From positions 1-60,531 of the IMG/VR virus record IMGVR_UViG_3300046004_001101: a stretch of 60,531 bases of DNA. The stretch is one strand, 5' to 3'. This stretch comes from a virus (taxonomy: Duplodnaviria > Caudoviricetes). The position numbers and the translations under genes are program-made. Positions 1 to 60,531 of the stretch are shown here, piece by piece (the stretch's first letter is position 1; the number at the start of each line of letters is the position of its first letter). The notes under the pieces are model-generated. The model made no database searches. It was given only the letters and a program-made list of their open reading frames with translations, and was not told where the DNA came from.

Positions 1-921
1 GATAAAATTGATACGTTAAAAAATTATAGTATTCCTGCTTTAAACACATCATTAGCGATTACTTCAATTTATAGCGTAACTCAAGCAGCGCAATCAGCTT
101 TAGACGCATTGAAACAAATTGGCGCACAAAAAGATGCTGAATTAGCTAGACAGGCTGAATTAGCTAGACAGGCTGCTGAGGAAGCAAATCAACCTAAAGT
201 CCCTGAACTACCTAAAATTCCTGAAATACCTTCAATCCCAACCACACCTACCGTTCCTACAACACCTAGCACCCCAGTTGTCCCTACCGTTCCTACAACA
301 CCTACAGTTCCATCAATACCTACTAAATCACCAATACAAGAGTTTCTCACACCTTATTTAGATGCTATTAAAATACCTACTGCTGATGATATTAGAGCAA
401 TAACTACAGTAGCTGACGCTGAACGATATGGGATACCAATTGCTAAAAACATCACTGATTTTTACAGCTTAATAACAGGTGGTTCAGATAGGGTTTTCTA
501 CAAAAACGATGTGTTCACCAATGCAGGTGTGATGTCAGGTGCGACAATGACTGAACTTAACGGTGTATCTATACCTCGCGGTTATCGAAATTTAGATATT
601 CGTCCATTTGCAAACGGAGGTGCATTCACTAACGGTATTGTGTCTGAACCAACTATGTTTAATATGGGTGTAATGGGTGAAGCAGGTAGTGAAGCAATTA
701 TGCCGTTAGCTAATGTTGGTGGTAAATTAGGTGTTATAGCTGCTAATGATTCAGGTAACAATGAAGAAGAATTAGCAGAATTGAAAAAACAAAATCAGAT
801 TTTAATGGCACAAAATCAAATCTTACAAGCGGCATTCCAAGAAATGATTAGACAAAATGAAGTTGCAAACGATAAATTAGATTCAATTGATTCAACCACA
901 AGGAAACAAGTAAATGGCTAA
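1..921 (+). CDS. Tail tape measure protein, C-terminal part (5'-truncated by window)
   Basis: Frame is open from base 1; C-terminal FANGGAF...MGEAGSEAIMPL motif typical of lambda-like tape measure C-termini; followed by tail genes. Confidence 0.8.
   Translation, partial: DKIDTLKNYSIPALNTSLAITSIYSVTQAAQSALDALKQIGAQKDAELARQAELARQAAEEANQPKVPELPKIPEIPSIPTTPTVPTTPSTPVVPTVPTTPTVPSIPTKSPIQEFLTPYLDAIKIPTADDIRAITTVADAERYGIPIAKNITDFYSLITGGSDRVFYKNDVFTNAGVMSGATMTELNGVSIPRGYRNLDIRPFANGGAFTNGIVSEPTMFNMGVMGEAGSEAIMPLANVGGKLGVIAANDSGNNEEELAELKKQNQILMAQNQILQAAFQEMIRQNEVANDKLDSIDSTTRKQVNG
136..325 (+). repeat. In-frame tandem repeats (AELARQ x2; Pro/Thr-rich PTVPTT units)
   Basis: gctgaattagctagacag at 136-153 and 154-171; cctaccgttcctacaacacct at 247-267 and 283-303. 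Confidence 0.9.
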
Positions 922-2731
922 AATTCAAGGTTCTTGGATTTGTACCATCAATGTTTTAGATTCGGCTGGGTTACCAGCCGTTCTCTACTTCTCTGATGAT
1001 GGGTACAAAGATACAAAAGGGATTTATTATCAACCACGCATGAAACAACCTGCTAGGATTACGATAGCAGTAAATGACGGTGGGTTATTACCTAATGTGT
1101 CAGGACAATCATCTATCGGTGAAATTGAACTTGATAATACAGACGGTAGATTGAACTACTTAGCAGATTATTATTTAGATGGTCGTGATTGTACTCTACA
1201 GTTAGTTAGTATAGATGGTACAGTTACAACGTGGTTTAAAGGCATTGTGACGCGAATTAACCAACGTGGCACAAGTATATATCTCACACTAAAAACGTTC
1301 TCAGAATCGTTAGATTTACCATTAAATCAGGCACGATATAATGGGTCAGGTGGTGTGGAAGGATTACCGACTGATGTGATGGGTAATGTTAAACCACGAA
1401 TATACGGTAATGTGTTAAATGCGTCACCTGTATTGTGTTATGCGTCATTAGGCATTTATCAAGTAAGTGATTTAGCTACTTGCTCTGTGTCAACTGTATA
1501 TCATAAAGGGTTAGCCTTAACATTAGGAGTAACTAGACCTAGTTTAGCCGCATTATTAGCAAACACACCTACAGCAGATACTTATGATAGATTTCAAGGT
1601 TACTTTCGATTGGGTACGATGGATGTACAAGAAATAACAGTGGATGCGTCTGATGACGTGAATAAAGCAGGTGATGTGTTTGATAAGATATGTCAATCAA
1701 TTTCGTTTTCATCTGGTATGCGAACCATTGCTGAAATACCAGCTTTATTAGACGCTCCTACGAATAAATATCAAGTAAGCGGGTCTACATCTACTGTGAT
1801 ACAAAATGTTTATAACAGCGGTGTATTGTTTGATTCTGGTACGATTGCGGCTGACTTATCGACCTTTAATTCAACCACTCCGTTAGCAGGCACTTGTGTT
1901 TCGTATCAAAACCTAGTTAAAATCACTCCTCGTAATAGCACTGAATACCCATTTGAACCAATACCGATTGTTGCTATCACTTGTGATTATATTGATTCCG
2001 CAGTTGACTATACATCAAGTAAAACAATCACAGTTAATTCAACCGCTATCACAAACCTTAATGCAGTAAGTACAGGTGGATTAGGATTATACATCAATCA
2101 AGAAACCACATTTAGAAGCGCGTTAGATTCTGTGGTTAAATCGGTTGGTGGGTATTGGTGGTTTGGTGATTCGATTGATAACAGTGCATTTATTATGAAT
2201 GCTGATATTTATTCTGAACCTGATGACATAGCTGATTTCACTGTTCAACCATATCAAATTCAATCTGCTGAACGTACTGCTACAGGTGTGGCTGAAAACG
2301 GCATTCCATTTTATTCTATTGTGGGTAAATACGGTAAGATTGAAACAGTCCAAAAAGATGTATTAGGTGCGACTACTCAAGCAAGACGTTCACGAGTAGC
2401 GCAACATTATTTAGTGTACGAATCATTTGATGGTGTGGTTAAACAAAAACACCCACAAGCACAACGATTAGAAATCGAAACCTTATTAAGTACATCGAGT
2501 GATACAACTGCTGTTACCGATAGATTGCTAAACTACTTTAAGAAACGTTGTGATATTGTGTCTGTGAACGCCTATTTTAGTAATTTACCTGAAATAAAAA
2601 TAGGTCAAACAGTTCTTGTAAAATACGATAAGCTGTGGTATAATGATGGGGTTAAATTTAGACTCATTGGTTATGAAATGGATATTAAACGTAAATCAGT
2701 TACGATGAAGTTAATGGGGTACAAAGTATGA
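914..2731 (+). CDS. Tail tip/baseplate hub-like protein
   Basis: 605 aa ORF coupled to tape measure; KPRIYG..N.SP motif seen in siphovirus tail-tip proteins; position. Confidence 0.6.
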   Translation: MAKIQGSWICTINVLDSAGLPAVLYFSDDGYKDTKGIYYQPRMKQPARITIAVNDGGLLPNVSGQSSIGEIELDNTDGRLNYLADYYLDGRDCTLQLVSIDGTVTTWFKGIVTRINQRGTSIYLTLKTFSESLDLPLNQARYNGSGGVEGLPTDVMGNVKPRIYGNVLNASPVLCYASLGIYQVSDLATCSVSTVYHKGLALTLGVTRPSLAALLANTPTADTYDRFQGYFRLGTMDVQEITVDASDDVNKAGDVFDKICQSISFSSGMRTIAEIPALLDAPTNKYQVSGSTSTVIQNVYNSGVLFDSGTIAADLSTFNSTTPLAGTCVSYQNLVKITPRNSTEYPFEPIPIVAITCDYIDSAVDYTSSKTITVNSTAITNLNAVSTGGLGLYINQETTFRSALDSVVKSVGGYWWFGDSIDNSAFIMNADIYSEPDDIADFTVQPYQIQSAERTATGVAENGIPFYSIVGKYGKIETVQKDVLGATTQARRSRVAQHYLVYESFDGVVKQKHPQAQRLEIETLLSTSSDTTAVTDRLLNYFKKRCDIVSVNAYFSNLPEIKIGQTVLVKYDKLWYNDGVKFRLIGYEMDIKRKSVTMKLMGYKV

Positions 2732-3927
2732 GTAATGTTGCTATTGCTTATCCTAATCGCTTGCTCGAATTAAAGAAACTTCACCAAGTAACTTGGACGG
2801 ATAATTCTAACCTACCTTTAAGTAACATTACAACCAATATCTTAGCTGAAACTGCTCGTACTTCTGATTTTGGCAGCTTATCCGCTAAGAAAGTATCTTT
2901 CGGTGTTTCACTTGCTAACTTACCATATCGTACTTTCGGTGCAGTTGGTTTAATTAACCACAATTTATCAACCTCTGCAAAAGTTAAGTTTTCAGTTTTC
3001 AACGAACCTCCTATTGAATATAGTAACACACCAGCAGAAATCAATGGTACTAACACCGTTACGCTAACATTAAAATCATCTGTACCGACTATTGCAACAG
3101 GAACAAAATTAAAGTTTTATGCGTGCAGTTCCGACAAAAATGATTATATATCAGGTTCATATTTTTATGCAACTGTGGTGTCACATTCAGGTACAAGTTT
3201 AACAGTTAGTCGTACTGGTAATTATGTTAATAACGGTATTTTAACGACGTACAACGTCTGGTATGTAGGATACGGTCAACAATCGGGTAAAACTGAATCG
3301 TTTGTGTTGAATGCACCACAGTGGTTTAATGTGTGGAAACGAATTAAGCCAAGCGATTCGCCACAATTAACATGGCGGTCAACCAACTTGTGGCGTGGAA
3401 CTATCGAAGAAGAACAACGATTGTCATTCACAAAGATTCATATTTCATTTTTGAAAGATGAATTCACGGGCTACCAGCCCGTAGGAACACATTTGCATAT
3501 TGATTTAGATGATTCAAATGAAGCATCAAATCCTGATTTATTTATTGAATTAGGACGTTTGTTTATCGGTCAATATACACAACCTACAATCAATCCTGAA
3601 TACGGTGCAATTACACATGGATTTCAAGATAATTCTGAAATCAGCATTTCTAATTCAGGTACAGAGTTCTTCTATGAGAAACAAAAAGCGCGTACTGTGG
3701 ATGTACAGTGGAATTATCTAACAGAAGATGAAGCGTTCGGTGGCATTTATGAAGCTAGTCGTTCACAAGGTATCACAAGAGAAGTGCTTTATGCTTACGA
3801 TGTAGATGATACAGGTGCATATCAATATGCTAGAAGTTTCATAGGTCGTTTTACACAATTAAACCCGATAACTCAACCGAATGTTGGTTTATACGGTTCT
3901 TCAATTAACATTAAGGAGTTATTATGA
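2728..3927 (+). CDS. Tail protein
   Basis: ATGA overlap; INHNLS and IELGRLFIG motifs of minor tail proteins; position. Confidence 0.6.
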   Translation: MSNVAIAYPNRLLELKKLHQVTWTDNSNLPLSNITTNILAETARTSDFGSLSAKKVSFGVSLANLPYRTFGAVGLINHNLSTSAKVKFSVFNEPPIEYSNTPAEINGTNTVTLTLKSSVPTIATGTKLKFYACSSDKNDYISGSYFYATVVSHSGTSLTVSRTGNYVNNGILTTYNVWYVGYGQQSGKTESFVLNAPQWFNVWKRIKPSDSPQLTWRSTNLWRGTIEEEQRLSFTKIHISFLKDEFTGYQPVGTHLHIDLDDSNEASNPDLFIELGRLFIGQYTQPTINPEYGAITHGFQDNSEISISNSGTEFFYEKQKARTVDVQWNYLTEDEAFGGIYEASRSQGITREVLYAYDVDDTGAYQYARSFIGRFTQLNPITQPNVGLYGSSINIKELL

Positions 3928-5474
3928 CAGTTACGGTAACTATTCCGCCAGTCATGTCTTATGACGGAACATCACACATTTATTCAGATGATTCTGACCC
4001 TTCAACAGGATTAGACGGTGGAGGTCATGTTGAGAGATTTGTTCCTGCTATAAAAGATGTCGTAAGTGTTGCAGAATATGTGACAAATGCCGCAATTAGC
4101 GTTTTAGGTGGGGCGACAACAAATAGCACCAGCACAACATCACTTGCGATTAGTACAGGCTCAAAATCAGTAACACTTGTCGAAAGCGGCAAAGCGTACA
4201 CGGTTGGGCAGTGGGTTATTATTGCATCAACAGCTAACCCTGCGAACAATATGAAGGGTCAAGTAACGGCATTTAGTGGAACATCGCTTGTTGTAAATGT
4301 TACTAGCGTGAGTGGTAGCGGTACGATTTCAGCATGGTCGATTAGTGTTACAGGTGGTGCTGACATCACATCAACAACATCAGTTTTGAAAGGTGATAAC
4401 TCTGGTAATGCCGTTGCCGCAACTGCTGGTACTGATTATGCTGGGATTGGAACACCGAACGTGTTTACACTTGACCAAACAATAAACGGTGTTCGTGTTG
4501 GCAGTGGTCCAGGTTCGCCCATTGCGAAAAACGCAGTCTTAGGTGCTGGGGGGGCGGCGCAAGCCAACGTCAACGGCGTGGAATCTGTCGTAATCGGCAA
4601 TGCCGCTTTTGGCTATTCAAAAGATTTTGTGCGCTCAGTCGCCATCGGGTTTGGTTCTGGATTGTGGTTAGGTAGCGATTACCACCCAACAACAGCAGGT
4701 TCGTTTGTTGTGGGGGGTCGATACATTATCAAATCAGTAGGGACAACAGACTTCACATTGATTGGTGCAGCATCAAATACGGTCGGTATAAGTTTTGTGG
4801 CAACGGGCGTTGGGTCAGGAACAGGCACAGCGAATGCAGTATGTGAAAGAGTGACGCTAGTCGGTGAAAACACTATGTGGAATTTTAACACCATCCCGTA
4901 CAAAAATTCATCTGCTTTCGGAGCTGGAGCTGTTTTTACTGGAAATAATCAGGTTAAATTGGGGGATAGTGCTACGCAGGTTTATTGCTATGGCGCATCA
5001 ATAAACTTTTTGTCAGACATCCGAGATAAAGCGGATGTTCGAGATACAATTTTAGGTTTAGATTTTATCAATGCTTTGCGACCTGTCGATTACAGATGGG
5101 ATATGCGTGAGGATTACAAATCTACATTACCAGCATTACTTGATATTCCAGCAGAAGCTACTGGTGAGGAAGCTGTGGAAATTGAAGCGCAAAATAAATT
5201 GCGAGTCGAATCTTGGGTTAATGAGAACAACATGGGAAGCTTGCAGCATAACGGTTCTAAAAAGAGGTTACGTTATCATCATGGTTTAATTGCTCAAGAA
5301 GTCAAAGCCTTGATTGATTCCACTGGTGTTGATTTCGGTGGCTTTCAAGACCACAAAATTAAAGGGGGTGAAGACGTTTTGTCAATTGGTTATGACGAAT
5401 TGATTGCACCGTTAATTAAAGCAGTGCAAGAAATTTCGGCTGATTTTGAAGCGTATAAATTGGCACATCCGTAA
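3924..5474 (+). CDS. Tail fibre with C-terminal peptidase S74 intramolecular chaperone
   Basis: G/S/T-rich body; SDIRDK...GLDFINALRPVDYRW...HHGLIAQEV...YDELIAPLIKAVQE. Confidence 0.88.
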   Translation: MTVTVTIPPVMSYDGTSHIYSDDSDPSTGLDGGGHVERFVPAIKDVVSVAEYVTNAAISVLGGATTNSTSTTSLAISTGSKSVTLVESGKAYTVGQWVIIASTANPANNMKGQVTAFSGTSLVVNVTSVSGSGTISAWSISVTGGADITSTTSVLKGDNSGNAVAATAGTDYAGIGTPNVFTLDQTINGVRVGSGPGSPIAKNAVLGAGGAAQANVNGVESVVIGNAAFGYSKDFVRSVAIGFGSGLWLGSDYHPTTAGSFVVGGRYIIKSVGTTDFTLIGAASNTVGISFVATGVGSGTGTANAVCERVTLVGENTMWNFNTIPYKNSSAFGAGAVFTGNNQVKLGDSATQVYCYGASINFLSDIRDKADVRDTILGLDFINALRPVDYRWDMREDYKSTLPALLDIPAEATGEEAVEIEAQNKLRVESWVNENNMGSLQHNGSKKRLRYHHGLIAQEVKALIDSTGVDFGGFQDHKIKGGEDVLSIGYDELIAPLIKAVQEISADFEAYKLAHP

Positions 5475-5510
5475 TGAATAATATAACACTCTCGTACTGA
5501 ACCTGACAAT

Positions 5511-5541
5511 GAAAAAGGGAGCTTTTAAAGCTCCCTTTTTC
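5511..5541. terminator. Bidirectional intrinsic terminator
   Basis: gaaaaagggagcttt-t-aaagctccctttttc between convergent genes. Confidence 0.9.
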
Positions 5542-6015
5542 TTATACTTTATTTGTTTTCATTATCTCAGCTAATTCCTTAGCTCGATAACCCACTTGTT
5601 TGTACCATCTACTCCGTAACATCTCATTAGATGCCATTGTCGTTTTGCCCTGTGACACATATTTAAGTGTCTTATCAAAGTTTTCTAACCCACCTAAACC
5701 TAAATTGTATCCCATATCGAGTAATACTAATGCGCGAGCATTAGATAAACCATTAAACCACTCATATTTCGCTTCTAAGCCTTCTTTTACGTTTAGACAT
5801 ACTTGCGAGGCTAGTTGTCTTGCACGAATCTCAGAGATGCCTTTACGTTTAAAATTTAATATCGTTTTCTTGTCTAAGTGAAGCTGATTATAAGTTAAGT
5901 TATAACCATAACCAATCGCTAAAGTACCATGTGAATCTTTATGTGCTTTTGGTGAAAAACCTTCATGTGTCATTGCACCATTTAAACACATTGCTAAAAC
6001 TGCTGATGTTATCAT
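5542..6015 (-). CDS. GH24 (T4-like) lysozyme, copy 1
   Basis: HEG...D...IGYG, DMGYNLG, EMLRSRWYKQVGYRA. Confidence 0.88.
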   Translation of the reverse strand: MITSAVLAMCLNGAMTHEGFSPKAHKDSHGTLAIGYGYNLTYNQLHLDKKTILNFKRKGISEIRARQLASQVCLNVKEGLEAKYEWFNGLSNARALVLLDMGYNLGLGGLENFDKTLKYVSQGKTTMASNEMLRSRWYKQVGYRAKELAEIMKTNKV

Positions 6016-6200
6016 TATTTAGTTCTCCTAAATGAACATTACTAAGACTAATGTGACCCATGACCAACCACTAATGTGGTCAAATAATTTAACGAAGTAC
6101 GAATCTTCTTTTTCATGTTCACACGCGCCTTGTACGAAGTAATTTGGATATGTCATAATTTTCTCTATTGTTTAGAAGTTGTTAGTGTAACAGACTTTTC

Positions 6201-6575
6201 TTAAAATAAACTTAATTGTTGTTTTTCATTAGTTTCTAATAAGTAAATTGGAATCCTCTTTTTCTTTGCAATATCAATCATGTGCTTCGTACCTTTACTC
6301 TCACCATCCCAAATACACACTAATTGTTCCGCATAGTCAGCCATTTCTTGATTACGAATGTAACCAGCGGATTTACCGTATTCATTCCAATTAGCAGGAA
6401 ATCGTTTAATCGGAATATCCCATCTATTACCCCACCATTCTCCATGATAATCCACTCCTTTTGCTGTACCTGACACGACTTCTGTGATTTCAACACCTAA
6501 TAATCTAAGTTCTGAAAGATACTCAATTGTTGTTTCAAAATCAATAGTTCGTGAACCTGCTATAATTGTTTTCAT
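6201..6575 (-). CDS. SLOG superfamily (YspA/DUF2493-like) protein
   Basis: IIAGSR, VSGTAKGVD, AGYIRNQEMA, WDGESKGTKHMI. Confidence 0.85.
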   Translation of the reverse strand: MKTIIAGSRTIDFETTIEYLSELRLLGVEITEVVSGTAKGVDYHGEWWGNRWDIPIKRFPANWNEYGKSAGYIRNQEMADYAEQLVCIWDGESKGTKHMIDIAKKKRIPIYLLETNEKQQLSLF

Positions 6576-6636
6576 TTTATTCTCCTAATAATTGAAACCG
6601 CTACCCGAAATAGATAGCGGTAGGTTGACACAATGT

Positions 6637-6801
6637 TTAATCGCAGTTAGCGTTGATTACAATAAACACATTGCCTTCATAATCATCAGTTGAAATAGAC
6701 GTTATGTCTAAGTAACGTTCATCAAACCTTTCTGCTAAAACGCACATCTGCGTATCTTCATCAAACTGTGATAAAAATTCAATCATTTCTTTTACTTTCA
6801 T
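6637..6801 (-). CDS. Small hypothetical protein (MKVKEMIEFL...; not in ORF track)
   Basis: 54 codons, AGGAG upstream; N-terminus similar to 30044-30214. Confidence 0.7.
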   Translation of the reverse strand: MKVKEMIEFLSQFDEDTQMCVLAERFDERYLDITSISTDDYEGNVFIVINANCD

Positions 6802-6814
6802 TGCAAACTCCTAA

Positions 6815-7531
6815 TTAAGAATGTAAACGTAATAAATCTTTTTGAAAACGCGAACTAAACTTTTTATCGAATAATCGCTGCAATCTTGTTTTGCGAGTAT
6901 CTCTATCATAATCGCCTTCTTCCAACATCAATGTGTTAGCGTTCTGTAAAAAAGCAACTGCTTCTAATTCTAAAGGACTTAGATAATCACGAATAGATGA
7001 TTCATGTAAAGGAATACTGTTTCGATGTTTATATCCTTGTGCTGTTAATCCTAACACAATTTCATTAAGTATATCAAACTCTCTAGCATGGTCATACATA
7101 CTGATTTCTTTTTCATTCTCGATAGCACAATCATCAAAAGCGTCTAACATTGGATATGCTTCTTCTCTTGCAATCTGACGATGAATATATTTCTGGTTAG
7201 CTTGATTCTGACTTTCTCTCAACTTATCTTCGCACTTAATAAAGTAATCTCGATATTCATGAGCTTTCTTAGTTTTAGCCATCATAGCTAAATGTTTAGC
7301 AAAGTTTAAACTTATAGCAAATTCGTTGGTTTCATTGCCGTTCGTCACAATGACGAACCCTAACCAATCTCTATTTTCTAAGAAAAATTCATTATTAACA
7401 ATGTTCTTTTCAGACCATCTTTTCCAATTAGATTTATCTAAATCTAAACCCTCATATAACTCTTTAGCTGATACACTTTGTACATAAGAATCACTTAAAC
7501 GATTCATAGTAACTGAAATTAACTCTTTCAT
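6815..7531 (-). CDS. AntA/AntB antirepressor-family protein
   Basis: VSAKELYEGL...FAKHLAMM...AHEYRDYFIKCE. Confidence 0.85.
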   Translation of the reverse strand: MKELISVTMNRLSDSYVQSVSAKELYEGLDLDKSNWKRWSEKNIVNNEFFLENRDWLGFVIVTNGNETNEFAISLNFAKHLAMMAKTKKAHEYRDYFIKCEDKLRESQNQANQKYIHRQIAREEAYPMLDAFDDCAIENEKEISMYDHAREFDILNEIVLGLTAQGYKHRNSIPLHESSIRDYLSPLELEAVAFLQNANTLMLEEGDYDRDTRKTRLQRLFDKKFSSRFQKDLLRLHS

Positions 7532-7556
7532 AATTTTAAAACTCCGAAAAATAAGA

Positions 7557-7688
7557 AACCCTTACAAAATAAACACTATATCGCCAAATATAAAAACCTA
7601 TTTTAAAAGGTTTAGTGTTCAATTGTAAGGGTTATAGATTTTTATACTTGGCAATATAAATACTACCATAGCATAAATATGATGTCAA
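7557..7688 (-). promoter_or_regulatory. Sigma70 promoter and structured leader of antA gene
   Basis: TTGACA-17-TAGTAT (7688-7660); interleaved inverted repeats 7639-7658/7577-7596 and 7623-7633/7557-7567. Confidence 0.75.
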
Positions 7689-7695
7689 GTTTTAT

Positions 7696-8265
7696 TTAAC
7701 CTCCATAAGGACTTACATATTCGCCATGATTGTGGAAATCACCGTACATCTCAATTCGTTTCAATCTAATAGCTTCTTCAGCATCTTCTATTCTACCGAA
7801 TCTACCGACCTTGATATTTCGCTTCCCGTCCCATATTTGAGCTAACCATTTAGAACATTCTTTATCCCAACAAACACCTTTTATTCCAGATGTATTATCT
7901 TTACGCATCAATCTGTTTCTAGCATTTTCACTGTCTGTAGCTTCGCGTAAATTACACCATCTATTATCATGTCTAACATTGTTAATATGGTCGATTTCGC
8001 TTTTAGGTTCTTGACCAGTTACTAACTTCCATATCAACCTATGGATACTAAACGTCATATCATTTACTTTCACTGTTAGATAACCTGTTTTATTTATCTT
8101 ACCTGCCGCAGTTCCTGCGAATCTCTTGTTAGAGCCTATATAATTGTTGTTCGATTGATAATGGTAACGAGGGCGATGTTTCCAAATAAAACTCCCTGTT
8201 TCTGGATTATAATCGAAACACTCGTTTAAGTATTCTTGTGGCGGAAGTTCATTATATTTTTTCAT
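7696..8265 (-). CDS. HNH endonuclease with AP2-like C-terminal domain
   Basis: IHRLIW, IDHINNVRHDNRWCNLREAT..EN, NTSGIKGV.W. Confidence 0.92.
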   Translation of the reverse strand: MKKYNELPPQEYLNECFDYNPETGSFIWKHRPRYHYQSNNNYIGSNKRFAGTAAGKINKTGYLTVKVNDMTFSIHRLIWKLVTGQEPKSEIDHINNVRHDNRWCNLREATDSENARNRLMRKDNTSGIKGVCWDKECSKWLAQIWDGKRNIKVGRFGRIEDAEEAIRLKRIEMYGDFHNHGEYVSPYGG

Positions 8266-10408
8266 ACTTGACTCCTATGTCTTTTAAAATAGAATATGCT
8301 TCGTTGATATACCAATCATAATCTAAATCTACTGGAATTGAAAGTGTTAGTTTCATTAAGGGTCTACACTTTTCACTTGTCGGTACGTTATTGCCGCTAT
8401 TAGCATACATTATAGATGTATTTGTTGATATACTGTGATAAAAACGAATTGTTTTCCCTAGATACTCAACATCCTTTATCGCGCCACCAGTTACGTTGCG
8501 AATAGTTAAAAACTTTCGTATATCTATACAATTAGTGACATAATCCTCAATAGTAGACATTCCTAATAAATAATTAGCTACTGCATCAGCGCATACGTTA
8601 TTTTGTGGATTTTTAACTAATGATTCTTCTGAATAAGCTCCTTTTCGTTTTAATTCGCCATTAGTCTTAACACTAAAATAATTATTCACGTCACGACTGT
8701 GGATAGATTTGTAATGGGTGTATTCCATCACATAACTTGTTTCAAGCTCCCATTGTTTAACAATAGAATTCAATAATTCCCTATCGGTTCGTTTTATTTT
8801 TATACACAGACCGTCTGTGTTTACCTGCACTATGTGAAAACCAACTTCTTCAAATCTTTCAGCTATCATCAAGATGCACATTTGACCACCAGTTGTAGTA
8901 GACAACATCAGTTCTGGTTCGTATAACACACTGTATTTACTAGCGGTTTTCCCATACGTCGCATTGCTCGCGATTTTCAATGCAGCGTCCGTTATTTTAT
9001 CTTTGTTCTTTTTAGCTTCAATACGTCGTTCTTTTACTGATGTATAAACTTTTAGAAACGAACTGCCTATTAACTTAGGATATAAACCTCTGTTAATAAT
9101 CCAAGACGGATACATTGATGCTACGTCAACATCAATTAGTTCGTATTCCTCATCTTCGTAATAACTAATATTTTCTTCACTACTGTGAACTCCACCAATA
9201 GATAATCGTATTGTAGACCCTCCTACATCAACTGCTAAATCAGCCATAAATCCTGCTTGCACAATTCCGTTGATTACATCGAATTTAGTAGAAGTTACTT
9301 TGTCATAAATTTCCTGTAAATCGTTTCGTTTGAATTTAATAAAATCCCATCGTTTAACTGTTACAAAAGGAATCATTCTTTCGGGATTAGGCGTGAATTT
9401 TTTACCAGCAGCTAATTCACATTCTATCTTGATAATAGCTTCCCCTATTTGAGCATCACTTTTACTTCTAGCATCAAACCCATATTGTTTGCCGATACTT
9501 TTCCTAAGTTCCACATTAGGTATCAACTTATTATACAAATACGCTGTCGTTTCAACGTCATTCAAACAATATCTACGCACGATTGAAATCTGGTCATCGT
9601 TTAAATTTATACCCACTTTAAATGGAAGGTCTTGTAAATTAGGTGTGTGTAATCTTGCACCATATAACTTCAATGAACCTTTTAATGGTGCAACTTCAAT
9701 CAAGTCAATATGGTCGATATTTTCTAACTTCACGCCTTTAAATTGTTTCACAACTTGATAAGGACGTAACCCGTTTTCATCGTTAATCAATAATTCGGTT
9801 ACTTTCCACAAATCATCTAAGCCTTTACCAGCTAACGCAACTTGTAATAAAGGTAAATCGAATTTAATCCCATTAAACGATACTAATGTGTGATTGTTGA
9901 TGAACCATTGTACACCTTGTATATCAAGTTCTTGTTCATCCGTTTTTTCAAAATACCAACATCTACCTGTGCGATAACCTAAGAACATGATTAGAAAATA
10001 GTTACCGTAAATCTCGATGTCGAATATCAATTCTTCATCTTGTGGTTGACTAATATCCTTAAAGAACTTGTACTGATAATTCAGTGATTCTTCTAAGTTA
10101 GGTAAGTAATCTGGTTCTTCCCATGTACGCTTAGGAATTACCTTTTCTTTCGCTTTCTTAGGCTTAACTTCTGTGAAGCCACCTAACAGGTCAAACTGAT
10201 ACTTTACGTCGCTCTGTGAGCCAAAATACTGCTCAATTTTACGTTGTGAAGATTCATCGAATTCATCTTTAATCAGTTCGTAATCACTTTGTGTAATTCT
10301 AGGAATTTCATCTTCACACAAAGCATTACTTGATAACACATCTACGACTTCATCGTAGGTTAAGTTTGAATAATGTGCTAGGTCGATACTTGAAATATAT
10401 TTAGCCAT
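8252..10408 (-). CDS. DNA polymerase, family B-type
   Basis: Exo motifs FDIE, FNGIKFD, YCLND; polymerase motifs DVASMYPS, KIASNATYGK, NTDG. Confidence 0.9.
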   Translation of the reverse strand: MAKYISSIDLAHYSNLTYDEVVDVLSSNALCEDEIPRITQSDYELIKDEFDESSQRKIEQYFGSQSDVKYQFDLLGGFTEVKPKKAKEKVIPKRTWEEPDYLPNLEESLNYQYKFFKDISQPQDEELIFDIEIYGNYFLIMFLGYRTGRCWYFEKTDEQELDIQGVQWFINNHTLVSFNGIKFDLPLLQVALAGKGLDDLWKVTELLINDENGLRPYQVVKQFKGVKLENIDHIDLIEVAPLKGSLKLYGARLHTPNLQDLPFKVGINLNDDQISIVRRYCLNDVETTAYLYNKLIPNVELRKSIGKQYGFDARSKSDAQIGEAIIKIECELAAGKKFTPNPERMIPFVTVKRWDFIKFKRNDLQEIYDKVTSTKFDVINGIVQAGFMADLAVDVGGSTIRLSIGGVHSSEENISYYEDEEYELIDVDVASMYPSWIINRGLYPKLIGSSFLKVYTSVKERRIEAKKNKDKITDAALKIASNATYGKTASKYSVLYEPELMLSTTTGGQMCILMIAERFEEVGFHIVQVNTDGLCIKIKRTDRELLNSIVKQWELETSYVMEYTHYKSIHSRDVNNYFSVKTNGELKRKGAYSEESLVKNPQNNVCADAVANYLLGMSTIEDYVTNCIDIRKFLTIRNVTGGAIKDVEYLGKTIRFYHSISTNTSIMYANSGNNVPTSEKCRPLMKLTLSIPVDLDYDWYINEAYSILKDIGVKYEKI

Positions 10409-10434
10409 AAAGTCCTTTATCGGTAGACAAATAA

Positions 10435-10467
10435 AAACCTAGTCTATCACAAGAATAGACTAGGTTT
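10435..10467 (-). terminator. Intrinsic terminator
   Basis: 13-bp stem aaacctagtctat/atagactaggttt with U-run on minus strand. Confidence 0.7.
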
Positions 10468-10490
10468 CAATGTAAATCTGAAATTTAATT

Positions 10491-10970
10491 CTAACCGACT
10501 TGTTTCTGAATCAACCAGAACATTACAGTTCCCATAGCAACGATAACAAATGAACCTGCACCATACACAACTTTTTCTAACGTAGTTGTTTTCTGCGCGA
10601 TATTAGCGAATTCGGTTACTTTAGCATCTAGTGATGTTACCTTACACTCCAAGTTTGACGATTTAGCGATTTGTAGTTCAACACCATGAATACCCGCATC
10701 CAATAACTCAATCTTATTACCGAAACGCTCAAACGTTTGTTTATTTAGATTTGCGCTTTCAAATGATGCTTTATCACGTTCATCAAGTTTAATGATTACT
10801 GATTGCATCGATTTGGCAAGCTCTGTTAATTGTGAACACAAGTTATTTACGCTTACTTTAATTTCACTTACATCTTCCTTTAAATTCTTAACATTGTGTT
10901 CAGTTTCAAATAATCGTCCTAATTCGCTGCATGGCTGCATGGCGTACGTTTCCTTATGTATATCCATCAT
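10491..10970 (-). CDS. Coiled-coil protein with C-terminal transmembrane helix (possible lysis accessory)
   Basis: Heptad-rich body, hydrophobic VVYGAGSFVIVAMGTVMFWLI; coupled to lysozyme 2. Confidence 0.55.
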   Translation of the reverse strand: MMDIHKETYAMQPCSELGRLFETEHNVKNLKEDVSEIKVSVNNLCSQLTELAKSMQSVIIKLDERDKASFESANLNKQTFERFGNKIELLDAGIHGVELQIAKSSNLECKVTSLDAKVTEFANIAQKTTTLEKVVYGAGSFVIVAMGTVMFWLIQKQVG

Positions 10971-11434
10971 CTTAATTTCCCTGTTTTCAAAATAGTTGAT
11001 AATTCTTTACTCCGATTACCCACTTGTTTCGCCCACTTTGAATTCAGCATTTCTACGCTTGCTTGTGAGTATTGCCCTTTTTCAATCAACCCTAACGTTT
11101 TCTTAAATTCCAATAAACCTTCAACTCCAAGATTGTAGCTCATGTTTATCATCACAAATTTAGTATTAGAATCTAAATCAGCAAACCAAGTCAATCGTCT
11201 TTGCAATTGTGCTTCAATTTGATTGCACACTAATTTTAAATAGTATTCTGCTTCAACCTGATTTGTCCCGCTAGTTCGCAATCGTTTAATCTCAGAATCC
11301 GATAACTTTAAGGGATTTGCTTCAATGTTTAGCCCATAGCCGATTGTATCTTTACCTGCTGGGCATTTATAAACCTTAGCTCTATATCCTTCATGTCTTT
11401 TTAAAATATCGCATTGTTCTTGGTTAATCGGCAT
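10967..11434 (-). CDS. GH24 (T4-like) lysozyme, copy 2
   Basis: HEGYRAKVYKCPAGKDTIGYG, NMSYNLG, EMLNSKWAKQVGNR. Confidence 0.9.
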   Translation of the reverse strand: MPINQEQCDILKRHEGYRAKVYKCPAGKDTIGYGLNIEANPLKLSDSEIKRLRTSGTNQVEAEYYLKLVCNQIEAQLQRRLTWFADLDSNTKFVMINMSYNLGVEGLLEFKKTLGLIEKGQYSQASVEMLNSKWAKQVGNRSKELSTILKTGKLR

Positions 11435-11653
11435 TTCTTAATTCCTATAAATAAAAAAATCGTAATACATGGAATTATACCACATATTACGATAAAAGTC
11501 ATTGACTTTTTGTAAAAATAATGTTATGTGTTTCTAATCGAGATGAAATTATCGCACTTACCCGTTACATCTGAAAAGGGAAAATACACATATCTAACCA
11601 TACCTTTATTCTTCAATGATTGAAACTTACATATTACTGAACTAGGACATTTA

Positions 11654-11980
11654 TCATTCATGCAAATTGTGTTCATCGATGAACTGCTCCAATGAAATTA
11701 ACATTGCGATATTTAATCTTACGATTTCTTCAAGTAATCTATCATTAGGATAATCTTCAAGTAATCGTTGAGCATACCCTGACGCATCCATTACTTCTTC
11801 TTTAAGATGTTCAACCCATTCACGTTTCGTTAAATCGGTACGTTCTAACGTTAATCCGTATTTAACGTAACCAACTCTAGTTCGACCATCAATTTTAGAT
11901 GAAATACGTTTTTTAATATCGAAACTAACATCTTGTAAATCCATTAACTTATCGATAACTTTATCTTCAATTTTACTCAT
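11654..11980 (-). CDS. MazG-like/all-alpha NTP pyrophosphatase-like phage protein
   Basis: KYGLTLERTDL...HLKEEVMDASGY pattern. Confidence 0.5.
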   Translation of the reverse strand: MSKIEDKVIDKLMDLQDVSFDIKKRISSKIDGRTRVGYVKYGLTLERTDLTKREWVEHLKEEVMDASGYAQRLLEDYPNDRLLEEIVRLNIAMLISLEQFIDEHNLHE

Positions 11981-12250
11981 AAATAATCACCTCTATCATT
12001 ACTTGACATTAACAGTATTAACAATCCTATCAGTACACTCATCATAATTGTATTGACTTGTGATATATCAATTTCATTCATTTATTAGCCCTCTTGTGTT
12101 TAAATGTAGCTTTATTCGTAAAACAACTCTTACGTTGTGGATATTGTAGCGTAACAATATGTTTTTGACAATCAGAATGTGACTTAAACTTCTTATGGTC
12201 GATATCTTTTACGAGTGTTGCTGATACAAGTGTGTAGATTATCCATGATG

Positions 12251-12655
12251 TCATTTTTCAATCACCTGCCATGACTTAGATTTCCAACGTACTTCTTGGA
12301 AAATAAAATTATCAATCTTACCTTCATCAATCATTTTCAAAAGTAATTTCGACTTCAATTTGAACTCAGGCGTACTATCACCGCCTTTTACATCGCATAC
12401 TATGATTTCGCTTTTCGCTATATCATAGTATTTAAAATCCGCTTTATAGACAATATCACGAATCTTAACCCCGTTACGTCTGAATCCTTCCATCAATGTG
12501 AAGGTCGGTTGTAACTGTAAATCAAATATTTTACCTTCAGTTTCGAGTTCTTTTAAGTGTGTGTAGTATTTAGCTTCGACTTTACTATCGAATTTAAAAT
12601 CTCCGACTACCGTTTTAATTGCACCGTACTTTGACCCAGATTTACGTTTAAACAT
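12251..12655 (-). CDS. DUF1064-family putative endonuclease
   Basis: SKYGA.K...FDSKVEA...LQP.F...YKADF.Y...DVKG. Confidence 0.85.
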   Translation of the reverse strand: MFKRKSGSKYGAIKTVVGDFKFDSKVEAKYYTHLKELETEGKIFDLQLQPTFTLMEGFRRNGVKIRDIVYKADFKYYDIAKSEIIVCDVKGGDSTPEFKLKSKLLLKMIDEGKIDNFIFQEVRWKSKSWQVIEK

Positions 12656-13319
12656 TCACTTGCTCCAATCTATTCTTAGCAATTTCAAAATACTTTTCAT
12701 CTAATTCACAACCGATGAACTTTCTACCTGTATTAAGACAAGCAATACCTGTTGTACCAGAACCCATAAATGGGTCTAAAATAACATCATTTTCGTTAGA
12801 GTGAATTAGAACTAACTCGGTCATTAACTTTAAACTCTTTTGTGTTGGGTGCAAACCTTTATCTATTGAATGAACAAATTTAGGTCTTTGATACTTATCA
12901 TCTTGTCTGTTAAATACCCACTTAGCCCCATTTTTAACAAACCATATTGCACATTCATAATCTGTAATGTAGCGTCTATCTCTATTACGAGGCATTGGAT
13001 TTGTTTTTTCTAATCGTAGCATATCCTTTGTGACGAACCCGTGTGATTCAGCAAATCTCGCAATGTCACCTAGATTACGCCATGCGTTGAACACGATAAA
13101 TGAACCGTTTTCATTTAATACCCTACTAACTTCAACAATATAGCTAAATAAATCTGCATTTTTATCCCACTCTCCAAAGTCAATTCCAGCTCTGCCCATT
13201 GTTGTAAAATTATTTTCTCTAGCAATGTTATACGGTGGGTCTGTTATCACACAATCTACCGAATTATCTGGTAGCGATTTCATAAACTCAATACAATCTT
13301 GATTTGCTAACTTAATCAT
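12648..13319 (-). CDS. N4-cytosine/N6-adenine DNA methyltransferase (beta group)
   Basis: DPPY, HPTQK, LDPFMGSGTT, GCELD. Confidence 0.92.
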   Translation of the reverse strand: MIKLANQDCIEFMKSLPDNSVDCVITDPPYNIARENNFTTMGRAGIDFGEWDKNADLFSYIVEVSRVLNENGSFIVFNAWRNLGDIARFAESHGFVTKDMLRLEKTNPMPRNRDRRYITDYECAIWFVKNGAKWVFNRQDDKYQRPKFVHSIDKGLHPTQKSLKLMTELVLIHSNENDVILDPFMGSGTTGIACLNTGRKFIGCELDEKYFEIAKNRLEQVNV

Positions 13320-13327
13320 TTTAAATC

Positions 13328-13572
13328 CTATTTCTTAAACTTAATTTTAACTTCACCATGTAACACATCTACAATCGGCTCATTATACTCATCTACTGCA
13401 ATCTTTTTCTTATCGTCAGCTCATATATACCTATCCAACCTTCATCTTCGTCAACTGTGTGCATCAAATACTTCTTTGTGATATTCACACCATCTAAATA
13501 AATCTGAAAGTAATCAGATTTTGCAACCATTGGATGAAATCCTTCATCATCTGGGTTTGTACTAATTCTCAC
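13328..13572 (-). pseudogene. Small phage gene split by a single-base frameshift
   Basis: MRISTNPDDEG...DEDEGWIGIY continues in a shifted frame near 13418 as DDKKKIAVDEYNEPIVDVLHGEVKIKFKK*; AAGGAG upstream. Confidence 0.55.
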
Positions 13573-13634
13573 GCTAGGCTCTCCTTAATAAAATAATACC
13601 GCCTTAATAATGTGACGGTATTATTATTCAATAA

Positions 13635-14300
13635 TTACACTAAGTCAAGCTCAATCTGACCACTTACAAAACTCTTAACTTCATCACTAAACAACAATGT
13701 GCTACCTTTCTGACCAACGACATATTTACTATTTTGTGTAGGAAAATATCTCTTTTCAATCTTAATTGAATCAACGCATTCTAACTCACCTTTATCTACG
13801 AGTTTCATGTATGCTAATCGAATTGTATTAGGACTCCCACCAATGATATTCATTAGTGTGTTTTCGTTATCAGGTCTACGTTTACTCATCACTTGTAATT
13901 GTCCTGATAAGTACGCAGTTTTAGCTTCTAACGCCTGAATGGCTTTGTCTTGTACTTGTGATAGTTCGAGAATAGAAGTTGCGTTGACTAAATCTTTAAA
14001 TACTTGGATAACCTCAATATAAAACATTGGACTTAACCACATTGCGTAAATGTAGACTACATCTTCATGCACGAAAGTACCGCGATAATCACCGCCATGA
14101 ACCGTCATAAGTATTTGATTTTGTTCCAAACCGACTTTTTCCGCCAATGCTAATATCAATTCTTTTGTACTTTTTAACTTTAAAAAGTCATTAGCCTGCT
14201 TCGATTTCTGCTTACCGTTGGCTACCCATAAATCGTACAATGAGTACAATCCGTTTTCAGATTGATTTATTTTAACACCTAAAATCGTAATACTTTTCAT
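13635..14300 (-). CDS. KilA-N domain protein
   Basis: GLYSLYDLW...GGDYRGTFVHEDV...YAMWLSPMF. Confidence 0.85.
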   Translation of the reverse strand: MKSITILGVKINQSENGLYSLYDLWVANGKQKSKQANDFLKLKSTKELILALAEKVGLEQNQILMTVHGGDYRGTFVHEDVVYIYAMWLSPMFYIEVIQVFKDLVNATSILELSQVQDKAIQALEAKTAYLSGQLQVMSKRRPDNENTLMNIIGGSPNTIRLAYMKLVDKGELECVDSIKIEKRYFPTQNSKYVVGQKGSTLLFSDEVKSFVSGQIELDLV

Positions 14301-14323
14301 TTTCAAATCTCCAGAAATTAAAA

Positions 14324-14353
14324 AACCTTACCTATCTTATGATAGGTAAGGTT
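14324..14353 (-). terminator. Intrinsic terminator after nrdA
   Basis: 13-bp stem aaccttacctatc/gataggtaaggtt plus U-run; TTGACA-18-TACACT promoter immediately upstream. Confidence 0.75.
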
Positions 14354-14389
14354 AGTGTAAAACTATTTATTAGAACGTGTCAAATTTTA

Positions 14390-16102
14390 TTATTGACAAC
14401 TTTCACAAGATTCAGTATTTAACTTACCTTGATGTGAATAACCTGACTTAGTTACGAGGTAGTATAACCCCTCTATCTGCTCATTATTAAACGCATCTTC
14501 ATGTAATTCAGCAATAACTGATTCAGGTGTGTCTGCTGGAATAAATAAATTTACTGATTGCCATTGGTCAACATATTTATTACGAATTGCCGCATAACGT
14601 AGTAACACATTCTGGTTCATTTCAAATGCAGTTCTAAATACTGCTTTCTCGTGGTCACTTAACCAATCTACATTTTGAACCGAACCGCCGTCATCAACAA
14701 TCTTATCAATTTCATCGTAATTAAACTTACCTTTAGCTTTCATAACAGCCACGAGTGACCCATTTATGCGGTCTATTTCACCTGATGCCGTTTGCTGTGT
14801 GTAGGTTGAACTTGGGTTAGGCGAAACGCCTTCAGACACACCTGCCATCAATAACGATGTTGATTTTGTAGGTGGGCAAGTCATTGTATGTGTATTTCTA
14901 ACACCGAACCCTTCACACCATTCTGGCTCACCAAGTTCCGTAGCCAACCATTGTGAAGCACGTTTAGATTCCTTTTGCATCAATTCAAACATTTCACACA
15001 TTTTAAACTGTGCATCTAACGATTCAAAGATAATATTGTGGTCTTGCATATAAGTATGCAATCCACACACACCTAATCCTAAAGCACGACCTTTTTCAGT
15101 GCATCTGACAATTTTCTCTAACCCTGATATTGAACGCGCTTTAGTTAAAAATTCTTCACATACACAATCTAAGAATACGGTAGCCCAAAACACAGCGTCT
15201 GTGTCCTTCCATTCGTCATACGTTGCTAGATTCATACTAGACAACACACATGAATAAGTATGGTCTTTATCTGAAAATAGAGTAATTTCCTGGCACAACT
15301 GACTACATTTAACCGTTAAACCATGCTTTTTATACATCTCTGGTACATGACGATTTACTTTATCCGTAAAGAAAAAATATCCGCGACCCGTAGTTAATTT
15401 TAACTTCATCGTTCTTTGGAATCGTCTAGTTGATTCTTCTTCATTGTTATTTAACTTACTAATGAATTCATCTGAAACACACCATCCGATATTAACATCA
15501 TCTGGTTCTGATGAAACATAATCTACAATTTCATCAAAATCACCATGTTCAATTGGAATATACCCAGCCCATGCACCACGTCTAACACCACCTTGCGACA
15601 CATTTCTAGTCATTGTTACAAAGTCTTTAAGGACAGGTAATACTCCGCTTGCTTTATTCCCATCTGCAATCAACGACCCTCTAGGTCTAATATCACCTAA
15701 ATAACTAGCCGTGCCAAATCCGAGCTTCGAAAGAATGGCACATTCTCGCAAGGCAGAATAAAAACCATCAATTGAATCTTCTACCACATTAGCCGCACAT
15801 GATACAGGCATACCTCTATTAGTACCCATGTTAGCTAAAACAGGCGTTGAAGGCGATAACCAACCGTTCCACAATAACTTTAAGAACCAATCATAACCTT
15901 CCTGTTCTTTACCGATACCTGATAAATGTTTAGCGGCGGTTGATGCAATACGTTCAAACTGACCTAATACGCTTCTACCTTCAGTTTGATATTCGTATCG
16001 TGACACAAACATTTGATAACCAGGTGTTATATACCAATCTGGAACTAACCCTTTAGCTTGTAAGTCTTTTCTTTCTTGTGATAATTTTTTATATTTAGAC
16101 AT
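14390..16102 (-). CDS. nrdA: Class I ribonucleotide reductase alpha subunit (no ATP cone)
   Basis: PSTPVLAN, PVSC, QGGVRRGA, LCQEI, PPT.STS, LYY, C-terminal CESC; start taken at MSKYK. Confidence 0.93.
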   Translation of the reverse strand: MSKYKKLSQERKDLQAKGLVPDWYITPGYQMFVSRYEYQTEGRSVLGQFERIASTAAKHLSGIGKEQEGYDWFLKLLWNGWLSPSTPVLANMGTNRGMPVSCAANVVEDSIDGFYSALRECAILSKLGFGTASYLGDIRPRGSLIADGNKASGVLPVLKDFVTMTRNVSQGGVRRGAWAGYIPIEHGDFDEIVDYVSSEPDDVNIGWCVSDEFISKLNNNEEESTRRFQRTMKLKLTTGRGYFFFTDKVNRHVPEMYKKHGLTVKCSQLCQEITLFSDKDHTYSCVLSSMNLATYDEWKDTDAVFWATVFLDCVCEEFLTKARSISGLEKIVRCTEKGRALGLGVCGLHTYMQDHNIIFESLDAQFKMCEMFELMQKESKRASQWLATELGEPEWCEGFGVRNTHTMTCPPTKSTSLLMAGVSEGVSPNPSSTYTQQTASGEIDRINGSLVAVMKAKGKFNYDEIDKIVDDGGSVQNVDWLSDHEKAVFRTAFEMNQNVLLRYAAIRNKYVDQWQSVNLFIPADTPESVIAELHEDAFNNEQIEGLYYLVTKSGYSHQGKLNTESCESCQ

Positions 16103-17090
16103 TTTTGTATTTACCTTTAAAAGTGAAAGCCGTTTCATCCCAATTTCTATTGTATTCAGCTGACATACCAGTGAAAAAATCATTGAAACTATAGTTCTTA
16201 ATCCCTTTATAGAAGTAATCAGCAATCGGGTTTGATTCTACCACGAATAATTCAGCATAACCTAACTGTGTTAAGCAAATGTTAATTCTAGATTTTACAA
16301 ACAACTTCAAATCTTCTTTGTTACAATTATCAATATCTCCTTTCTCAAAAATCATTTCGATGATACGAGATTCATGTTCATAAATAGATTCAGCAATTTC
16401 AATAATGTCATCCAACAATGCTTCTTCATGTGAAGATTTCAGTTTCATTTGAGCTTTAAGTGATTTAAACGCCCAAGCACCAGCTAAACTATGTAAGTTT
16501 TCATCTCTAACCGAAAAATTCAAGCCCCTGACCATATTGGTGAGTTTATTTTTACCGTTAGATTGAAAGTGCTTCAAGAAGGCGAATGATGAATATAAAA
16601 TAGCCCCTTCAATCATTGAGAAACCTGCGATTGAAACCAAATCATTCTTACTATTTACAACAGAGTCAATGAAATCCATTCGAGATTTAAGTAGTGGGTC
16701 AGTCACATAAGATTCATAGAATTCATCCGTGTTAATGTGAAGCAACTCGTTAATCTTGTTATAAAATGGTTTGTGAACCGCTAATTCAAACATTCCAAAT
16801 GTAGCCGCCATAGCTTGAATCTCAGGTCGTTTAAACATCCGCATGAATCTACCTGTCCAGTAATCACTACCTGCTTTCAACTCATATAGTGTAAATAACT
16901 TTAATGTAGTAATAACCCCATGTTTTTCTGATTCAGTGAAGTCAGTTAAGATTGATGCAATGTCTTTTTCAACATTAACTTCTTTAGCTGTCCAAAAAAT
17001 ATCTAATTGGTCTTCCATAAACTGTACTGATTCAGGGTATCGAATTACAAAAGACTCTGTTTTTTCTTGAATATGTGGTTTAGCCATCAC
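16095..17090 (-). CDS. nrdB: Ribonucleotide reductase beta subunit
   Basis: FW, VHKPFY, EGAILYSSF, RDENLH, DFF motifs. Confidence 0.92.
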   Translation of the reverse strand: MMAKPHIQEKTESFVIRYPESVQFMEDQLDIFWTAKEVNVEKDIASILTDFTESEKHGVITTLKLFTLYELKAGSDYWTGRFMRMFKRPEIQAMAATFGMFELAVHKPFYNKINELLHINTDEFYESYVTDPLLKSRMDFIDSVVNSKNDLVSIAGFSMIEGAILYSSFAFLKHFQSNGKNKLTNMVRGLNFSVRDENLHSLAGAWAFKSLKAQMKLKSSHEEALLDDIIEIAESIYEHESRIIEMIFEKGDIDNCNKEDLKLFVKSRINICLTQLGYAELFVVESNPIADYFYKGIKNYSFNDFFTGMSAEYNRNWDETAFTFKGKYKNV

Positions 17091-17186
17091 AAACCTCTCA
17101 TATAATCAATAATTACCATTCCAACACCTACTAACGTCGCTAAATAAGCAGTAGCTACATAACTTGCTAACACACCAGCAATAAAC

Positions 17187-18119
17187 TTAATCACAATTAA
17201 ACTCCTCAATATGTGTAATCAATGAATCCAAATCAGTTTTAGTATCTTCTAAATCTAACACAATAGTTTTAAGAAAAGGTAACAACCCTGTACTAATCTG
17301 ACGTTTTAATTCGGCATTACATATCGTTCTAGCGAACGAATCAATACTACCTGATTCCCAACCTAGCGCGATTAACGCATCACGACCTTGTTGTATTTGT
17401 TCTTCATTCATTTTTATCACTCCGCAGTTTAGCTAATTCTTTTTTAAGTTGTTCATACTTCTGTTTTAATGCCGAAACCTGTTTTTGTTTTCGATTGATT
17501 TCGTTACCGATTATTGCTATTTCATTCTGATACCCTCTAATTAACGCATCATTCATCTTCATCACCGCTTACGAATCGCCCTTCATCATCGAAGTCATCA
17601 TCATTATACTTATAGGCACACCATTGTGCAAAGTAAAAGATTTCTTCTGGGGTAAGTCCCGTTTCTTCACAGATTTCTGTGTACATCACGTTAAAGTTCA
17701 CTTCTCACTCCCATGTGTTTAAATCAGACAATAAAACCGCTTTATCATCAACTTGTTTCTGTAAGTCTTGTAACTGTTCATTGTTACCTAAGAATTCACG
17801 AAGATAATGTACGCTGAAATCAGCAATATCAACTACGCCAAATTCCATTAACGACAACTTCATTTTATCATAAATCACTTTGTTCATATTTTCACCACCT
17901 TTTTCAAGTGAATGTACTGAGATATTTTTAGATTGCATAACTAACTCCTTCAAAGTTCAAATCAGACAATATTCTATCAAACAATACATCTATTAAGCAA
18001 GCCTTAGTTGATACGTTATCAAAATAAGGTAAATCTAAATGTGGGAAACTAATGTGCGGTACGATTTCTGTAAATTTCATTTCATTTCTCCAGTTAATAA
18101 TGCTCGATGTTGAATCCAC
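17187..18119 (-). CDS. Cluster of small hypothetical ORFs (17187-17420, 17705-17953, 17928-18119 and shorter ones)
   Basis: Overlapping, co-oriented small ORFs; no recognisable motifs. Confidence 0.45.
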
Positions 18120-18976
18120 CCACGAAAGTTATTTGACCAACAATTACCATTGACATCGACATGAGTTACGCCACATTTTTTATTTTTTAAAACCATACCA
18201 TAAAAATCATTTGAATCCATAGGTTTAGCCTGATGTTCAAATGGTGAGAAGTGACCTACATCACTACCTTTCAGTAATCGTTCAGCTAACGATAAATCAT
18301 TTTCGATATTAGGATTTGAATTATCGTGATTTAGATATGATACTCTCGCACATCTAGCTGCGCTGATTAAAGGTAATTTCTTTTGAAAATGCTCGAAAAT
18401 CGTTCCACCTGTACTACACTCATACATATCATCGTAAGTTACATACGGTAAATGCCATTCATCGTTATGTAAAAAATTAGGTTTTGATTCATCCATTGCA
18501 GATTTCATCAACTGTGACAATTCCTGAATCTCTGGTTGAGCATCGTGATGTAATCTAAGATTAAAGAAGTTATCCCATTCGGTAGCTGTTACTACGACTT
18601 TAATTGTAGCGAATGGTTCTAATAATCGATTAACCCATTGTTTATGTACGCCTAAATCAAGCATTACTTCAGCTTGTGCTATTGCATAATCACACGCTTG
18701 ATTCCAATACTTAACAGCGTAATCATGCTCCCAATCTTTGAATTCTTCACCAGCTTGCATACCTGCTTTATTTTTCAAAAAATGCGGTGATGACAAGTCA
18801 CGAATCAACTCAATTTGTTTAGCTGTAGGAATAGCTCTACTGGATTGAGCATTACGGCTAAACATCCGATGAGTCATAAACTGACTATGAATGAATCTTT
18901 CATAAGTCAATTCCATCGTCGTAATCCTGATACCTGCTTCGCTGATAGAATCAGCAACAATTTTAACTTCCATCAT
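18077..18976 (-). CDS. thyX: FAD-dependent thymidylate synthase
   Basis: THRMFSRNAQSSR signature, HKQWVNRLLEPF, LR.H.DAQPEI, H.SPFEH. Confidence 0.9.
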   Translation of the reverse strand: MMEVKIVADSISEAGIRITTMELTYERFIHSQFMTHRMFSRNAQSSRAIPTAKQIELIRDLSSPHFLKNKAGMQAGEEFKDWEHDYAVKYWNQACDYAIAQAEVMLDLGVHKQWVNRLLEPFATIKVVVTATEWDNFFNLRLHHDAQPEIQELSQLMKSAMDESKPNFLHNDEWHLPYVTYDDMYECSTGGTIFEHFQKKLPLISAARCARVSYLNHDNSNPNIENDLSLAERLLKGSDVGHFSPFEHQAKPMDSNDFYGMVLKNKKCGVTHVDVNGNCWSNNFRGWIQHRALLTGEMK

Positions 18977-19021
18977 TTCACCTTCTTAATTCTAATTTTA
19001 ACGGATTGACCTTTCTTTAAT

Positions 19022-20863
19022 TTAATTTTCATAAGTAGCTTCCTTTAGTTCTAAATCATCAGCAAACTCAACTTTAACTACGTTTAGATATTTGCCATTC
19101 TGTTTCACCTGTACTCTTTCAGGTGTAGCTAATTGTGACACAACTACTAATGCGTCGTCAATACTTTTTGGAACATCGCCAATAATTCTTGATTTCCACC
19201 AGTTGTAAGCCATACCCCTAGCACGTTCACCTTCACCATGTTCAATTCCGATGTATTCATGCACGGTGGTGTAACCACACATATAGCTGACTTTTAATGT
19301 GTCTGGTTTACCCATTTTACCTTTATTTTTACCATAACTAACGTGAGTTACGTCTAACCATTCGTTGTTGAAGGTGTGGTTGATGATTTCGGTTCTTGGT
19401 TTGGTTGCTACAATATCAAGCATACTAGCTTTTTCAGTTAGTTTCGTGTTGAAAATAAATTCACCACCACAACATTCACAAAACTTAGCTGATGGATGGT
19501 GAATTGTGTTGCATAACTCAGTTACATTATGAATATCACATTTATCATGATAATGATACATAGGGTACGGTTTACCATTGATATAATCGACAGTTCGTTT
19601 AGTAATATCTTCTGAGTTACATCCGCATAAAAAGTATTTACAGGTCTTAACAGGAGCTTCACCTCCACCGCCAGAACCTTTCTTTTTCGGCTTGATAATA
19701 TCGTTGATTGCACCACAACGGGCGGTATTTCCTGCGAAATCAGCCACAAGTCCACCTCTAGCTTTAACTCCTTGTGAAATAGCGTATGCTCGTTGTTCTT
19801 TGGTATCTAAAGGTAATCCTTCTTTCGGTGCAATACGCAAAATTCTCCCGATTACTTGAACATGACGAGCTGGCGATGCTGTTGGTAATAATACAACTAA
19901 AAAATCAATCTGCGGAATATCAACACCTGTAGTTAAAATAAGATTATTCACGCAAGCAGTATATTTACCTGCTTTAAAATCGCCTATCCGTTGTGTACGT
20001 TCTTGGTCTGTCATTTTTGAGTGAACAAATGTACTAGATATATTGAATTCTACATTCAACATATTAGATATGTGTTCAACGTGTTCAATAGAACTCCCAA
20101 ATACTAACCAACAGTTTCTATCAAACCCCATTTCAACTGCTTCTGTTAATGCAGCCCTCGTTATTTCTTCTTTATCAATCGCTATTTGTAATTCTTTTTG
20201 GTTGAAATCACCTTTTGTCATTTTAACATTACTTACATCTAATTTGGTTTTGGTTTGCTTAGACGTGATTTTAGATAGATAATTTTCATTAAAAAACCAG
20301 TTGTACGATTTAAAATCAGTCATATCGACAACAAACTCATCAAAAATATGACCTTCTGTTAAACAACCGCCGCCCATACGATATGGGCTTGCTGAATACC
20401 CAACCACTTGTAAATTTTCATTAGCTTCTTTTAGATTATTCAATAACTTTCTATATTGGGTATCTTCATCGTGCGATACACAATGAACTTCATCAATCAA
20501 TATAAAATCAATTCTTCCAAATAATTCATGTTTATTTGCAACAGAACCAATAGACCCTATTGTAATTTGACCGATTTCTTTACGTCTTAACGATGAACAA
20601 TACACACCTACTGGGGCAGTTCGCCATAATCGCAATAATGCTTGTTCGTCATTCGCTACCAATTCCATACTGTGTGTTAAAACAAGAACTTTAGTTCTAG
20701 GATTAGCAAATAACAATCGTCGTATTGTTTCAGCTATCGCGTACGTTTTTCCACTTGCGGTTGGCATACCAACAAGACCGTTCTTTTTAGGATTTTCTGG
20801 TAGCCATTTAATTGTTTTATCAGCCGCTATTAACTGATGTGGTCGTAATTTAATTTCAGACAT
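19022..20863 (-). CDS. SF2 (DExH, RadD/YejH-like) helicase
   Basis: LRPHQ, PTASGKT, DEVH, SAS, TGVDIP, QVIGR.LR, C-terminal Cys cluster; start MSEIK after AAGGA. Confidence 0.92.
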   Translation of the reverse strand: MSEIKLRPHQLIAADKTIKWLPENPKKNGLVGMPTASGKTYAIAETIRRLLFANPRTKVLVLTHSMELVANDEQALLRLWRTAPVGVYCSSLRRKEIGQITIGSIGSVANKHELFGRIDFILIDEVHCVSHDEDTQYRKLLNNLKEANENLQVVGYSASPYRMGGGCLTEGHIFDEFVVDMTDFKSYNWFFNENYLSKITSKQTKTKLDVSNVKMTKGDFNQKELQIAIDKEEITRAALTEAVEMGFDRNCWLVFGSSIEHVEHISNMLNVEFNISSTFVHSKMTDQERTQRIGDFKAGKYTACVNNLILTTGVDIPQIDFLVVLLPTASPARHVQVIGRILRIAPKEGLPLDTKEQRAYAISQGVKARGGLVADFAGNTARCGAINDIIKPKKKGSGGGGEAPVKTCKYFLCGCNSEDITKRTVDYINGKPYPMYHYHDKCDIHNVTELCNTIHHPSAKFCECCGGEFIFNTKLTEKASMLDIVATKPRTEIINHTFNNEWLDVTHVSYGKNKGKMGKPDTLKVSYMCGYTTVHEYIGIEHGEGERARGMAYNWWKSRIIGDVPKSIDDALVVVSQLATPERVQVKQNGKYLNVVKVEFADDLELKEATYEN

Positions 20864-20885
20864 TTTAAATTCCTTTAGTGTAAGG

Positions 20886-20960
20886 TTTAAGTGACGATTA
20901 GTAAAAGTGGTCAGAAGTTCACTACGCTTCATTTCAGGAGCTACCATAGACCACTTTTGA
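20886..20960 (-). ncRNA. Candidate structured leader RNA, copy E (core GGUAGCUCCUGAAA)
   Basis: Stem aaaagtggtc/gaccactttt encloses the core and a gaag/cttc hairpin whose loop (agtga) matches downstream tcact; same layout at 25278-25340. Confidence 0.6.
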
Positions 20961-20969
20961 TATTCTGCA

Positions 20970-21704
20970 TTATTGAATCTTATCAATCAAGCTAATAAAA
21001 TGGTCATACCCATTAACTAAATCAGCTTTAATAAAACTAATCAAACTATTTTCAATTCTAGTTCTATACGCTAATTCTTCGTGTGTAGCTGTATTCCAAT
21101 GTCCACCAGTAGGGTTAACTTTCTTTCTGATTAAATTAGCTACGTTCATGTAAATTGCAGTATAAGCGCGTTGACCTGATTGTTTTAAACATACTTCATC
21201 AATTGCAATGTTTAATGCTTTATATGAATCTCCAGAATCATCTCGCCATTGTAATAACCCACCTTCAACAACTCGTTTATAGATTTGAACTTTAAACGAT
21301 GCGTCTAATTTACCAGCCGCATCTAACAAGATATATAGATGTGTCCAAGTACCACCGTAACGACCTTCTTTAGTTTTAATCAGTGGTGATTTGATTGTTT
21401 TTACAACACCTTTCTTCTTTTTAGATTTAATTTCTAACTCCGTGGAATCCACGGAGTTAGAATCTTCAATACTTTCAATATCTTGAATATCTCTAATACC
21501 AAACTCAATTTCACAAGCTCTTACGAGTTCTTCTGTTTCTGGTGAACGTAGGTAGTTTGATAGGTCTAATTCAGGCAAACCTTTCTTGGCTCGCATCGCA
21601 TTTCCAATAGTCCAAAGTTTTGTAATACTACCCATCATATCTTTGTGACCAATATCTAAATTGTAATCGTCGAATTGTAATTGCATAATCTGATTTGTTT
21701 TCAT
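20970..21704 (-). CDS. KilA-N domain protein
   Basis: YLRSPET.EL, KTKEGRYGGTW.H, LQWRDDSGDSYK. Confidence 0.8.
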   Translation of the reverse strand: MKTNQIMQLQFDDYNLDIGHKDMMGSITKLWTIGNAMRAKKGLPELDLSNYLRSPETEELVRACEIEFGIRDIQDIESIEDSNSVDSTELEIKSKKKKGVVKTIKSPLIKTKEGRYGGTWTHLYILLDAAGKLDASFKVQIYKRVVEGGLLQWRDDSGDSYKALNIAIDEVCLKQSGQRAYTAIYMNVANLIRKKVNPTGGHWNTATHEELAYRTRIENSLISFIKADLVNGYDHFISLIDKIQ

Positions 21705-21735
21705 GTTTATTTACCAACTGTAGTTAAAAAATGCA

Positions 21736-21764
21736 ATTCTAACATAAGTTAGTTTAAATGTCAA
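21736..21764 (-). promoter_or_regulatory. Sigma70 promoter
   Basis: TTGACA-17-TAGAAT. Confidence 0.75.
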
Positions 21765-21789
21765 GGGATACTTTACCGTGTTTATTTTG

Positions 21790-21817
21790 TACCGTTGCAC
21801 TTTTTAGTGCAACGGTA
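21790..21817. terminator. Hairpin, likely terminator
   Basis: taccgttgcact-tttt-agtgcaacggta. Confidence 0.55.
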
Positions 21818-21824
21818 ATTTAAA

Positions 21825-22082
21825 TCACATCATATAAACTTCAATGTCAGCATCTTTTATCGCTTCCGTTACGTCTTCAATGTGTTCTTTAGCGATATGA
21901 ACAACATGACAACTATACTCACACCATTCAAAATAAATTTGCAATGCTCGCAATGCTTGTTTACCTGACATTACAGGTTTTACACCTTTACTGGTCATTA
22001 AACACATATAGGTTACATGAGTAGGTGTTTGCCATAAATTATAGCTTTCGCCGTTAATTCTTAAACATAAATTCATACTCAT
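21825..22082 (-). CDS. Hypothetical protein (paralog of 22350-22661)
   Basis: MSMNL...QT.T..T..CLM...GVK....GK.A.RAL..Y shared. Confidence 0.75.
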   Translation of the reverse strand: MSMNLCLRINGESYNLWQTPTHVTYMCLMTSKGVKPVMSGKQALRALQIYFEWCEYSCHVVHIAKEHIEDVTEAIKDADIEVYMM

Positions 22083-22083
22083 C

Positions 22084-22362
22084 TTAAAATCTCTCCATAA
22101 TAATTTTACAACCACACAACATACAAAATTGATTCATTTTTAATTGACTTTCAAACCATATCTTATCTTCCAACCAATATCCATTTCGATAAGGTAATAA
22201 TAAGTAACCTTTCACACCATCATCGTGAGCATACTCATACCAAATACCTGTGTCGAACTCAATGTTTTCTCTAAGATATTGCCAAACTAAAACATCATCA
22301 CTAAGTTCTTTAGATTGTTGAGCGACTTTTAAATTCTTACCTTTAATAGTCATTGCATCCAA
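22084..22362 (-). CDS. Hypothetical protein
   Basis: Co-oriented ORF in coupled chain. Confidence 0.6.
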   Translation of the reverse strand: MDAMTIKGKNLKVAQQSKELSDDVLVWQYLRENIEFDTGIWYEYAHDDGVKGYLLLPYRNGYWLEDKIWFESQLKMNQFCMLCGCKIIMERF

Positions 22363-22661
22363 GCCTCAAAAATATAACCTTCTTCAATACCTTCTTTCAA
22401 AATGGATTCCATTTCCTTAATGTGTTCCATATCGTAAGCTAAATGACCATCAGGGTCTTTACCGCCTACTCTATTGCACGCATTCTGATGATACATTCTT
22501 TGAAATGCAATATAACATCTTAACGCTCTAACTGCCTTCTTACCAGTGACACTTCCTTTAACACCACTTGCTGACATTAAACATATTTCAGTTTCATAGG
22601 TAGAAGTTTGTCTGATTGGGAGTTCGCAATTGTTCACACATACATATAAATTCATACTCAT
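22350..22661 (-). CDS. Hypothetical protein (paralog of 21825-22082)
   Basis: Shared MSMNL motif set. Confidence 0.75.
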   Translation of the reverse strand: MSMNLYVCVNNCELPIRQTSTYETEICLMSASGVKGSVTGKKAVRALRCYIAFQRMYHQNACNRVGGKDPDGHLAYDMEHIKEMESILKEGIEEGYIFEAWMQ

Positions 22662-23303
22662 TGTAATTCTCTCATTTTCAATTTACGTTCTTCCCATCTG
22701 CGTTCTTTTTCCATATAACCATCGGCATTAGCTTCAGCAGCGGTTAACAAAGCAACTACATCTTGCTTACCGTTCATATTATCTGTTCTCGCGTTCCATT
22801 CTTTACCATCAAACTCTACCACAAAATACGAATCGTCATAGAAATAGTTACCAATAAACGACGATATATGTTCAGCCATTGAACATGAGAACTCGTTAAA
22901 CGAGAACTCATAGTAATCACTTATCTGCCAACATAATCGATGCAAAGATGATGTAAGGTATTGTGTACGTCTATCATCACCATCATAAATCATAATCTCT
23001 ACGAATCGTTCAATATCTGGATTATCACAATATGAAATAATGTCAGCTAAATCACGTTCTAAACGTAGAAGTTCAATCTTTCTAATCTTCTTAATCATTT
23101 TTAATGGTGTCATTTCATCTTCCTCTAGCAAACACATTATCGTACACAATTTCTAACTTACTACGTCTATTCTGTACCGCTTCTTTAGTCGTAACTCGAT
23201 ACGTCATAAATAATAACTCTTTTGTGTACCATTTTTGAATGTAAAACTTACCGTTTATGATACCTGATTTCATGATAAATCTCTCCATTCTAATTTTGAA
23301 CAA
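22658..23303 (-). CDS. Two hypothetical ORFs (22658-23149, 23115-23303)
   Basis: Co-oriented, overlapping ORFs. Confidence 0.55.
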
Positions 23304-24211
23304 CCAAACATTGCTTTGTCAGCAGGAATTATACACATAAATTTACTACAACACCATTTACCAGCTTCATTTTCATGTGGTGAAGGATAGCTGAATTTAC
23401 ATTGACGACAGTTCCAATCTCTTTGTGATTCATCGCCATCATGACATAAAGTCGAGAAACTACAATACTTACAGTCAAAGTATTCTTTATTTTTGTGTAG
23501 ACGTTTCGGTGGTTTATCAGCCCACACAATAGATTCAGCTCGTTCTAAATAGTGTTGTGCTACATAAGTATTAGCTTCAATAATCTCCATGTGAAGCTCA
23601 TCAGTATTCTTGTTCACGCTGATATACATAGCGTATTTAAGTCCCATTAGCTCAAGATACATTTGCATTTGAATGTAATGTTCGATTTTTGCAGATTGAA
23701 CTCCTGATTTTTTTAACTTTTTAAAACTTGAATCATTGTGAGTTTTCATTTCAAGCAAGCATTTTTCACCTTTAGGTACGTCTGGAACACCTATCGCAAT
23801 ACCATCACCTGAGCCTTTAAAATGCCCATTTACGGCGGATACACCGAATTGACGACCAGTTTCAGGGTCATTTTGTAATACTTCAACGCCTATTGAATCT
23901 AATAATGCACAAAAACGTGCTTCATACAACTGACCAGTTGAAAATAGCAAATTTAATCTACCATCGAACTTTGTATTGCAAGTCCATCGGCTATTATAAT
24001 AAATTTCTCTATCACAAGGTTTTCCAATCACAGAGCAACCTAGATGATTTCTGTGCGATTTTAGACTGCTTGGTTTGTACGCATCTTCGATGATATTGAA
24101 CCACTTTTTAAGTAATCCTCTATATTCACTACCTTGACTGGCGCGCATTGTAGCTTCAATCATTTCTAATGTAATTGAAGCAGGTTTAAATTGTTCCATC
24201 TTGTTCTCCAT
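23270..24211 (-). CDS. Cas4-like/RecB-family PD-(D/E)xK exonuclease
   Basis: C...C N-terminus, GSGDG, LLEMKT, QMQMY, C-terminal CKYC..C cluster. Confidence 0.85.
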   Translation of the reverse strand: MENKMEQFKPASITLEMIEATMRASQGSEYRGLLKKWFNIIEDAYKPSSLKSHRNHLGCSVIGKPCDREIYYNSRWTCNTKFDGRLNLLFSTGQLYEARFCALLDSIGVEVLQNDPETGRQFGVSAVNGHFKGSGDGIAIGVPDVPKGEKCLLEMKTHNDSSFKKLKKSGVQSAKIEHYIQMQMYLELMGLKYAMYISVNKNTDELHMEIIEANTYVAQHYLERAESIVWADKPPKRLHKNKEYFDCKYCSFSTLCHDGDESQRDWNCRQCKFSYPSPHENEAGKWCCSKFMCIIPADKAMFGCSKLEWRDLS

Positions 24212-25245
24212 TTTTAATGTTTTCTAAGTAAAATTTATAAGCTGGTGATTCCTGATAATTTTCAAAGTGCGATTCTATTAAATCAGGTAGAATTTTATTA
24301 TATTTAACGATGTTATCATGAGCCGATAAGGGTCTGAAATTAGTATAATGTGATAATGCAAGTACAGATTCTTTATCGAAGGCTAGGCTTATTGGAATAA
24401 TATGGTCTAAATGATTATCTCTATTTAATACAAATTCCGAATTTTGATTCAAAATGTAATCTTTAAACTCAAAAATACTACAACCAAGAACTTCTATGCT
24501 ATGAATATCTTTAACTAAAGTAGTATTCTTAAATGCGGCAACCACTGCTTTTCTAAATCTAGTTTTAAGAATTGCAATATCATCCTTAGTAGAATGATAT
24601 TTTGCTATTTTACATCTCCTTCTTCTTACATATTCGCTAATGTTTTTATTTTTATGGTAGTTACTATCACATTCCTTGCAACAAGCTGCAAAACCACTTT
24701 TATGTTTTTTATTTATTCTAAAATAATCGGTTGATAATACTTTTTTTACATTGAGAACATTTCTTTTCTAAAATAGAGCTATTTTTATCGTAATTTACAG
24801 TTACTTGATATTCCTTTATACAAAATACACAAGTTCCATTAAAACCATCTCGCATAGCTTTATTAAAATGAAAATAATAGACGTACCACTCATTGTTACA
24901 TACTCTGCATATCTTAGTTATTAAAGACGTATCAGGCTTATTATTTTTCAGTTTATTATAGATACTTTCACAAAGTTTACATACGTTATTATAACCAGTC
25001 TTACATTTTCGGTCTAAAGAAAATAAGTTTACTTCTTTTTCTTCTTTGCATTTAGTACATTTTATAAATAATATATTTTTATCAGGTTCATTTCGTAGTG
25101 ATTTTGTTGTTTTTGATATGCACTCTTTACATTGTGTTTTTAATTTATCTAAAGTTGATTTTTGCTTACTAAACATCTCAGCAGGTTTATGTTCGTGACA
25201 TTTTGAACATTCTTTCAAACCAGTTTCTTCGTTTAATCTTGGCAT
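24186..25245 (-). pseudogene. Zn-ribbon HNH endonuclease split by frameshift at an A7 run (24741-24747)
   Basis: Removing one A joins CSQCKK to VLSTDYF...CKEC...HLDHIIP..SHYTNFRPL; architecture matches intact 34818-35753. Confidence 0.8.
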
Positions 25246-25277
25246 TTTATGATTCCTTTTATCAATTATGGAAGTGT

Positions 25278-25374
25278 GATTATCAATTAAAACGTAGCAA
25301 CAGGTGATAAGTCTGCTTTCGGGAGCTACCCTAGCTACATTGATAATTATTTCATAAAATTACGGTTTTGTCAA
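25278..25374 (-). ncRNA. Promoter plus candidate structured leader RNA, copy D (core GGGUAGCUCCCGAAA)
   Basis: TTGACA-17-AATAAT; stem atgtagc/gctacgt, inner agcag/ctgtt with loop ttatca matching downstream tgataa. Confidence 0.65.
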
Positions 25375-25395
25375 CCAAATCAAGTTTATCTTTAT

Positions 25396-26274
25396 TCATT
25401 TCAAACCTCCAAAAATATGTGCAATTACATCTACAGTCCACGAATTACCTAACATCTTGTATCGTTGACTGTTACTAACTGATTTAGTATAGGTATCTGG
25501 AAATGTTTGCAATCTTTCACATTCTATAGGTGTTAGTTTTCTGAAATACATTATTGAATCTTCAGGTTCACATACAACTAAACCTAATTTACTTCTAGTA
25601 ACCATTGATTTTGCGTTCTCTTTATAAATCGTAGCTAATATAGTGTTTGATTTATTTTTAAAAACTAATTGTCTACGATTCTTTTCAAAATACGATTTTA
25701 AGTTACCACCTTTAAAGTAGTTTGCATCAATACGGAATGATTTATCTCTATCAACAAAACCAGTTTCAAGTTCATCTTTAAGTGATATACCTCTATCATC
25801 AGGTTGTGTTACATTAGGAATGTTAGTCCAATATAGTCGTTTTCTGTTCTGTGCAGATACTAATGCTGAGTTAATCATAATAGGTTGCACACCTAACGCT
25901 TCACTAATCACATCTTGATATTCCTGTTTCATTACTACATTTTCAAGTAAGAAATACTTTGGCTTAACATGACGTAAGATATTCACAAACTCAAAGAATA
26001 ATGCACTTCTAGGGTCATTGAAGTTTAATTGCTTACCCGCAAAACTAAAACCTTGACATGGACTGCCACCGATAACTAAATCAATTTCTGGTAAATCCCA
26101 TTCTTCCCATTTAGTCACGTCACCTAATCTAATAATTTTAGGGTAATTTTCTTGTGATACTTGAATCGCATACTTATCAACTTCAGACGCATAATAGTCA
26201 GTCACTTCAATACCAGCTCGTTCTAATGCAACCATGCCTGCTGAAATACCATCAAATAAACTTAAAATATTCAT
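25396..26274 (-). CDS. C5-cytosine DNA methyltransferase
   Basis: LSLFDG, GSPCQGFS, LENV, Q.RKR, ERLQTFP, LGNSW. Confidence 0.93.
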   Translation of the reverse strand: MNILSLFDGISAGMVALERAGIEVTDYYASEVDKYAIQVSQENYPKIIRLGDVTKWEEWDLPEIDLVIGGSPCQGFSFAGKQLNFNDPRSALFFEFVNILRHVKPKYFLLENVVMKQEYQDVISEALGVQPIMINSALVSAQNRKRLYWTNIPNVTQPDDRGISLKDELETGFVDRDKSFRIDANYFKGGNLKSYFEKNRRQLVFKNKSNTILATIYKENAKSMVTRSKLGLVVCEPEDSIMYFRKLTPIECERLQTFPDTYTKSVSNSQRYKMLGNSWTVDVIAHIFGGLK

Positions 26275-26286
26275 TCCAATTCTCCC

Positions 26287-26743
26287 TTACTTTTTATAAC
26301 ACCCAATATGAAACTGCTCCAAATGCTTAAACTGTGTCACAGATTCAGTCATAGCGGTCTTAGCGTGTTCACACGATTCCATTGAATCGAACACAATCGT
26401 TTGTGATGTAGTTGCTGGGTTAGCTACGCTACCACCATAAAAGAATAAAATCATTACTAATGTTGTCATGTTGTGTTGCTCCAATGCTAAATAAACCCTT
26501 AACGAATTACCTTCGTTAAGGGTGAAAGTCATACTACGTTAAAAACGTTATGGTTTAACAGTCCTCGAAATACATACTTTTTTCAATTTTTATACGTTTT
26601 ACTTCTTTATTTTTTTCATTCTTAATCGATAACTTTTCGTTTATCAACTGACAACGAAATTCTAATGGAAATTTACTTAATTCTGATATTAAATCATTTA
26701 TTGAGTTTACACAATCCCTTTCTGTATCATTTAATGTAATCAT
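26287..26743 (-). CDS. Two small hypothetical ORFs (26287-26469, 26555-26743)
   Basis: Co-oriented with GGAG sites upstream. Confidence 0.55.
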
Positions 26744-26797
26744 TTCGTTCTCCGAAAAACCCGTTAGTAAATAACGGGTTTCTTAATTTAATTATTG

Positions 26798-27499
26798 TTA
26801 TTCAGCAGAGAGCCACGCTGGTTCATCTGAAATATCCGCTTCAGTCGTTGTCACATCTGGTACAGATACAGGTGCAACAGGAGTGGGTTTAGCTACTGGT
26901 GGAGCTTTAGGTGCTACTGGAATAGAAGGCGGAGCTGACGGTGGTCGTGAACCTACTGGAACAGGTGTCGCTACTGAACCACCTAATTCAGCTACTTTCG
27001 CTTTATACGCATCTGACTTTAATGTGTCAGCAATCGACACTAACGGTAAATCTTCACCTTTAACAGTTGAATCCACGCTATAAAACCCTTTAATGCGTGC
27101 ATTAACACCAACTTTTTCATTACCGTCTTTATCTTTGTACGTTGAGAACTCATGTTTAGCACGAACTTTCAATGGTTTTTTATACAACTGTGAAGGATGT
27201 GATGCAACTAAACCTAACGCATCGAATACTTGTTTAATTGTACCCATACTAATTTCAACTGCTTTTTCGTTAGGATTTTTATGGTTAAGATAGTGACTTG
27301 TTTCTGCACCTTCAAATTCTTTATTACCGATGACCTGTAAAGTCCATAATTCACCTAAATGAGTTGCTTCATTTTTACCTGGTTTGAATTCTGATTTGAT
27401 AATCATCGCTGTAACAACCCCTTCAGGGAATCCCACAAAAGATGATTCGCCGTTAGCTTGTACTTCATTCCAATTTTTTACTGATTCATATAAAGACAT
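26798..27499 (-). CDS. Putative ssDNA-binding protein (DUF669-like)
   Basis: OB-like N-terminus, Pro-rich linker, acidic/aromatic tail DISDEPAW; located between exonuclease and Sak4-like gene. Confidence 0.7.
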   Translation of the reverse strand: MSLYESVKNWNEVQANGESSFVGFPEGVVTAMIIKSEFKPGKNEATHLGELWTLQVIGNKEFEGAETSHYLNHKNPNEKAVEISMGTIKQVFDALGLVASHPSQLYKKPLKVRAKHEFSTYKDKDGNEKVGVNARIKGFYSVDSTVKGEDLPLVSIADTLKSDAYKAKVAELGGSVATPVPVGSRPPSAPPSIPVAPKAPPVAKPTPVAPVSVPDVTTTEADISDEPAWLSAE

Positions 27500-27745
27500 T
27501 TTATTTCTCCAATTAAGTATGGTTAGTTTTAATCGGACTAACCTTAACCGATGATTCATTGTATTTTAAACTGATTCTTGTGTCAACAACTTTCTTTGCA
27601 AATCACAAATACACATTGAAAGACGTAACGCTTCGGTAGCTAAGATATTGTATTTGAATGAATCTGGTTCATTACCAAGGTCATACAAATCAAGTTTAAG
27701 TGATGTTAATTCATCAGTCCATTCATTTAATAAGAAATTCATTTA

Positions 27746-28666
27746 TTACCTCGTGTGTCTTGGAATCGTTAATTTACCACATTGATAGTTACCGTTATTT
27801 TCTTTCGGCTTAGTTCTTTCTAGCTTTTCTTCCCACCACAGTAAGAATGGTTCGATATGTGATTCATCCCATTCACTGTGCAAATTAGGTTTAGGTATCA
27901 TACCAGAATAAATAGACATCTCTACCTGCTTCGTTGTAACATTTACGCGATTGATAATATCTTCAATTGTTGTCATTAGTTTCACCTGTTGCTTTAGCTA
28001 TTAGTGCGCGAGTTCTGTCTGCCAAATCTTGCATTGCTGTATTTTCTATACCAATTCCACAATCACATAGACGCTTTAATGCTTCATCCGTATAGGAAAG
28101 ATGCTCAATAAGCATTTCAAGCAAATCAGGTGCGGCGGAAATTAGTTTGACATTTGCTTTAGCTTCTTCATGACCGTAACCAATCCAAGCATTGCAGCCT
28201 GATATTCGATAACCATTGCCCCTTCCATTAGGCTCAGATACTTCCCATTTAGTTGTCATTCACCACCTCCCGCACGCTCAAATTTAGCGAGTTCATCTTC
28301 CGAACATATCTTTATCACCTTGCGTAATGTCCTATTTTCATTTTCTAGGTCGTTTATTCTGCTTAGGTGTGTGTTAATAGTGTCCCAAGCACTTCTCAAG
28401 TCATCTTTGTGACGTTTTTGCTCACCATCCTTGTATTCTTGCGAGGCAGCATTGACTTTCTCATACCACTCTTTTGAATCTTTGACGATAAATTCTTTGT
28501 TTCGGAATGTTCTTTCTACTGCGGTTATCAGGAGAGTGTAAGCATTACTTGACCAGAAGGTTATTGATACGAAAGGAACACCAATAGAACACAAGCCATC
28601 TACCTCGCTATGTTTTCCAGCGTGAAACCTAAACTCAGTATGGAAATTTATTACAATTGCACTCAT
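27746..28666 (-). CDS. Three hypothetical ORFs (27746-27985, 27963-28259, 28256-28666)
   Basis: Coupled ORFs; the middle one has the common phage motif ANVKLISAAPDLLE...ALIAKATG. Confidence 0.65.
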
Positions 28667-28791
28667 GATTACACCTGTTCAATTTGTACTAAATCCGTGT
28701 TAATGGAATTCAGTAATTCCTGTACTTTTTCTTTGTTCATTTTTCATTCTCCTAAAGTTAAGCTCATCCTTGAGCGAATTTAAATCCTAGT

Positions 28792-29592
28792 TTATTTTAC
28801 TCGGTAGTCTTTTCCGTAGCATCTTAGCACAACTTCTGCAAATGCGTTCCAACCATCATGTCTAGGGATAGTTATTTTTTCATCAATATCTAATCTATTT
28901 TTAGCATAATACGAATCGTTAGGTACGCAGTCTAAAACACGATTGCGTTCACCTTTTTCATTAGGTTCGCTAATGTACAAATAAGCAATACAATCGCTCC
29001 ATTGCTGCACAAGGTGACGACCGCCGTACTTACCTTCTTTAGTTGGTGCATTTAAAAGAATGTCAATAAAGTCATGTTCAACTGAGTATTCACCTTTTTT
29101 AACTTGTGTGACTACGCTATGTGCGGCGCACAAGATGTTAATACCACAACTAGAAAAATAATCCAACCAGTGTAATAGGGAACACCATTCTTTATTCAAT
29201 ATAACTGCTCCGTTTCCGTAACCTTTGTGACAAGTGTTAATTGACGCTGATTTATCATTTACCATCTTAGGGTCGCTAGAAATAACATATTGAGTCATCA
29301 TTCTTTCAATGCTAGATAAACTGTCAATAGTAATGTTCTCAAAAGTATTAGTTCCGTTTGCAATCAATTCGGCAACTTCACCAAATAAAGATAATAACGA
29401 TTGATAATCTGAAATTGGAATAACCGTATTTCTTTTTTTATCAAGATTTAAATATCCGTTTTCAGCGGCACAATACAATGTGTTATTTAAACTACCCATA
29501 AAGGTTGATTTACCACAACCTTCTCTACTTAGAACCACAAATTTAATACCTTGTTTTAAATCTTCGTGTACTGCCGTTGATAACATGCTCAT
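28792..29592 (-). CDS. Sak4-like (AAA_24) ATPase/recombinase
   Basis: EGCGKST, ITIDSLS, GYGNG, AH, AKNR. Confidence 0.8.
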   Translation of the reverse strand: MSMLSTAVHEDLKQGIKFVVLSREGCGKSTFMGSLNNTLYCAAENGYLNLDKKRNTVIPISDYQSLLSLFGEVAELIANGTNTFENITIDSLSSIERMMTQYVISSDPKMVNDKSASINTCHKGYGNGAVILNKEWCSLLHWLDYFSSCGINILCAAHSVVTQVKKGEYSVEHDFIDILLNAPTKEGKYGGRHLVQQWSDCIAYLYISEPNEKGERNRVLDCVPNDSYYAKNRLDIDEKITIPRHDGWNAFAEVVLRCYGKDYRVK

Positions 29593-29593
29593 T

Positions 29594-30027
29594 TCACATC
29601 TCCAATTTCATTTTAATTAAACTAACCAATTCTTCTGACTTATTTATACGTTTATTAACCAAGTCAACTAAACAATACAAAATAAACTTTCTACCACCAT
29701 TACCTACAAAGATAGGTTTGGTATAGCCTTTTTCATCATAGTAGTTTAGAAAGTTAGCCGATTTACCTAATTGCTTACACAATACACTACGCGATATAAA
29801 CTGGGTGTCAAATCGTTCTTGTGTCATCATAATATGTAATCCACTTTATCAAACTGACGTAAGTAATTCTGTACTTCTTCAAACTCACTCATTACTCGTT
29901 CAATCCATTTAACTTTATCTAACGGTAATTCGTTACCAACTGCACCAATTTCATTCATCTTACCATGTGTCATTCTAATAATTTGATAGAATGGGTACAA
30001 CTCATCTACATCAATAAATACTTTCAT
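29594..30027 (-). CDS. Two small hypothetical ORFs (29594-29830 possibly HTH; 29827-30027)
   Basis: Coupled ORFs. Confidence 0.55.
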
Positions 30028-30043
30028 TTTTATTCTCCGTTAA

Positions 30044-30214
30044 TTATCTTGCATCATCAAACGTTTCTAATACTACTTCTTTATTACCATGTGCAGTAAC
30101 ATCATAATAGATTTTATCTATATTTGTATTATATGTCCAATCTACTTGATATAATTTAACATCAAGTTCTTCATCGAAGATAGCCAAAGCTTCTATCAAT
30201 TCTTTCACTTTCAT
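30044..30214 (-). CDS. Small hypothetical protein (MKVKELIEAL...; not in ORF track)
   Basis: 56 codons, GAGG upstream; resembles 6637-6801. Confidence 0.7.
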   Translation of the reverse strand: MKVKELIEALAIFDEELDVKLYQVDWTYNTNIDKIYYDVTAHGNKEVVLETFDDAR

Positions 30215-30286
30215 TTTCTTATTCCTCGTTTAAATTCGTACCGAATCACACTTAACTTTTAGGTGTGATTCATTATCCAACTTATT

Positions 30287-30442
30287 TCACATTATGTCAA
30301 TACCGAGAATGAAATTCTCTGCTTCAAGCCAATTTGCATCAGAATCATCACTAAATCCTGATAGCCACAAATAATAAGCACATTCAGATACACGCTGATA
30401 TAAGCAGTAATTATCGTAGAACACTAAGCCGTTTTTAAGCAT
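30287..30442 (-). CDS. DUF2934-like small protein
   Basis: RVSECAYYLW...G...ANWLEAE pattern; start at MLKNG. Confidence 0.55.
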   Translation of the reverse strand: MLKNGLVFYDNYCLYQRVSECAYYLWLSGFSDDSDANWLEAENFILGIDIM

Positions 30443-31196
30443 TATGACCGTCCCATTTAACACAGTTGTCAAAACCTTTCTTTTCTTTAGCATTCCATGA
30501 AGTAGCCCCATAATTCCATACCATAGGTTTTCCTGATTCATGAACACCCGCAAAATAACCTTTGTGTCGTCTGAAATCACCATCATCCCACACAATAACC
30601 TTATCATCAACCTTAAAGTCAGCGTAAGGATTGACTTCGATTAGGTCTAAATCAGATTCACACTGATTATCTATGTGAAATTTACCGTATACCGACCATT
30701 TTGTCATTGATATTCCATCTAAAAATCCATACACAGAACTATTTTTAATAACTGCTAGTTCAACTGTGCGACCGTCTTTTGTTTCGTACTTCTTATCCAT
30801 ACTAATTTCTTTCATTTTAACCTCTCTAACTAATTTATATTCATTTTTAATATCTAAACCTGAAATACAATATCCGTTTTTATCCCATATCGTTAGAACA
30901 CCTGGTTTACCATCGTATTTAAGCATACCTTCAAATTGACCGAAAGCATTAACACGAAGTAATTGTGCATCACATCTATTTTCAGTTTTATACTTTTTAC
31001 CAATTTCAAATTCTTTCATTTCATACCCACCTTCTAAATCTGTTTTCGGATTCCATAATTCTAGCTGGTCAGAATAACGCCACGCGCCATCTGACAATCT
31101 ACATCTCTGTGATATTTCAGTTACTTCACAAACTTCATTCTCTCCACCAATAGTTTCATTTACTATTACTTTGTCGCCAATTTTAAATTCATTCAT
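30435..31196 (-). CDS. Hypothetical protein built of repeated small beta-rich modules
   Basis: Units starting EFKIGDKV, EFEIGKKYKT, EISMDKKYET, DFKVDDKV. Confidence 0.65.
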   Translation of the reverse strand: MNEFKIGDKVIVNETIGGENEVCEVTEISQRCRLSDGAWRYSDQLELWNPKTDLEGGYEMKEFEIGKKYKTENRCDAQLLRVNAFGQFEGMLKYDGKPGVLTIWDKNGYCISGLDIKNEYKLVREVKMKEISMDKKYETKDGRTVELAVIKNSSVYGFLDGISMTKWSVYGKFHIDNQCESDLDLIEVNPYADFKVDDKVIVWDDGDFRRHKGYFAGVHESGKPMVWNYGATSWNAKEKKGFDNCVKWDGHNA

Positions 31197-31443
31197 CTTC
31201 ATTCTCCAACACAAACCATTCAATTCGATACTCGTGGTTTTCATCTACTTCATACTGATAGATATTATCAGATAAATGATGTGTTACATAGTCTACAAAT
31301 ACATATTCATCATTGTTTTTATCCACACTAATACAGAAGTAATTAACGATGTTTCCGTCTATACAAAGTAAATAGGCTTCTTTAATGAATCCACCTTGGG
31401 TTGAACGTTCTTTCAACTTACGCTTAAATTTTTCAAATTTCAT
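31189..31443 (-). CDS. Hypothetical protein
   Basis: Coupled to ligase. Confidence 0.55.
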   Translation of the reverse strand: MKFEKFKRKLKERSTQGGFIKEAYLLCIDGNIVNYFCISVDKNNDEYVFVDYVTHHLSDNIYQYEVDENHEYRIEWFVLENEDE

Positions 31444-32327
31444 GACATATCATCCTCATGTCTTACACCTAAATACACTGGAAATCGAGGTAACTCAACC
31501 ACACCTACCTCAAAGAATTTATAAGTAATTATCTTACCGAGATACCAATCTCTGTTATTCCATATTTCAGCTCTCTGTTCAGACGTAAATCCTGAGCCTA
31601 CATTGAATTCTAAGCCGCTGGAAGCATCTTTTACTAAAAGTGACCCTAACGTATTGCCATCCACTTTACCAGCCTTAGACGAGCTTCTAGCGGTATTGCC
31701 GACCTCGTTAATCATCTTCTCATTGAGATTATTTTGTAGTTCCTCGAAACCAATAATGATTGCTTCGGCTGACGAAAATCGTTTTAATTTACTTAAATAA
31801 CCTTCTTTAAGTGTACTACGACCTTGTTTATAACCATCTTTAGAACGTATCATTACACCTTCAAATCCGCTTGCTAACGCACGTTCTTCAAAATCTAATA
31901 ATTGTGTTAAATCTTCACATACTTCTTCATGTACCGTTTTAATTTCAGGATTCATGAATGCGATACAAGATATTTGATGTAATTTATTTTTACGACTTAA
32001 ATTATTATCAATTGTGTCGAACACAAAGAATCTAACACCATCCGCAGAACCTTTAATCGTCATAACCTGTGAAGTTGTTTTATTAAATACATCTGGTTCA
32101 TTAGGTTTCCCAACAATTAACTCACCATCTAAACCATTAAATTTACTACGTCCAAATTTAGCTTGAATTTCTTTGTTTGGAATTGGTTTCATCGACCTAC
32201 TTAATACAACACCATCAATCACGATAGCTCTAATGCCATCTAACTTTAAACTAGCGACACATGGAAATTTAACATCTTTTGATACGTCCTTAATTGTGGC
32301 TGCTAACATCGGTTTCTTAATACTCAT
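31440..32327 (-). CDS. ATP-dependent DNA ligase
   Basis: KPMLA, KLDGIR, LDGEL, VFD, EGVM, K.K, VGSGF, PRFP. Confidence 0.95.
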   Translation of the reverse strand: MSIKKPMLAATIKDVSKDVKFPCVASLKLDGIRAIVIDGVVLSRSMKPIPNKEIQAKFGRSKFNGLDGELIVGKPNEPDVFNKTTSQVMTIKGSADGVRFFVFDTIDNNLSRKNKLHQISCIAFMNPEIKTVHEEVCEDLTQLLDFEERALASGFEGVMIRSKDGYKQGRSTLKEGYLSKLKRFSSAEAIIIGFEELQNNLNEKMINEVGNTARSSSKAGKVDGNTLGSLLVKDASSGLEFNVGSGFTSEQRAEIWNNRDWYLGKIITYKFFEVGVVELPRFPVYLGVRHEDDMS

Positions 32328-33148
32328 AATCCACCTCTAATGAATTGAACACATAGTTGATTATCAAAATGGACTCTAGGTTTATTATTGCCAGCTAACG
32401 GACTAATACGTCTAACCGCTACACTGACAATATCCACTATATCTACTTCGTTAAATATGTTTTTCCTAGTACACCCAACTTTTACTACTTTCGCAGGTTT
32501 AATTCCTGCTTTGTTGATTCTAGTTCTAGCTGTTTCTATACCGATATTATACTTTTTTGAAATATCACTAATACTAAGTAACATATTAAATTCCTCCTAA
32601 AATAACTTCATTCGTAAATTTGTGTAACAATCCTGAATCATCCACACCTTGATACAACGTAATATAACCTAACTGTTTGACAGACACAATAGATACGGCT
32701 AACGCTTGCTTTAATTTGTGACTGAAAATCGTTACATAACAACCTTCGGCTAAATCTAAGTGTTTCCCATTAGCGGGTGTAAAATCTAAACCTGTCATGA
32801 TAACATCTCCTTCATATCTGAAAAGAACTTCGCTTTAGCAGAAATTGATTCTTCTTGATGACGCTGTAATAACTCATCTTGGTCAACATCAATTGCTTGA
32901 TAACGTTCTAATACGCGTTTCACACTAAATACGCGGATTAATTTCTCATTTTCAAGAATAACGTAATTGTTAGGTTTAACCATGATATTAAATTCACCGT
33001 CTATCGACGATATTTTAAGTTTATCTTTACGAAGTGTCACTTCAAAATGTTCACCAACCATTTCAGCAATTTTAACCACACTGCATAATAAGCCATCGAA
33101 ACGAACTGCTTTGATTTGTGGTTGAATTCTATATCTTAAACTAATCAT
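32324..33148 (-). CDS. Three small ORFs (32324-32584 HTH-like, 32586-32798, 32795-33148)
   Basis: Coupled chain; first has LSISDISKKYNIGIETARTRI. Confidence 0.55.
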
Positions 33149-33157
33149 GGTTATCTC

Positions 33158-34231
33158 CTATACGCGCATTGTCATAACAACTACTTTATGTTCACCTTGT
33201 TCACATAAAGTAGTTGATTCATCGTTTGAAAGTTGTAATATAAATTCTTCATCTTTACATACACCTAAAGCAGCATTCAAATACTGTAAGTTTAATCCGA
33301 ATCGGACATCTTTTTTGTCATACTGTGTACAAAAGTAAGTCTTAATCTGACACAATTCTTTACTTGTGGTAGATAAAGTTAATTCATTTGAATTCAAATT
33401 GATAATTAAACAATTATCTTCAACCAAAGGGCTAATCTCTTTTAGTTTCAACGTTAATTCTTTTGTGTTGAAACGAATGGTTGTATCAAATGCGTTACCA
33501 AATACGCGATTAAAGTCAGGATAGTTTCTATCAACCAATGCAGACGTAACACTAATTTTTTCTTCTAAGAAGTTAAATTCAACCACATTAGGTCGTCCAT
33601 CTTGAAATTGACTAACGTACACATTAACGAATCCTGTAAGCTTAATTTTACTTAATACATCGAACATAGTTCTGGTGACAGTGAAGTTATAGTTTCCAAA
33701 TGTGTTTTCTACAGGTACTGTTTTCGTTAATAATGTGTGACCGTTACTAGCGGTAATTGTTAAAACTCCATCAGCTACAATTACGTTAAATCCATTCAAA
33801 TAATATCGCACATCATGCTTACCCATAAACGCTTTAATATCAGCTAACATTGATGCGTATTGTTTAGGGTTCATTCTGAAACACAATTTAGAATCATCGA
33901 TTGAACAATCGAAAATATCAAAATTAAAATCATCCACTTTTGATACAGCTACTTCATAGCCATTTAAGGTGGCTAATTCATCGCTGACGACGTTTAATTC
34001 AGAAAGTGACCCAATCATACTGGTAACTAATTTACCGTCAATCTGGGCGAATTTAACGTCGTTAAAACGGTCATCATAAATTCGTGTTACAACTTCACCA
34101 TTACACGCTGTAATGAATCCTTCGTTAATTGACAAATTATTCAACTGTTTATTACTTGGTTTAGTAGGTATCGTTGCTTTCAACGCAGCAATCTGATTTT
34201 TATTTACTTGTTTTTCTGTTTTTGTGTTCAT
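33158..34231 (-). CDS. dnaN: DNA polymerase III beta-like sliding clamp
   Basis: HDVRYYLNG, ASNGH.L, NYPDFNRV, GLNLQYL, C-terminal VVMTMRV. Confidence 0.85.
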   Translation of the reverse strand: MNTKTEKQVNKNQIAALKATIPTKPSNKQLNNLSINEGFITACNGEVVTRIYDDRFNDVKFAQIDGKLVTSMIGSLSELNVVSDELATLNGYEVAVSKVDDFNFDIFDCSIDDSKLCFRMNPKQYASMLADIKAFMGKHDVRYYLNGFNVIVADGVLTITASNGHTLLTKTVPVENTFGNYNFTVTRTMFDVLSKIKLTGFVNVYVSQFQDGRPNVVEFNFLEEKISVTSALVDRNYPDFNRVFGNAFDTTIRFNTKELTLKLKEISPLVEDNCLIINLNSNELTLSTTSKELCQIKTYFCTQYDKKDVRFGLNLQYLNAALGVCKDEEFILQLSNDESTTLCEQGEHKVVVMTMRV

Positions 34232-34310
34232 GATTATTCTCCAATTAAACCTTCTAAGCCAATCTCAGAAGGTGATTTATTCTATTATATGTTTCGTGCT
34301 AAGTCAACAA

Positions 34311-34700
34311 CTATAAATAAGTACCTTTCACTTCAATCAACAATCTATCGAACTCGTTATTCAACAACTGACGAGTATGACCTTTCACTTCTTCATACGA
34401 CATTTCATTCGATTCAATCCAATCATCTAACAAAAGCAAATGATATGAAACTAAACGTTTCAAGGTTTCAATCGCACAGATTGAACGTGTGTCACATAGG
34501 GTATTCGCCCTGTGCATAACGAGTAACTCATACAAGTAAGTCCAGTATTCTTTTCTAGCTGGGACAATACCAATTTCTTCTACGCAACGTAGTTTGTAAC
34601 GTACATTAGGTAAAAGGTTTAAACTGAATTCTTCGATATTTTTAAGGCTATGTAAGACGCTAGTCTGTGATTCATGTAGGATAGTCATTTCATTCTCCAA
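34311..34700 (-). CDS. Hypothetical protein
   Basis: ORF preceded by TTGACA-17-TAGAAT. Confidence 0.55.
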   Translation of the reverse strand: MENEMTILHESQTSVLHSLKNIEEFSLNLLPNVRYKLRCVEEIGIVPARKEYWTYLYELLVMHRANTLCDTRSICAIETLKRLVSYHLLLLDDWIESNEMSYEEVKGHTRQLLNNEFDRLLIEVKGTYL

Positions 34701-34817
34701 TAATTAAGTACCGACTTGGTACGATTCAAATTCTATAGATGTTTTATTCTTATGTCAACAACTAATTAACGCCTAACTTTTATTCGAGAGTTAGGAAACT
34801 CGGTTTGATTATGTCAT

Positions 34818-35753
34818 TTAGTTTCCACTAAGTTTTGATAAATATAATAAAAAAGGAGGTGCTGATTCATTACCTTTAAAATGATTTCGTATAACGTCGT
34901 CTAATACTTTATCAAATTTAGATATATTCTCAGCAGCTTCTAAAGGTCTTAGGTTGGTATAATGTGAAAGAGTGTTTAGTTCTTCTTCATTTTCACCAAA
35001 GCTCAGTGGAATTACATGGTCAATATGCCAGTACGAACCTTTATTTTTCCAAGTCATATTTTCATCAAACATCGATTCAAAAATATCACATATTTCAATA
35101 TAGGTACATCCTAAAACAGTTAGTGTGTTTTTAGATTTAGTTTTATTATTTCTTAAAAAGAAATCTCTAATTCTACTTCGTATAGAACAAGCTACTGCGT
35201 ATAATTTGTCATTTTTATATCTGTAGTTTAGCTTATGTCGATTATTCTTCTTATATAAACTTTTTTTAATTTTTATAACCGCTAGGTTTTTATCTCTATA
35301 TGCTTTATCATAATCACGTTTGCTATCTTTAGTTATCTGATTATAGCACTTTCTACACATTGGTCTAAACCCGTTTAGTGAATTAGTTGCTTTTGAAAAA
35401 TGACTAACGTGATGTATCTGTTCACATATTGAACATGATAAAGTATCTTCTTCTCCACCTATACAATTTATTTTGTTGGTATAACATTCAATACATCTTC
35501 TAGCTAAAAAGTCTTTTGTTTGACCCGCTAAATTAAATTTACTTATTGATTTAGTTGTGTCGCAGGTTATACAATACTTATCTTTAGTGTTAAATATAAA
35601 ATCAACGTATTTCTTTCTTAAATTCATTTCTTTTGATTTTATATTTTTACAAGATTTACAAGTCCCTTGTAAACCGTCCCAACTAACTGAAGATTTGTGA
35701 AATTCAGACGCATCGAATTCAATTTTACAACATCCGCATTTTTTCTTAGACAT
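34818..35753 (-). CDS. Zn-ribbon HNH endonuclease
   Basis: Three CxxC..CxxC repeats, LGC, WHIDHVIP, HYTNLRPL..EN.SK. Confidence 0.88.
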   Translation of the reverse strand: MSKKKCGCCKIEFDASEFHKSSVSWDGLQGTCKSCKNIKSKEMNLRKKYVDFIFNTKDKYCITCDTTKSISKFNLAGQTKDFLARRCIECYTNKINCIGGEEDTLSCSICEQIHHVSHFSKATNSLNGFRPMCRKCYNQITKDSKRDYDKAYRDKNLAVIKIKKSLYKKNNRHKLNYRYKNDKLYAVACSIRSRIRDFFLRNNKTKSKNTLTVLGCTYIEICDIFESMFDENMTWKNKGSYWHIDHVIPLSFGENEEELNTLSHYTNLRPLEAAENISKFDKVLDDVIRNHFKGNESAPPFLLYLSKLSGN

Positions 35754-35757
35754 TAAA

Positions 35758-35919
35758 AACTCCTTATATGAAATTATTAGACCCTGAAACCGTACTATGT
35801 ACGTTGTAGTTATTCGTATATTTACTACAAATCTAATAACCCCATATAAGGAGTTCTACTATGTAACGGTTTCAGACGTTATGTATCCGAATATACCATA
35901 TTACAGTAGAACTTGTCAA
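35758..35919 (-). promoter_or_regulatory. Promoter and RBS-sequestering structured leader
   Basis: TTGACA-18-TATATT; 24-nt arms 35832-35855/35758-35781 (latter contains AAGGAG) interleaved with 35866-35875/35784-35793. Confidence 0.75.
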
Positions 35920-35926
35920 GCTAAAA

Positions 35927-36352
35927 TTAACCAGTAGAACCAAATCCACCAGAACCACGTTCAGTGTCATCCAATTCATCACATAGTTCAAAGTCAACCA
36001 ACTCTACTTTATTTATTACCATTTGAGCAATCGCAGAACCAGACTTAAATTCAACTTCTGTATTACCGTGATTTATTAGAATAACCCCCAACTCACCACG
36101 ATATTGTTGGTCAATTGTACCAGGTGAGTTTAAGACAACTGCTCCGTGTTTATAAGCGTTCCCGCTACGACTTCTAATTTGAACCTCGTAACCTACTGGG
36201 ATTTCGATTGCTAAACCTACCTTTACCAACTTACGTTGACCAACACCGATAATAACATCTTCATAGGTAAATAAATCTATCCCCGCATCGCTAGGGTACG
36301 CTCGTTTTGGTAGAATTGCGTTTTCATTCAATTTTTTAATTTTAAAACTCAT
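35927..36352 (-). CDS. dut: Trimeric dUTPase
   Basis: AGIDL, RSG, GTID..YRGE, IAQ, RG.GGFGSTG. Confidence 0.96.
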   Translation of the reverse strand: MSFKIKKLNENAILPKRAYPSDAGIDLFTYEDVIIGVGQRKLVKVGLAIEIPVGYEVQIRSRSGNAYKHGAVVLNSPGTIDQQYRGELGVILINHGNTEVEFKSGSAIAQMVINKVELVDFELCDELDDTERGSGGFGSTG

Positions 36353-36426
36353 TTCATGCCTCCTACCGATTCACGTCTAATTGCGATTACTTGTTCAAAT
36401 TTGCTCATTTTGTTTCTCCAATTAAG

Positions 36427-38358
36427 TTATACTAATAAATTCTTAGCGTATTCAATTATACTAACTTTATGCTCATAAGGATAGCTAAATCCTTCCGTTT
36501 CACTTTCAATAAGTGAAAGTAATCTTTGAACACAATCTGTTAGTTTGTCAATCTTGATAGCCGCTAATTCACATCCAATATCAGCATCTTCTAAGCTAGA
36601 ATCTCTATCGGATAATGAATCGAATAGGTCATCAATCAAAGCATCTTTTTCGTTAAGTTCTTCGATTCTATTAGCTAATTCCCCTTTAAGAATCATATTT
36701 TCAATCTCTAAATCAAACTTTGTCATATTCTTTCCACATTTTGAACACTGATTCTTGCTGAGTTATTTCTTCATCGTCATCAACCCAATCTAAATCATTC
36801 ACAATAGCCCAATTCAAATCAATTGCTAATTGTAACCCTGTACCATGTTGTTTACACGCATGGATAATTGAATGTTTAATATCATAACCTTTGCTCATCT
36901 TAATTCCCCTTGTTTAACCATATAACCACAATAAAAACCAACTGACATGATAAATATACCGATAAGCATTCCTAGTAGAAAGTCATTCATTTCTCACTCT
37001 CCTAATTTAATAAAATGTAACCAATAAGGTAAATCATACACTAAACCACAGCTACTGTCACGCTCTGAATAAAAGTATTCTATGACGGAATACACAGTAT
37101 TTTCATGGTCAATACATTCAATCACGCAAGCATAACCATCTTTAACTTCCCAGCGCGAATTAGCATCGAATCCAATACCATCTTCGTGATATTCACAGTA
37201 TTCACCCATAAGATAATTAAATCTTTGTGTAGTTACAACACTATACGACGATGATTCTTTTAATTCAACTTCAGTCGTGAAACCAATATCCAAATCTTCT
37301 GTTGAATAATAAGACTCGTTAGCGAAGTCATTTATCTTATATAGTTTGAACATTGTTAACTCCCGCTAAATAAAAATCTCGTGTACGTTCAATTAGTTCA
37401 AGATGTAATCGTTTTCTTTCTAAGTCATTCGCTAACATACTGATTCTAGTTTTAAAAGCGACATCAGATTCTTCTCGTTTATATGAAATATACGCGATAC
37501 CACATTCATTACTATCCGATTCTAAAACAATACCACTCGCATCATTATACTTTCTTAATGTATTTTTCACATCCTGTAAATAAGCGATGGCTTCATCAAT
37601 ACTTAACCCTTCTAACTCTAAGTATTCGTAATCAAATTCCATCATTTTACCGTTACTTACAGCTAAATCGTATTCTTCTTTCGCTTTAAGCATAGCGAAT
37701 ACTTGTTTTTGTACTAATTTGTTAAAGTCATCTATGAACATGCTTATTCTCCCATGTACCACGCGGCACTCCGTCCATTATCAATAGTATAACCATGAAC
37801 ACCAGTACATACACCTGTCATTGGATATTCATTAGTCATAAATTCACTATGTGTAACAAAATTATCTTTCTTATCGAATTTACGTCGTTCAATCTGTTGT
37901 TCAGTTGTAGTAATACGCGCATTAGGGAACTTATCGAGTACACACTCTGCAAAACAACGTTCTGTATTTCCAGTACGATGAAACGCATGACCGTAATAAA
38001 AATATAAAATATCTTTTGAATCCGATTCATCGTTTCTTACTGTGAATACTGTACCGTCACATACAGTTATTGTGTGAGCTACACCCTGCTTACGCGATAC
38101 TTTGTATTTAAAATCTTTGTAATCAAGCATATAGATGTTTTTTAAGAGTTTATCACGTTTAACGTAACCACGTTTATCGCTTAGTTCTGAGAACTCGCTT
38201 TCTTGATAATCTTGCACCGTAATTAAACCATCTTCATGTTGTTTGATACACACATATTCTTCGGTGTATTTATCTTCAAGGAATAACAATACGTTTTCTT
38301 TGTCTATGTCAGATAAGTTATTAAATCTGCTTTTTGTGTCGATGTGTAATGTGTTCAT
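36427..38358 (-). CDS. Five hypothetical ORFs (36427-36726, 36713-36898, 36994-37353, 37337-37762, 37744-38358)
   Basis: Coupled chain downstream of TTGACA-18-TAAACT; several are acidic. Confidence 0.6.
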
Positions 38359-38435
38359 TGTAATTCTCCAAGTAATTTAAGCCTTTTTGTTAAGGCAGGT
38401 GTAGTTTAATTGTGTTTTTTGTACTATGTCAAACT

Positions 38436-38978
38436 TTATTTTACAAAATTTAAATCTTTTTCCACCACTTTGAATTTAGGGAGTTCCATCGAATTACGTT
38501 GCACAATAACAGAGCGATGTTTTTTCGTGATTTCAAGTAATGATGTTTGTTCATCGTATAGTTGTTCTTGAATGATTTTAGCGCGTTTAAATTCATCCAC
38601 CATCTTGACACGATTCAAGTCGATAAGACCGTAACGTGGTTTTTCTGTTGGTTGAATGTATTGGAGTTTCTTTTTAGCTTTGCTTTTTTTAATTGCGATA
38701 CCTATACAAAGTTTACAGTATATTGAATATCCATCACATCTATTTTTGTCTTTATGAAACTCCGAAACTCCTTTTTCTATCCCACATTTAGGACACGCCT
38801 TAGTTTGTTTTTTAATATATTTAATTTCCCCTGTAATTCTCTTTTTTTGAGTAATTGACTTTTGAGAATCTCTGCAAATTTTACAGGCAGATTCTAAACC
38901 ATTTTTAGCACCAGATTTCTTATAAAACTCATCTACCGACTTAACTTCTTTACATTTAGTACATTGTTTCGTATTCAT
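38436..38978 (-). CDS. Zn-ribbon repeat protein lacking an HNH domain
   Basis: Two KxCxxC...F.K.....G....CKxC units like those of the HNH genes. Confidence 0.7.
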   Translation of the reverse strand: MNTKQCTKCKEVKSVDEFYKKSGAKNGLESACKICRDSQKSITQKKRITGEIKYIKKQTKACPKCGIEKGVSEFHKDKNRCDGYSIYCKLCIGIAIKKSKAKKKLQYIQPTEKPRYGLIDLNRVKMVDEFKRAKIIQEQLYDEQTSLLEITKKHRSVIVQRNSMELPKFKVVEKDLNFVK

Positions 38979-39055
38979 TATCGTTTCCTTTAGTTTGAAG
39001 AAAGGATAGGTACTAAACCTACCCCTTCGATTATTTTAAATTTAAGAATTTTGTT

Positions 39056-40423
39056 TTACATCGTCATAACTATATGGTTCTTAGCCCGTGAAAACGCGAC
39101 ATAGAGCAACTTCAATGCAGTTTGTAAACCGTTATATCGTTCTGCGCTAAGTATATCACTTACGTTGATAAACACAATATCGTAAGTTGAACCTTGTACA
39201 GAATGTGCAGTGCCACTATAGACTATTTGTGGAGCTGATACGAATTCGTTAATACGTCTAGCGTATTCATAAGCTGGATTACCCATTCTATGTTTTTTAC
39301 ATAGGTTATTCATTTCGGATAATATAGTTTCGTGTTCAAGTAGGTTCTTAGCGACGTTAAATTCGTATTCATCACCTGTACCCAAACATCTAGCGATAAT
39401 TCGATTACTACCTAATTTAAATTCATCCCATAAATTAGTCGTTGAATTGATTTGATACGCATCGATTAGTAGTGGTGGGTTTTCCTTCACATATAAGACT
39501 TCTAATTCACTTCCTATTGGTAAGAGTATTTCATCAGAACCTTCTTTAGCATGCAGTGACGGGTTATATCCGACTAAGGTCTGCATTTCCGTTAAGGCTT
39601 TTCGTAATACGATGATTTCGCCCTGATTGTAGTTAATTCTAGTATCGTAACCTTGTGCTTTTCGTACTGTGTTTCCCATATTGGTACAGGCGCGATTTGT
39701 CCAAGCAATTGCTTTACTGTAATCTGTGTTTTCGGTAGTCATACACATAGAATGAGCAACTAACGCTTGATTGAACGTGTTGTAATCACATTCTGATACT
39801 GATTTTTCTTCTTCTACTACACAAAAGCTAAGAAGTTCTGCTTTAGTTGGTTTGTGGTTATCATCAATCCACTTTCTTGTTTGGATACACAAGTCTAAAA
39901 CACATCCTTTTGTACGTTCAACTTTAGTCAAACGTAACGTCGTAATATCTTTAAATGCAAGTGATTGTACCTCCCCTACAGGGGGAGCTTGATAATCATC
40001 ACCCACAAAGATGATTTTAGTATGTGAACCTTGTTGCGCTAAATCTAATTTGGACAATAATGATTTACCTAACATCGATGATTCGTCAATAATAAGTAAA
40101 TCAAAATCAGACACTTTACTTTTACCTTTCTGCTCTAATTCAGTGAGGTCTTTATTACTAATTGGTACTAATCCAAGTAAGGAATGAATTGTTTTGTATT
40201 CTACGGTAGGGTATTCGATACTGGATTTAATAACGCGAAGTGAGCGATGTGTAGGCGCACAGACGCATACGGTATGTGAATGTTGTATTTTACCTAATAG
40301 TTGGTTAATAACGGTAGTCTTACCTACGCCACCTCCACCAACTAAAGCGATTCTATTCGCGTATCCTGATAAGAAATCGGTTAGTTTATCTAACACGTAT
40401 AATTGGTCGTTATTTAAGTTCAT
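39056..40423 (-). CDS. Dda/RecD-like SF1B helicase
   Basis: GGGGVGKTT, APTH, TIHSLL, IIDESSM, VGDDYQ.PPV, TAHSVQGSTY, YVAFSRA. Confidence 0.92.
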   Translation of the reverse strand: MNLNNDQLYVLDKLTDFLSGYANRIALVGGGGVGKTTVINQLLGKIQHSHTVCVCAPTHRSLRVIKSSIEYPTVEYKTIHSLLGLVPISNKDLTELEQKGKSKVSDFDLLIIDESSMLGKSLLSKLDLAQQGSHTKIIFVGDDYQAPPVGEVQSLAFKDITTLRLTKVERTKGCVLDLCIQTRKWIDDNHKPTKAELLSFCVVEEEKSVSECDYNTFNQALVAHSMCMTTENTDYSKAIAWTNRACTNMGNTVRKAQGYDTRINYNQGEIIVLRKALTEMQTLVGYNPSLHAKEGSDEILLPIGSELEVLYVKENPPLLIDAYQINSTTNLWDEFKLGSNRIIARCLGTGDEYEFNVAKNLLEHETILSEMNNLCKKHRMGNPAYEYARRINEFVSAPQIVYSGTAHSVQGSTYDIVFINVSDILSAERYNGLQTALKLLYVAFSRAKNHIVMTM

Positions 40424-40457
40424 TGTTGTTCTCCAGTTAGTTTTATTTATTTTGTAA

Positions 40458-40489
40458 ATTCAATACACCGTGTTATCGGTGTATTGAAT
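40458..40489. terminator. Hairpin after primase
   Basis: attcaatacaccg-tgttat-cggtgtattgaat. Confidence 0.6.
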
Positions 40490-40502
40490 CATATTCAAGT
40501 GG

Positions 40503-43142
40503 CTATATCGTAAGCGACGCTTGAATATCGGCTAGTTTATCGACGTATTTCGCTTCAAGCAACTGATAATACACGCCACGAATAGTTCGACCTGTATGTT
40601 TAGCGACGAGTTCTTTCGCGGAATCCGTTAGTACCGCAATTTCACCGTTCTTAACGGCACTGTCTAAGATAAGTTCTAAGGTTTTGATGTTCGACATCTG
40701 ACCAATTTTAAACGAATTACCCTGTAAGCGTTGTGTCATAAGACTGCGTGGGAAAATACCTAAGTCTAATAAATGACCGTAGTTCTTAGCGGTTTTATCG
40801 CGTTCTTTTGGGTGTTTAACGAGTTTGTAGATTAACGCCATGACACGACGTTTACAATTCTGTTCAGACACACCTACCGAACCATCGCGCAGCTTATTTG
40901 CCATGTTGAATACATCGCGCATGACTAGATTACGCGCCCATTGGAAATCTTCCATTGAGATAGACGGGTCACCTAAGTTACGGGTAAAGGCGAGTAATGA
41001 CGCGATAACCATGACCTTTAAGTAAGCACGTCCGTAGATTTGACGATAACCTTCATCTTTTGATGTATTGAATTTCAACGTTAAATAGTTTTCTAATCTA
41101 TCCGCTTCTTCAAATACTAAAGGGTCATCGAGTTTTACTTCAACGGTATCTTTACGGTTGTATAACGATGTGACCTGTTGAATTAAGTAACCTAAGTCAT
41201 CAATTACATTTTTAGGGACTTGTACTGTATGTGCAAACTTATCGGATTTATGCTTAATGGTACTGTAATGCTCCAAGATGATGAATCGTGATAGAAAGCC
41301 ACCTGAACACATTTCTTCAGTGATACCTTCATAGAAGTCAGGTACAGTATCGCCGATTAACGAGAAGGCGGGACTTTCCATACTGCCGCGATTATTTTCT
41401 GAATTCGCGTGTTGCGAACCGCCGTACTGACTATTCAATTTATTCTTCGTTACTGCATCTAAAAGTTCCGCTTTTAAACCACCCATTGCGCCATCTTTAC
41501 CTTGTTTCATTTGTTCAATCAACTGTGCAAATTCAGGTAGCGTTGCACCGATAGAACCGTATTCAGAATTCGACATCAATTGTCGTAAAGCCCCACCCGA
41601 CGATATTTTATCAAAACAAAAAAACTTATCGCCACCAACAGGCGCGGTAGCTTTAGCAATAGCCGATAAAGTAGACGAACAGGTTTCTTTACCCATTGTC
41701 GAATTAGCGACCACAATAATAGCTAAGTTTAACGATGAACCTTTAAAGCGTACCTGACGACCCGCTATTGCCGATATACACACTAAGGCAGCAGCGATAT
41801 GCGCTACTTTGAGTTTGTGTGGTGCAGATGCCATCGAGTATTTAGCGATTTCACCGATTAAGCCAGATGGAAACGGAATATCTTTGAATGCTTCATTCGC
41901 TTCTTCGTATTCATTTTCAATAGCGGTCAAATCTACGTCGTCTTCGCTGGTACAGTCAGCCATCGCTAACTTTTCATTTTCAATGCGTTTATCGAAGATT
42001 TCTTTCTGTTTTTCATAATACATATTTACAACATTCTCCACATAGGTGTTTACATGAGTCATATTTAATTCCGACCTAATAATCGTTAGGCAGCGATTGA
42101 TATGATAATCGTTTTTTGCGTATTTATCGCGTAACGATAACGGCGCACTTTTAAATATCCGTTTTGCTTGTTCATTTGATTTCGTGAATCGACACACAAT
42201 GTTAAAGTACGCTAACACAGCTTCAGATGCAGACGGATAATGTGTTGTTTCCCAATCAGTATTATTGTTAAAGGTTCTAATGTGTGAAAACTTATCTGCA
42301 AAGGCTGAATCTAAGATGTTATCCACTACTTCGTCGTCAGATAAATTGCTCGGAACTTCAGCTAATTCCGATATGATTTCTTCTTCTTCATTATAACCTA
42401 ACTGTGCTAATAAAGCAGTTACTTGCGCTTCTCGATAGCCGATAGGGTCATTGATAGACTTAGCTAGGGCGTTACTTCTAGGTAATTTGTATTCTTCGAC
42501 TACGTCGATTACTTCTTCTGTTGAATCATCACCACTGGACGTAATTGTTGACACGCGATTACCCGTTAAGAGCATAAAACGGTCTTTGTAAGAATAGATT
42601 TCGATACCAAACTTACGAAAGTTCTTAGCGATGAGTTTTTCCGTCTTAATAATGATGTGATAACCTTCACCTGATTTCGATAATTCCGTGTAAGAATCGA
42701 AAGCCTTAATGATTTGATGAAAACCTTTTAAGCGGGTCTGTTTATCGGCTTCAGGTAATCCTTTCGCATCAAGGTCGATAACCGCTAAATGGTCGGCAGT
42801 AGTCAGGACAATGCCTAAATCATAGCCGTATTTTTCGTTGAATGAATCCACCATAACGTAGGGTAAGGTATCGTGACCCATACGCTTATTGTAGCGTTGC
42901 AACATATCTGAATCGGTCACAATATGGGGGATTTTACCGTCAGGTTGACCTTCTTCATCAGCCGCTAATAGCCAGATAGAAGACTGTTTAAGTTCGTTAG
43001 GAATGTAAATTAAGTTGCGTTCTTTTGTACCTTTAAATGAAATAGGTTGAAACACAGTTGGGACGTATTCGTAGTCGTTGTATTCTGGTGCATCATCGTA
43101 GTTGGTTTGTGTAATTTGTGTAGTATTGTATTGTGATGTCAT
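40503..43142 (-). CDS. Primase-helicase (AEP prim-pol N-terminus plus DUF3987-like ATPase)
   Basis: IDLD, ELSKSGEGYH, IEIY..RF..TG; ANSTMGKE, GFLSRF. Confidence 0.82.
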   Translation of the reverse strand: MTSQYNTTQITQTNYDDAPEYNDYEYVPTVFQPISFKGTKERNLIYIPNELKQSSIWLLAADEEGQPDGKIPHIVTDSDMLQRYNKRMGHDTLPYVMVDSFNEKYGYDLGIVLTTADHLAVIDLDAKGLPEADKQTRLKGFHQIIKAFDSYTELSKSGEGYHIIIKTEKLIAKNFRKFGIEIYSYKDRFMLLTGNRVSTITSSGDDSTEEVIDVVEEYKLPRSNALAKSINDPIGYREAQVTALLAQLGYNEEEEIISELAEVPSNLSDDEVVDNILDSAFADKFSHIRTFNNNTDWETTHYPSASEAVLAYFNIVCRFTKSNEQAKRIFKSAPLSLRDKYAKNDYHINRCLTIIRSELNMTHVNTYVENVVNMYYEKQKEIFDKRIENEKLAMADCTSEDDVDLTAIENEYEEANEAFKDIPFPSGLIGEIAKYSMASAPHKLKVAHIAAALVCISAIAGRQVRFKGSSLNLAIIVVANSTMGKETCSSTLSAIAKATAPVGGDKFFCFDKISSGGALRQLMSNSEYGSIGATLPEFAQLIEQMKQGKDGAMGGLKAELLDAVTKNKLNSQYGGSQHANSENNRGSMESPAFSLIGDTVPDFYEGITEEMCSGGFLSRFIILEHYSTIKHKSDKFAHTVQVPKNVIDDLGYLIQQVTSLYNRKDTVEVKLDDPLVFEEADRLENYLTLKFNTSKDEGYRQIYGRAYLKVMVIASLLAFTRNLGDPSISMEDFQWARNLVMRDVFNMANKLRDGSVGVSEQNCKRRVMALIYKLVKHPKERDKTAKNYGHLLDLGIFPRSLMTQRLQGNSFKIGQMSNIKTLELILDSAVKNGEIAVLTDSAKELVAKHTGRTIRGVYYQLLEAKYVDKLADIQASLTI

Positions 43143-43184
43143 GTTTTAGATTTCCTTATTGTGTAGGTTAATTAGAATAACACA

Positions 43185-44327
43185 TTAAAACGAGTTGAAG
43201 CTATTTGCGGCTTTAAAGATGAATCCGTAAGACTGTGTTAAAACAGATTTCATTGTGCTTTGTGGTGCATTCAAGGTTTTAGATGATAGTTTAAAGTCGT
43301 GTGTGGCTTTAAACTTAGGTAATAGTGAAATTAAGTTGTCTAATTCACGAAGGGTAAGTGACCAGATTGATGAATCTAACGGTTTAATGTTAGCGAACAC
43401 ATTATCTTTGCCGATAGAGCTGAATCTAGCTGTTAGATAGTTGACTAATAATCCGCCATTACAAGGTAAGAATGTTTCACACATCATGGTGTTATCACAG
43501 TGGGTATTAAGCATCAAAATAAGCTCTTTATTGAACGTAGCAATATGTTTCTCGATAGCATCGAAGGTTTGGGTTGTGTATGAACCTGAATCACGAATAG
43601 CGGCGTAATTATGCACATAATGTTCATAGGTTGTTTTAGGTAATCCTAATTCATGACTTATTAAATCATTAATACTTCTATCTGCGAACACAGTAATAGA
43701 TGAAGGGAATGTAGCCGCTAGTAATGTGTATAGGTTAGCATTTGAATCTTCATGTAGTGTAAATGTAGGTGTGGTAGTAACTGTAGACGTAGCTAAAGAC
43801 CCTACCCCGTCAGTTATTTTGAAATCTTGAAATTCTATGTGGGAAATTTTTGATTCGTTATCTGACACATTAGATGAAGTCATCATTTGATTATTCAGAA
43901 TTTTTCTAATCTGTTCTTTCAATGAGGTAACTTCGTTTTCTAGTGTGCTAACTTTGGAGGTTAATTCAGACACATTCATGACATCAGTAAGATTAACGTC
44001 GTTAATAAATTGGGTGATGAGTTCAAGTCTATCGTCATCGAAGATAGTCGCTTTACAGAAGTTCGCGAGCTTAGTTGATGATGCTTCGCCATGATACTTA
44101 ATGTATAAGTCTAGGAAGTGTGTCATTACACCATTAGCTGAATAGTTATTACCATGTTGAATAGCGGTGAATAAGTCACGAACAGGTGTTGATACTCGAA
44201 CACTAAGTCTGTCGGTAGCTTCTATTGTGGTGATGTTTGGTTCAGTAGGTGAGTTATTAGAATTATTAGAGTTAGGTTTGGTTTTATCCACATTAGTATG
44301 TGTTGGAGATGATGCTTTAGAAGCCAT
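43185..44327 (-). CDS. Hypothetical protein with N-terminal RHH-like segment and coiled coil
   Basis: RLSVRVSTPVRDLF..I...YSANGVMTHFLDLY; promoter TTTACA-17-TATAAT at 44465-44437. Confidence 0.6.
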   Translation of the reverse strand: MASKASSPTHTNVDKTKPNSNNSNNSPTEPNITTIEATDRLSVRVSTPVRDLFTAIQHGNNYSANGVMTHFLDLYIKYHGEASSTKLANFCKATIFDDDRLELITQFINDVNLTDVMNVSELTSKVSTLENEVTSLKEQIRKILNNQMMTSSNVSDNESKISHIEFQDFKITDGVGSLATSTVTTTPTFTLHEDSNANLYTLLAATFPSSITVFADRSINDLISHELGLPKTTYEHYVHNYAAIRDSGSYTTQTFDAIEKHIATFNKELILMLNTHCDNTMMCETFLPCNGGLLVNYLTARFSSIGKDNVFANIKPLDSSIWSLTLRELDNLISLLPKFKATHDFKLSSKTLNAPQSTMKSVLTQSYGFIFKAANSFNSF

Positions 44328-44538
44328 GATTGAGATTCCTTTTGGTTGATATGAATAGGATGAAGTCTATATGAATATCCTGATACAGACACAATACGGG
44401 TAAGTTGAATAAGTCGTTACCGATATTGTGTGAGGGATTATAGCTGAGTTGGAGAGATTTGTAAAGTGGAGATGTTAGTGTGAGGATAAAAGTGGTTAAG
44501 TTATGTGCGTAAGTACATGATTTTAAATAGGAAAATCA

Positions 44539-44963
44539 TAAGTCATTGATTTATTTCGTCCATGATTGATTTATAAGGAGTTTTTTATTTTGTCTGACAT
44601 GAAATAATTTTAGTGTTGGTTGAAAGGTAGATTATATAAGGGTTTTGGTTGATTTATGAAGTTTTAATTTTTTTCTTATAGGGTTTTTTATTTTTGATGT
44701 TAATTTGGAAATTTGTACATTTGTCTGACAAATGTACAAATTAACAATTACCCATTTACCCTAAATACCCCCTTTTATCAGAAGAAAAAACATGGATTAT
44801 AATATATATATATATTATTAATATATATTATTATAATAATCAATTACTTACATTTTATTTTCACTTAATTTCAACTTTTTTACTTAGTACGAAAAATTCA
44901 CCTAAGTCATTGATTTTATTATACTTGAATTTTACAAAGGGTAACTTTTATAAGCTGTTGATT
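44539..44963. promoter_or_regulatory. IHF consensus sites
   Basis: YAANNNNTTGATW matches at 44539-44551, 44903-44915, 44951-44963 (also 47052-47064 and 50415-50427). Confidence 0.65.
44710..44742. repeat. 33-bp palindrome
   Basis: aatttgtacatttgtc-t-gacaaatgtacaaatt. Confidence 0.9.
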
Positions 44964-45030
44964 TATAAGAAAATTATTTTTTGAAAAAAATCAAAAAAGT
45001 TAAGTTGTTGTTTTTGTTACATTTTTAAAG

Positions 45031-45292
45031 GTATATCTTGAAGTATATTTCGATATACTTGACGGTATATTTCGATATACTTTTTATCCTAATTTAGTAT
45101 ATCTAGTGACCTAATTTAGATATACCGTGTATCCTTATTTGATATACCTAGTTACCAAATTTGATATACCTTCAGATATACCTAGATAAACCAAGTACCC
45201 CGCTTTTGATATACTAATTATATCAAGAAGATATACCTAAAGGTATATTTAGATATACTATTGAATATAATTATTTTACCTTTAGGTATATC
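45031..45292. repeat. Phased GATATAC heptad array (iteron/operator-like)
   Basis: Exact forward copies at 45052, 45074, 45119, 45141, 45163, 45175, 45208, 45230, 45252; reverse at 45031, 45097, 45286; further 1-mismatch copies. Confidence 0.9.
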
Positions 45293-45356
45293 TTTTCGTT
45301 AACATCCTTTGTTTTATTGGTATAATGACATTTCTTTCAACCAACTAGGAGTTTTT

Positions 45357-45611
45357 ATGAGCATCATTAAGTTCTCAAATCCAGAATCCGCTAAGGAATT
45401 CTCAGCCGTTAAACGTGAATATGAATACTTGAACAAAGTAACAATCTCAAATTCAGAGTTTTTAACATTAGTTTTAGACGGATTCAAGAACAAACCAACT
45501 GTTAAACCTGAAGATAAGGTCGTAAATATGCTTTCAGCGATGACTGACCAAATCGCAAACCTACACAAATACGTTGTGTATCAAATAAATTTAACTAAAG
45601 AAGGAATGTAA
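45357..45611 (+). CDS. Small RHH-like DNA-binding protein candidate
   Basis: AGGAG RBS, promoter TTAACA-16-TATAAT; SIIKFS...SNSEFLTLVLD. Confidence 0.6.
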   Translation: MSIIKFSNPESAKEFSAVKREYEYLNKVTISNSEFLTLVLDGFKNKPTVKPEDKVVNMLSAMTDQIANLHKYVVYQINLTKEGM

Positions 45612-45612
45612 C

Positions 45613-46041
45613 ATGACACAAGCAACATTAAGATTATCGAGTGAAGAAGATTTACAAGCGTTCAGAGAGTTTAAGGAAGCTAATTATGCTGGTATGACGA
45701 ATAGTGCGGCGTTGAGCAAATTAATTAACGATGTAAAATCAACACAAACTGAGGAACTACCAATGAAAACAGAAAACGTAATGCTTAGACTTACAAACAA
45801 ACTCACACTTACCAACTTTCAAGCATTGAAAGATATTGTGTCGAAATCACATCAACAGCGTTACACAAATGATGGCTTTCAGCAATTACTATTAGATTCA
45901 TTCATGAAGAATGAATTGAAAATTGAAACTAGCGTTTCTGAATCTTCATATAGATTACGCGAATGCGAAGAACATATAAACGATTTGTATAATAAATATG
46001 ATAGAGTAATGTCAATGGTAAGCAGGTTACTTGCAGAATAA
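45613..46041 (+). CDS. Protein with two RHH-like repeats
   Basis: QATLRLSSEE...TNSAALSKLI and NVMLRLTN...TNDGFQQLLL. Confidence 0.6.
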   Translation: MTQATLRLSSEEDLQAFREFKEANYAGMTNSAALSKLINDVKSTQTEELPMKTENVMLRLTNKLTLTNFQALKDIVSKSHQQRYTNDGFQQLLLDSFMKNELKIETSVSESSYRLRECEEHINDLYNKYDRVMSMVSRLLAE

Positions 46042-46052
46042 CACACAAACAC

Positions 46053-46079
46053 GAATACCGAGCCATAAGCTCGGTATTC
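46053..46079 (+). terminator. Hairpin after RHH-like operon
   Basis: gaataccgagc-cataa-gctcggtattc. Confidence 0.55.
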
Positions 46080-46627
46080 TATATTGAAATTCATGGTAAA
46101 AATCGATTTGAAAATTTGTACAAAACTAATCAGGGGTTTTATGAATTCGAGCGAGTTTGTTCTACCGTCAGCGAGTTCCGAACGTGCCTTTCATCTCACT
46201 TCCCTCCTGCCGTTCCGCTTCGCTACACTCACATTGTGTCTGAAAATCGGATTACTATTGTGTCAATCCAATCATCAAATCAACTAATTCTGCAACTTCA
46301 ATCAATTCAAGAGTTTTTGCTGCGAGTTTATAAATCTCAGCGAGTAAGTGATTGGTGTGTTGAACTTTATCTAGCGTAATCATGGTATTTATATCGCGTA
46401 GCATGGTACATCTCCTGTTTAATTATTGTGTCTGGAAATCCGAAAATGAATTTCATGGGAATTTGAATCTGAATTTTATTCAGGGGCTAGAGTAGTATTT
46501 ACTAAATCCTAGCCACCTGAGTGGTCACTCAGGACGTTTTCTAATCTAAGTCATCCGATTGTATTAGTCATGTCGAGAACGTGGCGTAAATCGCATTTAT
46601 GAATCCTTACTTTTTGTATGGTTATTT

Positions 46628-46882
46628 GATAGCGTTTCTATCGTGGATAATAGCTTTCAAGTTTAATAGTAAAACTATCAAACTTGAAATCGTGACACAT
46701 TATCGCCGCGTAACATTGTTTTACTTTCAAAAACGATAGCTTTACTATCATCAAAGATAGCATTCAACTATAGCGAATCGCTATCAATATAGTGTCGATT
46801 AACTACAATCTAAAATTCTAGTGGAACTACTCAAATTTGAGTAGTTCCAGTTTAAGGGTATGTTTGTATTCCTAAACTGGAA
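46628..46882. repeat. Cluster of palindromes
   Basis: (G/A)ATAG-N5-CTATC at 46628, 46665, 46735; perfect 28-bp palindrome 46822-46849; hairpin 46845-46882. Confidence 0.8.
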
Positions 46883-47121
46883 ACGTTGCTTACACGTCAA
46901 TTTTGATGCCTTATGAATAGAGTTTTATACTATATATAATGCAAAAATTGAACGCCCGAAAGTGTTTTGTTTACTTAATATGCATACTTTGCCATTGGTA
47001 ACAGTTTATTTTGTTATAAAATGGAATTCAATATGGTAAATTGTCGCATGATAAGTTATTGATATATAAGAAAATAGGTTGTTTTGATTTGCACGACTTA
47101 AAAAAGTTTTCGTTTTTTCTT

Positions 47122-47149
47122 TTGACGTAAAAATAAAAATACGTATAAT
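47122..47149 (+). promoter_or_regulatory. Early sigma70 promoter
   Basis: TTGACG-16-TATAAT with A/T-rich upstream element. Confidence 0.75.
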
Positions 47150-47215
47150 TCTTTTCAACGGGGCAGGATGCACCAAGCGGTAAAAAAACGGATTTATAGG
47201 CGGATTATTTGCCTA

Positions 47216-47228
47216 GCTCTTTAACAAT
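47216..47228 (+). promoter_or_regulatory. boxA antitermination site
   Basis: GCTCTTTAACAAT matches the rrn boxA consensus. Confidence 0.75.
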
Positions 47229-47586
47229 ATGGTTTAGTTAGTTTCAAAGTCTAACTTGTAAATAAAATACTCAATGGCGCGGTATTGATACAGGTTAGTA
47301 ACTTGAAACAGTTTAGCTGATTATAGATTGACGTGAGTCAAACGTGGACAGAATGAAATATCAGCAATTAAACTTTAGCGCGTTTGTATAAGCGCGTTAA
47401 ACTTTAATTTTAAACACATATGAAAGAGAGTAATGAAATGATAGAAAAAATTAAAATGGGCGGATATAACATCACACAATTCAAAGACGGTTCAATTGTT
47501 GTGAATAAAAACGGGCTTGAGTTTTACAGCGAGTTAAATACAGCAACAAACCTCTTCCTAAAACAATTTTTTAATCAGGTGAGATT

Positions 47587-50224
47587 ATGAAAAAATTAGA
47601 AAAATGGTTTTTTGTTGTAACATTTACCGATACTTTCGGTGGTGAATTAAATTATTGCTGGATTAAAAAATTTACTTTCGGCGCGGATAGCATGACAGCG
47701 AAACATGCCTTAACTCTCGCAAAACAAGAGTTTTTTAATGTATTACCGCGTCACCGTTTAATGTGGGGCGAATTGTCGAATTTATCACATAATTGCGCTG
47801 TAAAGTTTGACCATTGTTGCATTGCAGCTACAATTGAATTGGTCGAAGAGGATTATTTATGATTTATGGTTTAATTGGTTTATTATTATGCGTTGCATTC
47901 ATGGCAACATTATTTTTTATTTGCCGCGCCATTGTCGGCGCGAGTTATCCAAAATTTTAAAAATGTAGGTTAAAATGAAAATGATAAAAGAAAAAAGGTT
48001 GTTGCTTGAAACAATAATGATAGATAATTGTACACAATTCGAATTTGAGTTAGCACGCGGTAACTTAGCCGCTAATCCAAAAATCAAAGATTCTCACGTT
48101 GCGGCTAGTTGGTTGGTGTTTCATTATGTCAATAAAAAATTCGAATATTCCTTCAGTGAAGGATTGGACGATAAAAGCATTGAATGTGTTATAACTAAAA
48201 TTTACCAAAAAGAGGGTTTAAAATGGAAAGAGTAAAATTCATTATTTTTCATGGCGTATGTGTAGCATTATTTGTCGATATAGCAGAAAACAATAATTGT
48301 ATTTTAAGTTATGCACACGTTGGCCAGCATGGCGTAGCTAGTAAAACATTGACACGATACAAACGCGCAACAATTGAACAGTATACCCTGTTAAAAAACG
48401 AGTTAGAGTCTTATCCTTTCAATTATAAAATTAAGGTGATTTAAAATGTCAAAGTATCAACAAAAATTGCACGACCTTTACGAGTTTACACCTGTTAAAA
48501 CAGGGAATATAATACCTTATCACAATTTTTATATTCACTCTGTGACGTTTAAAGGCAATGTTACAATTCATTGTGTAAGGCTAATCGGTTGCGCTTGCTA
48601 TTACAGCAAATCGATTGTACAAGTTAAAAAAAGAATCCGCGCATTTAAAAAATCGTTTAACCTTTAAAGTTTAAAACGTTCCGATACTTTGTAAAAGGTG
48701 TCGGCGCGGTTTGAATTTATCAAGCCTTAATTTTTTAATTTACTGGAGTTACTACAATGTCAAAAGATTACACAAAAGAAATAAGCGAGTTTTTATCGTC
48801 AAAAAATATTGCATTTAAAGCGCATTTCATACCGCAAACAATCGCAACATTAACAAAGGGCGCACGGTTGAATTTTAAAATTGAACTGATTAAAGGTTCA
48901 AACGTTGTCGATTTTGATTATTTTAAAGGGCAGGGAAATTGCTTAGCTAACCGAGTTAATAAAGCGCGTCTTGATAGAAGTTATCACACTAAAAATCGTT
49001 TAATTTTAGATGAATTACAAACTGGAAGATGTGATTTAGGTAAAACTAAACAACCGACCGCCGCTGATGTAATTTACTGTTTATTGCTAGATTATGACTC
49101 AGGAGTAATGTCATTTGATGAGTTTTGCAACGAGTTTGGTTATGATAACGACTCAATGACCAATTTTAAAGTGTATCGAACTTGTACAGAATCAGCTAAA
49201 AAACTAAGTTTAATTTTTAGCGCGAGCGATATCGAATCATTATGTGTTATTTTGGAGGGTTTTTAAAATGTTAGATTTCATCAAGGTTAAAACAGTATCT
49301 GATTTAAAATATAATGTTGTACAAACAGGTTCATTTTTCTTCAATCGTAAAACAATGAGATTCTTCGGTGATTCAATGGGTAATTATGCGGTATCGAGTA
49401 AAACAGTAACGTATAAAGGTGTTGAATGTTATGAATTGCGACGTAAAAGAGCGGTTTCAGGCGGCGGCAATAAATGTCATGAATCTACATTTTTTGATGC
49501 TGCAACGTTTCAGCGAGTGATTTAATTATGAAAGTAAAAATCAATAAAACAAGGCTTAACGATGGAGTAATCTTAGGCTTTCAAGGTTGCGAGTTTTATC
49601 TTAGCATTAGTGGTTATTATGTAATACATTGCACAAAAAGCCACAAATTGTTTGAGTTTAGTAATTATGATTCTGCAAGAAGGTTTCTAACTAATTTTTT
49701 GAAAGGGCAATGAAATGTTAGAAAAAGGTTATAAATGTTACACAGGTAAAGTGCTATCAGATAATGAAATAGCACTTTACACTCGTTACTGTAAAAGGGT
49801 AGAAGAATTGGAACTTACTTGTAAAACTGGTACATTAGCACAATTGGAACTTGAACACGCTAAAAATCAGCGGCATAAGATGTTTATCATGTTGGCGGAA
49901 TTAAAATAACAATATATTAACCGCGTCAAAATGACGCGGTTTAGCTTAGAATAAGGAATACATAAAATGAAAAATGAATTTAATAGAATGGTAACTAAAA
50001 ACAACAAACTATCTAACATGAGGCTCGATGCTAAAGTTATCAATTGTTTAGTCAGTCAAGTGGTAAAAGTAAACAATAGGCGTTTTATGGTTCATGCGGG
50101 CATCTATGACAATATATCAATTTTTGCAACCTGGACAAACGATTTTACATTGTATGCTAATACACTAAACACGTTAAAACGTAAGATAGTAAAGTATAAA
50201 TTAGAGCCTTTTGATATAGTTTAG
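47587..50224 (+). CDS. Early gene cluster of small hypothetical proteins (47587, 47975, 48223, 48446, 48757, 49268, 49528, 49715, 49967)
   Basis: Tightly packed co-oriented small ORFs between early promoter and terminator. Confidence 0.65.
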
Positions 50225-50238
50225 TGGTTGAATAGGAT

Positions 50239-50268
50239 AAAAAAAGGACATAACTGTCCTTTTTTTTT
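50239..50268 (+). terminator. Intrinsic terminator of early cluster
   Basis: aaaaaaaggaca-taac-tgtccttttttttt. Confidence 0.85.
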
Positions 50269-50438
50269 GCCTAGAATTTAAGGGCAGGATTGACCCCAGC
50301 CCGTACCATGCCGACGGTCAGGAGCTATCGGGCGCGTATCATTCCACCTTCTGCATTCTTACCGAATTTACCCAACTAACCCCACCCCATATAACCAACA
50401 ACAAACTCTAACAAAATCAACCACTTATAAACTATTCC

Positions 50439-50620
50439 TTGACTTTTACGAAGTAAAATGTTACTATTATCATCGTTAAGTACAAATTATGCTTGACAAG
50501 ACCGTTTGGAATCGGTTAAATTAGTGAAACCAGATAAAATAAAGATTTGAAGGTTATATGTGGTCGCAAGACACTGATTACTAATTATCAGATTCCAAAC
50601 ACATATAACCTTTATTTTAT
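50439..50620 (+). promoter_or_regulatory. Promoter and structured leader of second antA gene
   Basis: TTGACT-17-TACTAT; gtttggaatc 50504/gattccaaac 50591 interleaved with aaggttatatgtg 50550/cacatataacctt 50600. Confidence 0.72.
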
Positions 50621-50634
50621 TATGGTACATTATT

Positions 50635-51228
50635 ATGAAATTATCAGTACAAACCTCAGCTTTACCATCATTTATCACGTCTATTACAGACAACTTATCC
50701 ACCCCTTGTATTAACGCTCGTGATTTACACCACTTCTTAGATTCAAAACGTAAATTTGCTGATTGGATTAAATATCGAATCGACCAATATGACTTCGTTG
50801 AGGGTGTGGATTATTCCGTTCACAAAAATGTGAACACTACTATGAAAGGGTTTAATGAATATATTGACTACATTGTGTCACCTCACATGGCTAAAGAACT
50901 TGGTATGTTAGAAAACAACGAGCGAGGTAAGTCTATCCGTAAATACTTCATCCAATGTGAGCAAAATTTAATTAACTATCTACAGGTACAAAACAACATG
51001 AAAGAAAAACTATTACAACAACCTAATAGAGTTGTATTAAAACGTAACACGATTAAAGACCTATCATACCTACTAGGTGTGCCTGAATTTAAACTAAACA
51101 CTGTGTTGTACGATAATGGTTATTGTGATGATACAGGATTTCCGTTAGCGTTAGCTAACCGACACTTCGATTGTGTAGATGATGAAATTAGATGGTCGTT
51201 ACCGCTAATAACGAAGTTATTAAAATAA
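50635..51228 (+). CDS. AntA/AntB antirepressor-family protein
   Basis: INARDLHHFL..K.KFADWIK.RI..Y.FVEG.DY...MAKELGMLE...GK.IRKYFI.CE. Confidence 0.9.
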   Translation: MKLSVQTSALPSFITSITDNLSTPCINARDLHHFLDSKRKFADWIKYRIDQYDFVEGVDYSVHKNVNTTMKGFNEYIDYIVSPHMAKELGMLENNERGKSIRKYFIQCEQNLINYLQVQNNMKEKLLQQPNRVVLKRNTIKDLSYLLGVPEFKLNTVLYDNGYCDDTGFPLALANRHFDCVDDEIRWSLPLITKLLK

Positions 51229-51310
51229 CAGCTCGTTACACTCACAGTCTAAGGTAGCCTAAAAACTACCTTAGACCCTATCCCTACATTACACAAGAAA
51301 ACATATTAAA

Positions 51311-51688
51311 ATGAAATTATTAAAACAAGGCAACAACGATTGTGTATTAGCGTGTATCGCAATGTGTTTAGATTTAACGCTTGAACAAGTACATAAACAC
51401 TATCCTGACTATAAAGGTGAAGGAATCAATATGCGTCAAACTATGACAATCCTAGATAGATTAGGTCATCATGACTATGTACAATGTGTGACGAATACCT
51501 TATTTTCGGATAGAACCTATATTATTACCGTACCCAGCTTAACTGTACGCGGAGGTAATCACGCTATTGTGGTTCACAATCATCAGGTATTTGACCCTAA
51601 TGCAATTGATAAACCTGATGATAGTTATAACAGTAATACTCTTACTTCATGGTCAGAAGTATTGGAAATTGTGAATCCTGTAGGTTAA
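51311..51688 (+). CDS. Peptidase C39-like protein
   Basis: Q....DCVLACIAM, HAIVV, VFDP. Confidence 0.7.
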   Translation: MKLLKQGNNDCVLACIAMCLDLTLEQVHKHYPDYKGEGINMRQTMTILDRLGHHDYVQCVTNTLFSDRTYIITVPSLTVRGGNHAIVVHNHQVFDPNAIDKPDDSYNSNTLTSWSEVLEIVNPVG

Positions 51689-51964
51689 ATTATGAGTCTG
51701 AATTTTTATTGTGGTTGAATAGTACAAATCCAATCACTATTTTATTCACACTTATAGGCGGTATCATTGTATTTATACCGCTTATTGTGTTCTTCGGTAT
51801 GTTTATAATAGCTTTATTTAAAGCATCGTCTAGCGGTAATGGAAATAATGATTGCGGTTGGTTGTAGTTTGATATTCACGTCAGGGAATATCACGTAGCT
51901 TGACTTTTCATATAAAGTATGATAGCCTTATAACTATCATACTTTATTTCAATTTATAGACATT

Positions 51965-52459
51965 ATGGATAATGAATTAAGAATACAATCAGACCCACCT
52001 CCTTATGAACAGGAGATTATGCTTAAATTTGTCGAAGAATATAGTTTCGATAAAGACCCTAGAAAAGCCGCATTACGAATTGGAATTACTGCTGTCCATG
52101 CTCAAACTGTGGCTGATAAGTTTATGAACTCACCATTCGTACAAGGACACATCAAGAAACGTCAGTACAAAGACGCTATTATCGTTCAAGACCCTGAGAA
52201 GTTGAAACAGGAACTTATCATCAATCTAATGAACATCGTAAGATATGATGGTGAAGCGGCTAATCCTTCTGCTCGCGTAGCTGCCGCTAAAACGATTGCT
52301 CAATTGACAGGTATTGAAGCTCCTAAACAAGAAACAGCTACACAGATTTCCAATATCATGTTGATTCCATCCCCTATGTCAGTAGATGACTGGAGTTCCG
52401 TAGCTCAAACACAACAATCAAAACTTCAAAAAGACTTAGAAGCGAGTTTAGTATCATGA
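51965..52459 (+). CDS. terS: Terminase small subunit
   Basis: KFVEEYSFD.DPRKAALRIG HTH, SARVAAAKTIAQLTG; upstream of TerL. Confidence 0.8.
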   Translation: MDNELRIQSDPPPYEQEIMLKFVEEYSFDKDPRKAALRIGITAVHAQTVADKFMNSPFVQGHIKKRQYKDAIIVQDPEKLKQELIINLMNIVRYDGEAANPSARVAAAKTIAQLTGIEAPKQETATQISNIMLIPSPMSVDDWSSVAQTQQSKLQKDLEASLVS

Positions 52460-53026
52460 GTTCATACACATCAAAATTAAAGACAGGTTATTACTGTTAT
52501 AAGCCTCATCAAGGTGTAACGTTTTTAGACACACATTTGTATTATAATGAACTACCAGCGGATGCGGTATTCGTCATGCCGCATATATTCCATCAAATCA
52601 TTAACGATTTCGATAGTTATGAATCTACGCCTATTATCTGTGCGTTTAAACAGGATGATTCGTTACTGATAGATTTATGTGATTCACATACGATTCGAGG
52701 TTTATATGAAAGCTGAGTTAGAACAGAAATTACTTAACAACGATGAAGAATTTATTAAATACACTTCGCTAACACTCGCTAATCAATTAACGCTACTGAT
52801 TGATAGATTGATTACGAGTAAACGATTAACGTTCACACAGAAGCAGGTGATTGAACGATACCGCGATAATGGTGTGTTTAATAACATTATTCTAGGTAAC
52901 TTTCATTATGTGTCGTTACTTGATTTAATTACTATTGTGTCTGAATTCAAGTTAGGTCTGAGCGTTTCAACACTTGACATATCAAACTTGATAAGCTCAG
53001 GTAACGATATAACATTACAACATTAA
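52456..53026 (+). CDS. Two hypothetical ORFs between terS and terL
   Basis: Coupled ORFs 52456-52716 and ~52706-53026. Confidence 0.55.
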
Positions 53027-53039
53027 GGAAATAATTAAA

Positions 53040-53198
53040 ATGGATGACGATGAATTTTATGAATTAGATTCACTAGCGGATGTCGATATCGATACGTTAT
53101 TGTGTGATTCAGCTACCACAGATTTAAAGTTTAGACTACAAAGTGAGTTTGATATGGTTGATGATTTTAATGCGTTGATAGGTGTGTTTTATGATTGA
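53040..53198 (+). CDS. Small acidic protein (not in ORF track)
   Basis: MDDDEFYELDSLADVDIDTLL...; AAGGA upstream; stop overlaps terL ATG. Confidence 0.6.
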   Translation: MDDDEFYELDSLADVDIDTLLCDSATTDLKFRLQSEFDMVDDFNALIGVFYD

Positions 53199-54750
53199 TG
53201 CTGGGTTTCAAGTACCTAAGAATGTGAATGTGGTATTTCGACCTAATCCAGGTTCTCAAACTTTGGCATTAAATTGTCCTGCGGACGAAGTGCTATATTC
53301 ATCTGGACGCGGGGTCGGTAAGTCGATTGCACAGTTAGCTAGGTTTAGAGCTACTGTTGGTAGGGGTTACAAAAGTCACTGGGTTGGGGTCATTATTGAT
53401 AGGGGATATAAAAACTTAGATAACTTAATCATGGAATCGAAAAGAATGTATAGTGCATTCGATGACGGAGCTAAGTTTTATTCATCTAAAGGTGATTTAA
53501 AGTGGCAGTGGAAATCGGGGGAAACACTTATGTTTCGCTCTGTTGAAACTGAGGAGGAATACCAAAATTTACATGGTTTTTCTGTACCTTTTATTGGTAT
53601 AAACGAGTTGACCCAGTATAGAGATTTACGAATTTATGATTTATTACTATCTATCAATCGAAGTGGATTTGTGCCTGAAGACCACCCGCTACCAGACGGC
53701 TCTATTCTACCTCCAATCCCTATGTGTGTGTTCTCGACGACTAATCCCTCTGGCGTTTCGGCTCTAGCAGTAAAAAAGCGATTCGTTGATATTGGGAAAC
53801 CAGGTGAAATTGTTAAAAAACATACTGAAATTATCGACCAAATTTCAAAAGAAAAGAAAATAATCACTAGAACAATCTGTCATATTCAAGGTCATTATAC
53901 TGAAAATCCTAAATTAGACCAGTCTTATATCGCGTCGCTATCTAACATTCAAGACCCTAGATTACGCGCTTGTTGGGTCGATGGTGATTGGAACGCCGTT
54001 GCAGATGAATCGGGTATTTTTGCAAATGTCTGGGACTTTGATACTCACGCAATCGACCCATTTGATATTCCATCTGATTGGTACATAGATAGGGTCATGG
54101 ACTGGGGACAATCGAGTCCGTCAGCAGTGATTTATTTTGCCGAATCGAATGGAGAAGATGTCCGTCTAAAAAATGGGAAAACGAAATCAACTATTAAAGG
54201 CGATTTATTTATTTTTAATTCCATCTATACTTGTATGGAAGATAGATTGGACATAGGTACTGATATTCTACCTAAAGAACTTGCTGAACTTATCGTTAGA
54301 CATGAATTGGCGCATGGTATTTATGGTAGAGTAAATGACGGGGTTTGCGACACAGCTATGTTTGCTCAAATAAGTGGAAATAGCGTGTGCGGATTGATGA
54401 ATCAACCTGTCACAGTGGGTAATAAAGTGTATAAAGGGATTACCTGGCGTAGATTTGAAGGATTGAAAAAAGCAGGTACTCGTGTTGATGGGATTACTTT
54501 ATTTAAAGAACGATTGTTTAATTCAATGATAACACCTAATAAAAGTTATCGTGATAAACCTGGTATCTTTGTGTTCAACATTGATGAAAATAGAGCGTTA
54601 TTAGAAATTGTACCGTACATGATGCGCGATAAAAAGAACCCTGATGACGTAGACGGTCACAATGACCACCATCTTGACACAATTCGATATAAACTATTAT
54701 CTATGAATGCTGCGGGTGGAAAAGGAGGTCGTGTTGTAGGTTTGACTTGA
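53191..54750 (+). CDS. terL: Terminase large subunit
   Basis: GRGVGKS, INELTQ, TTNP, G.W, DWGQSSP, DH.LD.IRY. Confidence 0.92.
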   Translation: MIDAGFQVPKNVNVVFRPNPGSQTLALNCPADEVLYSSGRGVGKSIAQLARFRATVGRGYKSHWVGVIIDRGYKNLDNLIMESKRMYSAFDDGAKFYSSKGDLKWQWKSGETLMFRSVETEEEYQNLHGFSVPFIGINELTQYRDLRIYDLLLSINRSGFVPEDHPLPDGSILPPIPMCVFSTTNPSGVSALAVKKRFVDIGKPGEIVKKHTEIIDQISKEKKIITRTICHIQGHYTENPKLDQSYIASLSNIQDPRLRACWVDGDWNAVADESGIFANVWDFDTHAIDPFDIPSDWYIDRVMDWGQSSPSAVIYFAESNGEDVRLKNGKTKSTIKGDLFIFNSIYTCMEDRLDIGTDILPKELAELIVRHELAHGIYGRVNDGVCDTAMFAQISGNSVCGLMNQPVTVGNKVYKGITWRRFEGLKKAGTRVDGITLFKERLFNSMITPNKSYRDKPGIFVFNIDENRALLEIVPYMMRDKKNPDDVDGHNDHHLDTIRYKLLSMNAAGGKGGRVVGLT

Positions 54751-54865
54751 TTTATTTACTTTATAAAAATAGTATGGTACTATGAAGATTTATATTGACA
54801 TTTACTTTAAGATATGATACTATTTTCTTGCCAATTGTGGCATAACCTAATAAAAGGAAAATATC

Positions 54866-55540
54866 ATGTCAAATACTGATTTAATCACATTAGTTCAATC
54901 TGAGTTTCGCGTAGATTCTCGTCTTTTAGCTACTCAACTAGACCATCGTCATCGTACAATTTACGAATCCATTGTTAAATATAGTAAGGAATTACAAGAA
55001 CTTGGACTGCTCCCAGTTGAATCGGAGTCAGTGAAGGAGGAAGGTAATCGAGGCGCAAAACTTCATAAATTCTATCTTTTAAATGAAGACCAATGTTATT
55101 TTGTATTAACTAATATGCGAAACAACGATAAGGTTGTTAAATTAAAATTAAATTTAGTTAAAGCATTTAGTAATGCTAGAAAACAATTAGCTGAACGAGA
55201 TTTAGCTAGGTTGGAAGGTAAAAAAGTTCGTAGAAGTGAAACTGACGCGATTAAGGATTTGATTGCATACGCTAAAGGCAATGGTTCAAAAACTGCCGAT
55301 AAATGGTTTTACGTCAATCTAACAACTATGACAAATAAAGTCATGGGTGTCGAAGCAGGTCAACGCGACTTTATGGATTCACGTCAGTTACAGTTATTAA
55401 AACTAGCTGAAACAATGATTGAGATTGCAATTCGTGATGGGATGAAAGCTGAATTATCGCATAGCGAAATTTATACTTTGTGTAAAGATAGAGTAAGTGA
55501 CATCATTATCCCTCTACGACAAGATAAATTGTTAAAATAA
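54866..55540 (+). CDS. Rha-family phage regulatory protein
   Basis: VDSRLLA...H..I, YLLNEDQ, K..LVKAF; promoter TTGACA-17-TACTAT at 54795-54823. Confidence 0.82.
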   Translation: MSNTDLITLVQSEFRVDSRLLATQLDHRHRTIYESIVKYSKELQELGLLPVESESVKEEGNRGAKLHKFYLLNEDQCYFVLTNMRNNDKVVKLKLNLVKAFSNARKQLAERDLARLEGKKVRRSETDAIKDLIAYAKGNGSKTADKWFYVNLTTMTNKVMGVEAGQRDFMDSRQLQLLKLAETMIEIAIRDGMKAELSHSEIYTLCKDRVSDIIIPLRQDKLLK

Positions 55541-55603
55541 ATGTGACATCAACCTAGCTGTAGTAAAATACAGTTAGGTTTTCCAACTTCGGATAACAAA
55601 CCA

Positions 55604-56284
55604 ATGAAAATTAAACAAATAAACGACACTGAGAGCATCATTAACACAGTAACTCTAAGCAGGGTGAATGAACATGACTACCGATTAGTTATTAAATTAA
55701 ACTCTAATCCAACTATTCATCACACTACTACAAATACAATCTTACTACAGCAATTCGAGTATAGAGGTTTAAACAGAACGGTTCAGACAGCTAGAATTGA
55801 CTTAGATTTTAATACAACGTATGATTGGTACACATTTAAAGAAGGTAATGTATTAGCAATTATCTTTTACAACAATATGAAAACACGATTATTAAACGAG
55901 GTAAAATAATGAAACCAGAAGTACATCATGGTAAGTGGAATGGCGGTAAAGGTTCAACGCCCAGACCAACGAATCAACAAAAATATGCTGCCAATTGGGA
56001 TAGAATCTTCGGTAAAAAAGAATTGACAGATAAACCTGATTCAGATATAATCGCTGAAACTTTAACTAGGAGATAAAATGAAAGTAGAATTAGTACCAGA
56101 AGTAGGTGATGTAGTTTATTTAAACTCGGATTTTGACCGTTCTACACCAATGACGATTGAAAGTATCAATGATTCATGTGAATGTTGTGATGAACGTATT
56201 GTGAGTGTTGTTTACGCTGATTACGGTGATATTAAACGCGATGAATTCGATATTAAAATGTTATCGTATGAAGAATTAGGTTAA
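55604..56284 (+). CDS. Three small ORFs (55604-55909; 55909-56076 with GKGS.PRP...NWDRIF; 56078-56284 YodC-like)
   Basis: Coupled ORFs; last has VGDVVYLNS...PMTIE and a consensus TTGACA-17-TATAAT at 56023-56051. Confidence 0.6.
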
Positions 56285-56302
56285 GTTTTATCCAATTTAG
56301 CG

Positions 56303-56338
56303 AACCCTTTATGATTAAAAATCATAAAGGGTTTTTTA
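56303..56338 (+). terminator. Intrinsic terminator
   Basis: 14-bp stem aaccctttatgatt/aatcataaagggtt plus T-run. Confidence 0.8.
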
Positions 56339-56414
56339 TTGTCCATAAATAATATATTGACTTTATAAAGATAGTATGCTATGATTTCAAGTATTTAGCT
56401 AAGGAAATACTACA

Positions 56415-58304
56415 ATGAAAGACTGTAAAAATTATATTGTAACTGATACGGGTAGAGAATATGATGTACCAATATTCAAATACATAACAACTTCTGATAA
56501 ACCAATTCCGCTATCAACATTAACTCCTTATGTGGATGAAGTGGTTTATACTGACCAGAATGGATTAAAATTGTATTCTGATGGAGAATCGTTAGTTTCT
56601 ATAAACGGACAATCAACAAAACGCCTAACCACAATTATGGTTGGCAATTCAATCACGGCACAATGTCAGGTTGCGGATGGTAAAAGCCAATTCAATGCTG
56701 GAAGTGAGATGGTATGGGCTAACATTTTTTCAGGCGGAGCGTTCCGATTGCCTGAATTAAGCAGTGTATATATTTCAAGTGTTAATTTTTGTGATTCGAG
56801 AGGTGTGCATGGACATGGCGGGGCGACATCAACTACGATTGCCAATGAAGTAGATTCAATGCTTTTCAAAGCGTGCAAATCAAGCAATGTAATTCCTGAT
56901 TTACTTTGGATTCATGCACTTTTTGAAAATGACTTAGGGCAGGACTTGTCTGTCGATACCTCTATTGCAAACCTAAATAAAATTATCGCATTAGCTCGTG
57001 CAGCTTTTCCAAACATTAAAATACTGATTGGAAAATGTAGACCTTCTGCATCTGTCTTTCCTAATGCCACTAGATTAGCTAATTTTATTGAGCTTAACTC
57101 TCGATTAGATAGTTATGCAGATGGGAAAATTACGTTTGTATATGACCCTGGTGCTAGTTATTCGGAATCAACAGCTAGATGGAAAACAGTCAAAGCGGTT
57201 GGAACTATCTCAGGTACAACGCTGACAGTCAATAGTATCACTGACAACACCACTATTGGATTAAATCAATTAGTTACGATTACAACAGATTATGTTCCTG
57301 GCTGGACTTATGCAACTATTACCAACACAGGTACAACAAACGGTGGTGTAGGTACTTACACGATTACTAACGCAAGTGGGTTAGCGATAACAAATGGAAA
57401 CATTGAAATTCATACTTACACTGACACTGTAGTTCACCCAACGCCACCCGCTGTAATGTGTTCAGCAAGAGTGGCTATTTCAGCTATTGGTAGCTTGATT
57501 AGTAACCCAGTTAATGAAAACAAAACAGTTTCTTCAAATCCAGCGTTGACAGGTTCTGTAGCATTAACTGGAACAAATATAGTCCCAGGTTCAACCACAC
57601 CTACGGGGTGTGTATATAGTGCTGGCACACTTGGTTGGGGTTTAATCACAACTACTGCGTTGAATCCTGGTTTGCGATTTAGCGTGACCAATGTTAATAC
57701 TAGTGGATTACTATTTAAACCGCTAGGCTCATTATTGCTTACAGACTTTACACCAACAATTCCTTACGATGCGGTAAGACCTTACGCAGTAGTCAAAATA
57801 CGAAGCGGAGCGGAATTTATAAGAAGCATCTCAATCAACCCTAGATACAAAATAGGGGCTACTCAATTGGGGATTGAAAGTATGTACAATTTTCAATCTT
57901 CACACGCTGATGGTGAGTTTAGAAATGGTGATATTGTTAAAGAAATAATATTGTGTCCGTATCGTTCACCTGACAACGGAGCGAATTACATAACAAACGT
58001 AAAGTTATATTTGCAAACTTACATCAAATCACACACACCTACTGATGCCATTATTGAGTTTGATGTGATTGATTGTGGCTTTGAAGTAATTGACGACAAT
58101 ACCTATATCGCAACATTAGTAGCTGGCACTGTTACTGTATCATCACCACTTGTTACACAATCATCAAAAGTATTTGTTGCGCGTCGTAATCAGGCTGGTA
58201 CGGTTGGTCAAATAACTGAAACGGCGAGAGTACCTGGAACATCAATCACATTTACATCTAGTTCTGCGACAGATACATCTTCGATTATCTGGAAAATTCT
58301 GTAA
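56415..58304 (+). CDS. SGNH-hydrolase-containing fibre/spike-like protein
   Basis: VGNSIT, GHGG, END, DTVVHP blocks; C-terminal ATLVAGTVTV...SSSATDTS domain of phage fibres; promoter TTGACT-17-TATGAT at 56357-56385. Confidence 0.7.
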   Translation: MKDCKNYIVTDTGREYDVPIFKYITTSDKPIPLSTLTPYVDEVVYTDQNGLKLYSDGESLVSINGQSTKRLTTIMVGNSITAQCQVADGKSQFNAGSEMVWANIFSGGAFRLPELSSVYISSVNFCDSRGVHGHGGATSTTIANEVDSMLFKACKSSNVIPDLLWIHALFENDLGQDLSVDTSIANLNKIIALARAAFPNIKILIGKCRPSASVFPNATRLANFIELNSRLDSYADGKITFVYDPGASYSESTARWKTVKAVGTISGTTLTVNSITDNTTIGLNQLVTITTDYVPGWTYATITNTGTTNGGVGTYTITNASGLAITNGNIEIHTYTDTVVHPTPPAVMCSARVAISAIGSLISNPVNENKTVSSNPALTGSVALTGTNIVPGSTTPTGCVYSAGTLGWGLITTTALNPGLRFSVTNVNTSGLLFKPLGSLLLTDFTPTIPYDAVRPYAVVKIRSGAEFIRSISINPRYKIGATQLGIESMYNFQSSHADGEFRNGDIVKEIILCPYRSPDNGANYITNVKLYLQTYIKSHTPTDAIIEFDVIDCGFEVIDDNTYIATLVAGTVTVSSPLVTQSSKVFVARRNQAGTVGQITETARVPGTSITFTSSSATDTSSIIWKIL

Positions 58305-58422
58305 TAATTTATTTAAACCCCTATTTTATTTAATTAAAGGTATTGACAAGTGTGCTACACTTATGATACTATTCCCACTGTTTTAAATCAAATCAAATAA
58401 ATCATTCCTATTGGAGATAATC

Positions 58423-58689
58423 ATGGCGTTAAAAGAAGTAGTAAAAGAAGTTCAAACTCAATTGGCTTTAGCTGGTGTAGAAGTAAGTCAGAAATCAGCT
58501 CGTGAAGTATTAGACATCGTTCTAACTATCGTGAAGAATACATCTGTAGAAGAAGGTAAATTAACTGTGCCTAACTTTGGTACATTTAAAGTTAAACAAC
58601 GCGCTGAACGTAATGGACGTAACCCGCAAACAGGTGAAGCATTGACTATTCCTGCTAAACAAGTTTTGACGTTCAAAGCAAGTAAATAA
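58423..58689 (+). CDS. HU/IHF-family DNA-binding protein
   Basis: NFGTFKVKQRAERNGRNPQTGE.LTIPA..V..FKASK; promoter at 58343-58372. Confidence 0.93.
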   Translation: MALKEVVKEVQTQLALAGVEVSQKSAREVLDIVLTIVKNTSVEEGKLTVPNFGTFKVKQRAERNGRNPQTGEALTIPAKQVLTFKASK

Positions 58690-58708
58690 GTTCTAAGGAA
58701 GGTTTAGA

Positions 58709-58969
58709 ATGGACGAATTATCTGAATTAAAATTACAGGTAGCACAGTTAAGAGAAGAATTAACTTCTCTTAAAACACCATCCGAGTATAAACCTTCTTT
58801 GTGGCAACGATTCAAGTTCAAATTGAGTGAAAAAGGTTCGCAACAAGGTGTGTTAGCAATAATCCCCTTACTTGCGACCCAGTTTCATATACCTACTGAA
58901 AGTTTAGTAGCGATATTTGCATTTGTGCTTGGTATTGCTGGAATTCATAATTTTATATTAGAAGGGTAA
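58709..58969 (+). CDS. Small membrane protein, holin candidate
   Basis: Two hydrophobic segments after a charged N-terminus. Confidence 0.45.
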   Translation: MDELSELKLQVAQLREELTSLKTPSEYKPSLWQRFKFKLSEKGSQQGVLAIIPLLATQFHIPTESLVAIFAFVLGIAGIHNFILEG

Positions 58970-60477
58970 TGATGCAAGCCACATTAACACATCCATTATA
59001 TACTTACGCATTAGAAGATTGGACTTTGATGCGCGATTGTTATAAAGGTGAGAAACAAGTTAAAAGTAAAGGTGAAGTGTATTTACCTGCTACAAGTGGA
59101 CATCAAATTGATGGAATGCTGTCAGGTCAACTAGGTAAAGAAGCATACGATTCATACAAGAAACGAGCTGTTTATCATAACTTTCCTTATGATGCAGTAG
59201 AGTCTTATATAGGCTTATTGCACTATAAGCCGACACAAATTAACCTACCGAAAGAAATGGAATTCTTGCGAAGCAAGGCTACCATTAACGGTGATTCATT
59301 ATCGTATTTGTTGCGTAGAATTCACGCACAACAGTTAATTACAGGTCGAGTAGGCTTGCTTGCTGATATTGATTCATCAGGTTCAGGTATGCCTTATATT
59401 GCTGTGTATCATGCAGAAAACATTGTAAATTGGGATGAAGGTTCTGATAATGTCGGTATGAATGCACTTAACCTAATTGTGTTGGATGAAACTGAATGGG
59501 TTCGTAATAACGGCTTAGGTTGGAGTGAAGAAGTTAAATACCGCGTATTATCGCTAGGTGATGTGTTTGCTAACGAAGAAGACAGACAATCTAGTATTTA
59601 TTCACAAAGTATTCTTTTAGGAAACGTTGATACTGCTACACCATCGGATTTCATTACACCTAAATATCGTGGTCAAACATTAAATGAAATCCCATTTGTG
59701 TTTGTCAATAGTAAGGATGTATTAGCAACACCAGACACACCTCCGTTATTAGGTTTAGCGAATTTATCGTTAGCTATTTATCGCGCTGAAGCAGATTATC
59801 GTCACACATTATATATGCAAGGTCAAGATACCTTAGTTGTGATTGGTGGCGTTAATCATGGTGAAGATTCAGCTACACGAGTTGGAGCTGGCGCAAAGAT
59901 TGATGTTGACCCAGGCGGTGACGCGAAGTTTATTGGTGTGTCTAGTTCAGGTTTAGCTGAAATGCGCCAAGCAATCGCTAACGATAAAGAAGCTGCTGTC
60001 GGTAAAGCTGGACAGTTGATGAACAGTAATTCTAAGCAAGAATCAGGTGACGCACTTAAAATTCGTATGGCTGCACAAACAGCTAACTTAAACCAAGTTG
60101 CTGTGACGGCTGCCTACGCATTAGAAGAACTGCTTAAAAAGGTTGCTAGATGGATGAACCTTGACGATAGTCAAGTTGTGGTCATTCCAAACCTACAGTT
60201 CTCTGATAAAGATATGCGTGGTCAAGACTTCGCACAGTTAATCGCAGCTAAGAACACAGGGTTATTACCTCTAGCGGATGAATCTGTACATAATATCTTG
60301 AAAGAGCAAGGTTACACAAAACTAACGTATGAAGAAGAACGTAAGTTAATGAAGAAGAATGTGTTAGAACCACCTATTAAGCCTGAAACTACTTCAGGTG
60401 ATGTAGGAGTTCAACAACCTACTGCATCAATGGCTGTTGACCGTGTCACTGTGAATAACAAGCCAATTAACGGGTGA
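58969..60477 (+). CDS. Portal protein (DUF4055 type)
   Basis: HP.Y....W..MRD...GE..VK..GE.YLP, Y..Y..RA, ENIVNW, IPFVF, PPLL.LA, ESG.A. Confidence 0.9.
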   Translation: MMQATLTHPLYTYALEDWTLMRDCYKGEKQVKSKGEVYLPATSGHQIDGMLSGQLGKEAYDSYKKRAVYHNFPYDAVESYIGLLHYKPTQINLPKEMEFLRSKATINGDSLSYLLRRIHAQQLITGRVGLLADIDSSGSGMPYIAVYHAENIVNWDEGSDNVGMNALNLIVLDETEWVRNNGLGWSEEVKYRVLSLGDVFANEEDRQSSIYSQSILLGNVDTATPSDFITPKYRGQTLNEIPFVFVNSKDVLATPDTPPLLGLANLSLAIYRAEADYRHTLYMQGQDTLVVIGGVNHGEDSATRVGAGAKIDVDPGGDAKFIGVSSSGLAEMRQAIANDKEAAVGKAGQLMNSNSKQESGDALKIRMAAQTANLNQVAVTAAYALEELLKKVARWMNLDDSQVVVIPNLQFSDKDMRGQDFAQLIAAKNTGLLPLADESVHNILKEQGYTKLTYEEERKLMKKNVLEPPIKPETTSGDVGVQQPTASMAVDRVTVNNKPING

Positions 60478-60480
60478 TTT

Positions 60481-60531
60481 ATGACATTTACTGAAGATGA
60501 GTTATCAGATGACGCTAACGCTATTTTTAAT
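60481..60531 (+). CDS. Start of next head gene (truncated)
   Basis: ATG 3 nt after portal stop, open to window end. Confidence 0.45.
   Translation, partial: MTFTEDELSDDANAIFN

Follow-up and report, generated by a model that had tools for sequence, protein, structure and literature searches.

Two AT-rich leader RNAs in a lake-water phage, assigned from sequence to the int-alpA family

Introduction

Two genes on the minus strand of a lake-water phage are preceded by leaders that share a 17-nt core, set in flanks that differ in sequence and pair in the same way. What is this RNA, and how might it act on the genes behind it? The two leaders, D (25342..25243) and E (20958..20861), lie in the window, which is the whole 60,531-nt stretch of DNA that was analysed (IMG/VR record IMGVR_UViG_3300046004_001101). 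A preliminary description, made from the sequence alone, took them for copies of a pseudoknotted three-way-junction RNA outside any named family.

Results

Two copies of a three-way junction

Reading the sequence directly, we found the core, TA(G/T)GGTAGCTCC(C/T)GAAA, at exactly two sites in the window, as first described. Both are on the minus strand (25333..25317 and 20948..20932). No third core site is present in the whole window at up to 3 mismatches, and a scan of the window with the full covariance model revealed no third copy. D and E have a common fold, composed of an outer stem (P1), UA, a small hairpin (P2, GGUAGCUCC), GAAA, a second hairpin (P3), U and the closing strand of the outer stem (P1').

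The pairings proposed in the preliminary description are all present. The outer stems are AAUGUAGC/GCUACGUU in D and AAAAGUGGUC/GACCACUUUU in E, and the inner hairpins are AGCAG/CUGUU (with one G.U pair) and GAAG/CUUC, respectively. The loop of P3, referred to as L3, is complementary to a downstream stretch (UUAUCA and UGAUAA in D, AGUGA and UCACU in E). In D, a second UGAUAA copy (25264..25259) adjoins AAGGAA. The parts of D are listed below; R1 is a covariance model of the relatives, and MFE stands for minimum free energy.

25346..25374, minus strand: promoter-like site, TTGACA (25374..25369), 17 nt, AATAAT (25351..25346), with TG before the -10
25291..25341, minus strand: three-way junction, from the RNAfold MFE, R1 and the RF02996 alignment
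25341..25334 with 25298..25291, minus strand: P1, followed by UA at 25333..25332
25331..25329 with 25323..25321, minus strand: P2, GGG/CCC, loop UAGCU
25320..25317, minus strand: GAA(A)
25317..25313 with 25303..25299, minus strand: P3, loop L3 ACUUAUCAC at 25312..25304
25280..25286, minus strand: site 1 (putative decoy), U-UGAUAA, in which UGAUAA (25285..25280) is complementary to L3 UUAUCA over 6 nt
25243..25273, minus strand: putative expression platform, P4, UUCC (25273..25270) with GGAA (25256..25253)
24186..25245, minus strand: HNH/endonuclease VII-like gene, carried by two overlapping frames (stop to stop, 24718..25245 and 24186..24767)

The MFE structure of D predicted by RNAfold consists of the three-way junction and the downstream hairpin. 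Its folding energy is ordinary for its composition (z -0.15 for 103 nt, z -1.57 for 53 nt). The second UGAUAA, referred to as site 2, is located inside the P4 loop, and the Shine-Dalgarno (SD) sequence AAGGAA overlaps the 3' arm of P4. The AUG at 25245..25243 opens the HNH/endonuclease VII-like reading frame. D is flanked by this gene and a C5 methylase gene. The match of the gene to phrog_1035 is split, with the N-terminal part on the first reading frame and the C-terminal part on the second. Contigs from runs X2 and X4 have one base fewer at 24741.

E is organized in the same way.

20903..20958, minus strand: three-way junction, from R1 and the sequence
20958..20949 with 20912..20903, minus strand: P1, followed by UA at 20948..20947
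20945..20944 with 20938..20937, minus strand: P2, GG/CC, 2 pairs only, with a U-U mismatch at the flank, loop UAGCU
20935..20932, minus strand: GAAA
20930..20927 with 20917..20914, minus strand: P3, GAAG/CUUC, loop L3 CGUAGUGAA at 20926..20918
20890..20894, minus strand: site 1 (putative decoy), UCACU, complementary to L3 AGUGA over 5 nt
20861..20885, minus strand: putative expression platform, P4, CCUU (20885..20882) with AAGG (20875..20872)
19022..20863, minus strand: SF2 (ResIII/DEAD/Helicase_C) DNA helicase gene, AUG at 20863..20861

The MFE structure of E retains P1 and refolds the interior. Its energy is -20.4 kcal/mol, compared to -16.1 kcal/mol for the family fold, which is 4.3 kcal/mol higher. 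With this energy difference and the U-U mismatch in P2, E may be a decaying copy. A second loop-complementary site that the preliminary description did not list, CACUA at 20880..20876, lies inside the P4 loop, directly 5' of the SD sequence AAAGGAA. It is complementary to UAGUG in L3.

The promoters proposed for the two copies differ in strength. The D site matches at 11 of 12 positions and shares the top sigma-70-like score of the region 20700-25600 with one other site, whereas the E site, TTGATT-17-CAGAAT, is present but scores below the scan threshold. E is flanked by a KilA-N gene and the helicase gene. A strong TTGACA-17-TAGAAT (21764..21736) is located upstream of the KilA-N gene, and E may therefore be transcribed by read-through from this promoter-like site.

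Covariation and leader position in the relatives

The exact 17-nt core is present in no fewer than 118 IMG/VR contigs, no fewer than 120 genome stretches and no fewer than 52 bacterial genome loci. Since all relatives were retrieved by the exact 17-mer, the conservation of the core and P2 among them is by construction. P2 sequences of other kinds are found only in 10 second copies. R1 was built from 55 loci, with the window left out. It scores D at 47.9 bits (E-value 1e-12) and E at 34.7 bits (E-value 2e-8); the next hit in the window reaches 11.9 bits. R1 also hits 98 of the 99 IMG/VR loci searched; of 80 genome loci, 52 score at least 34 bits.

Paired cells make up 89.9% of the total, compared to 61.2% after shuffling and 32-55% after sliding. 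The 9 pairs of P1 and the 4 pairs of P3 all show two-sided changes. P1 and P3 thus covary family-wide, and covarying homologues of the kind that the preliminary description had called for exist. This covariation indicates that the resemblance of D and E is more than chance. The structure covaries in about 150 relatives with a start codon at a fixed distance, which bears out the earlier reading of the element as a pseudoknotted three-way-junction RNA placed as a leader. From P1' to the start codon, the median distance is 34 nt (IQR 29.5-36, n=89). A -10 hexamer (at most 1 mismatch) is found 0-15 nt upstream of P1 in 48 of 88 copies, compared to 6% of 5000 random positions; the remaining 40 have no good -10. 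D and E are confirmed as real structured leaders in this phage.

Assignment to int-alpA

The preliminary description could not assign the element to a named family. That part of it has to be given up. Judged by homology, D and E are AT-rich, divergent and newly recognized members of a catalogued family, int-alpA (Rfam RF02996). D aligns to the full model (1-71) with all three helices, at 24.5 bits and an E-value of 0.07 in 5 kb. E gives no hit at E-values up to 10, even in a 131-nt search. Neither copy reaches the curated gathering cut-off of 35.8 bits, which is an operational threshold and not a biological feature. To this extent the Rfam comparison favored novelty, but strong hits are obtained through intermediate loci. 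Among 38 tested loci with the identical core, 26 pass the cut-off (10/18, 14/18 and 2/2). Homology of the window copies to int-alpA follows from these intermediates, which R1 joins to both D and E.

Structural features agree with this assignment. In the Rfam family, a P1 helix of some 8 bp is followed by UA, a P2 whose loop has 5 nt, GAAA(A), a P3 whose loop has 9 nt, CU and P1'. D has the same helix order and loop sizes (about 5 nt in P2 and 9 nt in P3), and E fits the same layout in R1. Both copies carry the junction letters UA and GAAA, and in the R1 alignment the segment between P3 and P1' (J3/1) is UU in D and CU in E. Complementarity between the P3 loop and the 3' tail is implicit in the Rfam consensus (CCuU and AgGG) and is present in D and E.

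The window copies differ from the Rfam family in being AT-rich and in the genes behind them, which encode an HNH endonuclease and a helicase. The arrangement that gave the family its name, integrase gene, element and alpA gene, is not found at D or E. Phage_AlpA is missing from the 25 Pfam families most often found behind 85 viral copies, and from the 13 families behind 49 genome copies. In two loci (L163 and L127) tRNA genes lie 1.4 kb away, consistent with integrative elements.

The int-alpA motif reportedly comes from the 2017 work of Weinberg and colleagues (NAR 45:10811). It is not mentioned in the main text of Weinberg et al., 2017. Apart from a list of Rfam hits and a gene order, the literature searched does not use the name, and no paper in it mentions accession RF02996. 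int-alpA is an orphan RNA family, and its curated Rfam model misses AT-rich members.

Two complementary sites for one loop

The family extends about 45 nt beyond the Rfam model, through a conserved putative decoy site, a hairpin with the ribosome-binding site (RBS) and the start codon. The Rfam model ends after site 1, leaving P4, site 2, SD and start codon outside. Among 69 distinct L3 sequences from viral loci, 64 have site 1 (at least 5 nt), 50 have site 2 and 47 have both, compared to 5.2%, 12.6% and 0.8% in swap controls. The bacterial-genome replicate gave similar counts: with 51 distinct L3 sequences, site 1 is present for 44, site 2 for 32 and both for 30 (swap controls 6.7%, 13.9% and 1.65%).

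Site 1, some 7 nt downstream of P1', would pair with the 3' part of L3 as the strands of an H-type pseudoknot do. On the 5' side of this helix 2-3 nt of L3 are free in 48 of 67 cases, and on its 3' side 0-1 nt in 58 of 67. Site 2 is found about 15 nt beyond site 1, at or beside the SD position, and mostly ends 7-11 nt before the start codon. P4 is a small hairpin, usually with site 2 in its loop, and the gap between site 1 and P4 is 0-2 nt in 30 of 39 cases. The 3' arm of P4 bears the SD and ends at the start codon. In MFE folds P4 encloses site 2 in 39 of 63 cases and is not recovered in the other 24. L3 would use the same bases for both sites, and therefore L3:site 1 and L3:site 2 are mutually exclusive. 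The letters of the pseudoknot are hypervariable across the family.

Genes behind the element are diverse. They include HNH endonucleases, DUF1376 proteins, helicase proteins, HTH proteins and replication genes, without a function in common. HNH_3, HNH, HNH_5, NUMOD4 and GIY-YIG genes are common among them. In bacterial genome loci the downstream proteins are mostly unknown.

Discussion

A proposed translational leader and its alternatives

The sequence analysis suggests that D and E, as divergent AT-rich int-alpA members, probably work in cis as 5'-leaders, each gating translation of the gene behind it. In the proposed mechanism, the three-way junction (P1, UA, P2, GAAA, P3, YU, P1') would present L3. 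L3 may be an anti-RBS element, with site 1 as its decoy. How L3 is divided between site 1 and site 2, together with P4, would then set the frequency of ribosome loading. The conserved junction could be the target of some universal input, such as a ligand, the ribosome, a nuclease or folding kinetics.

Other readings of the same features were considered. Rfam types RF02996 as 'Gene; sRNA' and thus records the RNA as a gene, not a leader. A trans-acting sRNA would arise if the transcript ends or is cut after P1', and its free P3 loop would pair with targets, which might include site 2 in mRNAs of its own family. UUUU is found within 8 nt after P1' in 14 of 88 copies, compared to 3.5% of random positions, and directly behind P1' in both D and E. 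Site 1 would mask L3 in the full-length RNA, and cleavage in the U-rich linker would unmask it. However, 74 of the 88 copies have no U-tract, and a terminator scan of 20700-25600 found none. A same-strand start codon follows at a tight distance, and both complementary sites are in cis. We consider the sRNA quite unlikely; the 45-nt extension with decoy, RBS hairpin and start codon favors a cis-acting translational leader over it. A true riboswitch is unlikely as well. Here the junction (UA, GAAA, YU and the closing G-C pairs) and the L3:site 1 pseudoknot would be the aptamer for a small molecule or ion, with P4 and site 2 as expression platform. In the second copies, which the 17-mer did not select, the junction letters are kept: 9 of 10 have UA and GAAA. 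J3/1 is CU or UU in 93 of 110 cases (CU 78, UU 15) and in 45 of 57. With a pseudoknotted aptamer and an SD hairpin behind it, the layout would be similar to that of known translational riboswitches, and record titles of core carriers span many phyla, as a universal signal predicts. The downstream genes, however, are non-metabolic, the pseudoknot letters are hypervariable, and the context yields no ligand candidate.

The words in L3, site 1 and site 2 could also be DNA operators for a phage-specific binding protein, with incidental RNA pairing. A 5-7-bp word that occurs once inverted and twice direct, at about 14-15 bp spacing, is operator-like, and the words differ from phage to phage, in keeping with operator specificity. 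At the flanks of the pseudoknot helices G.U shows no enrichment over A.C (11 against 19, and 15 against 18), a comparison that does not tell RNA pairing from DNA-level repeats. But the inverted copy is always in the loop of a covarying RNA hairpin, and the second direct copy usually occupies another hairpin loop at the ribosome-binding position. Operators need neither. The pairing register suits H-type pseudoknot geometry, and no DNA-binding protein gene is common to the carriers, making operators improbable. Still more improbable is a processing signal or ribozyme, in which the junction is self-cleaving or recognized by a universal nuclease (e.g. RNase P) and cleavage alters mRNA stability or translation. 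The small three-way junction with GAAA after one helix, the very high core conservation across hosts and the frequent occurrence in mobile elements are compatible with it, but the element matches no Rfam ribozyme family and ARAGORN finds no tRNA-like gene.

In the hammerhead core, stems I and II are joined by CUGAUGA and stems II and III by GAAA, and the cleavage site has an unpaired H. A hammerhead was rejected for D and E: the CUGAUGA strand is absent (UA alone joins P1 and P2), a U and then a paired G follow P3, and there is no Rfam ribozyme hit.

Extending the cis-acting leader to the whole family, we speculate that int-alpA is a universal, self-contained translational switch, not an sRNA gene, in phages and integrative elements of many phyla. 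Its invariant junction would sense a conserved cellular input (ligand, ribosome or nuclease) and shift the anti-RBS loop between decoy and real RBS, with three co-varying words re-addressing each copy to its own gene. Once released by a cut in the U-rich linker, the junction could in addition work in trans on its own mRNA family and turn the gene off. This broader picture is tentative.

Comparison with known systems

In the IncI-alpha/IncB repZ/repA leaders (Rfam PK-repZ, PK-repBA), translation is activated by a pseudoknot, which depends on leader-peptide translation and which an antisense RNA blocks. As in int-alpA, a hairpin loop pairs beside the RBS of a replication gene and the RBS itself is in a hairpin. 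Unlike int-alpA, these leaders have no three-way junction and no decoy site, and no sequence similarity of the element to PK-repZ or PK-repBA was found. The preQ1-II and SAM-II riboswitches are likewise compact pseudoknots with the 3' strand at or beside the SD. They bind known metabolites, precede matching metabolic genes and conserve their pseudoknot letters without a decoy site, whereas int-alpA has a putative decoy site and hypervariable pseudoknot letters. The HK022 put RNAs (putL and putR) are two stem-loops each that act on RNA polymerase to suppress termination, with no link to an RBS. Like the window element, they are structured, promoter-proximal, cis-acting RNAs in two copies per phage; no similarity of the element to put in sequence or fold was found here.

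Homing endonuclease genes of the T4 type (I-TevI/II/III, segB, mobE) have hairpins that sequester the RBS (Edgell, Gibb and Belfort, 2010; PMC2988022). These hairpins are gene-specific and are bypassed by a late promoter inside the structure (PMC2988022). Both systems place phage homing endonuclease genes behind an RBS hidden in RNA structure. In contrast to T4, int-alpA has a conserved junction module downstream of the promoter, which would always be transcribed.

The same 17-nt core fronts very different phage and prophage genes, often free-standing HNH endonuclease and replication genes. A compact module re-addressed by three short words could serve as a portable part for expression control. 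The proposed mechanism is concrete and testable by mutation, and cultured carriers of the core are at hand in Enterobacter phage Tyrion and a P22-like Salmonella phage.

Leaders D and E belong to the int-alpA family

The window, 60,531 bases long, spans an entire IMG/VR virus record whose completeness is estimated at 89%. It has a G+C content of 34.8%, and its sequence occurs in lake-water metagenome runs. The two leaders lie in a minus-strand block of replication and DNA metabolism genes:

25396-26274, minus strand, C5 cytosine methylase gene, first of the block and followed by leader D
24186-25245, minus strand, HNH/endonuclease VII-like gene in two frames, after leader D
23270-24211, minus strand, Cas4-type exonuclease gene, after the HNH-like gene and followed by further genes
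20970-21704, minus strand, KilA-N protein gene, followed by leader E
19022-20863, minus strand, SF2 helicase gene, after leader E and followed by ThyX

A megablast search of GenBank phages with window 20600-25600 gave no match, and all relatives found for the helicase protein are below 40% identity, which indicates that the virus has no close named phage. No relatives were found in IMG/VR with the window helicase. The split HNH gene consists of overlapping frames, 24718..25359 and 24186..24767 (stop to stop), offset by one base. In contigs from two metagenome runs, X2 and X4, one base is missing at 24741, and frame arithmetic then joins the HNH parts into a single frame. Either the assembly is in error here or strains differ at this base.

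Rfam at gathering scores gave no match in the window, and a search of the window's own virus record with RF02996, the Rfam int-alpA family, found nothing. In E-value mode, D matches the full RF02996 model (positions 1-71) with 24.5 bits against a cut-off of 35.8 (E-value 0.07). E was unreported by this model even with the search limited to 131 nt. An IMG/VR scan with the 17-nt core pattern of the leaders retrieved at least 118 stretches, and nearly all of those among the matches listed have the same architecture around the core. Among the matches listed, the RF02996 cut-off was passed in 10 of 18 IMG/VR core loci and 14 of 18 bacterial-genome core loci tested. Both named phages tested are also above it: 44.0 bits for Enterobacter phage Tyrion and 38.5 bits for Salmonella phage BIS08P22, which is P22-like. 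For a covariance model, R1, 55 IMG/VR loci were used and the window was left out. Under R1, D reaches 47.9 bits (E 1e-12), E reaches 34.7 bits (E 2e-8), and the next-best window match only 11.9 bits. The core loci above the RF02996 cut-off and the R1 scores indicate that D and E are sub-threshold members of a catalogued family, not an unassigned RNA. They are therefore newly found members of the already known int-alpA family, and the curated Rfam model misses AT-rich members. The preliminary description had proposed a structured, pseudoknotted cis leader that could not be assigned to a named family. The structural reading stands, and the named family exists.

Further weak Rfam matches were dismissed as chance. 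These include GP20-a at 21403-21491 (23.1 bits, cut-off 47.2), DUF805b, snR63, and snoRNA and miRNA models on E. A tRNA-like reading of the leaders was also rejected, as ARAGORN detected no tRNA-like gene.

The int-alpA motif is reportedly drawn in the supplements of Weinberg et al. 2017. The accession RF02996 was not found in the literature searched, where ‘int-alpA’ appears among Rfam matches in E. coli genomes and elsewhere as wording for gene order. In Weinberg et al. 2017 (PMC5737381), the term ‘alpA’ is absent from the main text.

Sequence and fold of D and E

The core TA(G/T)GGTAGCTCC(C/T)GAAA occurs exactly twice, at 25333..25317 in D and 20948..20932 in E. No third copy was found in the window with up to three mismatches or by a full covariance-model scan. 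The fold runs from an outer stem, P1, through UA, P2 and GAAA to an inner hairpin, P3 (loop L3), and closes with P1’. As described earlier, the outer stems and inner hairpins differ between D and E and are present in the sequence. The described complementarity between L3 and downstream sites is present as well. In D, UUAUCA matches UGAUAA twice, and the second UGAUAA abuts AAGGAA. In E, AGUGA matches UCACU, and we found a second site that had been missed, in which loop bases UAGUG match CACUA directly 5’ of AAAGGAA. In both leaders a 4-bp hairpin, P4 (UUCC/GGAA in D, CCUU/AAGG in E), encloses the second site in its loop, and the 3’ arm of P4 is the Shine-Dalgarno sequence.

The RNAfold minimum free energy (MFE) structure of D consists of the junction and P4; its folding energy is unremarkable (z = -0.15, 103 nt). 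That of E retains P1 with the interior refolded, and the family fold has -16.1 vs -20.4 kcal/mol for the MFE structure.

Promoters had been suggested upstream of both leaders. TTGACA-17-AATAAT directly precedes D with 11 of 12 matches, and ties with one other site for the top sigma-70-like score in the 4.9-kb region. The site suggested for E falls below the scan threshold. E may be transcribed from an equally good promoter before the KilA-N gene, at 21764..21736. Just upstream of this strong promoter-like site is a perfect 12-bp inverted repeat, UACCGUUGCACU ... AGUGCAACGGUA (21790-21817), which could be a terminator or operator. It showed up only through miRNA matches on both strands, which are meaningless.

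Conserved structure of the family

R1 matches 98 of the 99 IMG/VR loci searched, among the matches listed; this set comprised L003-L101, with the 19 loci L102-L120 outside it. L068 is a chance match to the 17-nt pattern. Structure statistics were derived from 110 aligned matches with 96 distinct rows, among the matches listed. Paired cells amount to 89.9% over the 110 matches, vs 61.2% in shuffled controls and 32-55% with the partners slid. Changes on both sides are found in 9 of 9 P1 pairs and 4 of 4 P3 pairs. At the outer P2 pair, 81 rows have G-C, 10 have G.U and 1 has A-U; the sole exception is copy E, which has U-U. Because the loci were fetched with the 17-mer, conservation of P2 and the core is by construction. 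Ten loci contain a second copy that was found by structure only. These second copies differ in P2 sequence and retain the junction UA, GAAA and (C/U)U.

The P2 region often contains a short self-complementary word (25328..25324, 20943..20939, L021:616-672, L005:476-531 and the Rfam consensus). The word is AGCU in the window, ACGU in the Rfam consensus, and GAUC and UCGCGA in second copies. In this small sample, it could reflect loop-loop dimerization or only descent from a DNA palindrome.

A predicted double pseudoknot with one site at the ribosome binding position

Downstream complements of L3 were searched at 2-16 nt (site 1) and 15-36 nt (site 2) after P1’. From the 110 matches, rows lacking the P1’ strand or with less than 90 nt downstream were removed first, followed by duplicates and four poor matches (L045:973, L017:406, L028:1847, L052:1119). 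This left 69 distinct viral P3-loop sequences, among the matches listed. For the swap controls, loops were combined with the downstream region of a different, unrelated locus. The viral and bacterial-genome sets have only one loop sequence in common.

Table. Distinct loops with complements of at least 5 nt (swap controls in brackets)
Viral set, 69 loops: site 1, 64 (5.2%); site 2, 50 (12.6%); both, 47 (0.8%)
Bacterial-genome set, 51 loops: site 1, 44 (6.7%); site 2, 32 (13.9%); both, 30 (1.65%)

The median start after P1’ is 7 nt for site 1 and 22 nt for site 2, with a most frequent spacing of 14-15 nt. Site 1 is matched by the 3’ portion of the loop, with 2-3 loop nt unpaired 5’ of the helix and 0-1 unpaired 3’ of it. 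This predicted pairing has the geometry of an H-type pseudoknot. At the flanks of the pseudoknot helices, G.U was not enriched over A.C (11 against 19, and 15 against 18). Site 2 uses the loop bases of site 1, so the two pairings are mutually exclusive. The distance from the end of site 2 to the start codon is most often 7-11 nt, placing site 2 at the Shine-Dalgarno position. The MFE folds of 39 out of 63 loci enclose site 2 in the P4 loop, and in 30 of 39 cases no more than 2 nt separate site 1 from the start of P4. Comparison of the loops with their downstream regions indicates that the family pseudoknot is real and double.

Position and downstream genes

The same-strand ORF starts a median of 34 nt after P1’ (IQR 29.5-36, n=89). 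Of 88 non-redundant copies, 48 have a -10 hexamer with at most one mismatch at 0-15 nt before P1, vs 6% of 5000 random positions. A UUUU stretch comes after P1’ in only 14 of the 88 copies, vs 3.5% of random positions. By these sequence features, the predicted family element is a leader. Pfam was run on 85 distinct proteins downstream of viral copies, among the matches listed.

Table. Pfam families behind 85 viral copies (families may overlap per protein)
HNH_3, 12; DUF1376, 10; HNH, 7; HNH_5, 5; HTH_36, 4
NUMOD4, 3; AP2, 3; GIY-YIG, 2; lambda P, helicase and Rha, single cases

PHROGs assigned the viral downstream proteins mostly to HNH endonucleases and primosomal or replication-initiation proteins. 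Almost no recognisable downstream protein was found for the 49 bacterial-genome copies, among the matches listed. In a BLASTP comparison at 1e-3, neither of the two window proteins (HNH and helicase) matched any of the other 83 downstream proteins, which argues that the leader does not travel with one gene lineage. The variety of downstream genes suggests that the element is a generic leader of mobile-element genes, not bound to one function.

In metagenome run X5, a low-depth contig, of depth 2 and with 46 letters on its shorter side, connects 24194 with 25391 through 5 other letters. The stretch it skips holds the promoter, leader D and the HNH gene. A second X5 contig, of high depth, matches the window only over 25171-25339 (the leader and the start of the HNH gene) and differs from it on both flanks. 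These contigs give a weak hint that promoter, leader D and HNH gene move as one cassette.

Tandem family copies are found in L014, L046, L078, L069, L100 and L005, where a second copy stands some 0.5 kb upstream of the main one. This second copy differs from the main copy in P2 and leads into a small HNH-type or unknown gene, and the main copy leads into a replication gene. The arrangement resembles the insertion of an endonuclease cassette, complete with a leader, before a gene that already had one.

A model for leader function and its alternatives

The comparison shows a conserved junction presenting a hypervariable loop with two predicted, mutually exclusive cis partners. One partner lies at the ribosome binding site (RBS), in a predicted hairpin abutting the start codon, and the other is a putative decoy. 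The loop may be an anti-RBS element. The balance of the two loop pairings and P4 would gate ribosome loading, and the conserved junction may be the point of action of a universal input. The repZ pseudoknot of IncI-alpha plasmids is a precedent. RBS-hiding structures of T4 homing endonuclease genes are another, as described in the translational-regulation section of PMC2988022. This provides a testable functional model for an orphan RNA family.

Several rival explanations, all judged less likely, were weighed against this model. The family could be a ligand-sensing riboswitch, in line with its constant junction but not with the varied genes it precedes. It could also be a trans-acting or processed sRNA. 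The matching words in L3, site 1 and site 2 could be DNA operator repeats, which would not need the covarying hairpin around L3. Finally, the junction could be a ribozyme or processing signal; a hammerhead reading was rejected, as only UA joins P1 to P2 where the hammerhead core has a CUGAUGA strand.

Distribution

A bacterial-genome scan with the 17-nt core found at least 120 stretches; chance 17-mer matches are expected in the 596 Gb scanned. The R1 search covered 80 of these loci, with 40 beyond L202 outside the set. Scores of at least 34 bits were obtained in 52 of the 80, among the matches listed, and 25 of the 80 had no R1 match at E up to 0.01. None of 12 loci that we take to be Bacteroidota from their record titles matched, among the matches listed. 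Isolate titles with strong matches include Bradyrhizobium, Rhizobium, Pasteurella, Kangiella, Acidithiobacillus, Variovorax and Candidatus Uabimicrobium. Strong-match MAG labels, to be read with the unreliable binning of phage-like contigs in mind, include Nitrospinaceae, Terriglobia/Acidobacteriota, Desulfobacterales, Thermodesulfovibrionales, Planctomycetota, Spirochaetales, Chitinispirillaceae, Bacillota and Mycobacteriaceae.

In several bacterial-genome loci, including L163:1973-2046 and L127:3492-3565, a distance of about 1.4 kb separates the element from tRNA genes, in keeping with integrative elements that use tRNA genes as insertion sites. The family owes the name int-alpA to that context. 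One carrier contig also contains C4 antisense RNA (83 bits) and isrK (74 bits) at L056:4306-4533, and another contains GP20-b (51 bits) at L003:4621-4676. In Salmonella phage BIS08P22 (L121:2513-2575), the element follows a KilA-N domain gene, like E in the window. The gene after the element encodes a small protein and lies between the lysis and terminase genes; the P2 loop of this copy is UAGUU, not UAGCU.
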